Shown here one piece after another: positions 1 through 29,008 of a stretch of DNA of 29,008 nucleotides. Below the pieces are notes generated by a model. It saw only the letters and a program-made list of their open reading frames with translations. It was not told the origin of the DNA and ran no database searches. Each line of letters begins with the position of its first letter. Positions within the stretch are counted from its first letter, which is position 1. Source of the DNA: an uncultured Methanosarcinales archaeon. Its GTDB lineage: Archaea > Nanobdellota > Nanobdellia > Woesearchaeales > JAGVZT01. Both the position numbers and the translations under genes were made by a program. The stretch is taken from assembly GCA_964419615.1 (NCBI GenBank), contig CAYQPU010000021.1:1-29008 (forward strand). Reading direction: 5' to 3'.

Positions 1-107
1 GTAAACATTGCAGTTGCAACTAAGTTAACGTGGATACCTGGGATGATGCCTGTTAAGATACCTGTCAGGACACCGAACATTAAAGCAAGCAAAATCTGGA
101 TATACAT
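1..107 (-). CDS. Tripartite tricarboxylate transporter TctA/DUF112-like membrane protein, N-terminus only (runs off the window)
   Basis: Manual translation from ATG at 107: MYIQILLALMFGVLTGILTGIIPGIHVNLVATAMF; hydrophobic, with the G..TGxIPGIHVN signature of archaeal TctA-like proteins. Confidence 0.7.
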   Translation of the reverse strand, partial: MYIQILLALMFGVLTGILTGIIPGIHVNLVATAMF

Positions 108-518
108 TTATTGAGCCAGACTATGCAGTTTTATATGTTTATCGTCGATAATCCTGAAAATTTTCCGCTAAAAACATGAATTTTTTCAGTGGATTTTTGC
201 TTCTATTTTTCAGGCAATTAAGGGCTCACATGAACCTGATTAAGGTTCTCTGTTTGTTTTTTACCAAAAGAAGCCTTATTACTGCTTCTTTAGGTTTTGG
301 CTATGGTTAATCATATGTGAACTGATGGGAATAAACAAGTGTTCCAGCAATTCACATGAACCAATCTGTGAAACAACAACAATATTCCAAGTATTTAAGT
401 ATAGCTGTATTGTGGGATATACTTTAACAGGTTAATATGTATTCCTGCACTACACCAGAAAGGTAAAGTTACTTTTACGGACAAAATATTTTTATAGAGA
501 GAAGGTATCGGAGTATTC

Positions 519-1202
519 ATGCCATATGAGAAACTGACAAAAGGGGAGGCAAAACTCTTTCTGTTCATACTACACTTTCCTGGATTAAGGTGGAATGAGT
601 TGAAGAAGGTCTATGACCCTGCTGAAAGAAAAATCAAAGATAAGAGTGATGGGGAGATAACACTCAAAAATAAATTAGGTGGACAAATATCAGATGTGGT
701 TGGGAGTTTAAAAAAGAAGGGCTATGTGATGGATGTGGATGGTAAATACGAAATAATTATCGATGCACTCCTTAAGCCAGTAATTGACCGAACTCATTAT
801 AATCTCAACGAAGGTGAAAAGATTAAGGAAGGTATAACCAAGAGACAAGTCACTTTACCAAGAGCACTTTTGGAAAAATACATTGGGATAATACAAAGAT
901 TATCTGGTGGTGGCGAAGACACAATGATTAAAGTTATTGGGTATATTGATAAGAGAGACACAAATATTGACATCATATTCCAGCACATTTACAATATTTT
1001 AATTGATATAAGATATTATCTGGAGACCAAGAAAGAAAATCCTTCTGCGTGTGACGCACAATTTTGTACTAAATTAAGCGAAGAAAGTGCAATAGCATTT
1101 ACCACAGATAGTTTATCTGTTGATTTATATGACGATTGTGATATGCTTGTAGGTAAAGTAAGTGAGATAGTCAAACTATTAAAGAATGTACCCCAAGAAT
1201 AG
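519..1202 (+). CDS. Hypothetical protein, possible N-terminal winged-helix DNA-binding domain
   Basis: 227-aa ORF with GGAG upstream of the ATG; basic N-terminal half with a wHTH-like pattern (ISDVVGSLKKKGYV...GKYEI). No firm family. Confidence 0.5.
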   Translation: MPYEKLTKGEAKLFLFILHFPGLRWNELKKVYDPAERKIKDKSDGEITLKNKLGGQISDVVGSLKKKGYVMDVDGKYEIIIDALLKPVIDRTHYNLNEGEKIKEGITKRQVTLPRALLEKYIGIIQRLSGGGEDTMIKVIGYIDKRDTNIDIIFQHIYNILIDIRYYLETKKENPSACDAQFCTKLSEESAIAFTTDSLSVDLYDDCDMLVGKVSEIVKLLKNVPQE

Positions 1203-1277
1203 GAGCTCAGTTTTATTAATAAAATTCTGAATTAATATTATATCTGATTTCTCCAGTTAATTAATTGGTAGTAGACT

Positions 1278-1502
1278 ATGAAAGAAATCATAAAAATTCT
1301 AAACTGTCCCATTTGTGGTAGTCAAGTAAGGTTAAGTGTAAAAACAAAACCATTTAGAGCAGGGTTCGAAAATGGAGAACGCACCATTGAAGTTGTTTAT
1401 GATATTGGTAAACCTTGTTGTCAGGTTTATGGCAGGAAATTGCTGCATTACTTTGACAATAAGGGTAGCAATTTTAATAATCCTACTGGTTCAGATTTCT
1501 AA
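1278..1502 (+). CDS. Small Zn-ribbon-like hypothetical protein
   Basis: 74 aa with CPIC and a later CC pair. Confidence 0.45.
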   Translation: MKEIIKILNCPICGSQVRLSVKTKPFRAGFENGERTIEVVYDIGKPCCQVYGRKLLHYFDNKGSNFNNPTGSDF

Positions 1503-1613
1503 CAAATTTTCTGGATAGCATCTAAATATCAGTCTCCCGTAATGTTGTTTAAAGTTGGTGAGATAAATGCGTATTATCAATATTAAAGCAAGATGTTTCA
1601 TTTGGACGCCTCC

Positions 1614-1659
1614 GGAAGGGTTAACTACCCCTTGGGTTTTGTTAGCCCTTCCCTTTTTT
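1614..1659 (+). terminator. GC-rich hairpin followed by a T6 tract (terminator-like)
   Basis: GGAAGGGTTAAC (1614-1625) pairs with GTTAGCCCTTCC (1641-1652; one T-G pair), inner ACCC/GGGT stem, then TTTTTT at 1654-1659. Confidence 0.4.
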
Positions 1660-1918
1660 CAGTTCAGATTTTTCATTCAAAATCTGGGTTTTATTCATAT
1701 AATTATAATCCATACTCATAGTTAAGAGGTTAAAAAAAATGAAAGTAAATAACAAAGGTTACCTGATGAAAAAGGGACAACAAATCCTGTTTGTTGTCAA
1801 ATATGGAAACGGAAGGAATGGGACCCTATTTGGATGCAGTAAAAGATATAGTTGATCGCTTAACACCTGATCAAGTTAATAACAGCGATAGGTTTAAGAC
1901 AATTTGGGGTTAGAGAAA

Positions 1919-2077
1919 ATGGAAGGTGAATGTATTAAATGTCAGGAAAGGTTGGATCTTTGCAGGTGTGGTAAGACTATGGGAGAGATCCTCCCCAAAT
2001 ACAAACTGAATGAACTGAAAGCAGAGATTTATGACACTTTGATGTGGATAGCATCAGAAGAGGAAAAGCTTAAATAG
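1919..2077 (+). CDS. Small Cys-rich (CxxC...CxC) hypothetical protein, not in the ORF track
   Basis: Manual translation: MEGECIKCQERLDLCRCGKTMGEILPKYKLNELKAEIYDTLMWIASEEEKLK* (52 aa). Confidence 0.4.
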   Translation: MEGECIKCQERLDLCRCGKTMGEILPKYKLNELKAEIYDTLMWIASEEEKLK

Positions 2078-2113
2078 TCATATAACTTAATTAGACAATA
2101 ATGAGGTAAAAAA

Positions 2114-2371
2114 ATGGGATTATTACATGTTTATGTCAACAAAGAGCTTGAAGCGAGAGTAAGAAAAGAAGCTGAAAAAAAATTATTTTGGGATAACAGA
2201 AATAGACCTAGCGTTAGTAAAGTTATCCAAGAAGCATTATTACGTTATTTTGGTGAGGTAGTAAGAAAAGGATCATCTAGTACACTCCAAAAAAGAACTA
2301 CTGAACAAATTTTGAAAGATCAGTATGAAGGGGGTCCTTGGCGAAAAACAGGTCAGAAACCTAAACTGTAG
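2114..2371 (+). CDS. Ribbon-helix-helix (CopG/Arc-like) DNA-binding protein
   Basis: N-terminal beta-strand LLHVYV, helix, then SVSKVIQEALLRYF helix typical of RHH proteins; GAGGT upstream. Confidence 0.6.
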   Translation: MGLLHVYVNKELEARVRKEAEKKLFWDNRNRPSVSKVIQEALLRYFGEVVRKGSSSTLQKRTTEQILKDQYEGGPWRKTGQKPKL

Positions 2372-2853
2372 AGTCTAGCTGCCTCTGGCCAATATTTCTT
2401 CTTAATCCCTTGTCTACCTTTTTCCTTATATTCTGGGTGCATCCTATCATGCATTTTACCCATACGTCTGGTTTTTACTTGAATCTCATAAGGTAGACCC
2501 ATATCTAAAATAGTGAAATGGTGTGCCATGTAGGGGGTTTTATTATTTAATGCTGTTTGATAATGGTTCTCATAACTTTTAATTTTCCCTTTGAATATAT
2601 GTTTTATTTTTTGTACAAGGAGATCTAATTCCAATCTATTGTCTGCATATACTCTGAGTGCACCCATATCTTCTATGTTACCAATATAGTTAGTCATCTG
2701 TTTGTTGATAATGCTATAAGGCTCTTTTACCCTCTCTTCTTGGGCACCTATTTGTTTGACTATCTTAGTGATGCCTTTTTTGTATTTTTCTCTTTCCTTT
2801 AGCCCAAGTCTTCTCCCCCTTAGCCCAGGTATACAAGATTTTATTCTGATCAA
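2353..2853 (-). CDS. RelA/SpoT-type small alarmone synthetase (SAS) catalytic domain; start uncertain, probably frameshifted from the 2765-3313 ORF
   Basis: Synthetase motifs in order: RVKEPYSIINK (2713-2733 for RVKEPYS), DMGALRV, PYMAHH, EIQVKT (2470-2487), H..YK. First in-frame ATG (2697) lies downstream of the first motif. Confidence 0.75.
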   Translation of the reverse strand: MIRIKSCIPGLRGRRLGLKEREKYKKGITKIVKQIGAQEERVKEPYSIINKQMTNYIGNIEDMGALRVYADNRLELDLLVQKIKHIFKGKIKSYENHYQTALNNKTPYMAHHFTILDMGLPYEIQVKTRRMGKMHDRMHPEYKEKGRQGIKKKYWPEAARLYSLGF

Positions 2854-3313
2854 ATTGATCTCTTAGTTGATGTTGTGAAAAAGGAATGATGTCTTTTTCA
2901 TTAACTGGCATTTTCTTAAACATTGCTTTCTTTTTCCACTTTTTCCCAAGAACCATTTGAAGTATCGCTTCATCATATGTAAGTGGAGATCTAATACCAG
3001 CACCATATCTTGTGTTATAATACCCACCTACAATAGCTTCAATATCTAATGAATCCACAACATGTCCGGAACTAAGTAACTTTATCTGTTCTTCAGATAT
3101 CCTCATAGGTATCTGCAATTTAGGAAAGCTAATGTTAAATAATTCTTTTTGTACTGCTAAAAACTCTAGTAATTTATCATTATACTCATCCATTGTATCA
3201 TAAGGTGTTGGTGGTTGCCAAGAATCTAAATTAATATCAAGTGCAGATTCAGATCTTACAAATTTAGTCACACCATCTTGATCCTTTACAGGTTTCATCC
3301 CCACTGTTGGCAT
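2765..3313 (-). CDS. Hypothetical protein; either the N-terminal part of the SAS gene or a cognate partner/antitoxin
   Basis: 182-aa ORF overlapping the SAS ORF by 89 nt; ends in a low-complexity basic tail (KGKRKIQKRHH). Confidence 0.55.
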   Translation of the reverse strand: MPTVGMKPVKDQDGVTKFVRSESALDINLDSWQPPTPYDTMDEYNDKLLEFLAVQKELFNISFPKLQIPMRISEEQIKLLSSGHVVDSLDIEAIVGGYYNTRYGAGIRSPLTYDEAILQMVLGKKWKKKAMFKKMPVNEKDIIPFSQHQLRDQFDQNKILYTWAKGEKTWAKGKRKIQKRHH

Positions 3314-3484
3314 ACCTAAAGGAAAACAAGTAAAACATATAAAACTTGTTTAGATATATTTTTAAACCGAAAATTCTTCGAGAAAAACTTCAAAATCTTG
3401 ATAAATTATAATTTGATTGGTACATTTATGCAATCCAAGATATCAAAAGAATTATATAGTTATTATAGCTTCTTATATGGCATA

Positions 3485-3715
3485 ATGCCAACAACAATTC
3501 AACTAAAAAAAACAACTCTTCAAAGACTCAAATACTTTAAAGTATATTCTAAAGAAAGCTATGATGAAATTATAAACAAGCTACTTGACACAATTGAAGA
3601 GGGAGATCTAACAAAAGATGCAATTAATGATATTCAAAAAGCATTATCTGAAATGAAGTCTGGCAAAGGAGAACTAATTGGAGATGTAGCACAAGAGCTT
3701 GGTGTTAATCTATGA
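3485..3715 (+). CDS. Type II antitoxin (archaeal RelB-like)
   Basis: Likely start MPTTIQLKK at 3485; TTIQL..ESYDEII pattern with acidic tail; ATGA overlap with the relE-like gene. Confidence 0.75.
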   Translation: MPTTIQLKKTTLQRLKYFKVYSKESYDEIINKLLDTIEEGDLTKDAINDIQKALSEMKSGKGELIGDVAQELGVNL

Positions 3716-3963
3716 AAATCATCATACAACCAACTGCAAAAAAACATCTTAAAAAACTTTCAAACAAGACAGCAGCAACAATTCTAAAAAAGCTTTACAC
3801 TATTAGAAGTAATCCTTTAGCACACATTGAAAAACTAAAAAACTCTCGTTTGTGGAAACTTCGAATTGGAGATTATAGATGTATTCTTTATGTAAATACA
3901 AAAAAGCAAGAAATTCATGTATTATTAGTAGGTCATAGGAAAAATATCTATAAACAACTTTAG
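3712..3963 (+). CDS. relE: RelE/ParE-family toxin (mRNA interferase)
   Basis: 83 aa, very basic, with KLRIGDYR and VGHRKNIY motifs. Confidence 0.9.
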   Translation: MKIIIQPTAKKHLKKLSNKTAATILKKLYTIRSNPLAHIEKLKNSRLWKLRIGDYRCILYVNTKKQEIHVLLVGHRKNIYKQL

Positions 3964-4370
3964 CTCAAACTAAAAAACTTTTCAACAGTTGCTCTTAACT
4001 GTTCACTAATCTTCTTTGGAATCTCGTCTTTAGAAACCCATCTAAACTCAGAATGCTCATCCTCAGACAGTTTAATCTCACAATCATTTACCATATCGAG
4101 TACAAAATCAATCTCAATATTGTGTTCTAGTACTCCATTAACCTCGTTAGTGCTATGCCAGACATTATACGGCCTAACAATCTTAACATCAAAATTAGTC
4201 TCTTCTTTAACTTCTCTAACAATAGTGTCATTAGGATCTTCACCAGGATCAACCTTTCCACCAGGTAAATCAAAAAACCCAGGAAGAAATTTCTTATCTT
4301 CTGTTCTCTTTAACAATAAAACTTTATCATCCTTAACAATAATTCCACCAACTAATACTCTTGTTAACAT
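3960..4370 (-). CDS. Nudix hydrolase (MutT-like)
   Basis: Nudix box GGKVDPGEDPNDTIVREVKEET; ATG at 4370 behind GAGGAGG. Confidence 0.9.
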   Translation of the reverse strand: MLTRVLVGGIIVKDDKVLLLKRTEDKKFLPGFFDLPGGKVDPGEDPNDTIVREVKEETNFDVKIVRPYNVWHSTNEVNGVLEHNIEIDFVLDMVNDCEIKLSEDEHSEFRWVSKDEIPKKISEQLRATVEKFFSLS

Positions 4371-4378
4371 TTTCCTCC

Positions 4379-5284
4379 TCACACATTAATGGCCATCAAA
4401 GCACCATTCATATCAAATGTATTATCTAAGATAGTGTACAAATACATCAGTATCCAAAACTGATCTTTTTCACTCTTTTCAAGCATTTTCTTAATCTTAT
4501 CTACAAGTTCATACCTTTTTTGTCCAAACTTAGCAAGTTTATTTGAATCATACTTGTAAAACAATTCATAAAACTGATTGTAAAAAGAATTTACATCAAC
4601 AAATATATCTTTTGTTTTTTTACTTAACTTTGAATTAGATTTAATCGCATACTTACAAATATCCCTATAAGAATCTCCAATCCTTTCAAGTTGTTCAGCA
4701 ATATAATACAGTGGCGGTGTTTTCTTAAACTCAGAATAACCAAATTTATTTAGCACTCGCCTACAAAAATCAGCATACTTGTTAACATCCTTATCCATAA
4801 ACATAATAGTCTTTAGCCAATCCTTATCTTGTTTTTCTAAAGCTTGTAAACTCTGCTCAGCCATTTGATTAATAATCATAAACATCCTTCTAAAAATTGT
4901 ATCAAACTCATTTGCATCAATACTTGAAATCTTTTTAATTTGCAATTGATTCTTTCCTTGATAAACAACCTCAAACCCAATAAACTCCTCTCTAATCACC
5001 TCTTGAGCAGCCTCAAGTTCTTTTGTTTCAAACTCAACATCAACCTCATCATAACCAGCCTTATAAGTTGCTCCAAGAATTCGTTTAACCATTGGATCCA
5101 TATCCACAATACTAATGCTTGTTTTTTCACTTGTAATTGCCTTTTCTGAACCAACAATAATCTTATTACCTTTTTCTTCTAACACTATATCGTCCCCCTT
5201 CTCAATATTATACTTCTTCACCCACTTGCTTGGCAAAGAAACAACCATTGTGCTGCCAGCAAGCTGTATTACCTTTCTTTTCAT
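4379..5284 (-). CDS. AbrB-PhoU phosphate-uptake regulator (archaeal type)
   Basis: N-terminal RKVIQLAGSTMVVSLPSKWVKK AbrB motif; PhoU-like helical repeats (LERIGD). Confidence 0.85.
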   Translation of the reverse strand: MKRKVIQLAGSTMVVSLPSKWVKKYNIEKGDDIVLEEKGNKIIVGSEKAITSEKTSISIVDMDPMVKRILGATYKAGYDEVDVEFETKELEAAQEVIREEFIGFEVVYQGKNQLQIKKISSIDANEFDTIFRRMFMIINQMAEQSLQALEKQDKDWLKTIMFMDKDVNKYADFCRRVLNKFGYSEFKKTPPLYYIAEQLERIGDSYRDICKYAIKSNSKLSKKTKDIFVDVNSFYNQFYELFYKYDSNKLAKFGQKRYELVDKIKKMLEKSEKDQFWILMYLYTILDNTFDMNGALMAINV

Positions 5285-5385
5285 GAAGATCACCTATATA
5301 TTTATTGATTTATTATATATTTATATATCACTATATAAGGTATATGCTAAAACTATATATAAATCTTTTGGCCCCATATAATTAG

Positions 5386-5859
5386 GTGATGGGAATGATT
5401 GAAAAAAAAGAGTATTTGATATTCAGCCACTTAAGAAAAGACGGGAGACAAACACTAACCACAATGAGTAAAAAAACAAAAATTCCCATAAGCACTATAT
5501 ATGACAAGTTAAAGCTTTATGATGGAGATCTAATCAGAAAACACACTTGTTTATTAGACTTTCAAAAACTTGGATTTACAACAATAGCTCACATACTTGT
5601 TAATGTAGACAAATCTGTTAAAGAAGAAGTAAAAGAATACTTAACCTGCCACATGAATGTAAACTCCATTAGTAGAGTAAATAACAATTATGATTTTCTA
5701 ATAGAAGTTGTTTTCAGACACTTAGGAGAAATGGAAGACTTCTTAGACAATCTTGAGGAGAAGTTCCCTATCAATCAAAAACAAGTGTTTTACGACATAG
5801 AACAAATCAAAAAAGAAGGATTTATGGATGATCCAGAGATATTGGATGTTATTGTTTAA
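5386..5859 (+). CDS. Lrp/AsnC-family transcriptional regulator
   Basis: HTH (LRKDGRQTLTTMSKKTKIPISTIYDKLK), LDFQKLG linker, AsnC ligand-binding domain. Confidence 0.9.
   Translation: MMGMIEKKEYLIFSHLRKDGRQTLTTMSKKTKIPISTIYDKLKLYDGDLIRKHTCLLDFQKLGFTTIAHILVNVDKSVKEEVKEYLTCHMNVNSISRVNNNYDFLIEVVFRHLGEMEDFLDNLEEKFPINQKQVFYDIEQIKKEGFMDDPEILDVIV
5800..5852 (+). repeat. Direct repeat copy A (3' end of the Lrp gene)
   Basis: 50/53 nt identical to 6835-6887 (manual alignment). Confidence 0.9.
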
Positions 5860-5875
5860 GGTATGATTTTTGGAG

Positions 5876-6718
5876 TCAGTCTTTTGACATATCTATTTTT
5901 TCTTTCTTTTTTTGTTTTGGTAAAAAGTTATCCTCTGAGATTACAGATTTACCAAGACGTTTTTCAATATTTACTCTTGTTTCCAAAGCAACTTCTCCTC
6001 CTCCCTTTGCAGATTTCTTACACTCTTTGAGTCCTTTTGAATCTTCTTCTTTTGTAATATCTGTTGTTGCCTTTTCTCCAACCATAGTAAGAATTAGTTC
6101 CCAGTCAGTCATATGATCTCTTAAGTTTTGATTCTGTCTCTTTAGACTTTTGAATTCTTTGTATTCACCAACAGTCTTACCAAAGGTTGCTTTGGATATT
6201 TCGTTTGTTAATATTGCGAATTCATTTTTTGTCTTTATTTCTCTGTTTTTCCACTCTTCTGTTAGTTCTTGTCTTATTGCAATCCCACGTAATCGTTTAT
6301 CTATCCATTCTTTAGGATAACCTTTGAGTTCATAATATTCTTTAATTCTATCTTGACCCAACTCAGGATTCTCAATTTCTTCTATTCTTTCATACCCAAC
6401 TTGAGCAAGCCATCTTTTGAATGGTTCTGCTTTTTTTGATGGAATTGATTGGATAATTCTAAAGAGTGACTTTGTGTTTGCACAGTCTGTTAATCTCTGC
6501 TTTCCATCAGATGCTTCTAATTTCAACTGTACCCAAATTGGGGACAGTTCAAGAGTTTTAAATTCTCTACTTTTAACTTTTCCCCAATACTGTCTTGGTG
6601 TTGGACTTTCTGTAAGAACTGACACAACATCTACCACAGAAAAATACCATTCTTTTTCATACCAAACTCTTCGTATTTTTTTGTCTTGGAAAACAATTAT
6701 TTTGTTTTTTTCTTCCAT
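5876..6718 (-). CDS. Bro-N domain protein (phage antirepressor-like)
   Basis: IRRVW...WYFSVVDVV, LKLEASDGKQRLTDCA, RIIQSIPSKKAEPFKRWLA motifs. Confidence 0.85.
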   Translation of the reverse strand: MEEKNKIIVFQDKKIRRVWYEKEWYFSVVDVVSVLTESPTPRQYWGKVKSREFKTLELSPIWVQLKLEASDGKQRLTDCANTKSLFRIIQSIPSKKAEPFKRWLAQVGYERIEEIENPELGQDRIKEYYELKGYPKEWIDKRLRGIAIRQELTEEWKNREIKTKNEFAILTNEISKATFGKTVGEYKEFKSLKRQNQNLRDHMTDWELILTMVGEKATTDITKEEDSKGLKECKKSAKGGGEVALETRVNIEKRLGKSVISEDNFLPKQKKKEKIDMSKD

Positions 6719-6770
6719 TTACAGTAGAATAGCATTTGATCTTTATATATCTTAAGAGTGAATGTCCAGT

Positions 6771-6894
6771 GGGAAAATGGTTAATTGTGAAATAGAGGCT
6801 CTCTATCGATTCAAAATAAGTGTTTTAGGAGATTGAACAAATCAAAAAACAAGGCTTTATGGATGATCCAGAGATATTAGATGTTATATTTTAA
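6771..6894 (+). pseudogene. Degenerate duplicate of the Lrp 3' end (direct repeat copy B)
   Basis: Encodes IEQIKKQGFMDDPEILDVIF*, versus IEQIKKEGFMDDPEILDVIV* in the intact gene; upstream part diverged, with stops. Confidence 0.8.
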
Positions 6895-6921
6895 TTAATG
6901 TTACTACTTCCAAATGATGAA

Positions 6922-6940
6922 AAACCGAAACATTTATATA
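6922..6940 (+). promoter_or_regulatory. Archaeal BRE + TATA promoter upstream of secA
   Basis: AAACCGAAA followed by TTTATATA (6933-6940), about 40 nt before the ATG at 6979. Confidence 0.6.
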
Positions 6941-6978
6941 TGTAAATATGTATTTCTAACATTAACCTTAAAATCAAG

Positions 6979-9900
6979 ATGGTAAAAAACCTATTTAGCA
7001 AAGCACTTCAGAATTCTCATGATGAAATCATGGAGAAATACTTATCCTTAGTTGACCGAATTAATGATTTAGAGCAAGAGTTCTCAGAATTAAGTGATGA
7101 TGAATTAGCAGCCAAAACTCAAGAATTTAGAAAAAGAATTGTTATTGACGGAGAAACCCTTGATGATCTTCTCCCAGAAGCTTTTGCAACTGTTAGAGAG
7201 GCGAGTAAAAGAACAATAGGACAAAGACATTATGATGTACAATTAATGGGGGGAATCGCAGAGCATGAAAGAACCATAGCAGAAGTGAGAACAGGGGAAG
7301 GAAAAACCCTAATGGCTACTCTACCAATATATCTTAATGCTCTTGATGTTAATCCTGATTGGATAAAAGCAGCAGAAAAAATGTTTGGTGGAAAAAGTAA
7401 AGATGAGTGGGAGTACCAAAACATAATTGCAGGAAAAACAGTCATACCCATTGGAAAGGGTGTACATCTTGTGACAGTAAATGACTATTTAGCACGAAGA
7501 GATGCAAGATGGATGAGTCCCATATTCAAGTTTTTGAGAATGAATACGGGTGTTTTACAAAGTAATTCAAAAACTGAACATGGTAAATATTCTTACATTG
7601 TCACTCCTTTTGCATATTCTCCTGACGAATTTAATAATGGTCTTACTTTGGTGCCTCGAGAAATAACCTACCAAGAAGATATTACATATGGATCAAAAAA
7701 TGAGTTTGGACATGATTATTTAAGAGATAATATGAAAATGAGTCTTGGGGAAAGAGTACAAAGAGGGCACCATTTTGCCATTATTGATGAAGTGGATAAT
7801 GTTCTAATTGATGATGCACGTACACCATTAATAATTTCTGGTCCAAAGCCTGGATCAGTTGATATGTTCCAAACAATTGACACAGTTGTTAAACAATTAA
7901 AATCAACTCATTTTGATATTGAAGAAAAAAACAGAAGCTTAAGCCTTACAATAAAAGGAGAGCAAAAAATGAATCAACTACTTCAAGATATTGGGATAAC
8001 TGATGAACCATTATTTAAACAGAATGGAGACAGTCTTGATTTGGTGGAGCTTACTATCCCAGAAGTAGTATTAAATGGATACATTCAACAGTGCTTAAAT
8101 GCAAATTTTATTTACAAAAAAGGAAAGGACTATGAAGTGGAGGGAGACAAAGTTATCATTGTTGATCATTTTACAGGCAGACTTATGCCTGGTAGGAGAT
8201 GGTCAGATGGATTACACCAGGCAGTAGAAGCTAAAGAAGAAGTTCCAGTTGAACCAGAAAGCACTACTTATGCTACAATAACTATCCAAAATTACTTTAG
8301 AATGTATGAGAAACTTGCAGGGATGACAGGAACAGCTATTGAAGATTCAGAAGAATTTGGGGATATTTATAAACTTGATACTATTGAAATACCAACTCAT
8401 GTTGATTATCTTGCATCATTGCCTGAATCTGGACTTGAATTGGTGAGGACCAAAGATATGGAAGGTTTTGATATTGAATACTGGAGCCATACAGATGATC
8501 CAGATCAAAAGCCAATTTTTCACAGAAGACAAGATCGTCCAGATACAATATATAAAACCCCAGAAGGAAAAGTAAGAGTTATCTCATCAGAAATTTTAAG
8601 ATCCTATGTGCATGGAAGACCTGTTCTAACTGGCACTACTTCAGTGGAAAAGTCTGAAATCATATCGGACAGATTAGGTAAAGAATCGATTCAAAAATTA
8701 TCTACTTGGCTTCTTTTAAGAAACCATTATCTTCAGCAAAGGAGCAGGAAACAAGATGGAAAAAGGATAAAAGAACTTAAAGAATTTGATGAAGAATCCG
8801 ATGGAACAGCAATTCCTTTAAATAATTTGGATATGTCTAGGTTAGAAGAAAAAGCCCTTGAACTTGGATATGATCAGCCAATAGTAGATTATGTTGACAC
8901 CATTTTAGATGCTTTGAATGTTTTTGATTTTGGACAAAGAGAACAGAGTCGGGAAAGACTTATTTATGCTTTAGAAAATGGGGTACCTCACAATGTCCTA
9001 AATGCAAGACATGAAGCACAAGAAGCTCAAATAATTGCTGGTGCAGGTGCTTTTGGTGCTGTTACAATAGCTACCAATATGGCCGGCAGAGGTGTTGATA
9101 TTAAGTTGGGAGGAGCTCTGCCAGATGAAATAATCATAAAAGTGAATGATTATCTTTCTAGAAATGGTTATGAAGAACCAACAGTCTTATCTCTTGATGA
9201 AAAAATTGATGGTATTGGTATCTTAGCTGAAGAAAACATAGATATGGATCAAGATATTTTATCTTTTATAGAATATTCAAAAGAAAGGCAAATGGTTATG
9301 GAACTAGGCGGATTAGATGTTATTGGTTCTGAGAGAAACGAAGCAAGAAGAATTGACAATCAGCTTAGAGGAAGGGCAGCAAGACAAGGTGAACCAGGTA
9401 GAACTCGTTTTTGCATATCTTATGAAGATGAACTTTTACTTAGGTTTGGCTCTGGAGCACCTGTTAAATTATTGAATCACCTTGTTGATATTGACCCTTA
9501 TTTTCCAGTAGATCATAAATTGATTTCAAAATTTATTGAAGGAGCTCAAAGTAGAGTTGAAGGTGCTAACTTTGATGTTAGAAAACATCTACTTGCATAT
9601 GATGATGTTCTAAATAAACAAAGAAAAACAATCTACGGATTCAGGGACAAGGTACTGGCTGAACTTTATCTAACAGACATAATGTTTAAGCATTTTAAAG
9701 AAGAAGTGTATTTTAGAGCTGCAATGGAATTGGAAGTTGATGAAACTGTGGAGGAATTGGCTGCTGAAATAAATGCACAAGGTGTAATAGTTGATAAAAA
9801 TGCAGATGAGTTGGAAATTGATGAGAATGCAAGAGAATTATTTTTATCTTTGAACAGATTGCAGCCATCAATGCAGATAGGAGAACACATGGTGGACTCA

Positions 9901-10545
9901 TTTTTTAATACTCTATTAACAAAAGAAATGCAATACCAGGATCCAAATCAAATATCTGATGAAGCATGGAAGATTGTTGAAAAATACCTAACCAAAACAA
10001 AACCTAAGAAAATAGCTGAGGAATTTTCAAAGCATGCAAGGTTAAACTTTGAATTGATAGCACAGCAAATAGGATATGAATTAATGGGAAAGTTCTCCAA
10101 GATCCAACCAAAAGTGAGGATTGGCATTCTTCCACACCCAGAATTGTATCAGTTAGCTAAGGAAACCGCTGAGATAGGAGAAAATCCTGAGAAGCAAAAA
10201 GAATTTTTAGAAAAAAGACAATCAATAGAACAGAAACTTTTTGGGGAAATGCAAGTAACAGATATTTTTAGAAAAGGTATTGTAAGAGATGCTGGTCATC
10301 TCTGGATGGATTATTTATCTTATGCAGAAGCTGAGAGGGTAAGAGTAGGATTACATGCTTATGGACAAAGAGATCCTCTTGTTGTATACAAAACAAGAAG
10401 TCATGCAGAATTTGAGAATGTTGTTGGTGAAATAAGAAATAGAATTGCAGAGAATTTATTCAAGGTTGCCCATAATAAATACACGCAAGCTTGTCAACCA
10501 ATGCAATTCAGAGTTCCAGGTCAGATAACAAGACCAAAGCCTTAA
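6979..10545 (+). CDS. secA: Preprotein translocase ATPase SecA (bacterial type, 1188 aa, with insertions, no C-terminal Zn finger)
   Basis: RTGEGKT, VTVNDYLARRDA, DEVD...DARTPLIISG, DGLHQAVEAKE, TIQNYFRMYEKLAGMTGTA, ATNMAGRGVDI, RRIDNQLRGRAARQGEPG, AYGQRDPL. Confidence 0.97.
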   Translation: MVKNLFSKALQNSHDEIMEKYLSLVDRINDLEQEFSELSDDELAAKTQEFRKRIVIDGETLDDLLPEAFATVREASKRTIGQRHYDVQLMGGIAEHERTIAEVRTGEGKTLMATLPIYLNALDVNPDWIKAAEKMFGGKSKDEWEYQNIIAGKTVIPIGKGVHLVTVNDYLARRDARWMSPIFKFLRMNTGVLQSNSKTEHGKYSYIVTPFAYSPDEFNNGLTLVPREITYQEDITYGSKNEFGHDYLRDNMKMSLGERVQRGHHFAIIDEVDNVLIDDARTPLIISGPKPGSVDMFQTIDTVVKQLKSTHFDIEEKNRSLSLTIKGEQKMNQLLQDIGITDEPLFKQNGDSLDLVELTIPEVVLNGYIQQCLNANFIYKKGKDYEVEGDKVIIVDHFTGRLMPGRRWSDGLHQAVEAKEEVPVEPESTTYATITIQNYFRMYEKLAGMTGTAIEDSEEFGDIYKLDTIEIPTHVDYLASLPESGLELVRTKDMEGFDIEYWSHTDDPDQKPIFHRRQDRPDTIYKTPEGKVRVISSEILRSYVHGRPVLTGTTSVEKSEIISDRLGKESIQKLSTWLLLRNHYLQQRSRKQDGKRIKELKEFDEESDGTAIPLNNLDMSRLEEKALELGYDQPIVDYVDTILDALNVFDFGQREQSRERLIYALENGVPHNVLNARHEAQEAQIIAGAGAFGAVTIATNMAGRGVDIKLGGALPDEIIIKVNDYLSRNGYEEPTVLSLDEKIDGIGILAEENIDMDQDILSFIEYSKERQMVMELGGLDVIGSERNEARRIDNQLRGRAARQGEPGRTRFCISYEDELLLRFGSGAPVKLLNHLVDIDPYFPVDHKLISKFIEGAQSRVEGANFDVRKHLLAYDDVLNKQRKTIYGFRDKVLAELYLTDIMFKHFKEEVYFRAAMELEVDETVEELAAEINAQGVIVDKNADELEIDENARELFLSLNRLQPSMQIGEHMVDSFFNTLLTKEMQYQDPNQISDEAWKIVEKYLTKTKPKKIAEEFSKHARLNFELIAQQIGYELMGKFSKIQPKVRIGILPHPELYQLAKETAEIGENPEKQKEFLEKRQSIEQKLFGEMQVTDIFRKGIVRDAGHLWMDYLSYAEAERVRVGLHAYGQRDPLVVYKTRSHAEFENVVGEIRNRIAENLFKVAHNKYTQACQPMQFRVPGQITRPKP

Positions 10546-10779
10546 CTACTTAACCAAATCTTCAATAGGCTTATCTTGTTTCTTAGCTTCTTTCATTAAT
10601 TCTTCAGCTTCTTTTTCAAGATCAACACCTAGATCTTTAAGACCTTTGATGTGCATTTGCATTAATTGCTCAACAATCTGCAGGATCTTATACATCTCCT
10701 GTCTTTCTTTAACTAATGTTGATAATGCTCCTTTATGAAAACCTACTTGTTCATCCTTACTTGCTTCTTTTTCTGCCAT
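10546..10779 (-). CDS. Small coiled-coil hypothetical protein
   Basis: 77-aa ORF with GGTGA SD-like element; amphipathic helical pattern. Confidence 0.7.
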   Translation of the reverse strand: MAEKEASKDEQVGFHKGALSTLVKERQEMYKILQIVEQLMQMHIKGLKDLGVDLEKEAEELMKEAKKQDKPIEDLVK

Positions 10780-10813
10780 ATTTATTCACCTATGTTTGTT
10801 TCTACCTCTTTGT

Positions 10814-11695
10814 TTAAATCTTTTTCGATAATTTAGGTTTTTTAATTTGATAACCCATTTGTACAAGAAACTCCCTTGCTGTGTTAACTCCATCCTCAAA
10901 TGCATGAGGAGAATAACTTCCCACCATCTTTCTTTTGTAGAATGGTTGCATGTCTTCTCCAATTAATTTTGGGCTGTCACTTAAATAAGCTCTTGCAAGT
11001 TTGTGTTGACTTGACCTTCCCAGAGCATCAATAATCTCTGCTGCTGCATACTCCACACCTCTACTAGCAAACATTTTCTCAATCACACCAGTTAATCCGA
11101 ATAACATTTGTATTCTATCATGATTTGGAGTCTCCTCTTGTTTTAAGAATTCTAATTTTGCAGTCAAAAAATCTAAAGGATGTGGAACATGATAGGTTGA
11201 ACCAAACATCTGTGCTTGTACTGCGTTCTGAAAAAATTCAGGTGTAACAATATATTTTCCGAAATGAACATTTGGCAGATCTGTTTGCCCTAGCCAAAGA
11301 TCAACTTCTACAGGAGGTTCACCCCATCTAATAGCAGCAGACACTTTATCTCTACCTCCATTTTGGTAGCTAACACTTGAAGGTTTATACTTTGAAAATT
11401 CAAATAAGTCAAAAAGAATGCATAGACTATCTTCACTGACAGCAATCAGATCAAGATCAACAGCCTTTTCTGGATCATCATTAGGTAAGGGATTTGGTAC
11501 ATACAATACATCATGTTTTAAAGCTAAAGCCAATAGGCCAAATTCATCAACAGACAAAACCTTTCCAGAATCACACATTTCAGCAACATGCATAGATAAA
11601 TCTAAAGCTTTTATCACATCATGCTCTCTATGATTATCAACTAATGCATCCATAACAATATCTTCACTTATCCTTGGTTTCTTTTTCTTTGCCAT
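10814..11695 (-). CDS. Putative Pol-beta-fold nucleotidyltransferase-like protein
   Basis: G..A.AL, DLDL (DxD), VDLW (third acidic residue), HVPHPLDFLTAKL resembling the 'v.spedli..Kl' motif. Confidence 0.45.
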   Translation of the reverse strand: MAKKKKPRISEDIVMDALVDNHREHDVIKALDLSMHVAEMCDSGKVLSVDEFGLLALALKHDVLYVPNPLPNDDPEKAVDLDLIAVSEDSLCILFDLFEFSKYKPSSVSYQNGGRDKVSAAIRWGEPPVEVDLWLGQTDLPNVHFGKYIVTPEFFQNAVQAQMFGSTYHVPHPLDFLTAKLEFLKQEETPNHDRIQMLFGLTGVIEKMFASRGVEYAAAEIIDALGRSSQHKLARAYLSDSPKLIGEDMQPFYKRKMVGSYSPHAFEDGVNTAREFLVQMGYQIKKPKLSKKI

Positions 11696-11697
11696 TT

Positions 11698-12540
11698 TTA
11701 TTCTAAATACCTATTTGATTCTAAAAATTCTCTTGCTACAACATTACTTTCATAGAATGGAGCATCTGTTGGACCAACTAATGAACTATCTATGCTCATG
11801 TAAATCATAGCAAGTCTTGGAACAGTTATCTCATTTAACTGATGCTTTATTGATTCCGCAATGCTTACTACTCCTTTTCCTTCCTTTTCTACAAATTCTT
11901 GTTCTAGAAAATCTGTTAAATTAAGAACATCAGCAGCGATTCTGTAATCAGCTTTGTCAAATCCAAGCCTTGCTGACAAAAACCTGTAAACATCAGGAAC
12001 ACAAATTGGAATCCCCCAAACATTAGCTTTCCATCCATTACTAATAAAACGTGGTTCCACCAACTGTTCTCCATATTGTACTTTTGGTTCCTGACTCATT
12101 GTCCATATAAAAATATCAGTATCTCTGTTAACCTTTCCAACTCTAACATCCTTATAACCTGGTGACATTGAAGTATGATCTCTAAATTCTACTTGTACCA
12201 GGCTACCTGACAAACCTTCCTCTGCACCATAGCCTTTTGCAATCATCTCAAGGTTATGACTTTTTTTGTATCTGATGTCACAATTAATACCAACACTTTT
12301 CATAATTGCCCAGACTGCAAACTGATCAACAAACACATATTGAGGTTTTAAAGTAAAAGGATCAAAAGGTTCTAAATCATCATATGCATCAGATTCTGGA
12401 ATTGAGAATCTTTCCTCAAGATTCTGTGCAGTTTTTAAAAACACATTAAACACTTCAGCAGTTGCTAAACTCATATTTTTTGGTTTTGTAACCTGCAAAT
12501 AGTCTTGATAATCATCAGAACTCATATTATCAAATATCAT
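11698..12540 (-). CDS. Distant paralogue of 10814-11695, catalytic motif degenerate
   Basis: Matching segments NLEMIAK/DLDLIAV, DTDIFIW/EVDLWLG, VPDVYRFLSARL/VPHPLDFLTAKL, AREFLESNRY/AREFLVQMGY. Confidence 0.45.
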   Translation of the reverse strand: MIFDNMSSDDYQDYLQVTKPKNMSLATAEVFNVFLKTAQNLEERFSIPESDAYDDLEPFDPFTLKPQYVFVDQFAVWAIMKSVGINCDIRYKKSHNLEMIAKGYGAEEGLSGSLVQVEFRDHTSMSPGYKDVRVGKVNRDTDIFIWTMSQEPKVQYGEQLVEPRFISNGWKANVWGIPICVPDVYRFLSARLGFDKADYRIAADVLNLTDFLEQEFVEKEGKGVVSIAESIKHQLNEITVPRLAMIYMSIDSSLVGPTDAPFYESNVVAREFLESNRYLE

Positions 12541-12641
12541 ATATATTAGAACTTCTCTCCAATATATAAATCTTTCTTCTTACACCACTTAACAGTGAGA
12601 ATAACATTGGTTTTTTAAATCAGAGCTGATTACATTATAAT

Positions 12642-13508
12642 ATGTCAGAATTATTCATAAAAAACAATCAATTAATCCCAGAAAATGAATGGAAAACAAT
12701 AATTCAAAATCTAAAATCAGAATCATCTACAAAACCTGTCAAACAAGCTCTATTTGATGCAATAAAAAAAAGATCTGGAAATAAAATAGGATTATTGTTC
12801 TCAGGAGGAGTTGATTCAACAGTGCTAGCATTAATCTTAAAAGAACTTGAAATTGACTTCACATGCTTTGCAATTGGAATAAGAAGAAGTAAAGATGTAA
12901 ATGTTGCAATAGAAATTGCAGAAAAATACAACTTGGATCTAAAAACAAAATACTTCACCTTAGAGAAAATAGAAAACACAATAGAAAATCTAATCAAAAT
13001 CTTTCAAACAGATGACTTTGTAACAATCAGTGTTGGATCTGTTATATATGATGCAGCAAAACTTGCAAAACAGCATGGCCACACAAAAGTTTTAACTGGG
13101 CTTGGATCTGAAGAAATATTTGGCGGATATTATCGACATAAAACCTCAAGCAATGTTAATCAAGAATGCTGGAATGGAATGATAAACACACTATGGAAAA
13201 GAGACTTACAAAGAGACACAACAATTGCAAAAAACCTACACATGCAATTCTCAACTCCATTTCTTGACAAAGAATTAATCATGGCAGCAATGCAAATTCA
13301 GGGAGAACAAAAAGTAAAAGATGGTCTGGCAAAACTACCATTAAGAAAAATAGCATTAGAAATTGGTCTAGAAAATCAGTATGCAATGAGAAAGAAAATA
13401 GCAGCACAATATGGCTCTGGATTTGACAAAGCAATAGAAAAAATAGCAAAATCAAAAGGATTTAAGTATAAATCTGATTATCTAAAACAAGTATTAACCA
13501 AGATGTAG
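12642..13508 (+). CDS. Asparagine synthase-like ATP pyrophosphatase domain protein (no glutaminase domain)
   Basis: LLFSGGVDS PP-loop, LTGLGSEEIFGGY, TPFLD, KLPLRKIA, RKKIAAQYGSG. Confidence 0.85.
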   Translation: MSELFIKNNQLIPENEWKTIIQNLKSESSTKPVKQALFDAIKKRSGNKIGLLFSGGVDSTVLALILKELEIDFTCFAIGIRRSKDVNVAIEIAEKYNLDLKTKYFTLEKIENTIENLIKIFQTDDFVTISVGSVIYDAAKLAKQHGHTKVLTGLGSEEIFGGYYRHKTSSNVNQECWNGMINTLWKRDLQRDTTIAKNLHMQFSTPFLDKELIMAAMQIQGEQKVKDGLAKLPLRKIALEIGLENQYAMRKKIAAQYGSGFDKAIEKIAKSKGFKYKSDYLKQVLTKM

Positions 13509-14579
13509 TTCAACAACGTCCTTATCCTTAACAACATAATCTAAACTCCTAATCTTTAATCCAGGATACTTTGCACTCCCCCAAATTCTAACATACTTAA
13601 ATTTTGCAACAAAATCCTTATGCAACTTTTTACAAATATCTCTTACTGTGGCTCCGTTTTTAACAATCAAAGCTTCATCCATATCTGGTTTTTTACCTGG
13701 TTGCTTGCAATAAATTCTAATAATACCTAATCTACTAAACATTAATTCTTTTAGGTCTGTTAAATCCTCATCATTTTGAGCAGAAATACATAAATCTGGC
13801 TTAATCTTTTTCTTAATCTGAGCAAGCTTCTTATCATTAAGCAAATCAATCTTGTTTAATATGATAATTGCAGGAACATAAACCTTATTATCTTCTAAAA
13901 CATCTATTAACTGATCTTCATTAATCTTATCTCTAATCAACACATCTGCATTAGTGACCTTAAACTCTTTTAGAATAGCAATTATGGTCTCATCCTGCAT
14001 ATTGAGTTTTTTAGTAGAACTCAAATCAATACCACCTTTGAATTTCCTTTTAATTTTAATATCAGGTTTTCTAGCATTAATCCTAATCCCAATATTATAC
14101 ATCTCATCCACAATAATTTTAAGGTGCTTAGGTTTTGTTACATCCAAAATAATTACAATCAAATCAGCAATCCTTGAAACAGAAAAAATTTCCTTACCTC
14201 TACCTTTTCCTTTAGATGCTCCCTTAATAACTCCAGGTACATCTAAAACCTGAATATCAGCTCCTTGATAAGTAAGTGCACCAGGTATAACATCTAAAGT
14301 TGTAAAATCATAAGCACCAACTTTTGAATCTGCATTTGTCAGTTTGTTAATTAATGTAGATTTCCCAACAGAAGGAAAACCAACTAAAACAACAGTTGCA
14401 TCCCCAGTCTTTCTAACAGAATAACCAGTTCCCTTTTTTCCACCAGATGAAGATCCTTTTTCCCTTAACCTGGCAAGCTTTGCTTTAAGTAATCCAATAT
14501 GGTGCTGAGTAGCCTTATTATACTTAGTTTTCTTAATCTCAGCTTCAATATCCTGGATTTTATCATCATAACCTGCCAT
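13494..14579 (-). CDS. DRG/RBG-family (Obg superfamily) GTPase with C-terminal TGS domain
   Basis: Likely start MAGYDDK at 14579; TKYNKATQHHIGLLKAKLA, GFPSVGKS, YDFTT, DVPG, NKID motifs. Confidence 0.95.
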   Translation of the reverse strand: MAGYDDKIQDIEAEIKKTKYNKATQHHIGLLKAKLARLREKGSSSGGKKGTGYSVRKTGDATVVLVGFPSVGKSTLINKLTNADSKVGAYDFTTLDVIPGALTYQGADIQVLDVPGVIKGASKGKGRGKEIFSVSRIADLIVIILDVTKPKHLKIIVDEMYNIGIRINARKPDIKIKRKFKGGIDLSSTKKLNMQDETIIAILKEFKVTNADVLIRDKINEDQLIDVLEDNKVYVPAIIILNKIDLLNDKKLAQIKKKIKPDLCISAQNDEDLTDLKELMFSRLGIIRIYCKQPGKKPDMDEALIVKNGATVRDICKKLHKDFVAKFKYVRIWGSAKYPGLKIRSLDYVVKDKDVVELHLG

Positions 14580-14641
14580 AAAGCAAAGGAGGAAAAAACT
14601 GTTTAAAATACTTTTGAAAAAAAAAGGTGGGCTCAGAGGGA

Positions 14642-14787
14642 CTTTCAACAACCTTTTACAAAGTTTTAACCAAAGGTAGCACATTTATGTGCTTGGGTGG
14701 TGATAATCTTGCATTTCAAGACATCACCACATGGGACTACAAATCCCATTGTTTTGGTCAAACTTTTACCCTTGGGTAAAAGGTTGA
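14642..14787 (-). other. 146-nt T-loop (59/60) BHB-type intron of tRNA-Lys, multibranched
   Basis: Central helix TTCA/TGAA, bulges AAT and AGT, 11-bp CAACCTTTTAC/GTAAAAGGTTG stem, three internal hairpins. Confidence 0.9.
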
Positions 14788-14804
14788 TTTGAACCCTCGA
14801 CCTA

Positions 14805-14826
14805 TTAACCCAGCTTTTGTTGCTGT
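14805..14826 (-). other. 22-nt BHB intron of tRNA-Lys at 42/43
   Basis: AACC/GGTT central helix, bulges AGA and AAT, CAGC/GCTG inner stem; cutting after the second bulge nucleotide restores CCAGT. Confidence 0.9.
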
Positions 14827-14886
14827 CTGGTTAAGAGCCAGTTGCTCTGCCTAACTAAGCTATGAGCCCATAAAACAATAAATAAA

Positions 14887-14935
14887 GAAAATCAAAAAAT
14901 GATTTTCTAAATTGAAAATACTTCATATTTTCAAT
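14887..14935. repeat. Two adjacent AT-rich palindromes (GAAAATCA/TGATTTTC; ATTGAAAATA/TATTTTCAAT)
   Basis: Perfect 8-bp and 10-bp inverted repeats; the ATTGAAAAT motif recurs at 22869-22993. Confidence 0.7.
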
Positions 14936-14955
14936 AAAAGAGAAAAATAATCTGG

Positions 14956-14970
14956 TTATAAATCTTTTGG
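14956..14970 (-). promoter_or_regulatory. BRE + TATA promoter, probably for tRNA-Lys
   Basis: Minus strand CCAAAAGATTTATAA, 86 nt upstream of the tRNA 5' end. Confidence 0.45.
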
Positions 14971-14974
14971 CTAT

Positions 14975-17830
14975 CTAGCTTGCATAACCCGCTAATGCAG
15001 ACTGATCACCATTAAAAACATTAGCATCAGTCTTGCCATGAGTTTCTGTTGCAATTCCATTAGTTATTCCATAAACAGGTTGACAATCTCCACAAGTCTG
15101 CCAGAAATCCCAGGTGTCCCAAGTATCCGGAATTGTTGGACAATCAACACCCCAGTGTGCAATCCACAATGGATATTCACCAAATTGTTCCTTAGCTGCA
15201 CTAGGGTTAAATCCATTCCAAAAACCAACACTTGTATATATCAAAGGTTTTTTACCGGTAGCAGCTTCAACAGTTTCCAGCCAATCTTTCATATTCCTAA
15301 ACCAATCATCAGTTGAGGCATGTATCATTTGCTGATCAGTTGGATCTATCTCTAAATCCAAAACAGCAGGTAATTCTCCAAAATCTCCTTCCATCATTGA
15401 CAGGAATTTTTGAGCTTGACCAACACCATCAACATAAGGAACAAAAAAGTGATATGCACCTCTATACACTCCCTGTGCTTTTGCTTCTCTCCAATTCCTC
15501 TTAAACTCTGGATCTTCTGTTGTACTATATGTTGCTCTGATAAATGCAAAGCCAACACCATAATCAGGGTCACTTACAACTTCATGCCAACGGATATCTC
15601 CTTTCCACTTTGAAACATCAATACCAGTAGCAGCATCTTGGCCCCCACAAATAGTAGTAGAGCCACCTCCTCCAGCACCCCAACCACTGCCTCCACTTCC
15701 ACCACCAGAGCCTCCACCACTTCCTGAACCTCCAGAGCCTCCACCACCACCTGTACCTCCTGTTGCACAGATACCACTACAACCATCTTGTGGTTCATCA
15801 AACATATGATCTTTAATCAGTTCATAAGCAATATAAAAATCAACTTTTTCTTTTCTAACATCATTATAATCTTGGGACTCAACCAAAAGCCAGCATCTTC
15901 CTTTTCTTTCAACAGAACCATATATCAGTAAAGGAGTTTGACCATCAAAAGCCATATCATCTCTATACTGCATGCAGTTATAGTCCCCATAATAGTCACA
16001 GAACTCTAATGTTCTTGTATCAGATGGTTGACAAGTATAAAAAGTCCTACCATTAAAATTCTCATCAAAATCAATAGGACAAGGAAAGTATTCTTGAGGT
16101 TCTGCATCTCCTTCAGGACAATCAGCACCACCAGATGATTGACTCCTTACTGGGCTTAATGGATTTGGTGGTTTAGGAACAGTAGCTCCACCCGGTACCC
16201 AAACGTTGTAGGTATATTGGTTTGTTTCATATTCAACAGTATACTCTGTGCAAGTTGCTGTCTCCATGTCCCAAGGATTACAATCTGGCTGACCAACGCA
16301 CACCTTTGGAACTTCCATTGTTGCACCAGACTGATCACACAGTAAAAAGGATTCATCAACATTAATACCAAAACCTTTGAATGTGACATCTGCTCTTGCC
16401 TTAAAACAAGCATCTTCTGGTTCTAACCTATTCCTACCAAAAAGATCAAAGTGTTGAGTAGCATCTTTGAAATCTAGTACGTCAATTTTGCACCAATCAT
16501 CACTGTCAGGAGTACAGACAGCTTTAATAACCATGTCTTTTTCAGGTTTCTCTGTTGGACTATCGGTGTCTCTCTTACCTACTTCTGGCAGTCTATCCTC
16601 TTTTGTCCATAAGCAAGAATCACCATTATCATAAAAGGCAATCTTGTTGTCTCTCATCTCTCTTTCAAATTCAAAATTCTCATACCAAAAATAGTAAGTT
16701 GTGCATGTACAATTACCAGAAGGAGGCTCATCTTCACATCCACCTGTACACTCATGACAACCACCACATGAATCTGTCTGTCTTACAACAGGTGTTGGAC
16801 CAACACATACATCTCCATCTCCAACACCACCTTTACCAATACCTGTTGATTTAATGTATAATTCTCCAGGAATCTCAGAAGGAGGTGGCGGAGGAGATTT
16901 GGTCCATCCCTCACAACTTTGACAACCTTCTGTTAATGTCCATTCAGGCAATTGAAGAATTGTATCACTCTCCTCAGTACACCTCAGTACAACACCAAAC
17001 GGAGTAAAGTGTGTTGTCTCAGCCTCAATCACATTCTCATCAACATCAACAACAGATGAATCCAAAGAAACCCACATATCAAGATTCTTGTCATAAAAAC
17101 CAAGCATTAAATCTTCTTCTTTGATTGTTAATGGAATATCTTTTTGATGATAACTCATAATCAATTTAACTGGCTGGGAAAACTGTGCTCCATCAGGAAG
17201 TCCCCTATAAGCAAGCATACCCATCAAAACTCTATTAGACAGTCCCTCAAATTCCCTGTCCAAAAGCTCAATACCAGGTCTATCTCCACCAGTCATTGTG
17301 GTTCCTGGAGGAACAATAATCTGGAATCTATTATCATGAGATGTAATTAATGTCTCATCACCTGCTTTGATAGGTTCATATAACTTTCTTGGAACAACAT
17401 AATTTTGTTCTTTAAATGTAATAGTAGCAGGACTCTTGGTCATCTCAATTGGATATTCTAAATCAACATCAATAGTGACATCATTAATATCAACTTTAAC
17501 GGTAATATCCTCCTCTTCTACTTCAAACCCTTCTTCTCTGAATGCCTCAAAACCTTTGGTACAGGCAACAACATTCTTAGATATATAATCTATTAACCAA
17601 TCAGTACTTATATCCTCATCAATACCATAATAAACCATGGCATCATTTGAGACAAGTTCTAGACAAGAACCCATAAAAAAATTCAAGGCCTCTTGAGTTG
17701 TTTTTGTATCACTAATCTCATGAGTATTTGGCTCACCACCTTTATTTGAAACCATAAACACTGCTGCAAACGCAAGTAACAAAACAATAGCTAAAATCAG
17801 GAAAATACTTGTCTGGGATTTTGAACTCAT
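14975..17830 (-). CDS. Large surface protein: class III (pilin-like) signal, ZU5-like domain, Cys-rich region, Gly/Ser linker, C-terminal GH25 muramidase
   Basis: KSQ + hydrophobic helix; GH25 motifs at about 14975-15625: GIDVSKW, FAFIRAT, RGAYHFF, PAVLDLE (DxE at 15350-15358), PLIYT, LWIAHW, WDFWQ, DANVF. Confidence 0.9.
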   Translation of the reverse strand: MSSKSQTSIFLILAIVLLLAFAAVFMVSNKGGEPNTHEISDTKTTQEALNFFMGSCLELVSNDAMVYYGIDEDISTDWLIDYISKNVVACTKGFEAFREEGFEVEEEDITVKVDINDVTIDVDLEYPIEMTKSPATITFKEQNYVVPRKLYEPIKAGDETLITSHDNRFQIIVPPGTTMTGGDRPGIELLDREFEGLSNRVLMGMLAYRGLPDGAQFSQPVKLIMSYHQKDIPLTIKEEDLMLGFYDKNLDMWVSLDSSVVDVDENVIEAETTHFTPFGVVLRCTEESDTILQLPEWTLTEGCQSCEGWTKSPPPPPSEIPGELYIKSTGIGKGGVGDGDVCVGPTPVVRQTDSCGGCHECTGGCEDEPPSGNCTCTTYYFWYENFEFEREMRDNKIAFYDNGDSCLWTKEDRLPEVGKRDTDSPTEKPEKDMVIKAVCTPDSDDWCKIDVLDFKDATQHFDLFGRNRLEPEDACFKARADVTFKGFGINVDESFLLCDQSGATMEVPKVCVGQPDCNPWDMETATCTEYTVEYETNQYTYNVWVPGGATVPKPPNPLSPVRSQSSGGADCPEGDAEPQEYFPCPIDFDENFNGRTFYTCQPSDTRTLEFCDYYGDYNCMQYRDDMAFDGQTPLLIYGSVERKGRCWLLVESQDYNDVRKEKVDFYIAYELIKDHMFDEPQDGCSGICATGGTGGGGGSGGSGSGGGSGGGSGGSGWGAGGGGSTTICGGQDAATGIDVSKWKGDIRWHEVVSDPDYGVGFAFIRATYSTTEDPEFKRNWREAKAQGVYRGAYHFFVPYVDGVGQAQKFLSMMEGDFGELPAVLDLEIDPTDQQMIHASTDDWFRNMKDWLETVEAATGKKPLIYTSVGFWNGFNPSAAKEQFGEYPLWIAHWGVDCPTIPDTWDTWDFWQTCGDCQPVYGITNGIATETHGKTDANVFNGDQSALAGYAS

Positions 17831-17836
17831 AATAAT

Positions 17837-17875
17837 ACCTCCTTTTATTATTTCAATCTAATAAGGCCTTATAAA
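17837..17875 (-). promoter_or_regulatory. TATA box and strong SD for the GH25 surface-protein gene
   Basis: TTTATAA at 17869-17875 preceded by an A-run; GGAGGT at 17837-17842. Confidence 0.6.
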
Positions 17876-17896
17876 TTTTTCTAAGAATCAATAAGA

Positions 17897-18247
17897 TTAA
17901 ATTTTATTTAACACAACAAAATTGGCAACTTGGGTTCCTGGCCAAGATTCTTCTGCAACTAAATCCTCATTTAATCTATGGGCATATTGTGTTGAGTGGC
18001 CGCTATCAAACATAATTGCTTTTGTGCTTCCAAGTTGCAATAGTAAAGCTGCAGCTTCATATGGAACCACATCATAGCATTTCATAAAATACATTATTTT
18101 CCCATCGCTGGATAAACCTGCAACTGTCTTTGCACCTGTTTTCCATGTTCTCTTATCATTTGGTTTTAACATATCTTGTTGTAGAACCGTTGGTATTTTA
18201 GGTGAGCCTGTTGTGTCATAAATGAGTGTTTTAACCCCAGAGATCAT
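17897..18247 (-). CDS. Phosphodiester glycosidase (NAGPA/DUF2233)-like C-terminal fragment; may be a remnant
   Basis: GSPKI, KTVAGLSSDGK, EAAALLLQLGSTKAIMFDSGHST match the RTAIG...dG / A.ll..lG...AinLDGGGSt pattern; only the C-terminal half; no signal peptide. Confidence 0.6.
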   Translation of the reverse strand: MISGVKTLIYDTTGSPKIPTVLQQDMLKPNDKRTWKTGAKTVAGLSSDGKIMYFMKCYDVVPYEAAALLLQLGSTKAIMFDSGHSTQYAHRLNEDLVAEESWPGTQVANFVVLNKI

Positions 18248-19265
18248 ATGATTCAACATAAGCAACTGTTTGTTGAGTTGCACTGTTTGCATCTGCTAAC
18301 CAGTCTTCCCATTCCTGATCTCTATCTAAATGTTCCCAATAGTTTTCATAAACATAATCAACTTGTGCAGTATTCTTCCAATTAATCCTTGATCTATCTT
18401 GTTCTTTCAATGATTTGAGCATTAAAACTCCTTTCTCATCATACTGGCTAAAGTCTCCAATAGGAATATTCTCAGGATAACCCTCTAAACCAATGTCACG
18501 ATAATAAAGCACAGTTCCAAAGACAGTCTCTGCCATATTAACCTCTTTTTCAGCATAGTAGTTTGCCAGTGCAATACATATCCCTTCATTAGATCCACTA
18601 ATGCCCGATAAATCTCCACTTCCATGTTCTTCATTAAACCCATGGCATGTTTCATGCACAATAACTTCTGTGTTAACATTAGCATAATCATAAATACTTA
18701 CAATAGGATGAGCATAATAAGTTCCTTCTCCTAGTGAACCATACTCAACATAAGTCAATGTTTCAATCATAAAATCGATCCTGCCTGAACTATACATATC
18801 CTCCAGATGCTCGAGCAAAGCCTCTTTATTAACCACATCAGATCTTATATTAACAAGTGAACTAATCAAAGAATCAACCTGATCTCTTTCTCGGATCAGA
18901 TCCATAAACTCTTCTGCCTCTTCAACAGAAAGTGATGTAAGAACAGGTTCCATTATTTCTTGATTTTGCTCAATATCTTCAGAATCCAGAATATTATTCA
19001 TCTCTAAAACATTAAGTGCATCCTGAACATTCTCACTAAATGTAATTCCATCTTTTTTATTCTCACCAATCCCAGTACAGTCAAAACTCCCATCAGTTTG
19101 TTCTTCACAATTATCATTGTGACAGTCTGTATCCAATTCCCAGAATGTTGTATCTAGTCCCGATGATTTCCTACAAACCAATATATCACCCGAAGCTGAA
19201 CATGATTGTTCATTAAGAATATCACATGGATCATTGAGATCAGGCTTATCTGAACCACTACCTCC
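18231..19265 (-). CDS. In-frame continuation of the 19266-21299 ORF: Gly/Ser linker, Cys-rich module, HExxH zinc-peptidase-like domain
   Basis: Frame open from 19265 (GGSGSDKPDLNDPC...) to 18231; HETCH at 18642-18656 with a downstream NEG (gluzincin-like third ligand). Confidence 0.7.
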   Translation of the reverse strand, partial: GGSGSDKPDLNDPCDILNEQSCSASGDILVCRKSSGLDTTFWELDTDCHNDNCEEQTDGSFDCTGIGENKKDGITFSENVQDALNVLEMNNILDSEDIEQNQEIMEPVLTSLSVEEAEEFMDLIRERDQVDSLISSLVNIRSDVVNKEALLEHLEDMYSSGRIDFMIETLTYVEYGSLGEGTYYAHPIVSIYDYANVNTEVIVHETCHGFNEEHGSGDLSGISGSNEGICIALANYYAEKEVNMAETVFGTVLYYRDIGLEGYPENIPIGDFSQYDEKGVLMLKSLKEQDRSRINWKNTAQVDYVYENYWEHLDRDQEWEDWLADANSATQQTVAYVESYDLWG

Positions 19266-21299
19266 TCAATCTCCACCTCCTCCTAAAGCAATATCAACAT
19301 CCTCTTTTTTAACCCAAATGTCTAGATTCCATTGGCGCCCATTATGATTGATCAAATGTTGTGCTTCGAGCAACAACCAGCAAACATCATCCACCATAGC
19401 AGAACCAAAAATCAAAAGTTCTGTACTCTCATCATAAGATACAAAACTTAATTGATCCATTTCTGGATAATCACCGTACATATCTGCAAACTCATCTCTG
19501 CTCCTTGTTTCAAATGAATTACTTGCTGTAAAAGTTAGTCCTTTATAATCCTCTTCGTATTCTTCACAAGGAGTACTGTATGTTGGGTGAACAAAAGTGG
19601 TCACAGCAATTCTATCTTTCATATTCTTTGTTGTACCATCAGTAATACCTGTTCCTTCTCTATACTCCCATTTACATACATTTTGATAGCACTTACAATC
19701 AGCCATCTTCACCTGTCTTGGAGTACCTCCAAAAAATGGCATCTGCTTTGACTCACCATCATTTTCACACACATAATAAGAACCTTCTTTTTGAATTCCA
19801 AACCCACTATATTGGACAGTTGATCCTTGTTTTAAAAGTGCATCTTCTCCATCATTTGTTGCCTCTAATTTGAAAGTTAAAACATTAGCCTCTAATTTTT
19901 CATCTAAAATCAAACAAGTGTCATCTTCTCCAGACCAACACCTAGATATAAGCAAAATATCTGCAGTAATATCATCTGGATCAGTGTTAGTATTAGTTTC
20001 AGAATCGATCTTTTCTATTTGTACACTATCCTCAGTGTTTTCATCCCAAATACAAGAACCACCCAAACCTTCAAAAGTTATTTCAATAGCTCTATCAATT
20101 TTAAATTCATTAGGTTCATAATAATAATAATAAAATGAATCACACTTACAAGCAGGAATTCCTCCGCCCTTAGGTTCTGGACATTGTCCACCAACTTCTC
20201 CAGAACACTCTCCCTTACAATCAGAACAATCTACAACATCATATTTTATTTGAATAGGTCCTTTACAGGTATCTATCCTATCTCCAATACCATTACCTTG
20301 AGTAACTTCCACTCCCTCAATAAACAACTTCTCTCCACCACCACCTGGAACAGACCCATAAGCCCAACCCTCATCAGGCTCACAATCCTCTTTGATAGCC
20401 AGAACAATTGAATTCTCAGCTATGTCCTCTAATTCAGTACATTTAATAACAATTGCATATTTAGTGAAATGGTATGTTTCAGCCACAAGCTTGTTTTCTA
20501 CAACATCAACTTGGGTTGGAATTGCAAGCCAAACACCAGTAGGTTCATCATAATAAGCAATTCGTAAATCTTCTTCTTTCACAGTGAAAGGTACTTCTGA
20601 ATCATTATAAAGCATAGTTAACTCAACTGGTTTTGAGAATTTGGCACCATTAGGATAAGCATCAAACGCAAGCATATTCATTACAACGTTGTTCTTAAAT
20701 CCATAATCTTCCCTGTCAAGAATTTTAAAACCAACTTCTTGTTTGTTATTATTAAGAATTCTAGCCCCAGGAGGAATTATCATTTGAAATTCCCTATGTG
20801 GTGATGAGAGAATAGTCTCTTTGTTTTCTTCAATCTCAGTCCACTTAATTCTATGAAGAATAAAGTTTTGATTTTTAAATTTAATAATTGTGTCGGCCTT
20901 AACCATTGTTATTGGATATTCTAACTCCACAGTTAATGTTTTACCTGTGATTTCAACATCAACAACAATATCCTCTTTTGTAATCACAAATCCTATTTCC
21001 TCGAACATTTTCAAATTGTCAGTACACCCTGGCAAGTTAGTCTTTATCTGCTCTTCAATAAAATCATTGCTAACACCAGAAAGAATCCCATAATCATGGA
21101 CAGCTTGGTTAGTAGTATCTTCCAAACAAGATCTTATTAGAAAATTGAGTGAATCTTGATTTCCTTTAAGATTGATACTTCCTTCAACATCAGGTTTAAC
21201 TAGAACTGATTCTTTACTAAACAAAAATAGACTGATACCTGCTAAAAGAACAATTGCAATAATGAGAAAAACCGCTATCTGACCTCTTTTTTTGAACAT
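19266..21299 (-). CDS. Large surface protein, paralogue of 14975-17830 (KRGQ class III signal, ZU5-like, Cys-rich), ending at an in-frame TGA inside a Gly linker
   Basis: Colinear similarity with the GH25 carrier (SCLE, LEYPI, PPG, LDRE, KEEDL, HFT, YGDY, LLI.GS, CWLL); ends ALGGGGD-TGA. Confidence 0.85.
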   Translation of the reverse strand: MFKKRGQIAVFLIIAIVLLAGISLFLFSKESVLVKPDVEGSINLKGNQDSLNFLIRSCLEDTTNQAVHDYGILSGVSNDFIEEQIKTNLPGCTDNLKMFEEIGFVITKEDIVVDVEITGKTLTVELEYPITMVKADTIIKFKNQNFILHRIKWTEIEENKETILSSPHREFQMIIPPGARILNNNKQEVGFKILDREDYGFKNNVVMNMLAFDAYPNGAKFSKPVELTMLYNDSEVPFTVKEEDLRIAYYDEPTGVWLAIPTQVDVVENKLVAETYHFTKYAIVIKCTELEDIAENSIVLAIKEDCEPDEGWAYGSVPGGGGEKLFIEGVEVTQGNGIGDRIDTCKGPIQIKYDVVDCSDCKGECSGEVGGQCPEPKGGGIPACKCDSFYYYYYEPNEFKIDRAIEITFEGLGGSCIWDENTEDSVQIEKIDSETNTNTDPDDITADILLISRCWSGEDDTCLILDEKLEANVLTFKLEATNDGEDALLKQGSTVQYSGFGIQKEGSYYVCENDGESKQMPFFGGTPRQVKMADCKCYQNVCKWEYREGTGITDGTTKNMKDRIAVTTFVHPTYSTPCEEYEEDYKGLTFTASNSFETRSRDEFADMYGDYPEMDQLSFVSYDESTELLIFGSAMVDDVCWLLLEAQHLINHNGRQWNLDIWVKKEDVDIALGGGGD

Positions 21300-21319
21300 A
21301 TTTTGTTTTTATATTATCA

Positions 21320-21327
21320 TATATAAA
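21320..21327 (-). promoter_or_regulatory. TATA box for the 21299 gene (likely leaderless mRNA)
   Basis: TTTATATA about 21 nt upstream of the ATG. Confidence 0.5.
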
Positions 21328-21364
21328 AAGTTTATGGAAAAGAGTAAAAAAGCGGGAGGAGGGA

Positions 21365-21451
21365 CTTTCAAGACTATTTTCCAAAGCGAATTCGACAAAG
21401 TCGAAGACGCCATTTTTGATCGAACTTTTCAGCGAAGCGGAAAAAGGTCGA
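21365..21451 (-). other. 87-nt T-loop (59/60) intron of tRNA-Cys
   Basis: TTCA/TGAA helix with AAT and AGT bulges; contains the CTTTT..AAAAGTTCGATCAAAA module. Confidence 0.88.
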
Positions 21452-21473
21452 TTTGAACCCTCGCATCGTCGGG

Positions 21474-21506
21474 ATCTGCATATCATAGCCGAAGCTCAAT
21501 ATCCCG
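21474..21506 (-). other. 33-nt anticodon-loop (37/38) intron of tRNA-Cys
   Basis: CTGC/GCAG central helix, bulges AAC and ATC, internal AGC-TTCG-GCT hairpin. Confidence 0.88.
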
Positions 21507-21564
21507 TTGCAGCCGACTGCCTTAGCCGGACTTGGCCACTCCCGCAATAATGGACCCGAAGGGA

Positions 21565-21682
21565 CTTTCGACATCCTTTCCACAGCTTGTACCATGGCTA
21601 TCTCGTTACATAAAGGCCATGTTATGGGACTTTATGTCCCATTACTTTTGGTCAAGCTTTTGCCCGAAGGGGAAAAGATTGA
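21565..21682 (-). other. 118-nt T-loop (59/60) intron of tRNA-Arg
   Basis: TTCG/CGAA central helix (compensatory relative to TTCA/TGAA in Lys and Cys), AAT and AGT bulges. Confidence 0.9.
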
Positions 21683-21704
21683 TTCGAACCCTTGATCTAC
21701 AGCT

Positions 21705-21749
21705 GTCTGAAATCGCGGATTTCCGAGCAAATCTCAGTTCCCTCGATAT
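21705..21749 (-). other. 45-nt anticodon-loop (37/38) intron of tRNA-Arg, relaxed motif
   Basis: Removal restores ACAGC-CTTCTAA-GCTGT; central helix poorly paired; junction ambiguous by one A. Confidence 0.8.
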
Positions 21750-21768
21750 TAGAAGGCTGTCGCCTTAT

Positions 21769-21885
21769 ATGCCCGAACAATTAATATCCTCAATCATCAC
21801 GTATCGTGGCAATCACGTTTTCATAAAGGCCACGCCAAGGGGCTTTAGCCCCTTATGTTTTAATCGAACTTTTCTTAAAAGTTCG
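21769..21885 (-). other. 117-nt D-loop (19/20) intron of tRNA-Arg
   Basis: BHB with GTCT/GGGC helix, bulges GGC and ATA, GAAC/GTTC stem; cleavage restores AGTCTGGATAAGGC. Confidence 0.88.
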
Positions 21886-21929
21886 CCAGACTAGGCTACG
21901 GGTCCATACTCAATAGGGCTTTTAAGCAA

Positions 21930-21943
21930 TATATAAATTTTTC
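21930..21943 (-). promoter_or_regulatory. BRE + TATA for the tRNA-Arg/tRNA-Cys operon
   Basis: GAAAAATTTATATA; TATA about 25 nt upstream of the tRNA-Arg 5' end. Confidence 0.7.
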
Positions 21944-21954
21944 TTATATAATCA

Positions 21955-22046
21955 GAAAACACCACCTTGGCGCGATGCAGCTAAACCAGAAAGGTTTAGC
22001 GAAATAGGACTGGCAAGGCCGTCGCTGCCAGGGAGGGGGTGTTTTC
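21955..22046. ncRNA. Unidentified GC-rich structured element (candidate ncRNA)
   Basis: Terminal 9-bp GAAAACACC/GGTGTTTTC stem, long inner stem, and 8-bp GCTAAACC/GGTTTAGC hairpin in an AT-rich genome. Confidence 0.45.
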
Positions 22047-22109
22047 CATGAAACAACACTTATGATCATCCTTTTTATCAAAACCTTTAAAAGAAAACAT
22101 ATCTCACAC

Positions 22110-22862
22110 ATGGACATGACAAAATGGATGTTTTTTACAAAAAAAGGTAAAAGATTCTTTACAAATGATGAAAAAGATCTTCACACACAATATGGATACA
22201 TAAAGGAAAAGGACATAAAAGACTCAAAGCCAGGAGACGAATTAGAATCAAACACAGGCACGAAAATGTACAAAACAAAACCATCTTTCATTGATATACA
22301 CTCTCGGATCAAGCGAGGAGCACAAATCATTCCATTAAAAGACATAGGAATAATATTAACTGAAACTGGAATCAATTCAAAAAGTAAAATAGTAGATGCA
22401 GGTGCAGGATCAGGAGGATTAGCTTGTTTTCTAGCAAACATTGCAAAGGAAGTCACAACATATGATATAAGAGAAGATTTCATAAAAATAGTTGAAAAAA
22501 ATAAAAAACTCTTAAACCTAAAAAACCTCACAATCAAGAAAGGCAGTGTCTATGAAAAAATCGATGAGAAAAATGTTGATCTAATAACACTTGATTTACC
22601 TGAACCCTGGCAAGCAGTTGAAAATGCATGCAAAGCTCTAAAAACAGGTGGCTTTATTGTAAGTTACTCACCTTGTATTCCACAGGTAATGGACTTTGTA
22701 AGTGAAGTTAAAAAAAATAAGTCATTACTATTTCTAAAAACAATTGAAATAATTGAACGACAATGGGACATTGACCAAAGAAAAGTCAGACCAAAAACAC
22801 AAACAATAGGTCATAGTGGATTTATGACATTTGTAAGGAAAGTAACGAAAACTCAGAAGTGA
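22110..22862 (+). CDS. trmI: tRNA (adenine-57/58-N1)-methyltransferase
   Basis: RGAQIIPLKD, IVDAGAGSGGL, YDIREDF, LDLPEPW, YSPCIPQV, IGHSGFMTF motifs; start probably 22110 or 22116. Confidence 0.93.
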   Translation: MDMTKWMFFTKKGKRFFTNDEKDLHTQYGYIKEKDIKDSKPGDELESNTGTKMYKTKPSFIDIHSRIKRGAQIIPLKDIGIILTETGINSKSKIVDAGAGSGGLACFLANIAKEVTTYDIREDFIKIVEKNKKLLNLKNLTIKKGSVYEKIDEKNVDLITLDLPEPWQAVENACKALKTGGFIVSYSPCIPQVMDFVSEVKKNKSLLFLKTIEIIERQWDIDQRKVRPKTQTIGHSGFMTFVRKVTKTQK

Positions 22863-22868
22863 GTTTTC

Positions 22869-22993
22869 GGAATTGAAAATCTATTGCATTAATTTTCAAT
22901 AAAAAAATAAAAAAAATTATTGAAAATCAAGCACCACAATGAAGATATTCTTAATGCCCGAAAAATAATCTTTAGTGCTTGATTTTCAATTCC
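22869..22993. repeat. Nested inverted-repeat element (MITE/REP-like) between convergent genes
   Basis: Outer 13-bp IR GGAATTGAAAATC (22869-22881)/(22981-22993); inner 16-bp perfect IR ATTGAAAATCAAGCAC (22919-22934)/(22975-22990); further ATTTTCAAT at 22892-22900. Confidence 0.75.
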
Positions 22994-23066
22994 AAAAAAG
23001 TGGCTTTCATATAAATGAGTGTTAATATTACGCACTCTAACATGGAGCTAATCTGCCACTTTTTTG

Positions 23067-23750
23067 TTATATGTAGTCAATTGTTGCCTTTGCAAGTATA
23101 TCCTGACTACTGTGAATCTTTACTCTTGGATGCTCAGGTTGTAGATTTGGTAAATCAGTACAAGCCAACAAAACATGATCAGCACCTTCTTGATGAAAGC
23201 TGTCAATCATATTGTTCAATTTATCTCTATCATCAAATTCCTGCATATTATCTACTAACCTACCAATCATCCCATCAAGTTCTCTCTGGTCACCGACATT
23301 AGGCACCCAGTACTCAATTCCCACTTGGTCTAGTTTATTTGAGTATAATCCATCATTAAGTGTACTTGATGTTGCAAGTAATCCGACCCTTGATACACCT
23401 TCTCTTTGTAAGTACTTGACACTCTCATCAATAATACTCAACATCTCTACTTGTACATTTTCTCTAATCCCGCCTATGTGAGCATGTAAAGTATTACATG
23501 GCATGACAAGCACTTCTGCTCCACCATGTTCGAGTAATTGAGCTGAATCAACTAAGTATGGGAAGTAATTTTCTATACCTTCTCCGTTTGAAAGAAGTTT
23601 CTTCTCTATTCTTTTTGGAATAGGAACTAAATGAACCAAAATATCTGGATTCTGCTTTGTTCCTTTCCTTTTAGATTCTTCAAATAACTGCAATTGAAAC
23701 CTAGCTGTTGTTTCATGTCCAAATCCACCAATAACACCTATTGTTTTCAT
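23067..23750 (-). CDS. Aspartate/glutamate racemase family protein
   Basis: IGVIGGFG, MPCNTLH and LACTDLP (both catalytic Cys), GLLAT. Confidence 0.9.
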   Translation of the reverse strand: MKTIGVIGGFGHETTARFQLQLFEESKRKGTKQNPDILVHLVPIPKRIEKKLLSNGEGIENYFPYLVDSAQLLEHGGAEVLVMPCNTLHAHIGGIRENVQVEMLSIIDESVKYLQREGVSRVGLLATSSTLNDGLYSNKLDQVGIEYWVPNVGDQRELDGMIGRLVDNMQEFDDRDKLNNMIDSFHQEGADHVLLACTDLPNLQPEHPRVKIHSSQDILAKATIDYI

Positions 23751-23854
23751 ATTATCACCAAACAGTAGTAGTTTTTAGAAATTAATAAAATTATTTACTT
23801 ATTTTCTTATCAAAACAAAAAAATATTTAAGCTACATTTTGTTTAATACTTGAC

Positions 23855-24859
23855 ATGAATCCAAAATTTAGAGTAAACGAATCAAAAGGAGAAGTAACTA
23901 AACTTGACAAAATAGATAAGAAAATTCTTTGTGCAATGTTTTCCAGAAAAAGAAAAACACAAAAACAAATTGCAAAGCAAGCTCGAGTATCAAAGGAGGT
24001 TGTTAATTATAGACTTAGGAGACTTTCTGAAAATGGTGTTTTGAATGGAGCTGTCGTATTTATTGATACAACAAAACTAGGTTATAATGTAAATATTATG
24101 TATATCAAATTGCAAAAAATTGATCGTGAAAGACAAAAACAAATAATTAATCAGCTAAGCCAAAACAAATTTGTTAAAGTAGTTGCAACATGTACAGGAC
24201 CATGGGACATGTTTATCGTCTTTTGCTCTCACAACACAAAACATCAAAATGAAATAATAATTAATTTTCAAAATATATGTAAAAATAATCTAAAAAGGTA
24301 CAGACATGCAACAATACTACAAGAAGAATTCCTATCCCTTGATTATTTACACAGTACAAAATTTGGTACAACTGCAACAAAAGAAAATACAAAGCTTGAT
24401 AAAAAAGATTTAGAGATTCTATCAATTCTTTCTGTTGATGCATTCACGCCATTAGTTGAAATGGCAGAACAAGTAAAGCTGACACCAGAAGCAATAAGTT
24501 ACCGAATAAAAAAACTAACTAAATCAGGTGTGATACTCGGAATATTACCTTTAGTAAACATAAGCTTGCTTGGATATCACTGGTACACAGTATCTTTATT
24601 CCTACACAATCTCACAGACAAAAGACTAAACTCTTTAATCTATTACCTCAAAGAACACAAAAACATTGTTTGTGTAATCAGAACATTTGGACAATGGAAC
24701 TTAGAATTCGATATCCATGTTAAATCTAGCCCAGAATTCAGCAAAATACTAACAGATATCAGAGAAGAATATTCAGATATAATAAATGACTTTGAGTCAA
24801 ATCTTATTTTCTATGATTATAAGTATACTCATCTGCCAAACGGACTGTTAGAAAAATAA
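23855..24859 (+). CDS. Tandem (double) Lrp/AsnC-family regulator
   Basis: Two HTH+AsnC units (LDKIDKKIL...VNYRLRRL; LDKKDLEIL...ISYRIKKL); divergent from the racemase. Confidence 0.88.
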   Translation: MNPKFRVNESKGEVTKLDKIDKKILCAMFSRKRKTQKQIAKQARVSKEVVNYRLRRLSENGVLNGAVVFIDTTKLGYNVNIMYIKLQKIDRERQKQIINQLSQNKFVKVVATCTGPWDMFIVFCSHNTKHQNEIIINFQNICKNNLKRYRHATILQEEFLSLDYLHSTKFGTTATKENTKLDKKDLEILSILSVDAFTPLVEMAEQVKLTPEAISYRIKKLTKSGVILGILPLVNISLLGYHWYTVSLFLHNLTDKRLNSLIYYLKEHKNIVCVIRTFGQWNLEFDIHVKSSPEFSKILTDIREEYSDIINDFESNLIFYDYKYTHLPNGLLEK

Positions 24860-24878
24860 ATTAAAAAAAAAGAAAAAT

Positions 24879-25874
24879 CTACTTTCTTAGCTTGCTTACA
24901 AGGAAAACAATTCCAAACAACAAAGCACAAAACAGCACAATATAAACAATGTTCTTTAAAATTGTTATTAGCACCCAAAGCAGGATAAAGTGAACAACAG
25001 CCAGCACAATGCTTGCTATAAATATCACACCATCCACAGCGCCATCAATGAACTTACCAATCAAAGGTACCTTTCTGACAAAGTTCGACATAACTGAAAT
25101 TGGCCCAAAAATCATTCCATAGCCAACTAACAGGCAGACAAAAGTCAAGATCCTTAACATCAATGCAACAAATTTGTCTTGTGACTTTAGCTGTGTAAGA
25201 GTAGATTCATAATCTTTTGTTGAAAACAACAGGAATTTCTTCTTTCCACCATCTCTGATTGTTTGACCATCTGAAACACCTGCAACTAAAAGTTTAGATT
25301 CATCCTTAATGTATTTCATAGATTCCCTATGAGTTGAATCAATTTCTTTTGAGTATTGCTCATAACCAAGCACTTTTCCAAGAGAATCAACTTTGTAGTT
25401 TCCTAGAGTAAATGATTGAAATTCATTTTCTCTGACAACGACATTCCAATTGCTCTCTTTAACGAGGTAGCATTTTTCACATACTTCCTCATCATTACTG
25501 TCCTTTCTGCATTTCTCTCCTTTCTCTTCAATTAACTCTTGATTTGATCTTAAAGTACCGCAATGCTCTTTTGTTTCGTATTGCAGTTCTTCTTGTACGT
25601 AATTGAAATAAATACAATTGCCTTCAACTTTCCCTTTATAACAAGGAAGCTTTGAATCTGTGGTTGCTAATCCTTGGGTTCTAATAAACCCTGATTCTCC
25701 AGAAGTAGTTGAAACTTCAACTGCTCTTGAAAACACTTTTGCACTGTTCTGGCTCTCTGCATTCCAGAGCAAAAGTGAAGCAATAAACAATATCAATATC
25801 ACTCCTACAAACACGCCTGCTATACTTCTAAAAATATTACCTATCGGATTTGATAGGCCTTTTGTTCTTACCAT
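24879..25874 (-). CDS. TMEM43/DUF1625-like membrane protein
   Basis: SIAGVFVGVILILFIASLLLWNAE N-terminal TM, Cys-containing soluble domain, C-terminal TMs (LRILTF..GYGMIFGP..VPLIG); likely start 25874. Confidence 0.6.
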   Translation of the reverse strand: MVRTKGLSNPIGNIFRSIAGVFVGVILILFIASLLLWNAESQNSAKVFSRAVEVSTTSGESGFIRTQGLATTDSKLPCYKGKVEGNCIYFNYVQEELQYETKEHCGTLRSNQELIEEKGEKCRKDSNDEEVCEKCYLVKESNWNVVVRENEFQSFTLGNYKVDSLGKVLGYEQYSKEIDSTHRESMKYIKDESKLLVAGVSDGQTIRDGGKKKFLLFSTKDYESTLTQLKSQDKFVALMLRILTFVCLLVGYGMIFGPISVMSNFVRKVPLIGKFIDGAVDGVIFIASIVLAVVHFILLWVLITILKNIVYIVLFCALLFGIVFLVSKLRK

Positions 25875-25912
25875 ATTGTTTTTTTCCTCCAACAAATTAA
25901 CTAATTTGGTTC

Positions 25913-27109
25913 TTATTTCACATCTTTTTTGATTATTTCTCCTGGTAAAGTAGACTTTCCAGACCAAATTTTTCTTCCAGGATAAATAAGAGTATTAATA
26001 CCTGTATTTACATCATCTCCAAGACACGCGCCAAGTTTACGCCTGCCAGAATCAACTTTTTTACCATTAATCATTGTTTGATTATCTTTGCCGTCATGCC
26101 TGTAGTCTGCTGTAACAGTACCATAAGCAATATTACAGTTCTTTCCAATAACAGAATGTCCAATATAAGATGGGTGCTTTGCAGTTGTCCCATCCATAAC
26201 AATAGAATCAATAATCTCAGCTCTAGTTCTAACACCATCCATTACAATAGTATCTTTACGCAAATAAGCATGTGGTCCAATCTCACAATTCTTCCCAATA
26301 TAAACTGGCCCTTCAATATAAGATCCTGATTTAATAACAGAATCTTCTCCTAAAATCAGAACTCCCTTTACTGTAACATTATCCTCAACAACACCTTTAA
26401 TAACACTCTTTTTTAAACTTCTCAACATAAGAACATTAGCCTCCAGATAATTCCACCAATAACCAATTGGCAGCCAATAATCTGTAGTCTCAACCACTTT
26501 GACCTTGCTTGTTGACGCAAGCTTTGTTACCGCATCAGTAAGTTCATATTCATCTCTTTTCGACTTTTCCAAACTATCAATAATCCCAAATATTGATTTA
26601 TCAAAAACAAAAACCCCAATACTAACAAGATCAGACACAAACTTATCAGGTTTTTCAACAATCTCTTTAAGATCATTATCCTTATCAACAACCAAAACAC
26701 CAAATCTTGATGGATCATCAACTTTCTTTGCAAGCAAAGCAAAATCATATTCAATCAACTTTTTAATATCTTTTCTAGAATAAAGATCATCGCCATACAA
26801 CATAATGAACTTTCCTTTAATGTATTCTTTTGCAGCCAGCAATGCATTAGCTGTTCCCTTTTGCTCTTTTTGTTCAGTATAAACAATCTTGACTCCTTTA
26901 TAGTCCTCTCCAAGATAATCCATAATCTGCTCTTTTTTATAACCAACAACAATTACAACCTCATCAACAAATCCTTTAAGTTGATCAAGTGTATGTTCAA
27001 TAAGAGTTTTATCAAGAATCTTTAGCAATGTCTTTGGAGCATCTAGTGTAAGTGGAAAAGTCCTTGTTGATTTACCTGCTGCTAAAATAACCGCCTGCAT
27101 TTTACTCAC
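25913..27109 (-). CDS. glmU: Bifunctional sugar-1-phosphate nucleotidyltransferase/acetyltransferase (GlmU-like, archaeal type)
   Basis: LAAGKSTR..PL...PK, GTANA, YGDD, EKP, followed by hexapeptide repeats; operon with glmM and glmS. Confidence 0.8.
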   Translation of the reverse strand: MSKMQAVILAAGKSTRTFPLTLDAPKTLLKILDKTLIEHTLDQLKGFVDEVVIVVGYKKEQIMDYLGEDYKGVKIVYTEQKEQKGTANALLAAKEYIKGKFIMLYGDDLYSRKDIKKLIEYDFALLAKKVDDPSRFGVLVVDKDNDLKEIVEKPDKFVSDLVSIGVFVFDKSIFGIIDSLEKSKRDEYELTDAVTKLASTSKVKVVETTDYWLPIGYWWNYLEANVLMLRSLKKSVIKGVVEDNVTVKGVLILGEDSVIKSGSYIEGPVYIGKNCEIGPHAYLRKDTIVMDGVRTRAEIIDSIVMDGTTAKHPSYIGHSVIGKNCNIAYGTVTADYRHDGKDNQTMINGKKVDSGRRKLGACLGDDVNTGINTLIYPGRKIWSGKSTLPGEIIKKDVK

Positions 27110-28448
27110 CTATCTCTTTTTTAGCAATATCTGCTAATCTATCAACCATATCTGAAATTTGGTTAATATCTTCTCCTTCAATCATTATCCTTAATATGTT
27201 TTGTGTACCAGAATACCTAACTAAAGTTCTTCCTTTATCTCCAAGTTTAGTTTCAATTTCTTTTAGTGTTTTACTAAACTTAGGAATCTTGTTAAGGTCT
27301 GGCTTTGATTTAACATCAACATTAACTAACCTTTGTGGGAACTTCTCCATGCTCTTTGATAACTCAGAAAGTGTTTTTCCTGTTTTCTTCATAATCTTAA
27401 GTATTTTCAAAGCAGCAATAGTTCCATCTCCAGTCAAAGAATAATCAAAAAATATAATGTGACCAGACTGCTCACCACCAAGATTATATCCTCCTTTTGT
27501 CATTTCATCAATAACATACCTATCTCCATTCTTGACTCTAACAACTTTTCCACCAGCTTGATTAATAGCTTTATCCAGCCCCAAATTAGAATACTCAGTC
27601 ACAACCAAAGTTTCTTTTTTTAATTTATTTTTGCCTAGCATGTCAAGAGCTGCTATAGTTAAAATCTGATCTCCATCCACAACTTGTCCTTTCTCATCAA
27701 CCATAATAACTCTATCAGCATCACCATCAAGAGCTAAACCAACATCATAACCTTCATCAACAACAACCTTGCTAATCAACTCAGGATGAGTTGCCCCACA
27801 ATCTTTGTTGATATTAAGTCCGTCTGGATGATTATTCAAAACTAAAACTTTGGCTCCGAGCTCCTTTAAAATCAGTGGTGCAATCTTATAAGCTGCACCA
27901 TTTGCACAATCAATCACAATCTTTAAACCCTTAAGAGATCTATTATAAATCGCACTCTTAGCAAATTCAATATATCTACCTTGAGCATCATCAATCCTAT
28001 GGGCTTTCCCTACTTTGTCTCCATCTACATTATACTCATCCAAATCAGAAAAAAATAACTTTTCGATTTTTTCCTCAACTTCATCAGACAATTTTAAGCC
28101 ATTAGATGAAAAAAATTTAATCCCATTGTCGCTCGCAGGATTATGTGATGCACTAATAACTATTCCTGCGTCAGCTGCAAAAGATTTCACAAGGTGAGCA
28201 ACAGCTGGTGTTGGCATTGGACCAACAAGCATAACATCCCCTCCAACAGATATAATTCCAGACATAAGAGCAGCTTCAACCATATAACCTGAAAGTCTAG
28301 TATCTTTACCAATAATAAACTTAAGATTCTTTTTTCCATTCTTAAGCTCGATAGCTACGGCTTTACCCAATTTAATACAAGCTTTTGGAGTAATTGGATA
28401 TACATTTGCAGTCCCTCTAACACCGTCTGTGCCAAACAATTTTCTCAT
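27102..28448 (-). CDS. glmM: Phosphoglucosamine mutase
   Basis: FGTDGVRG, GKDTRLSG, VISASHNP (phospho-Ser), DGDADR, GGEQSGH, RYSGT. Confidence 0.93.
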   Translation of the reverse strand: MRKLFGTDGVRGTANVYPITPKACIKLGKAVAIELKNGKKNLKFIIGKDTRLSGYMVEAALMSGIISVGGDVMLVGPMPTPAVAHLVKSFAADAGIVISASHNPASDNGIKFFSSNGLKLSDEVEEKIEKLFFSDLDEYNVDGDKVGKAHRIDDAQGRYIEFAKSAIYNRSLKGLKIVIDCANGAAYKIAPLILKELGAKVLVLNNHPDGLNINKDCGATHPELISKVVVDEGYDVGLALDGDADRVIMVDEKGQVVDGDQILTIAALDMLGKNKLKKETLVVTEYSNLGLDKAINQAGGKVVRVKNGDRYVIDEMTKGGYNLGGEQSGHIIFFDYSLTGDGTIAALKILKIMKKTGKTLSELSKSMEKFPQRLVNVDVKSKPDLNKIPKFSKTLKEIETKLGDKGRTLVRYSGTQNILRIMIEGEDINQISDMVDRLADIAKKEIGE

Positions 28449-29008
28449 TTTACAGTCACGCTCTTTGCTAAGTTTTTAGGATAATCAGGATCATGTCCTT
28501 TTAGCACTGAAAGGAAATATGCAAGTAATTGATTTGGGACAAGGCAGGCAATAGGAGATGCTTGGTCCAAATCAGGAATCTTTATATGATAATCAAACAC
28601 ATCACTGTTTGTTGGAGACACACCTATTATAAATCCACCTCTTGCTTTGATTTCTCTTGCATTATTAATAATATCATCTCTTGAGTTATCATTGGGAGCA
28701 AGTACTACTACTGGTGAGTTTTTTTCAATCAATGCAATTGCATAATGTTTGAGTTCACCTCCTGCGATTCCTTCAGCATGTATATAGCTTACCTCTTGTA
28801 TTTTTATGCCACATTCAAGTGCTGTTGGATAACTAACACCTCTACCAATTATATAAATATCCTTTTTGCTACTAAGTCTTTTGGCTAGTTCTTTAATTTC
28901 CTTAATAAAATCTTTATTTAATAGCCTATTAACTTCTTGAGAAGCTTCAATATCAATATCTATTCCTTTTGAGTAATCCCCTTTAAATGCATTGGCAAGA
29001 ATAATCAA
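28445..29008 (-). CDS. glmS: Glucosamine--fructose-6-phosphate aminotransferase, C-terminal SIS region (partial)
   Basis: ALECGIKIQEVSYIHAEG..GGELKHYAIALI and C-terminal DPDYPKNLAKSVTV. Confidence 0.93.
   Translation of the reverse strand: MIILANAFKGDYSKGIDIDIEASQEVNRLLNKDFIKEIKELAKRLSSKKDIYIIGRGVSYPTALECGIKIQEVSYIHAEGIAGGELKHYAIALIEKNSPVVVLAPNDNSRDDIINNAREIKARGGFIIGVSPTNSDVFDYHIKIPDLDQASPIACLVPNQLLAYFLSVLKGHDPDYPKNLAKSVTVK

Follow-up and report, generated by a model that had tools for sequence, protein, structure and literature searches.

An intact gene for a bacterial-type SecA protein lies in a genuine archaeal chromosome, that of a marine member of the Woesearchaeota (DPANN). Its horizontal acquisition, proposed in a preliminary description of this DNA, is supported by the type of the source MAG, the synteny of the locus and the SecA tree. 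The window (the whole stretch of 29 008 nucleotides analysed, to which all positions refer) is one entire contig of this MAG, which is 99 per cent complete. Judged from the protein sequence, the donor is the long housekeeping SecA of Anaerolineae-type Chloroflexota. With some reserve, we favour the view that the protein is an acquired, long-kept and non-essential accessory export motor that uses the archaeon's own SecYE-beta channel. According to two reviews, of 2018 and 2026, archaea lack a SecA homologue, and the motor of archaeal post-translational export is unknown (PMC6098224, PMC13673990). We found no report of SecA in DPANN archaea in the searchable literature.

Domain organization of the SecA protein

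The secA coding sequence, identified by ORF call, Pfam, NCBIfam and alignment, occupies positions 6979–10545 of the plus strand and encodes 1188 amino acids; the start at 6922 given earlier includes the promoter region. Four Pfam domains are found in the canonical order, SecA_DEAD (PF07517, 1.3e-106), SecA_PP_bind (PF01043), P-loop_SecA (PF21090) and SecA_SW (PF07516), corresponding to NBD1 with the inserted PPXD, NBD2 and the scaffold/wing. The protein scores 842.8 bits with the NCBIfam model PRK12904, above the cut-off of 814, and 786.2 with TIGR00963, narrowly below the cut-off of 800. Scores with all SecA2 models fall well short of the respective cut-offs (TIGR03714, 513.7 against 930; TIGR04221, 408.7 against 725; TIGR04397, 621 against 1085). 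The protein contains the motor motifs GEGKT (Walker A), DEVD, TNMAGRG and RIDNQLRGRxxRQG, together with the tyrosine of the two-helix finger (..HAYGQRDP..). The protein keeps 183 of the 199 near-invariant columns of bacterial SecA (92%), compared with at least 93.6 per cent in the bacterial SecA proteins examined and 50–59 per cent in divergent DPANN SecA-like proteins.

The alignment to 3JUX extends over its full length. Every domain and motor motif has its aligned counterpart in canonical bacterial SecA1 (Thermotoga maritima 3DIN/3JUX, Escherichia coli 2FSF/6S0K and Bacillus subtilis 1M6N; E 1e-160 to 1e-155), but the window protein has five extra segments and its partner channel is archaeal, not SecYEG. 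The extra segments were defined by alignment to T. maritima SecA. The first, of the 'NPxW...W' type, follows YLNAL in NBD1 (aa 123–158; 7345–7452, plus strand) and is diagnostic of one Anaerolineae SecA subclade; the second covers aa 476–516. Two others are in NBD2: aa 571–665 (8689–8973, plus strand), also found in the SecA of genome G005 discussed below, and aa 713–772 (9115–9294, plus strand), at the variable-subdomain position after DIKLGG. The last is an expanded helical wing/scaffold insert (aa about 908–1095; 9700–10263, plus strand), which in the Anaerolineae relatives is longer by about 200 aa. The tail carries no Cys-rich zinc-finger motif, and neither a signal peptide nor a delivery module was found in the protein. 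The preliminary description, which had reported an intact 1188-aa SecA with DEAD-motor, PPXD and scaffold motifs, several insertions (after YLNAL and within NBD2 among them) and no C-terminal zinc finger, is thus borne out by the Pfam and PRK12904 matches, the motifs, the T. maritima alignment and the tail.

Authenticity and neighbourhood of the locus

The MAG is archaeal by its SecY, of type PRK08568, and by a uS5 of the eukaryotic/archaeal type. As the window is a MAG contig and the nearest homologues of its SecA are all bacterial, mis-assembly or mis-binning could in principle have joined a bacterial fragment to an archaeal contig, an outcome that the preliminary description had named as a refutation. 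This explanation is already close to refuted, and we give it almost no credence. The GC content and tetranucleotide profile of the contig are typical of the MAG, and in codon usage secA is among the long genes closest to the genome mean, at the 3rd percentile of distance. Another contig (L017) spans both junctions of the secA region with 99.99 per cent identity to the window, and the junction between secA and the following 77-aa gene recurs in nine metagenome contigs from different samples, all nine of which retain secA. All aligned contigs are at least 99.9 per cent identical to the window, and secA of the window type occurs in one near-clonal population. Furthermore, no known bacterium has a near-identical SecA, the best being 52 per cent identical, and both flanks are syntenic with a genome of the same genus (G001).

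The genes on both sides are archaeal, as had been described. The best named relatives of the DRG-type GTPase (MMR_HSR1_Xtn+TGS) are all from Ca. Woesearchaeota, and AbrB-PhoU and Lrp-like genes also flank secA. The order NUDIX, AbrB-PhoU, Lrp, 77-aa gene, AsnS-like, DRG, GH25 is common to the window and G001, which is 99 per cent complete and has no secA. The left anchor of this synteny is the Lrp/AsnC-like gene (5386–5859, plus strand), 81 per cent identical to its G001 orthologue; an exact look-up of its protein gave no record. The right anchor is the 77-aa gene (10546–10779, minus strand), whose stop codon directly abuts that of secA. The two anchors are separated by about 70 nt in G001 versus 4.7 kb in the window.

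The interval also contains a viral-type gene with a Pfam Bro-N domain (5876–6718, minus strand), divergent from secA, which matches phrog_15286 along its entire length (E 6.9e-92) and is absent from G001 by synteny. A 101-nt direct repeat (D1) brackets the Bro-N cassette only (1035 bp): copy 1 (5759–5859, plus strand) is the Lrp-like gene's own 3' end and copy 2 (6794–6894, plus strand) is a decayed duplicate of it (85%). We suggest that secA entered as a compact insertion of one gene, between two chromosomal genes that converge on each other, and that the virus-type Bro-N cassette was probably added beside it in a separate event. Rfam and ARAGORN searches at standard thresholds gave no matches within the window.

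Upstream of secA, the TATA-box-like octamer TTTATATA is present as an exact copy (6933–6940, plus strand), 46 nt before the ATG. Across the genome, this motif peaks 28–35 nt upstream of start codons and shows a shoulder at 39–63 nt; compared with this peak, the position of the octamer implies a short leader for secA. If the octamer serves as the TATA box, transcription would begin at about 6963–6966. Of the BRE/TATA promoter previously described, the TATA element is retained, but the BRE match is weak and the spacing is off the genome-wide peak. The octamer is consistent with an archaeal promoter for secA and is not proof of one.

Origin of the gene

In phylogenetic trees, the window SecA is placed inside the clade of long-type Anaerolineae SecA with 100 per cent SH-aLRT support, on a branch that is long in all trees. 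Its identity to the SecA of Anaerolineae (Chloroflexota) is about 50 per cent. All of its 116 closest matches carry a 31–36-aa NPxW insertion in NBD1. The bacterial origin that a phylogeny had been expected to clarify is therefore borne out, and the link between an 'LNPxW' insertion and Chloroflexota, drawn in the preliminary description, proves correct, the insertion being diagnostic of the donor subclade.

Five Anaerolineae genomes have the long-type protein as their only SecA. These housekeeping proteins (1270–1400 aa) belong to the same clade as the window SecA, have the same set of insertions and likewise lack the zinc finger. The window copy differs from them by the shorter wing/scaffold insert and by the absence of a polybasic tail (three K/R in the last 15 residues, compared with a median of nine in the 120 closest matches). 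It also differs by its AT-rich archaeal codon usage and by the archaeal SecY in the same cell. A Woesearchaeota lineage would thus have acquired the only, housekeeping SecA of that Anaerolineae group. The gene would then have resided in its host long enough to adopt the host codon usage and to reach about 50 per cent divergence from any known bacterial SecA, while the motor for ATP hydrolysis, the clamp for preproteins and the two-helix finger were kept.

Variation within the population

A deletion hot spot was found in secA at codons 173–188 (7496–7542, plus strand), which encode a conserved ARRDARWM..F motif. Frameshifting deletions of 46 nt and 31 nt, different from each other, affect two of the six assemblies covering these codons (L124 and L125); the codons are intact in the other four (the window, L017, L018 and L127). 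A 28-mer beside the deletion site had no match in a metagenome scan. Three nonsynonymous and two synonymous SNPs are found in secA among the near-clonal contigs.

These two independent deletions in a nearly clonal population, the SNP counts, the absence of the gene from the SecA-less relative and the long branch are what would be expected of a passenger on its way out, one that was functional in the donor but in the archaeon has become neutral or slightly deleterious and is being pseudogenized. We consider this unlikely, since an open frame of 1188 codons at 35 per cent GC, 50 per cent diverged from all relatives and with fully host-like codons, implies long purifying selection, and since the hot spot is intact in most assemblies and the gene is never missing from contigs with the 3' junction. 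The gene looks useful but not essential, because a relative lacks it and some members of the population carry frameshifted alleles. The term 'domesticated', used in the preliminary description, overstates the case, since secA carries frameshifting deletions in two variants of the population that are almost identical to each other and to the window. Decay in relatives, which it had regarded as evidence against its proposal, is seen in these two alleles and not in the four intact assemblies.

The channel and the possible function of SecA

The MAG has one SecA and one SecY; neither a paired SecY2 nor a second SecA was found in the genome. The sole SecY is of the archaeal/Sec61 type (E 1e-106 to Pyrococcus furiosus SecY and 1e-10 to E. 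coli SecY), and no bacterial-type SecYEG channel is present in the same genome. The cytosolic loops 6/7 and 8/9 of SecY, the latter retaining the PGFR motif, are identical in the SecA-less relative, and so show no sign of co-adaptation to SecA. A complex prediction for the archaeal SecY, made with the SecA pieces PPXD 285–425 and scaffold/wing 835–1188 only, returned no verdict either way (score 0.00).

Accessory SecA2 proteins (SecA2/SecY2 of Gram-positives and mycobacterial SecA2) offer a parallel, being likewise non-essential and a would-be second export route; however, the window protein fails the SecA2 models, has no second SecY in its genome and derives from a housekeeping SecA1. In plastids, a transferred SecA (cpSecA) likewise functions elsewhere than in free-living bacteria, and its partner is a bacterial-type cpSecY inherited together with it, whereas the window SecA resides with an archaeal channel.

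We infer that SecA couples to the archaeal SecYE-beta channel and has a role in translocation. Transcribed from an archaeal TATA promoter, SecA would bind unfolded secretory proteins in the cytoplasm and use ATP to push these preproteins post-translationally through the cell's own SecYE-beta channel. This route would be accessory to normal co-translational export.

Alternatively, SecA may be kept for an activity independent of the channel, for instance as an ATP-dependent holdase or unfoldase, or as a chaperone that associates with ribosomes or the membrane and serves secretory or large proteins. The archaeal type of SecY and its identity with that of the SecA-less relative fit this reading, as do the conserved motor residues, the shortened wing insert and the loss of the polybasic tail, which in the donors binds membranes or ribosomes. 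Its probability is nevertheless low in our estimation: SecA has kept what is peculiar to translocation, namely the preprotein cross-linking domain, the scaffold and a two-helix finger that still carries its tyrosine, and no gene for an alternative partner lies alongside, the neighbours being older host genes or the viral cassette.

The preliminary description had suggested that SecA powers the export of very large surface proteins or acts on the translocon of a bacterial partner; neither suggestion is supported. The presence, in two genera of one archaeal family, of SecA from two Anaerolineae subclades (see below) would agree with action inside the cells of an Anaerolineae partner and not in the archaeon itself. 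Such action is nonetheless very improbable for a cytosolic motor that has no signal peptide or delivery module and no linked injection system, and gene transfer requires DNA contact alone, with no shared function.

As a canonical SecA long kept in an archaeal chromosome, the gene makes it possible to test if a motor of bacterial origin is able to drive a Sec61-like channel, with built-in controls in the SecA-less relative of the same genus and the natural frameshift alleles.

Other SecA proteins in the archaeal order

Further bacterial-type SecA domains were found in DPANN MAGs of the same archaeal order. The copies of genomes G515 and G446 are placed outside the Chloroflexota clade (FastTree, long branches). 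Six other genomes of the order encode SecA-like proteins of 974–1758 aa that are only 25–27 per cent identical to the window SecA. The survey of DPANN genomes for secA proposed in the preliminary description thus revealed other holders of SecA in the order, but their copies are unrelated to that of the window. Only the G005 copy might be orthologous to it: in an AU test (LG+G4), monophyly of the window and G005 SecA was not rejected (p 0.108).

The NBD1 insertion is absent from the G005 SecA and from all 110 of its closest matches. Two genera of one archaeal family therefore have SecA copies from two Anaerolineae subclades, the binning of the G005 contig being unproven, which hints at repeated contact with Anaerolineae. 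It is possible, though we hold it rather doubtful, that Woesearchaeota repeatedly captured bacterial SecA because SecA can drive the archaeal SecYE-beta channel, with at least two captures from Anaerolineae in one family and others elsewhere in the order. If true, Archaea would have here their first Sec motor that is ATP-driven and post-translational, in a natural hybrid between a motor of bacterial type and a Sec61-like channel. The sporadic, multi-source pattern of SecA is a further instance of the extensive flow of bacterial genes into DPANN archaea.

The G005 SecA contig has 64 per cent GC and also carries a DUF7523 gene and a match to an archaeal-type PolB, below the cut-off of that model. 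Bacterial contamination, which its GC content had suggested, is a less convincing explanation of this contig given those genes and given that two other loci of G005, DRG and SecY, are equally GC-rich (62–64%).

The secA gene and its product

The gene at 6979–10545 (plus strand) is an ORF of 1188 aa in whose product a domain search found SecA_DEAD, SecA_PP_bind, P-loop_SecA and SecA_SW in canonical order. The protein passes the NCBIfam model PRK12904 (842.8 bits; cut-off 814), lies below the cut-off of TIGR00963 (786.2; cut-off 800) and is far under the cut-offs of all SecA2 models. Solved SecA structures align with it end to end (E about 1e-160). Walker A, DEVD, TNMAGRG, RIDNQLRGR and the two-helix-finger tyrosine are all present. 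Extra segments occupy residues 123–157 (after YLNAL), 476–516, 571–665 and 713–772 (both in NBD2) and about 908–1095 (wing/scaffold), and there is no zinc-finger tail. Domains, model scores and structure alignment thus agree with the preliminary description of the ORF, its motifs, its insertions and the missing zinc finger.

An alignment of 46 bacterial SecAs gave 199 near-invariant columns, each with at least 96% identity, and 183 of these (92%) are conserved in the protein. In a leave-one-out test the lowest value for a bacterial SecA was 93.6 per cent; very divergent DPANN SecA-like proteins retain 50–59%. An open frame of 1188 codons, with 35 per cent GC, host-like codon usage and 50 per cent divergence from any relative, speaks for a lengthy stay in the host during which purifying selection acted.

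Reviews describe a SecA homologue as absent from archaea (PMC6098224; PMC13673990, 2026), and we found no report of such a SecA in the searched literature on SecA and DPANN or Woesearchaeota. This is a known family, SecA, in an unexpected domain, Archaea.

Placement in the archaeal chromosome

The 29,008 bp make up the whole of contig C21, one of the 64 contigs of a 1.48-Mb MAG that is 99.4 per cent complete and 2.3 per cent contaminated. Its single SecY is of the archaeal type (PRK08568) and its uS5 of the euk/arch type. Neither in GC content (0.342) nor in tetranucleotide profile does the contig stand out from the MAG; secA is nearer to the mean codon usage of the genome than 97 per cent of genes of at least 700 aa, and has a GC3 of 0.215 where the genome median is 0.236. 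A gene for a DRG-type GTPase lies 3 kb away from secA on this contig; its named best matches are all from Ca. Woesearchaeota, the best (79% identity) being located on an 86-kb contig.

SecA is absent from G001, a genome of the same genus (99% complete) in which the flanking gene order is kept: to the left NUDIX (70%), AbrB-PhoU (84%) and Lrp-like (81%) genes; to the right a homologue of the gene at 10814–11695, AsnS-like (66%), DRG (76%) and GH25 (51%) genes. By DNA alignment, G001 has about 70 nt between the Lrp stop and that of a conserved minus-strand gene of 77 aa; the matching interval here measures 4,686 bp (5860–10545), and the stop codons of secA and the 77-aa gene directly abut. The JGI contig L017 (13.2 kb) spans both junctions with one mismatch, and the secA/77-aa junction recurs in nine contigs, drawn from as many JGI and ENA samples, each aligned contig being at least 99.9 per cent identical to the window. 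The break in composition that the preliminary description named as a sign of mis-assembly is not seen; given the host-like composition, the synteny with G001 and the recurring junctions, mis-assembly or mis-binning of the locus is very unlikely. Family scores, synteny and junctions together confirm an intact bacterial SecA among archaeal genes.

Architecture of the insertion

The 3′ end of the Lrp-like gene occurs twice, as a direct repeat of 101 nt (5759–5859 and 6794–6894) whose copies are 85% identical. The repeat encloses only a cassette of 1,035 bp with a Bro-N gene, and this gene matches the viral family phrog_15286 along its entire length (E 6.9e-92). The secA insertion proper therefore covers about 6895–10545, a single gene with 84 nt of upstream sequence, in which no integrase or IS element was found; the viral Bro-N cassette arrived beside secA as a separate event. 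Two near-identical copies of the locus, L124 and L125, both break at position 6329, inside the Bro-N gene, which suggests that the cassette varies within the population.

An exact TTTATATA lies at 6933–6940. Genome-wide, this motif peaks sharply 28–35 nt before start codons, with a shoulder at 39–63 nt; 128 of about 250 exact TTTAWATA occurrences in the MAG fall within the peak, a sign that most transcripts of this archaeon are leaderless. The archaeal promoter previously proposed for secA is upheld in part: the TATA-like element is present, 46 nt upstream of the ATG and outside the main peak, and is modest evidence for an archaeal promoter that would give a short leader.

Origin of the gene

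Among 5.8 billion proteins, the best matches are SecAs of 1355–1400 aa from Anaerolineae/Chloroflexota, at 47–52% identity, and nothing closer was found except the gene's own copies. In trees, the protein falls inside the long-type Anaerolineae clade (100% SH-aLRT) on a long branch (1.4–2.2 substitutions per site); the deeper branches are those of Thermoflexus and other Chloroflexota. The NPxW...W insertion of 36 aa that follows YLNAL, which the preliminary description likened to Chloroflexota SecA, occurs in all 116 parsable closest matches and in seven named Chloroflexota genomes; it is a rare structural character that pins down the source more precisely. Phylogeny and the shared NBD1 insertion confirm the suspected horizontal acquisition, with Anaerolineae as the source. 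The long SecA is the only one in five of these bacterial genomes, so the donor gene was the housekeeping copy. Relative to the donor proteins, the wing/scaffold insert of the archaeal SecA has lost about 200 aa, and the polybasic tail is missing.

SecA in related archaea

The survey took in 61 relatives and two sets of 401 genomes, one sampled from the phylum and one from the order; the three samples overlap, and the unpublished genomes G362 and G540 enter some counts, no other claim depending on either. The only close SecA (1193 aa, 46% identity) comes from G005, a genome of 64 per cent GC from a different genus of the same family. The NBD1 insertion is missing from it and from all 110 of its closest matches, and it groups with another Anaerolineales subclade (98% SH-aLRT). 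One shared transfer is not rejected by the AU test (p 0.108); two separate captures would be the simpler reading. Matching GC, an archaeal-type PolB match under its cut-off and a DUF7523 gene are what ties the contig to G005, and its membership in that genome is not certain. The genus of G005 has about 63 per cent GC at its SecY, DRG and SecA loci in a family that is otherwise AT-rich, with 33–44% GC (G005 loci: L007, L013 and L123).

The SecA genes of G515 and G446, from the same order, fall outside the Chloroflexota clade on long branches (FastTree). Six genomes of the order encode SecA-like proteins of 974–1758 aa, 25–27% identical to the SecA studied here. Those of L106, L108, L109, L110 and L111 (genomes G144, G259, G201, G331 and G119) have SecA_DEAD, PPXD and P-loop domains, share 25–27% identity with canonical SecA and make up a divergent SecA-like family of their own.

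Possible partner channel and dispensability

The sole SecY of the MAG matches P. furiosus SecY (1e-106) and Sec61-alpha (6e-72) far better than E. coli SecY (1e-10). SecDF was found in the MAG and bacterial YidC was not. Loops 6/7 and 8/9 of SecY, the SecA-binding loops of bacteria, do not differ between the MAG and SecA-less G001, and loop 8/9 carries the PGFR motif, linked to SecA binding, as do other SecY/Sec61 proteins. These loops, singled out in the preliminary description, thus give no sign of co-adaptation; with a SecY of the archaeal type, we can only infer that SecA might couple to this channel.

L124 and L125, ENA assemblies from different samples of the same near-clonal population, carry frameshifting deletions of 46 nt (7496–7541) and 31 nt (7512–7542), respectively. 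Each cuts into the conserved ARRDARWM region (codons 173–188) and splits secA. A synonymous SNP common to both and to one intact ENA contig makes the deletions recent, separate events. Their flanks show 3-nt microhomologies only. Two deletions within the same 47 nt may reflect a hot spot, selection for loss or an artefact, possibly of the assembler. Decay in relatives is therefore seen in part: two assemblies are frameshifted, and four others that cover these codons are intact. The absence of secA from G001 and its frameshifts in L124 and L125 are evidence that it is dispensable. The product is best read as a putative accessory export motor, long kept and non-essential. It is of real interest for work on protein translocation, though confined to rare lineages.

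Other features of the locus

The stretch at 21350–22050 is GC-rich (44–56%, in a contig of 34% GC), and no convincing ORF was seen in it. Either strand folds more stably than its shuffled versions (z −3.3 and −3.8). Its minus strand shows two T-loop-like motifs (GGGTTCGAATC and GGGTTCAAATC) and a 5′ end resembling that of a tRNA; neither ARAGORN nor Rfam made a call in this stretch, where tRNA genes with introns or of another unusual kind may lie. The 951-aa protein encoded at 14975–17830 (raised GC, 0.40) ends in a GH25 muramidase domain; this DPANN archaeon thus encodes a cell-wall hydrolase of bacteria. It has its N-terminal region in common with a 677-aa protein encoded downstream (19266–21299), and both have homologues in G001. 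The small gene pair at 3398–3963, annotated as DUF7557 and ParE toxin on an identical JGI contig, is likely a toxin–antitoxin system. Tandem genes of 293 and 280 aa (10814–12540), belonging to no family and represented by one copy in G001, appear to be distant paralogues; the ENA contig L018 diverges past 12193, with a tail that matches nothing in the MAG, which points to structural variation in this region.

Follow-up and report, generated by a model that had tools for sequence, protein, structure and literature searches.

Three intron-bearing tRNA genes in the window

We have analyzed a window of 29,008 nt (the whole stretch of DNA under study) from the genome of an uncultured tiny archaeon belonging to the Woesearchaeota (DPANN). 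The window contains genes for three tRNAs, whose coordinates and introns are listed in Table 1. Neither ARAGORN nor Rfam called a tRNA in the raw window. Standard tRNA finders miss these genes because they are split by long folded introns, which account for 168 of the ~241 nt of tRNA-Lys(CTT) and ~280 of the 354 nt of tRNA-Arg(TCT). When the BHB-bounded inserts were cut out in silico, ARAGORN recovered a canonical cloverleaf from each gene (74 nt for Lys, 75 nt each for Cys and Arg). Rfam detects only ~10 tRNAs in the entire genome, which is estimated to be 99% complete.

The failure of the standard finders at all three loci might suggest unspliced pseudogenes or chimeric contigs. However, these anticodon arms have no other copy in the 99% complete genome, the BHB junctions are intact, and the exons are 98-100% conserved, with synteny retained, in a MAG obtained independently at a different site, in which the introns have diverged. 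We therefore regard dead genes or an assembly artefact as extremely improbable. The intact intron-less copies whose existence an earlier note on this DNA had raised as a possibility do not occur elsewhere in the genome, where the exon string of each of the three tRNAs is unique. The three genes are essential and unique.

Table 1. tRNA genes, introns and intron parts in the window
Feature	Coordinates	Strand	Basis
tRNA-Lys(CTT) gene	14628..14869	-	acceptor and T-stem pairing scan; ARAGORN after removal of two BHB inserts
tRNA-Lys T-loop (59/60) intron, 146 nt, type A with an extra fourth hairpin	14642..14787	-	BHB, fold
tRNA-Lys T-loop intron, 5' hairpin and A-tract module	14752..14788	-	regular expression and alignment
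tRNA-Lys T-loop intron, type A core (module second strand, linker, hairpins 2 and 3)	14698..14767	-	covariance model R1, 75.6 bits; covariation
tRNA-Lys 42/43 intron, 22 nt	14805..14826	-	perfect 3-4-3 BHB, score 10/10
tRNA-Cys(GCA) gene	21351..21545	-	acceptor and T-stem pairing scan; ARAGORN after in-silico splicing
tRNA-Cys T-loop (59/60) intron, 87 nt, type B cargo	21365..21451	-	BHB
tRNA-Cys anticodon-loop intron, 33 nt	21474..21506	-	ARAGORN and BHB scan
tRNA-Arg(TCT) gene	21551..21905	-	acceptor and T-stem pairing scan; ARAGORN after in-silico splicing
tRNA-Arg T-loop (59/60) intron, 118 nt, type A, central helix TTCG/CGAA	21565..21682	-	R1 match 21592-21661, 75.5 bits
tRNA-Arg anticodon-loop intron, ~45 nt, BHB register approximate	21705..21749	-	ARAGORN, removing 12 nt + 33 nt
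tRNA-Arg D-loop intron (after G19), 117 nt, type A	21769..21885	-	BHB scan; R1 match 21804-21873, 81.4 bits

The earlier note had described the three T-loop introns and the Arg D-loop intron, with coordinates that agree with ours. These four are confirmed, but the inventory was incomplete, since one further, shorter intron in each gene had been overlooked. Excision of the short Lys 42/43 intron leaves a perfect anticodon stem; this intron is kept in two related genomes (G001 and G004) and is missing from a third (G003). The sequence of the Arg anticodon-loop intron is conserved in G001.

The 3-4-3 BHB arrangement is found in all three T-loop introns and in the Lys intron at 42/43. In the BHB of the Arg D-loop intron the 4-bp helix includes two G-U pairs. 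The minimum-free-energy fold of the Lys T-loop intron displays, in order, the T-stem, a 3-nt bulge, the TTCA/TGAA helix, a second bulge and a closing helix; a canonical BHB is present in the minimum-free-energy fold of 13 of 20 long introns. The intron contributes a strand complementary to the conserved loop sequence, whether that of the T-loop or that of the D-loop. The central helix covaries with the host T-loop, as had been noticed from the three genes alone: tRNAs with TTCG are paired with an intron CGAA in five cases and TGAA in three, while CGAA is found in none of the 23 introns in TTCA hosts (Fisher p = 3e-4).

Anatomy of the intron family

All four long introns open with one common module, a hairpin followed by an A-tract. 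The hairpin is a CUUUU/AAAAG stem that begins 1-2 bases past the 5' cut. The pattern CTTTT-N(3-16)-AAAAGYTYGAYCAAAA occurs 22 times in the genome as against 0 when read backwards, so that the shared 5' module recognized in the earlier note is borne out. Similarity among the introns was assessed by comparing pairwise local alignment scores with those of 500 dinucleotide shuffles. The z scores reach 14.2 for the Lys and Arg T-loop introns and 12.5 for the two Arg introns, with values of 3.3-6.1 for the pairs that involve Cys. The weakest pair, Lys T-loop and Arg D-loop, has a z of only 2.3, yet both members match the covariance model at 75-81 bits.

A core of two hairpins is common to three of the introns (Lys T-loop, Arg T-loop and Arg D-loop). 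Compensatory changes are seen in 10 of its 13 pairs, 99.2% of cells are paired, and none of 500 shuffles matched this result. The GGGA...TCCC hairpin already recognized in Lys and Arg is helix 1 of this covarying core. The cargo behind the module consists of exchangeable, covarying hairpins, of type A in Lys and Arg and type B in Cys; there are at least four cargo types in the genome. At its 3' end the intron has a strand able to pair with the first strand of the module hairpin, followed by YGAAAG. The first strand of the module could pair either within the local hairpin or with the 3' end of the intron; the two pairings are mutually exclusive.

Rfam gave no match in the window at gathering score, and nothing besides tRNA and RNase P at 14 intron-bearing loci with E values up to 1. 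By these searches the introns do not qualify as self-splicing group I or group II introns or as known ribozymes.

Copies throughout the genome

A T-loop intron is present in 31 of the ~42 tRNA genes, and 20 of these 31 introns are 82-191 nt long. The module is also found in four D-loop and three anticodon-loop introns. A covariance-model search of the kind proposed in the earlier note finds R1 at 20 places in the genome of the window (G000), 19 of which are tRNA genes, in T-, D- and anticodon loops. The sister genome G001 has 9 matches; across the order, 14 of the 151 genomes are matched. Nested insertions are observed among the copies. Sequence conservation of the hairpin and A-tract module extends to tRNA introns from Altiarchaeota and from several DPANN phyla.

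Within the 16S rRNA gene the module lies in a perfect BHB (junction bases read by eye), and G001 has it at the same site. The module is not solely an intron, given its copies outside spliced contexts. In RNase P RNA the P3 arm holds a complete, palindromic double element with no evident BHB, and further copies lie in two intergenic spacers, one between rpl23 and rpl2 and the other, a tandem array, between convergent genes. The copy of ~105 nt between rpl23 and rpl2 is found in G000 only, is antisense to the genes and is flanked by an imperfect 10-11-nt direct repeat. In another genome (G067) a copy adjoins a tRNA, and the 15-nt 5' end of the tRNA is duplicated there.

These copies raise the possibility of a mini-transposon acting at the DNA level: a dyad-symmetric, non-autonomous hairpin element that inserts anywhere, sometimes with target duplication, and survives where it is harmless, as in the loop of an existing mini-intron, a peripheral helix (RNase P P3, for example) or a spacer. 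On this view each long intron would be an old mini-intron that has taken up a passenger. The spacer copy, the G067 duplication and the double element in P3 are all consistent with such an element, as are an optional 48-nt double hairpin whose insertion point within the module is constant and the resemblance of the hairpin second strand and the intron 3' strand to a duplicated target. The Arg D-loop site, moreover, is graded among relatives: G001 has a mini-hairpin of 26 nt, G004 the module alone (40 nt), G000 the module together with cargo, and G002, G003 and G007 nothing. A gene for a Y1 (IS200/IS605-type) transposase is present in the genome.

However, every copy that the pattern scan located within a tRNA, 16S or RNase P gene has its 5' module oriented like the host gene, whereas random insertion would leave about half of those in tRNA genes inverted. 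The splice site is the constant start of the first hairpin strand, the direct repeats are imperfect and of variable length, and no constant target was seen in the insertion contexts. The copies have dyad symmetry and some have flanking repeats, yet two T-loop sites are cleanly filled or empty without any duplication. The end hairpins of the IS200-like element on contig C57 bear no resemblance to the module. On balance we consider the mini-transposon possible but not the likelier account; the reading we prefer is that of BHB introns copied between RNA genes.

Turnover between sister genomes

The exons of G000 and G001 are 95-100% identical; intron identity is 22-66%, with only Cys higher (80%). 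At corresponding sites the introns of the sister genome are replaced, resized or absent, unrelated families can occupy orthologous sites, and sites are patchy across the family of genomes. The nearest relative of an intron generally lies in its own genome (20 of 22 introns in G000, where it is in another tRNA gene, and 19 of 22 in G001), and every intron in the window has a paralog that is more similar to it than its ortholog is. For example, the Cys T-loop intron shares 92% identity with a T-loop intron from a different tRNA (G000:C32), while identity to its G001 ortholog is 80%, with compensatory changes. The best relative of the Arg D-loop intron is the T-loop intron of a Trp-like tRNA. Paralogs closer than orthologs, together with gain and loss among relatives, show that copying took place after the species diverged.

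Of 28 orthologous pairs, 22 have a filled T-loop site in G000 as well as in G001, so much of the turnover could be replacement of contents rather than colonisation of new sites. This accords with concerted evolution alone, in which old fixed introns would be homogenised within each genome by ectopic gene conversion through near-identical junctions (GGTTCRAA / YGAAAG plus T-stem), with no true transposition. Similarity is indeed higher within than between genomes, and type E, a different family, has swept the T-loops of G001. But related copies reside at three loop positions with differing junctions, as the Arg D-loop intron and its T-loop relative illustrate; copies also occur in 16S rRNA, RNase P and spacers; and sites are gained and lost across the family, clean empty sites included. 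Concerted evolution as the sole process therefore seems to us rather doubtful, and copying into new sites remains the preferred explanation.

The cargo might instead be a functional small RNA that benefits the host (a guide, a protein sponge or a stable circular regulator) and is delivered by tRNA splicing, like the box C/D RNA in the tRNA-Trp intron. The strong compensatory covariation in two helices, the conserved linkers and the conservation of the module across phyla would suit such a role. Against it, the orthologous sites of the sister genome hold unrelated cargo or none, the cargo is of several types, the 20 places in G000 contrast with 9 matches in G001, most of the order lacks matches altogether, and neither C/D boxes nor Rfam matches were detected. 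We judge this explanation quite unlikely, and there is no need to assume a host function for the introns.

The earlier note had offered two interpretations, and they have fared differently. The conserved RNA released for the host is disfavoured on these grounds. The non-coding, palindromic mobile element that supplies its own BHB half is well supported by comparison, namely by the spread through many tRNAs and three loop positions, the close paralogs, the filled, empty and replaced sites, the nested insertions and the copies outside tRNA genes.

Proposed mechanism

On the anatomy, covariation, copy distribution and turnover observed here, we think it probable that these are genuine BHB introns of a single modular, highly structured, multi-copy family, and that in this lineage of Woesearchaeota the family is being actively copied from one RNA gene to another. 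We infer splicing in vivo, circular release and the mechanism of copying as follows. In the pre-tRNA the last bases of the intron would pair with the universally conserved T-loop TTCRA or the D-loop GUCYGG, one half of the BHB coming from the exon and the other from the intron. As these loop sequences are alike in nearly all tRNAs, one intron could function at 59/60 or in the D-loop whatever the tRNA, which would make these positions hot spots. A single alpha4-like EndA (one tRNA_int_endo match in the genome, 101 bits, in a single 219-aa ORF) would cut, and RtcB (encoded in the genome, 538 bits) would rejoin the exons; by analogy with other archaea the excised intron would leave as a circle. 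No reverse transcriptase was found in our search, which weakens an RNA-mediated route of copying. Our guess is that copying is at the DNA level or by gene conversion through the conserved junctions, and that hairpin modules may be inserted and deleted separately.

The family provides a sequence handle on the spread of archaeal introns. More speculatively, and with considerable doubt, the module might be the cis-acting signal of an unrecognised class of non-autonomous mobile elements in DPANN and other archaea, a prokaryotic counterpart of introners. Such elements would move at the DNA level into RNA-gene loops and spacers with BHB halves that are carried or recruited from the T- or D-loop, so that the tRNA-splicing enzymes of the host erase them from the RNA. 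If true, they would be the long-sought origin of new archaeal introns. We found no paper on this module family in the literature searched.

Comparison with known systems

Transposed BHB tRNA introns have been described in Thermoproteales (Sugahara 2008; Fujishima 2010, as cited in PMC4090602 and PMC5829648). The present family resembles them in its multi-intron genes, in the use of 59/60, which is among the known sites, in removal by EndA at a BHB, and in having related introns in different tRNA species and positions (the 19 tRNA-gene places matched by R1). It differs in its DPANN host, in an EndA that is alpha4-like rather than (alpha-beta)2, in the dominance of the T-loop and in the extension of the module to 16S rRNA, RNase P P3 and intergenic DNA. 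Published archaeal tRNA introns are 11-129 nt long, with a median of 12-25 (PMC4090602), whereas those described here reach 191 nt and are modular, with a conserved hairpin and A-tract and covarying cargo.

The tRNA-Trp intron that contains a box C/D guide RNA (Omer 2000; Clouet d'Orval 2001; Singh 2004, as cited in PMC4090602) is likewise long, structured and selected at the RNA level. A C box (RUGAUGA) and D box (CUGA) at guide spacing were found in 0 of 27 introns of our set, which, unlike the tRNA-Trp intron, occupy many hosts and positions and do not keep their cargo between sister genomes. Stable circular rRNA and tRNA introns are known in archaea (Danan 2012, PMC3326292). BHB excision and the 16S rRNA member in its perfect BHB are points in common, and a circular product is expected by analogy. 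The circles are predicted here, however, the introns contain no homing-endonuclease ORF, and one intron is common to rRNA and tRNAs.

The REP/BIME palindromes of bacteria are short conserved hairpins associated with RAYT (Y1) transposases. Most copies of our family are introns inside RNA genes and the ends of the resident IS200-like element are unlike the module, but the hairpins, like those of REP/BIME, are found as single copies, as inverted pairs and as arrays between convergent genes, and a Y1 gene is present. Introners of algae and fungi are reportedly DNA transposons that create spliceosomal introns (Huff et al., 2016). Although the splicing machinery differs, target duplications are inconsistent here and no transposase is linked, the two share the character of non-coding, multi-copy elements that supply part of their own splice signal, are neutralised by host splicing and expand in lineage-specific bursts.

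Intron-bearing tRNA genes of the window

ARAGORN and Rfam both report zero tRNAs in the raw 29-kb window. Three tRNA genes were located by reading of the minus strand and by a genome scan for a paired acceptor stem and T-stem, with an insert in the T-loop either allowed or absent. In-silico removal of the inserts bounded by a bulge-helix-bulge motif (BHB, the structure cut by the endonuclease EndA) leaves tRNAs of normal length (74-75 nt), and all three are then recognised by ARAGORN. Run on exhaustive BHB-spliced variants, ARAGORN is too permissive for a census of the full genome; it was therefore relied on for the three window genes alone, and T-loop counts are taken from the stem-pairing scan. 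The earlier note had placed an intron at T-loop position 59/60 of each gene (Lys T, Cys T and Arg T) and another in the D-loop of tRNA-Arg (Arg D). All four are present at those positions, and each gene has one further intron. Together, introns make up about 70% of the gene for tRNA-Lys, 62% of that for tRNA-Cys and 79% of that for tRNA-Arg. The features analyzed here are summarized in the table.

Location, strand and length of the features discussed (G000, genome holding the window; G001, its sister genome; G067, a relative)
Feature	Location	Strand	Length	Remarks
tRNA-Lys(CTT)	window 14628-14869	minus		stem-pairing scan; ARAGORN after splicing
Lys T intron			146 nt	T-loop 59/60
tRNA-Lys 42/43 intron			22 nt	perfect 3-4-3 BHB
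tRNA-Cys(GCA)	window 21351-21545	minus		stem-pairing scan; ARAGORN after splicing
Cys T intron			87 nt	T-loop 59/60
tRNA-Cys anticodon-loop intron			33 nt	
tRNA-Arg(TCT)	window 21551-21905	minus		stem-pairing scan; ARAGORN after splicing
Arg T intron			118 nt	T-loop 59/60
Arg D intron			117 nt	D-loop
tRNA-Arg anticodon-loop intron			roughly 45 nt	approximate register
GC-rich segment	window 21960-22060	minus	~95 nt	directly upstream of tRNA-Arg
16S rRNA intron (L037)	G000:C1:7681-7829		roughly 150 nt	opened by module
RNase P RNA gene (L034)	G000:C3:47785-47905	minus		Rfam 94.9 bits
Tandem array (L035)	G000:C40:9224-9459			two to three ~118-nt units
rpl23-rpl2 copy (L036)	G000:C48:4760-4865	antisense	~105 nt	module and type D cargo
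Y1 transposase gene	G000:C57:973-1428			IS200/IS605 type
Y1 transposase gene	G000, end of C2			IS200/IS605 type
Element beside tRNA gene (L188)	G067:C6:51500-51850	antisense to tRNA		type A-like
Type E introns, examples (loci L197-L293)	G001 C10:18299, C13:1131, C47:66487			

These genes are not pseudogenes with intact copies elsewhere, a reading that the earlier note had left to be checked: the anticodon-arm strings of all three are unique in the genome. G001 belongs to the same genus; at its syntenic locus, exon identity is 98-100%, in contrast to the diverged introns. The genome as a whole (1.48 Mb, 33% G+C) is 99% complete, yet only about 10 of its tRNAs pass Rfam. Directly upstream of tRNA-Arg the AT-rich spacer also holds a GC-rich segment with complementary ends. 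It has no Rfam match at E values up to 1, and a similar start of such a segment precedes tRNA-Arg in G001; it may be an unannotated small RNA.

Anatomy and folding of the introns

An alignment of 27 introns reveals a common plan. One or two bases past the 5' cut begins a hairpin that consists of a variable base of 5 bp, one C-G pair and a stem of U4-5 opposite A4-5, closed by a loop of 3 nt or by a GC-rich extension, often capped by a UUCG-type tetraloop. An A-tract linker follows (hairpin and A-tract are together termed the module), then further hairpins (the cargo), and finally a 3' strand that is able to pair with the linker and the first strand of the hairpin and that runs on into YGAAAG in the T-loop copies. 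Type A cargo, found in Lys T, Arg T, Arg D and 16 further places in tRNA genes, consists of two hairpins, with a third in the longest copies. Type B (Cys T and four others) is a single composite hairpin, and types C and D are less frequent. A 48-nt double hairpin, present in some copies, is inserted at a constant point inside the first hairpin; we considered it as a nested intron and rejected this, as its borders show no consistent BHB.

The earlier note had proposed that the introns are homologous through a shared 5' module. The module pattern occurs 22 times in G000 and never when read backwards, and one relative (G006) contributes a single pattern match and nothing else. Against 500 dinucleotide shuffles, local alignment gives z = 14.2 for Lys T with Arg T and 12.5 for Arg T with Arg D, and z = 3.3-6.1 for pairs with Cys T. 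Lys T and Arg D score only 2.3 with each other, though both match the covariance model of the type A core (R1) at 75-81 bits. This model and its alignment (A2) were built from the second strand of the module hairpin onward, because MAFFT misaligned the variable hairpin loop in the first alignment (A1). Over the 19 copies in A2, 99.2% of cells are paired, with two-sided changes in 10 of 13 pairs; none of 500 shuffles reached this level, and shifting the partner reduced pairing to 25-42%. The claim that the central helix of the BHB follows the host tRNA also held: T-loops with TTCG face CGAA in five cases and TGAA in three, and those with TTCA face CGAA in 0 of 23 (Fisher p = 3e-4).

Two mutually exclusive partners are available to the module's first strand, one in the local hairpin and one in the helix that closes the BHB. 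For 13 of the 20 long introns, minimum-free-energy folding of the T-arm with its intron gives the canonical T-stem, a 3-nt bulge and a helix of 4-5 bp, and for a few it gives the local hairpin; a crude pair count does not discriminate between the two. A triple helix formed by the module was considered and not adopted. In a mixed set, the length of the third A-tract does correlate with that of the U-run (rho 0.70), but in an archaea-only set it follows the U-run no better (55/94) than the true pairing partner does (57/94). Readings of the module as a K-turn or a promoter, considered by eye only, were dropped because the GC-rich, UUCG-type loops of many copies point to an RNA hairpin. A box C/D guide function for the introns was rejected after a check for the boxes.

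Copies in other genes of the genome

About 42 tRNA genes were found in G000 by the stem-pairing scan, 31 of them with an intron at 59/60. These introns comprise 11 short ones of 14-43 nt and 20 long ones of 82-191 nt; the module opens all 20 long ones, as well as four D-loop and three anticodon-loop introns. Module copies also occur in other stable RNA genes. The intron of the 16S rRNA gene has a perfect BHB within the conserved GGATTAGAT|ACCC block, by our own reading of its junction, and the 16S gene of G001 has an intron with a covarying hairpin at the identical site. The 23S gene of G000 exceeds the length of the Rfam model by about 670 nt. In the RNase P RNA the whole 136-nt P3 arm, located between P2 (CTCAAC/GTTGAG) and the GAGGAAAGUCC strand, is a double palindromic copy of the element; since no BHB is evident there, this copy may remain in the mature RNA. 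A relative, G099, has one element copy at the same place of its RNase P RNA.

Further copies lie at two places outside RNA genes. One lies between the rpl23 stop codon and the rpl2 start, is absent from G001-G004, and is surrounded by an imperfect direct repeat of 10-11 nt that takes in the rpl2 start codon. The other is a tandem array in the spacer of two convergent ORFs, each unit being made up of a 32-nt repeat, the hairpin module and a small cargo.

Comparison with related genomes

All four introns of the earlier note are closer to a paralog in another tRNA than to their counterpart at the orthologous G001 site; the closest relative of Arg D is the T-loop intron of a Trp-like tRNA. Comparison with the whole of G001 gave 28 tRNA gene pairs with exon keys at least 95% identical, in which a T-loop intron is present in both genomes in 22, in neither in 4 and in G000 only in 2. 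Both G000-only sites are clean, with no duplication. At the 22 shared sites intron identity is 0.22-0.66, except for Cys (0.80), and lengths differ up to four-fold. An intron has its nearest relative within its own genome in 20 of 22 cases for G000 and 19 of 22 for G001. Several G001 sites, in at least six tRNAs, are occupied by a T-loop family unrelated to the introns of G000 (type E), made of repeated, TTGGCTGTTAGCC-like units of 62-91 nt, of which G000 has zero copies.

A check of empty versus filled sites in relatives, proposed in the earlier note, revealed filled, short, cargo-less and empty states. The insert in the D-loop of tRNA-Arg measures 117 nt in G000, is a mini-hairpin of 26 nt in G001 and a cargo-less module in G004, and is missing in G002, G003 and G007; across the family the T-loop sites of the window genes are long, short or empty. 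Of 151 genomes sampled across the order, 14 have matches to R1, with 1 to 21 per genome (17 in G079); a second burst of type A, of 17 matches, is in an unrelated family of the order.

Possible routes of copying

One possible route of copying is an element acting at the DNA level. Suggestive of this are the imperfect direct repeat around the rpl23-rpl2 copy, the dyad symmetry of the element and its copy in the P3 arm of RNase P RNA. In addition, G067 has a type A-like element beside a tRNA gene but not within it. A 15-nt duplicate of the tRNA's 5' end bounds this element, which ends in a conserved hairpin (loop AGCGUAAC) that is also found in G062, G117 and G126, not in G000. However, a simple transposon does not fit well. 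Inside tRNA genes the pattern scan detected no antisense module, and all its copies in tRNA, 16S and RNase P genes have their 5' module in the sense of the host; moreover, empty sites are clean and there is no constant target. A link to the only Y1 transposase element seen was rejected because its end hairpins are unlike the module. G000 has two Y1 genes, one of them interrupted by a contig end. The leader of the C2 gene does contain a AAACTTTT...AAAAGTTT hairpin with a vague likeness to the module.

Two other routes can be compared with a DNA-level element. Copying through RNA is weakened by the finding of no RVT_1 (reverse transcriptase) domain in G000. Gene conversion via shared junctions can explain replacement at T-loop sites that are already occupied, but it cannot account for copies found in different genes or at different positions.

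Splicing enzymes and a proposed working

EndA is encoded once in G000, by an ORF of 219 aa on C3 whose N-terminal extension is rich in lysine; its length and single copy make it alpha4-like. There is also one gene for RtcB, the exon ligase. We propose that the intron supplies a strand that would pair with the host loop (TTCRA in the T-loop, GUCYGG in the D-loop) as well as its own closing helix. Because it would bring both, a BHB could form in any tRNA. The T-loop and D-loop would be hot spots because their sequences are nearly universal, and anticodon-loop copies would be rarer because the central helix there must contain the anticodon. EndA and RtcB would then remove the insert from the RNA, and the intron is expected to exit as a circle, by analogy with Sulfolobus (PMC3326292). 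The covarying hairpins may persist because a compact, self-contained fold spares the folding of the BHB and the tRNA; alternatively, the copying step may require them.

Wider distribution and hidden tRNAs

An exact-pattern scan of species-representative genomes, which is only moderately specific (about 30 chance matches expected by our own estimate), located the hairpin and A-tract within tRNA introns, chiefly those of the anticodon loop, in MAGs labelled Micrarchaeota, Woesearchaeota, Nanoarchaeota, Parvarchaeota, Iainarchaeum and Altiarchaeota. Further matches are tandem arrays of Methanosarcina and repeats from some Clostridia, which may or may not be related to the intron module. The arrays are in Methanosarcina sp. 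MSH10X1 (L126; 83-nt period) and Methanosarcina sp. UBA402 (L061), where they adjoin iteron-like repeats; in both, the units open with a hairpin and A-tract nearly identical to the DPANN module.

The tRNAs detectable by Rfam in 40 relatives of the order number from 5 to 41, so hidden tRNAs are common in the order. Low counts occur in complete genomes of a single contig too (12 in G023). Heavy disruption of tRNA genes seems widespread in the order, whether or not the module is present.

Comparison with known systems

The intron family would explain the apparent shortage of tRNAs in complete DPANN genomes, with about 10 of about 42 detectable in G000, and a covariance model of module and cargo would improve their annotation. 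This apparent gap had been flagged for manual curation, incomplete DPANN tRNA sets had been taken to point to unrecognised disrupted genes, and DPANN EndAs of the alpha4 type with an extra loop were reported to accompany more disrupted tRNA genes (PMC5829648); G000 fits this picture. A hot-spot rule is also suggested: loops of universal sequence (T-loop, D-loop) can take one intron in any tRNA.

Our literature search found no report of T-loop intron families in DPANN. The route by which archaeal introns reach new sites is an open question in the literature (PMC4090602, PMC5829648, 10.64898/2026.10.13.758758). With its many recent copies, its nested insertions, its copies that are not introns, and sites that are filled or empty between sister genomes, this family provides what is required for working out the mechanism. 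For tRNA introns of Asgard archaea, a 2026 preprint found almost no shared families of this kind and no arrival route (10.64898/2026.10.13.758758). Published archaeal tRNA introns range from 11 to 129 nt, with medians of 12-25, whereas several of those in G000 are longer than 129 nt; the closest published case is the transposition of introns in Thermoproteales (PMC4090602).

Follow-up and report, generated by a model that had tools for sequence, protein, structure and literature searches.

A GH25 lysozyme as rare cargo on a putative self-cleaving surface carrier widespread in a DPANN archaeal phylum

The 951-residue protein described in this study, encoded within a window of 29,008 nucleotides (the whole stretch of DNA that was analysed), is read with moderate confidence as a protein that a Woesearchaeote exports to its surface, in which a conserved carrier, predicted to cut itself, bears an exchangeable head, here a GH25 muramidase that would act on the walls of neighbouring bacteria. 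Nearly every genome of the phylum has the carrier; among its cargoes the lysozyme is rare. From its N-terminus, the protein is composed of a putative class III (prepilin-like) signal with a hydrophobic helix, an N-domain, a ZU5-fold domain, a Cys-rich stalk, a small barrel, a Gly/Ser linker and the GH25 domain (Table 1). Six full-length homologues (37-53% identity) have the entire architecture in common, so it did not arise by chance, and the GenBank name of the orthologue is 'hypothetical protein'. A sequence-only reading of this DNA had described a 951-residue ORF with its own TATA box and Shine-Dalgarno sequence, a pilin-like class III signal and transmembrane helix, a Cys-rich stalk, a long Gly/Ser linker and a complete GH25 domain, and all of these parts were recovered. 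TTTATAA and GGAGGT were both read upstream of the gene, 26 of the 32 cysteines fall within residues 284-700, most of them in the stalk, and the linker lies between the barrel and the head. A structure search with the model of the stalk gave no convincing match.

Table 1. Features of the carrier-GH25 gene and of the neighbouring paralogue, in window coordinates
Feature	Position	Strand	Remark
Whole gene, 951-aa carrier-GH25 fusion	14975..17830	(-)	ORF list, ATG start
TATA-like box TTTATAA, ~40 nt 5' of ATG	17869..17875	(-)	sequence reading; putative function
Shine-Dalgarno GGAGGT, 7 nt ahead of ATG	17837..17842	(-)	sequence reading
Class III (prepilin-like) signal motif K-S-Q and hydrophobic helix, residues 1-28	17747..17830	(-)	
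N-domain, two long helices and beta sheet, residues 36-147	17390..17725	(-)	model pLDDT >90
ZU5-fold beta sandwich, residues 145-283	16982..17398	(-)	
H274-F275-T276, predicted self-cleavage site (between F275 and T276)	17003..17011	(-)	putative cleavage
Cys-rich beta stalk, residues 284-576	16103..16981	(-)	beta-rich model, pLDDT ~78
Small beta barrel, weakly SH3b/GW-like, residues 577-682	15785..16102	(-)	
Gly/Ser linker, residues 691-724 (34 residues)	15659..15760	(-)	model pLDDT <50
GH25 muramidase core, residues 737-911, domain continuing to 951	15098..15622	(-)	PF01183
Paralogous carrier, 677 aa, ending GGGGD then TGA within Gly/Ser linker	19266..21299	(-)	
In-frame continuation of paralogue past TGA: linker remainder and 344-aa domain, HExxH (VHETCHG)	18231..19265	(-)	
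131-aa out-of-frame ORF, matching C-terminal half of NAGPA phosphodiester glycosidase domain	17897..18292	(-)	

GH25 enzymes cleave the MurNAc-GlcNAc bond of bacterial peptidoglycan. A profile search, a phylogeny and a structure prediction had been proposed along with the sequence-only reading, and the first of these matched PF01183 to the head at E=1.1e-36 (127.2 bits against a cut-off of 27) over profile positions 1-170 of 180. The motifs quoted there were located as GIDVSKW (736-742), LDLE (824-827) and DANVF (935-939). The closest solved relative is Cellosyl (1jfx, E 1.8e-30), and D738, D825, E827 and D935 align with its Asp9, Asp98, Glu100 and Asp198; these four residues are invariant in the six homologues, low as their identity is. 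The GH25 domain is complete. The tree placed the heads of five carriers in one clade (SH-aLRT 96) among bacterial-type GH25 proteins; the head is of bacterial origin, and its single clade means that it has been kept under selection since acquisition. P0018 and P0022 separate from these other five GH25 carriers, and the head may have been acquired once or twice onto the carrier; the well-supported branches need no more than one origin. GH25 was found in only 6 of 401 genomes of the phylum and is therefore not a core trait of these archaea.

The N-terminal part of the carrier was present in 284 of 301 genomes of this archaeal phylum and is specific to it, and the carrier is unnamed in any domain database. 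An exhaustive search with the carrier profile returned 7,375 representatives, always at the N-terminus, in proteins of 200-1,700 aa, and the N-domain alone (profile positions 1-145) lies behind most of the matches across the phylum. A word-indexed search with the 300-residue handle, aimed at longer proteins, gave 2 matches, which reflects a limit of the index, and the ESM Atlas feature search with the same handle was uninformative (best score 0.75). The cargo in the 42 members scanned included GH25, NlpC/P60, Peptidase_C39_2, GDSL lipase and C92 amidase. Cys56 and Cys90 of the N-domain are conserved, each in 148 of 151 aligned members. The N-terminus reads MSSKSQTSIFLILAIVLLLAFAAVFMV, with K4-S5-Q6 followed by a 22-residue hydrophobic stretch, and a helix spans residues 4-28 in the predicted model. 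Gln6 is invariant across the six full-length orthologues, and 106 of 145 N-termini of the carrier family have the [KR]-[GAS]-Q motif, the residue at -1 before the conserved Gln being G in 48 members, S in 30 and A in 30. The canonical residue at -1 of a class III signal is Gly or Ala, and processing of the 951-residue protein by prepilin peptidase is uncertain because its own residue is Ser. An A24 prepilin peptidase is encoded in the genome (PF01478, 61.4 bits, contig C15), with a weaker second copy on C2.

Beside the gene lies a paralogue of the carrier, with another head behind the same type of linker. The TGA that interrupts it, at 19266-19268, may be a polymorphism, an error or a site of read-through. 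The 344-residue HExxH domain of its continuation matched no Pfam family, and the 131-residue ORF, frame-shifted relative to the preceding one, reached E 1.6e-4 against PF09992, which is under the cut-off.

The structure prediction showed the domain behind the N-domain as a beta sandwich of ZU5 fold, in which H274-F275-T276 falls in the turn that joins strand 267-274 to the final strand, 277-281. HF[ST] was found in 134 of 147 carrier members (91%), and the nucleophile position is S or T in all 147. PF00791, the Pfam ZU5 family, did not match the 951-residue protein at E 0.1, and the paralogue scored 17.4 bits, below the cut-off of 21, so the domain is filed under the ZU5 fold and not as a Pfam ZU5 member; the earlier claim of a ZU5-like domain holds for the fold and does not extend to the Pfam family. 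Because the domain ends in the family-wide H-F-[S/T], the self-cleavage motif of PIDD and Nup98, the GH25 head is probably nicked at this hinge and held non-covalently, or releasable. The sequence-only reading had the enzyme anchored on a flexible arm. The protein is indeed built for the surface, but this picture is probably too simple, since the motif makes an arm that is nicked or releasable the likelier one. In its strict form, the ZU5 domain would be a structural spacer as in ankyrins, the chain would be uncut and the lysozyme would be tethered covalently for life, which we regard as rather unlikely. Ankyrin ZU5 domains are non-self-cleaving and they are the closest structural matches to this domain, the GAIN/GPS match being weaker than the ZU5 match. 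However, a spacer offers no structural reason for the conservation of the motif and its nucleophile, and the motif sits at the exact cut position of PIDD, Nup98 and GAIN (PMC3210808).

With a self-cutting carrier, the class III signal would lead the protein across the membrane, and the residual hydrophobic helix may serve as its anchor, either in the membrane or in a fibre that resembles a pilus. The ZU5-fold domain would cut between Phe275 and Thr276 via an N-O acyl shift, as motif and fold suggest by comparison with PIDD, Nup98 and FIIND, and its last strand would hold the 676-residue C-terminal fragment non-covalently on the anchored stub, up to the point at which the fragment is pulled away or shed. 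This fragment would carry a disulfide-rich stalk, an SH3-like barrel, the Gly/Ser tether and a catalytically intact GH25 domain, and the muramidase would hydrolyse the glycan bond of peptidoglycan named above. Such an enzyme might serve to breach the wall of a bacterial partner or prey, to kill competing cells or to release fragments of the wall.

The source is an archaeon of the DPANN type (Woesearchaeota), as its archaeal rRNAs and an orthologue labelled Candidatus Woesearchaeota show, in agreement with the sequence-only reading. Mur ligase (PF08245) and SEDS polymerase (PF01098) are absent from its genome, which is 99.4% complete, and the substrate of the GH25 head would thus be foreign peptidoglycan. 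An autolysin for the archaeon's own murein or pseudomurein was ruled out on the same ground. SLT, NlpC/P60 and Amidase_2 were also not found in the genome. Since the archaeon makes neither murein nor pseudomurein, the wall attacked would be that of neighbouring bacteria; a bacterial host or prey is plausible, with competitors or necromass as alternative targets, and the enzyme may act by contact, as the sequence-only reading had proposed. It is possible, though unlikely in our view, that the protein is instead a feeding tool, which digests peptidoglycan debris or shed wall into amino sugars and D/L-amino acids for a cell of limited biosynthesis and needs no specific bacterial host. The small genome and dependent lifestyle are in line with feeding, as are the Asp/Glu racemase and UDP-GlcNAc genes on the same contig and the rare, patchy, accessory-trait-like occurrence of GH25, whereas the cell-attached, long-reach architecture and the other lytic heads of the family (NlpC/P60, lipase) fit action on intact neighbours. 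Feeding and attack differ in purpose, and the chemistry is the same.

A head acting on a glycan other than murein, such as pseudomurein, a glycan of an archaeal host, chitin-like material or the cell's own surface glycans, is very improbable. The hosts known for cultured DPANN archaea are themselves archaea, and no Pfam wall-binding domain was recognised on the 951-residue protein, its barrel being only weakly SH3b-like. But all four Cellosyl-type active-site residues are retained, and the nearest relatives of the head are ordinary bacterial lysozymes, many of them fused to LysM or PG_binding_1. All GH25 enzymes that we know of are beta-1,4 muramidases; in pseudomurein, by contrast, the links to N-acetyltalosaminuronic acid are beta-1,3. 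A mis-binned or mis-assembled bacterial fragment, or a decaying transferred gene, could be suspected from the GC content (40% against 34% for the genome), from the atypical composition of the 3-kb stretch containing the gene (4th percentile by tetranucleotide correlation) and from a bacterial-type SecA on the same contig, yet it is dismissed as extremely improbable, given the intact frame, the invariant catalytic residues, a carrier half restricted to archaea of this phylum, and a fusion that recurs next to one and the same archaeal DRG GTPase in three genomes (G000, G001 and G007) from two genera, once on an 86-kb contig. Chimerism around the gene, which had been named as what would undo the sequence-only reading, was rejected by this synteny and by the composition of the whole contig, which correlates with the rest of the genome at r = 0.992 in tetranucleotides.

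In 2012, Zhang et al. (PMC3482391) predicted ZU5 autopeptidases at the N-terminus of surface proteins and polymorphic toxins from bacteria, listed glycohydrolase and lipase heads, proposed release at the cell surface and gave a C-terminal CxH motif for the superfamily. Those proteins are large and secreted and resemble ours in that a ZU5-superfamily domain near the N-terminus is followed by a long stalk and then by a C-terminal head that varies, but they are bacterial, use a Sec signal or TcdB/TcaC export and carry RHS or other repeats, whereas the 951-residue protein comes from an archaeon, combines a putative class III signal with an N-domain of its own and a Cys-rich stalk, lacks an immunity gene, and belongs to a family with H-F-[S/T] in place of CxH. 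In polymorphic toxins, as in the carrier family, the N-terminal part is conserved while the C-terminal effector domains vary; the gene directly downstream of the fusion encodes the DRG GTPase and not an immunity protein, so we describe the system as polymorphic toxin-like in its working and do not file it as one. Immunity to a lysozyme is superfluous for an archaeon that lacks murein. PIDD, UNC5CL, Nup98 and the FIIND of NLRP1/CARD8 self-cleave at HF/S or SF/S (PMC3210808). They share with the carrier the ZU5 beta sandwich, the terminal H-F-S/T and the Ser/Thr nucleophile, and their fragments stay associated; however, they are eukaryotic proteins of cytosolic signalling with no detectable sequence similarity to the carrier beyond the motif, and cleavage of the carrier is a prediction. 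The GAIN/GPS of adhesion GPCRs comes from animals, where it stands ahead of a 7TM receptor.

Among enzymes, Cellosyl (Streptomyces muramidase M1, PDB 1jfx) is a free secreted protein of 217 residues without a carrier. Aciduliprofundum boonei has a GH25 muramidase (Metcalf et al. 2014, as cited in PMC12352652), and Strock et al. 2025 (PMC12352652) described peptidoglycan hydrolases in archaea and noted Nanoarchaeota as rich in such genes. These enzymes have in common with our protein a murein-less archaeal owner, a horizontally acquired hydrolase of bacterial type and a patchy distribution; the 700-residue carrier and the predicted self-cleaving hinge set ours apart from the latter set. Proteins entered the count of Strock et al. 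only if they had a known wall-binding domain, and about one third of them had Sec or Tat signals; the 951-residue protein has no such Pfam domain, so their screen would have missed it. 'Vampiristic' Woesearchaeota with GH23 lytic transglycosylases (Vigneron et al. 2022, PMC9723730) belong to the same phylum-level group and gave rise to the same idea of attack on bacterial walls, with another enzyme family and no carrier architecture described.

The sequence-only reading had placed the novelty in the anchored modular architecture, which is only half right, as bacterial ZU5 surface carriers with hydrolase heads had been predicted in 2012 (PMC3482391). Both peptidoglycan hydrolases in archaea and ZU5 surface carriers in bacteria are already published; the new element is an archaeal version of the ZU5 carrier, with a putative class III signal, and its wide spread. 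Our literature search, made outside subscription journals, found no paper linking ZU5 with DPANN, Nanoarchaeota or Woesearchaeota. More speculatively, and with low confidence, the handle might be a minor-pilin-like module on a type IV pilus or surface fibre and ZU5 a GAIN-like latch triggered by force or contact, with exchangeable heads fired into or left on partners throughout the phylum and GH25 marking the lineages with bacterial partners.

DPANN archaea make up about half of archaeal diversity. As far as we know, no bacterial host of theirs has been demonstrated, and this locus provides a molecule with which to test how they may attack bacteria, feed on them or otherwise touch and use other cells. 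Should the H-F-[S/T] hinge cut itself, animal signalling proteins with a ZU5/GAIN latch would have in the carrier their prokaryotic, extracellular counterpart, and the carrier would be a general device for delivering hydrolases. Surveys that demand a known wall-binding domain undercount the peptidoglycan hydrolases of archaea, and the heads of this carrier family may supply new antibacterial enzymes.

The open reading frame of the carrier-GH25 gene proved to be real, with the TATA-like and Shine-Dalgarno sequences of the sequence-only reading both upstream of it (table), and the GH25 domain was confirmed by Pfam, which gave Glyco_hydro_25 as the sole family (residues 737-911, E 1.1e-36) and the quoted motifs were located at residues 736-742 (GIDVSKW), 824-827 (LDLE) and 935-939 (DANVF). 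The C-terminal 231 residues align with Cellosyl, the Streptomyces muramidase M1 (1jfx), at E 1.8e-30, with D738, D825, E827 and D935 opposite Asp9, Asp98, Glu100 and Asp198; Asp9, Asp98 and Glu100 are the catalytic residues of Cellosyl, with D738, D825 and E827 as counterparts. Six full-length homologues, otherwise only 37-53% identical, keep all four aligned residues unchanged. The closest free-standing GH25 relatives are about 40-46% identical to the head, those with a named source are all bacterial (Deltaproteobacteria, Gemmatimonadetes/Longimicrobium and Acidobacteria), and many carry LysM or PG_binding_1 fusions. A maximum-likelihood tree built from 76 GH25 domains placed five carrier heads in one clade (SH-aLRT 96) amid bacterial-type enzymes; the carrier-GH25 homologues P0018 and P0022 formed a separate clade (99), and the well-supported branches do not require two origins. 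The head is intact, conserved and of bacterial origin: its tree position and invariant active-site residues indicate acquisition from bacteria and then retention of function through considerable divergence. GH25 is rare: of 41 close relatives 3 have it, and across the phylum 6 of 401 genomes do. Four of these six occurrences sit within open frames of 918-1,160 residues.

Features of the window (contig C21) and of other contigs of the source genome
Feature	Location	Strand	Remark
Carrier-GH25 ORF	14975..17830	-	951 codons, begins at first ATG past an upstream stop
Shine-Dalgarno GGAGGT	17837-17842	-	upstream of carrier-GH25 ORF
TATA-like TTTATAA	17869-17875	-	upstream of carrier-GH25 ORF
SecA	6979-10545		1,188 aa, complete
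Stretch containing SecA	5876-12540		~6.7 kb
DRG GTPase ORF	13494-14684	-	listed as 396 aa
Paralogous carrier ORF	19266..21299	-	677 aa
Paralogue with continuation	17897-21299	-	
Asp/Glu racemase	23067-23750	-	5 kb from lysozyme gene
Handle-family member	C31, L011:2625-5399	+	924 aa
Handle-family member	C31, L011:5476-6756	+	427 aa, cut by contig end
M23 peptidase protein	C2, L012:1494-3080	-	528 aa
~145-residue unit	C7:3319-4068		
~145-residue unit	C36:10349-11119		
~145-residue unit	C18:22381-23931		

Residues 1 to about 690 form the conserved carrier, as aligned with the neighbouring paralogue, a paralogue in the same-genus genome G001 and the homologous protein P0004. In place of GH25, relatives of the carrier here have nothing, a Cys-rich tail or FN3 repeats. 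The AlphaFold2 model, built on a 45-sequence alignment, is confident for residues 1-300 (mean pLDDT 89). Residues 4-28 form a helix, residues 36-147 two long helices with a beta sheet, and residues about 145-283 a beta sandwich; it took this predicted structure to recognise the sandwich as a ZU5 fold, as had been proposed from sequence. The proposed Cys-rich stalk (26 of 32 Cys within residues 284-700) and Gly/Ser linker (691-724) were also found, so that every descriptive element of the sequence-only reading is confirmed. The protein has a prepilin-like N-terminus. The family begins M-x-K-K-[G/S/A]-Q-[ILV]-[ST] and continues into a hydrophobic helix, which is the pattern of archaeal class III (prepilin-type) signals; 106 of 145 members have [KR][GAS]Q among their first 20 residues, and an A24 prepilin peptidase gene is present on contig C15. 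In this protein Ser precedes Gln, and processing of the signal by prepilin peptidase is therefore predicted only as likely. The ZU5 domain ends in a conserved H-F-[S/T] motif, which in the model occupies the turn linking the two final strands (267-274 and 277-281). Among the 147 sequences having a residue there, H is found 144 times, F 137 times and S/T every time, and HFT or HFS is complete in 134 of 147 members.

The carrier belongs to a family whose heads are exchangeable. When 1.84 billion cluster representatives were searched exhaustively with the carrier profile, 7,375 proteins matched at E <= 1e-3, of which 219 reached E <= 1e-30, and the first ~290 residues always formed the extreme N-terminus of proteins 200-1,700 residues long. 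Among 42 long members, most had no domain in the Pfam scan, and the heads recognised were Peptidase_C39_2 (three), GH25 (two), and GDSL lipase, NlpC/P60, C92 amidase and CARDB (one each). Of 301 high-quality phylum genomes sampled, 284 contain the family, usually in multiple copies; the unpublished genomes G262 and G263 are counted here as two of the matching genomes and are used for no other claim. The full handle with ZU5 is limited to a subset of families, and the first ~145 positions alone are near-universal. In most phylum genomes this shorter unit (signal and helical/beta N-domain with two conserved Cys) is found by itself or joined to different C-terminal parts, and it seems to be the ancestral, pilin-like module that gained ZU5 in some lineages. 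The source genome has four full handle-family members: C21 and C31 carry two each, those on C31 lie in tandem, and neither C31 protein has a Pfam domain.

PIDD cleaves itself at HF/S right after each ZU5 domain, and Nup98 uses the same HFS motif, with Ser as nucleophile and Phe as buried anchor, its fragments remaining associated (PMC3210808). Zhang et al. 2012 unified the ZU5, GPS and Nup98 domains and predicted that N-terminal ZU5 autopeptidases free bacterial polymorphic toxins at the cell surface, as well as bacterial surface proteins that carry glycohydrolases, lipases and phosphodiesterases (PMC3482391). The archaeal family matches the logic of these bacterial proteins. The 951-residue protein would be exported and anchored, and cleavage at F275/T276 would leave a 676-residue arm held non-covalently. 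Attack on bacterial walls by Woesearchaeota has already been proposed for GH23 enzymes (PMC9723730), haloarchaeal peptidoglycan hydrolases have been demonstrated to kill bacteria, and Nanoarchaeota were noted as rich in such genes (PMC12352652); the last survey would have missed the present protein because a known wall-binding domain was required. The enzyme class, its archaeal occurrence and the ZU5-carrier principle are each published. No paper searched and no domain library contained the archaeal carrier family with its class III signal, the almost universal occurrence of this family in the phylum, its strict HF[S/T] hinge or its use in mounting a lysozyme.

The source genome (1.48 Mb, 64 contigs, 99.4% complete, 2.3% contaminated) carries archaeal SSU and LSU rRNA genes, and the window, its entire contig C21, has a genome-typical tetranucleotide profile (r = 0.992, which ranks it 20th among 43 contigs >= 10 kb). 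In this profile the 3-kb segment around the gene lies at the 4th percentile, and its GC content is 40% versus 34% for the genome. A chimeric contig at this gene is ruled out by synteny, since an archaeal-type DRG GTPase (MMR_HSR1_Xtn and TGS) directly adjoins the fusion gene in three genomes of two genera. In G001 a paralogous carrier also comes next, and the same-genus orthologue (MBS1267194.1, "hypothetical protein [Candidatus Woesearchaeota archaeon]") lies on an 86-kb contig. The GTPase probably starts 35 codons downstream of its listed start (MAGYDDK...), giving ~361 aa, the length in G001 and G007.

The paralogous carrier ends ...GGGGD and TGA inside its own Gly/Ser linker (GGA GGA GGT GGA GAT TGA GGA GGT). 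Past the TGA its frame runs on for 344 residues, which include an HExxH motif (VHETCHG) and match no Pfam family, and then shifts into the C-terminal half of an NAGPA-like phosphodiester glycosidase. This has the look of a second carrier-cargo gene that one GGA-to-TGA change and a frameshift have disrupted, or of a variant in the assembly or the population. The window also encodes a bacterial-type SecA with all four SecA Pfam domains. The stretch around it, which also holds a Bro-N protein and two unknown ORFs, is absent between the same flanking genes in G001; SecA_DEAD is above cut-off in only 2 of 41 relatives (the source genome and G005). The Asp/Glu racemase, in a genome without Mur ligases, is missing at the equivalent place in G001; a purely speculative role would be in using D-amino acids that come from foreign wall peptides. 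A protein on C2 with a lipobox-like signal (LLALKGC) and a stalk rich in Thr, Ser, Pro and Ala ends in an M23 peptidase domain (48 bits), in which inspection by eye did not readily reveal the usual HxxxD/HxH metal ligands; this protein is a possible second candidate for a peptidoglycan hydrolase at the surface.

A search of the source genome found no Mur-ligase domain and no FtsW/RodA-type polymerase; therefore neither murein nor pseudomurein is made, and a role of the GH25 protein as an autolysin is excluded. We infer that it acts on the walls of neighbouring bacteria, and its purpose may be host entry, competitor killing or feeding.
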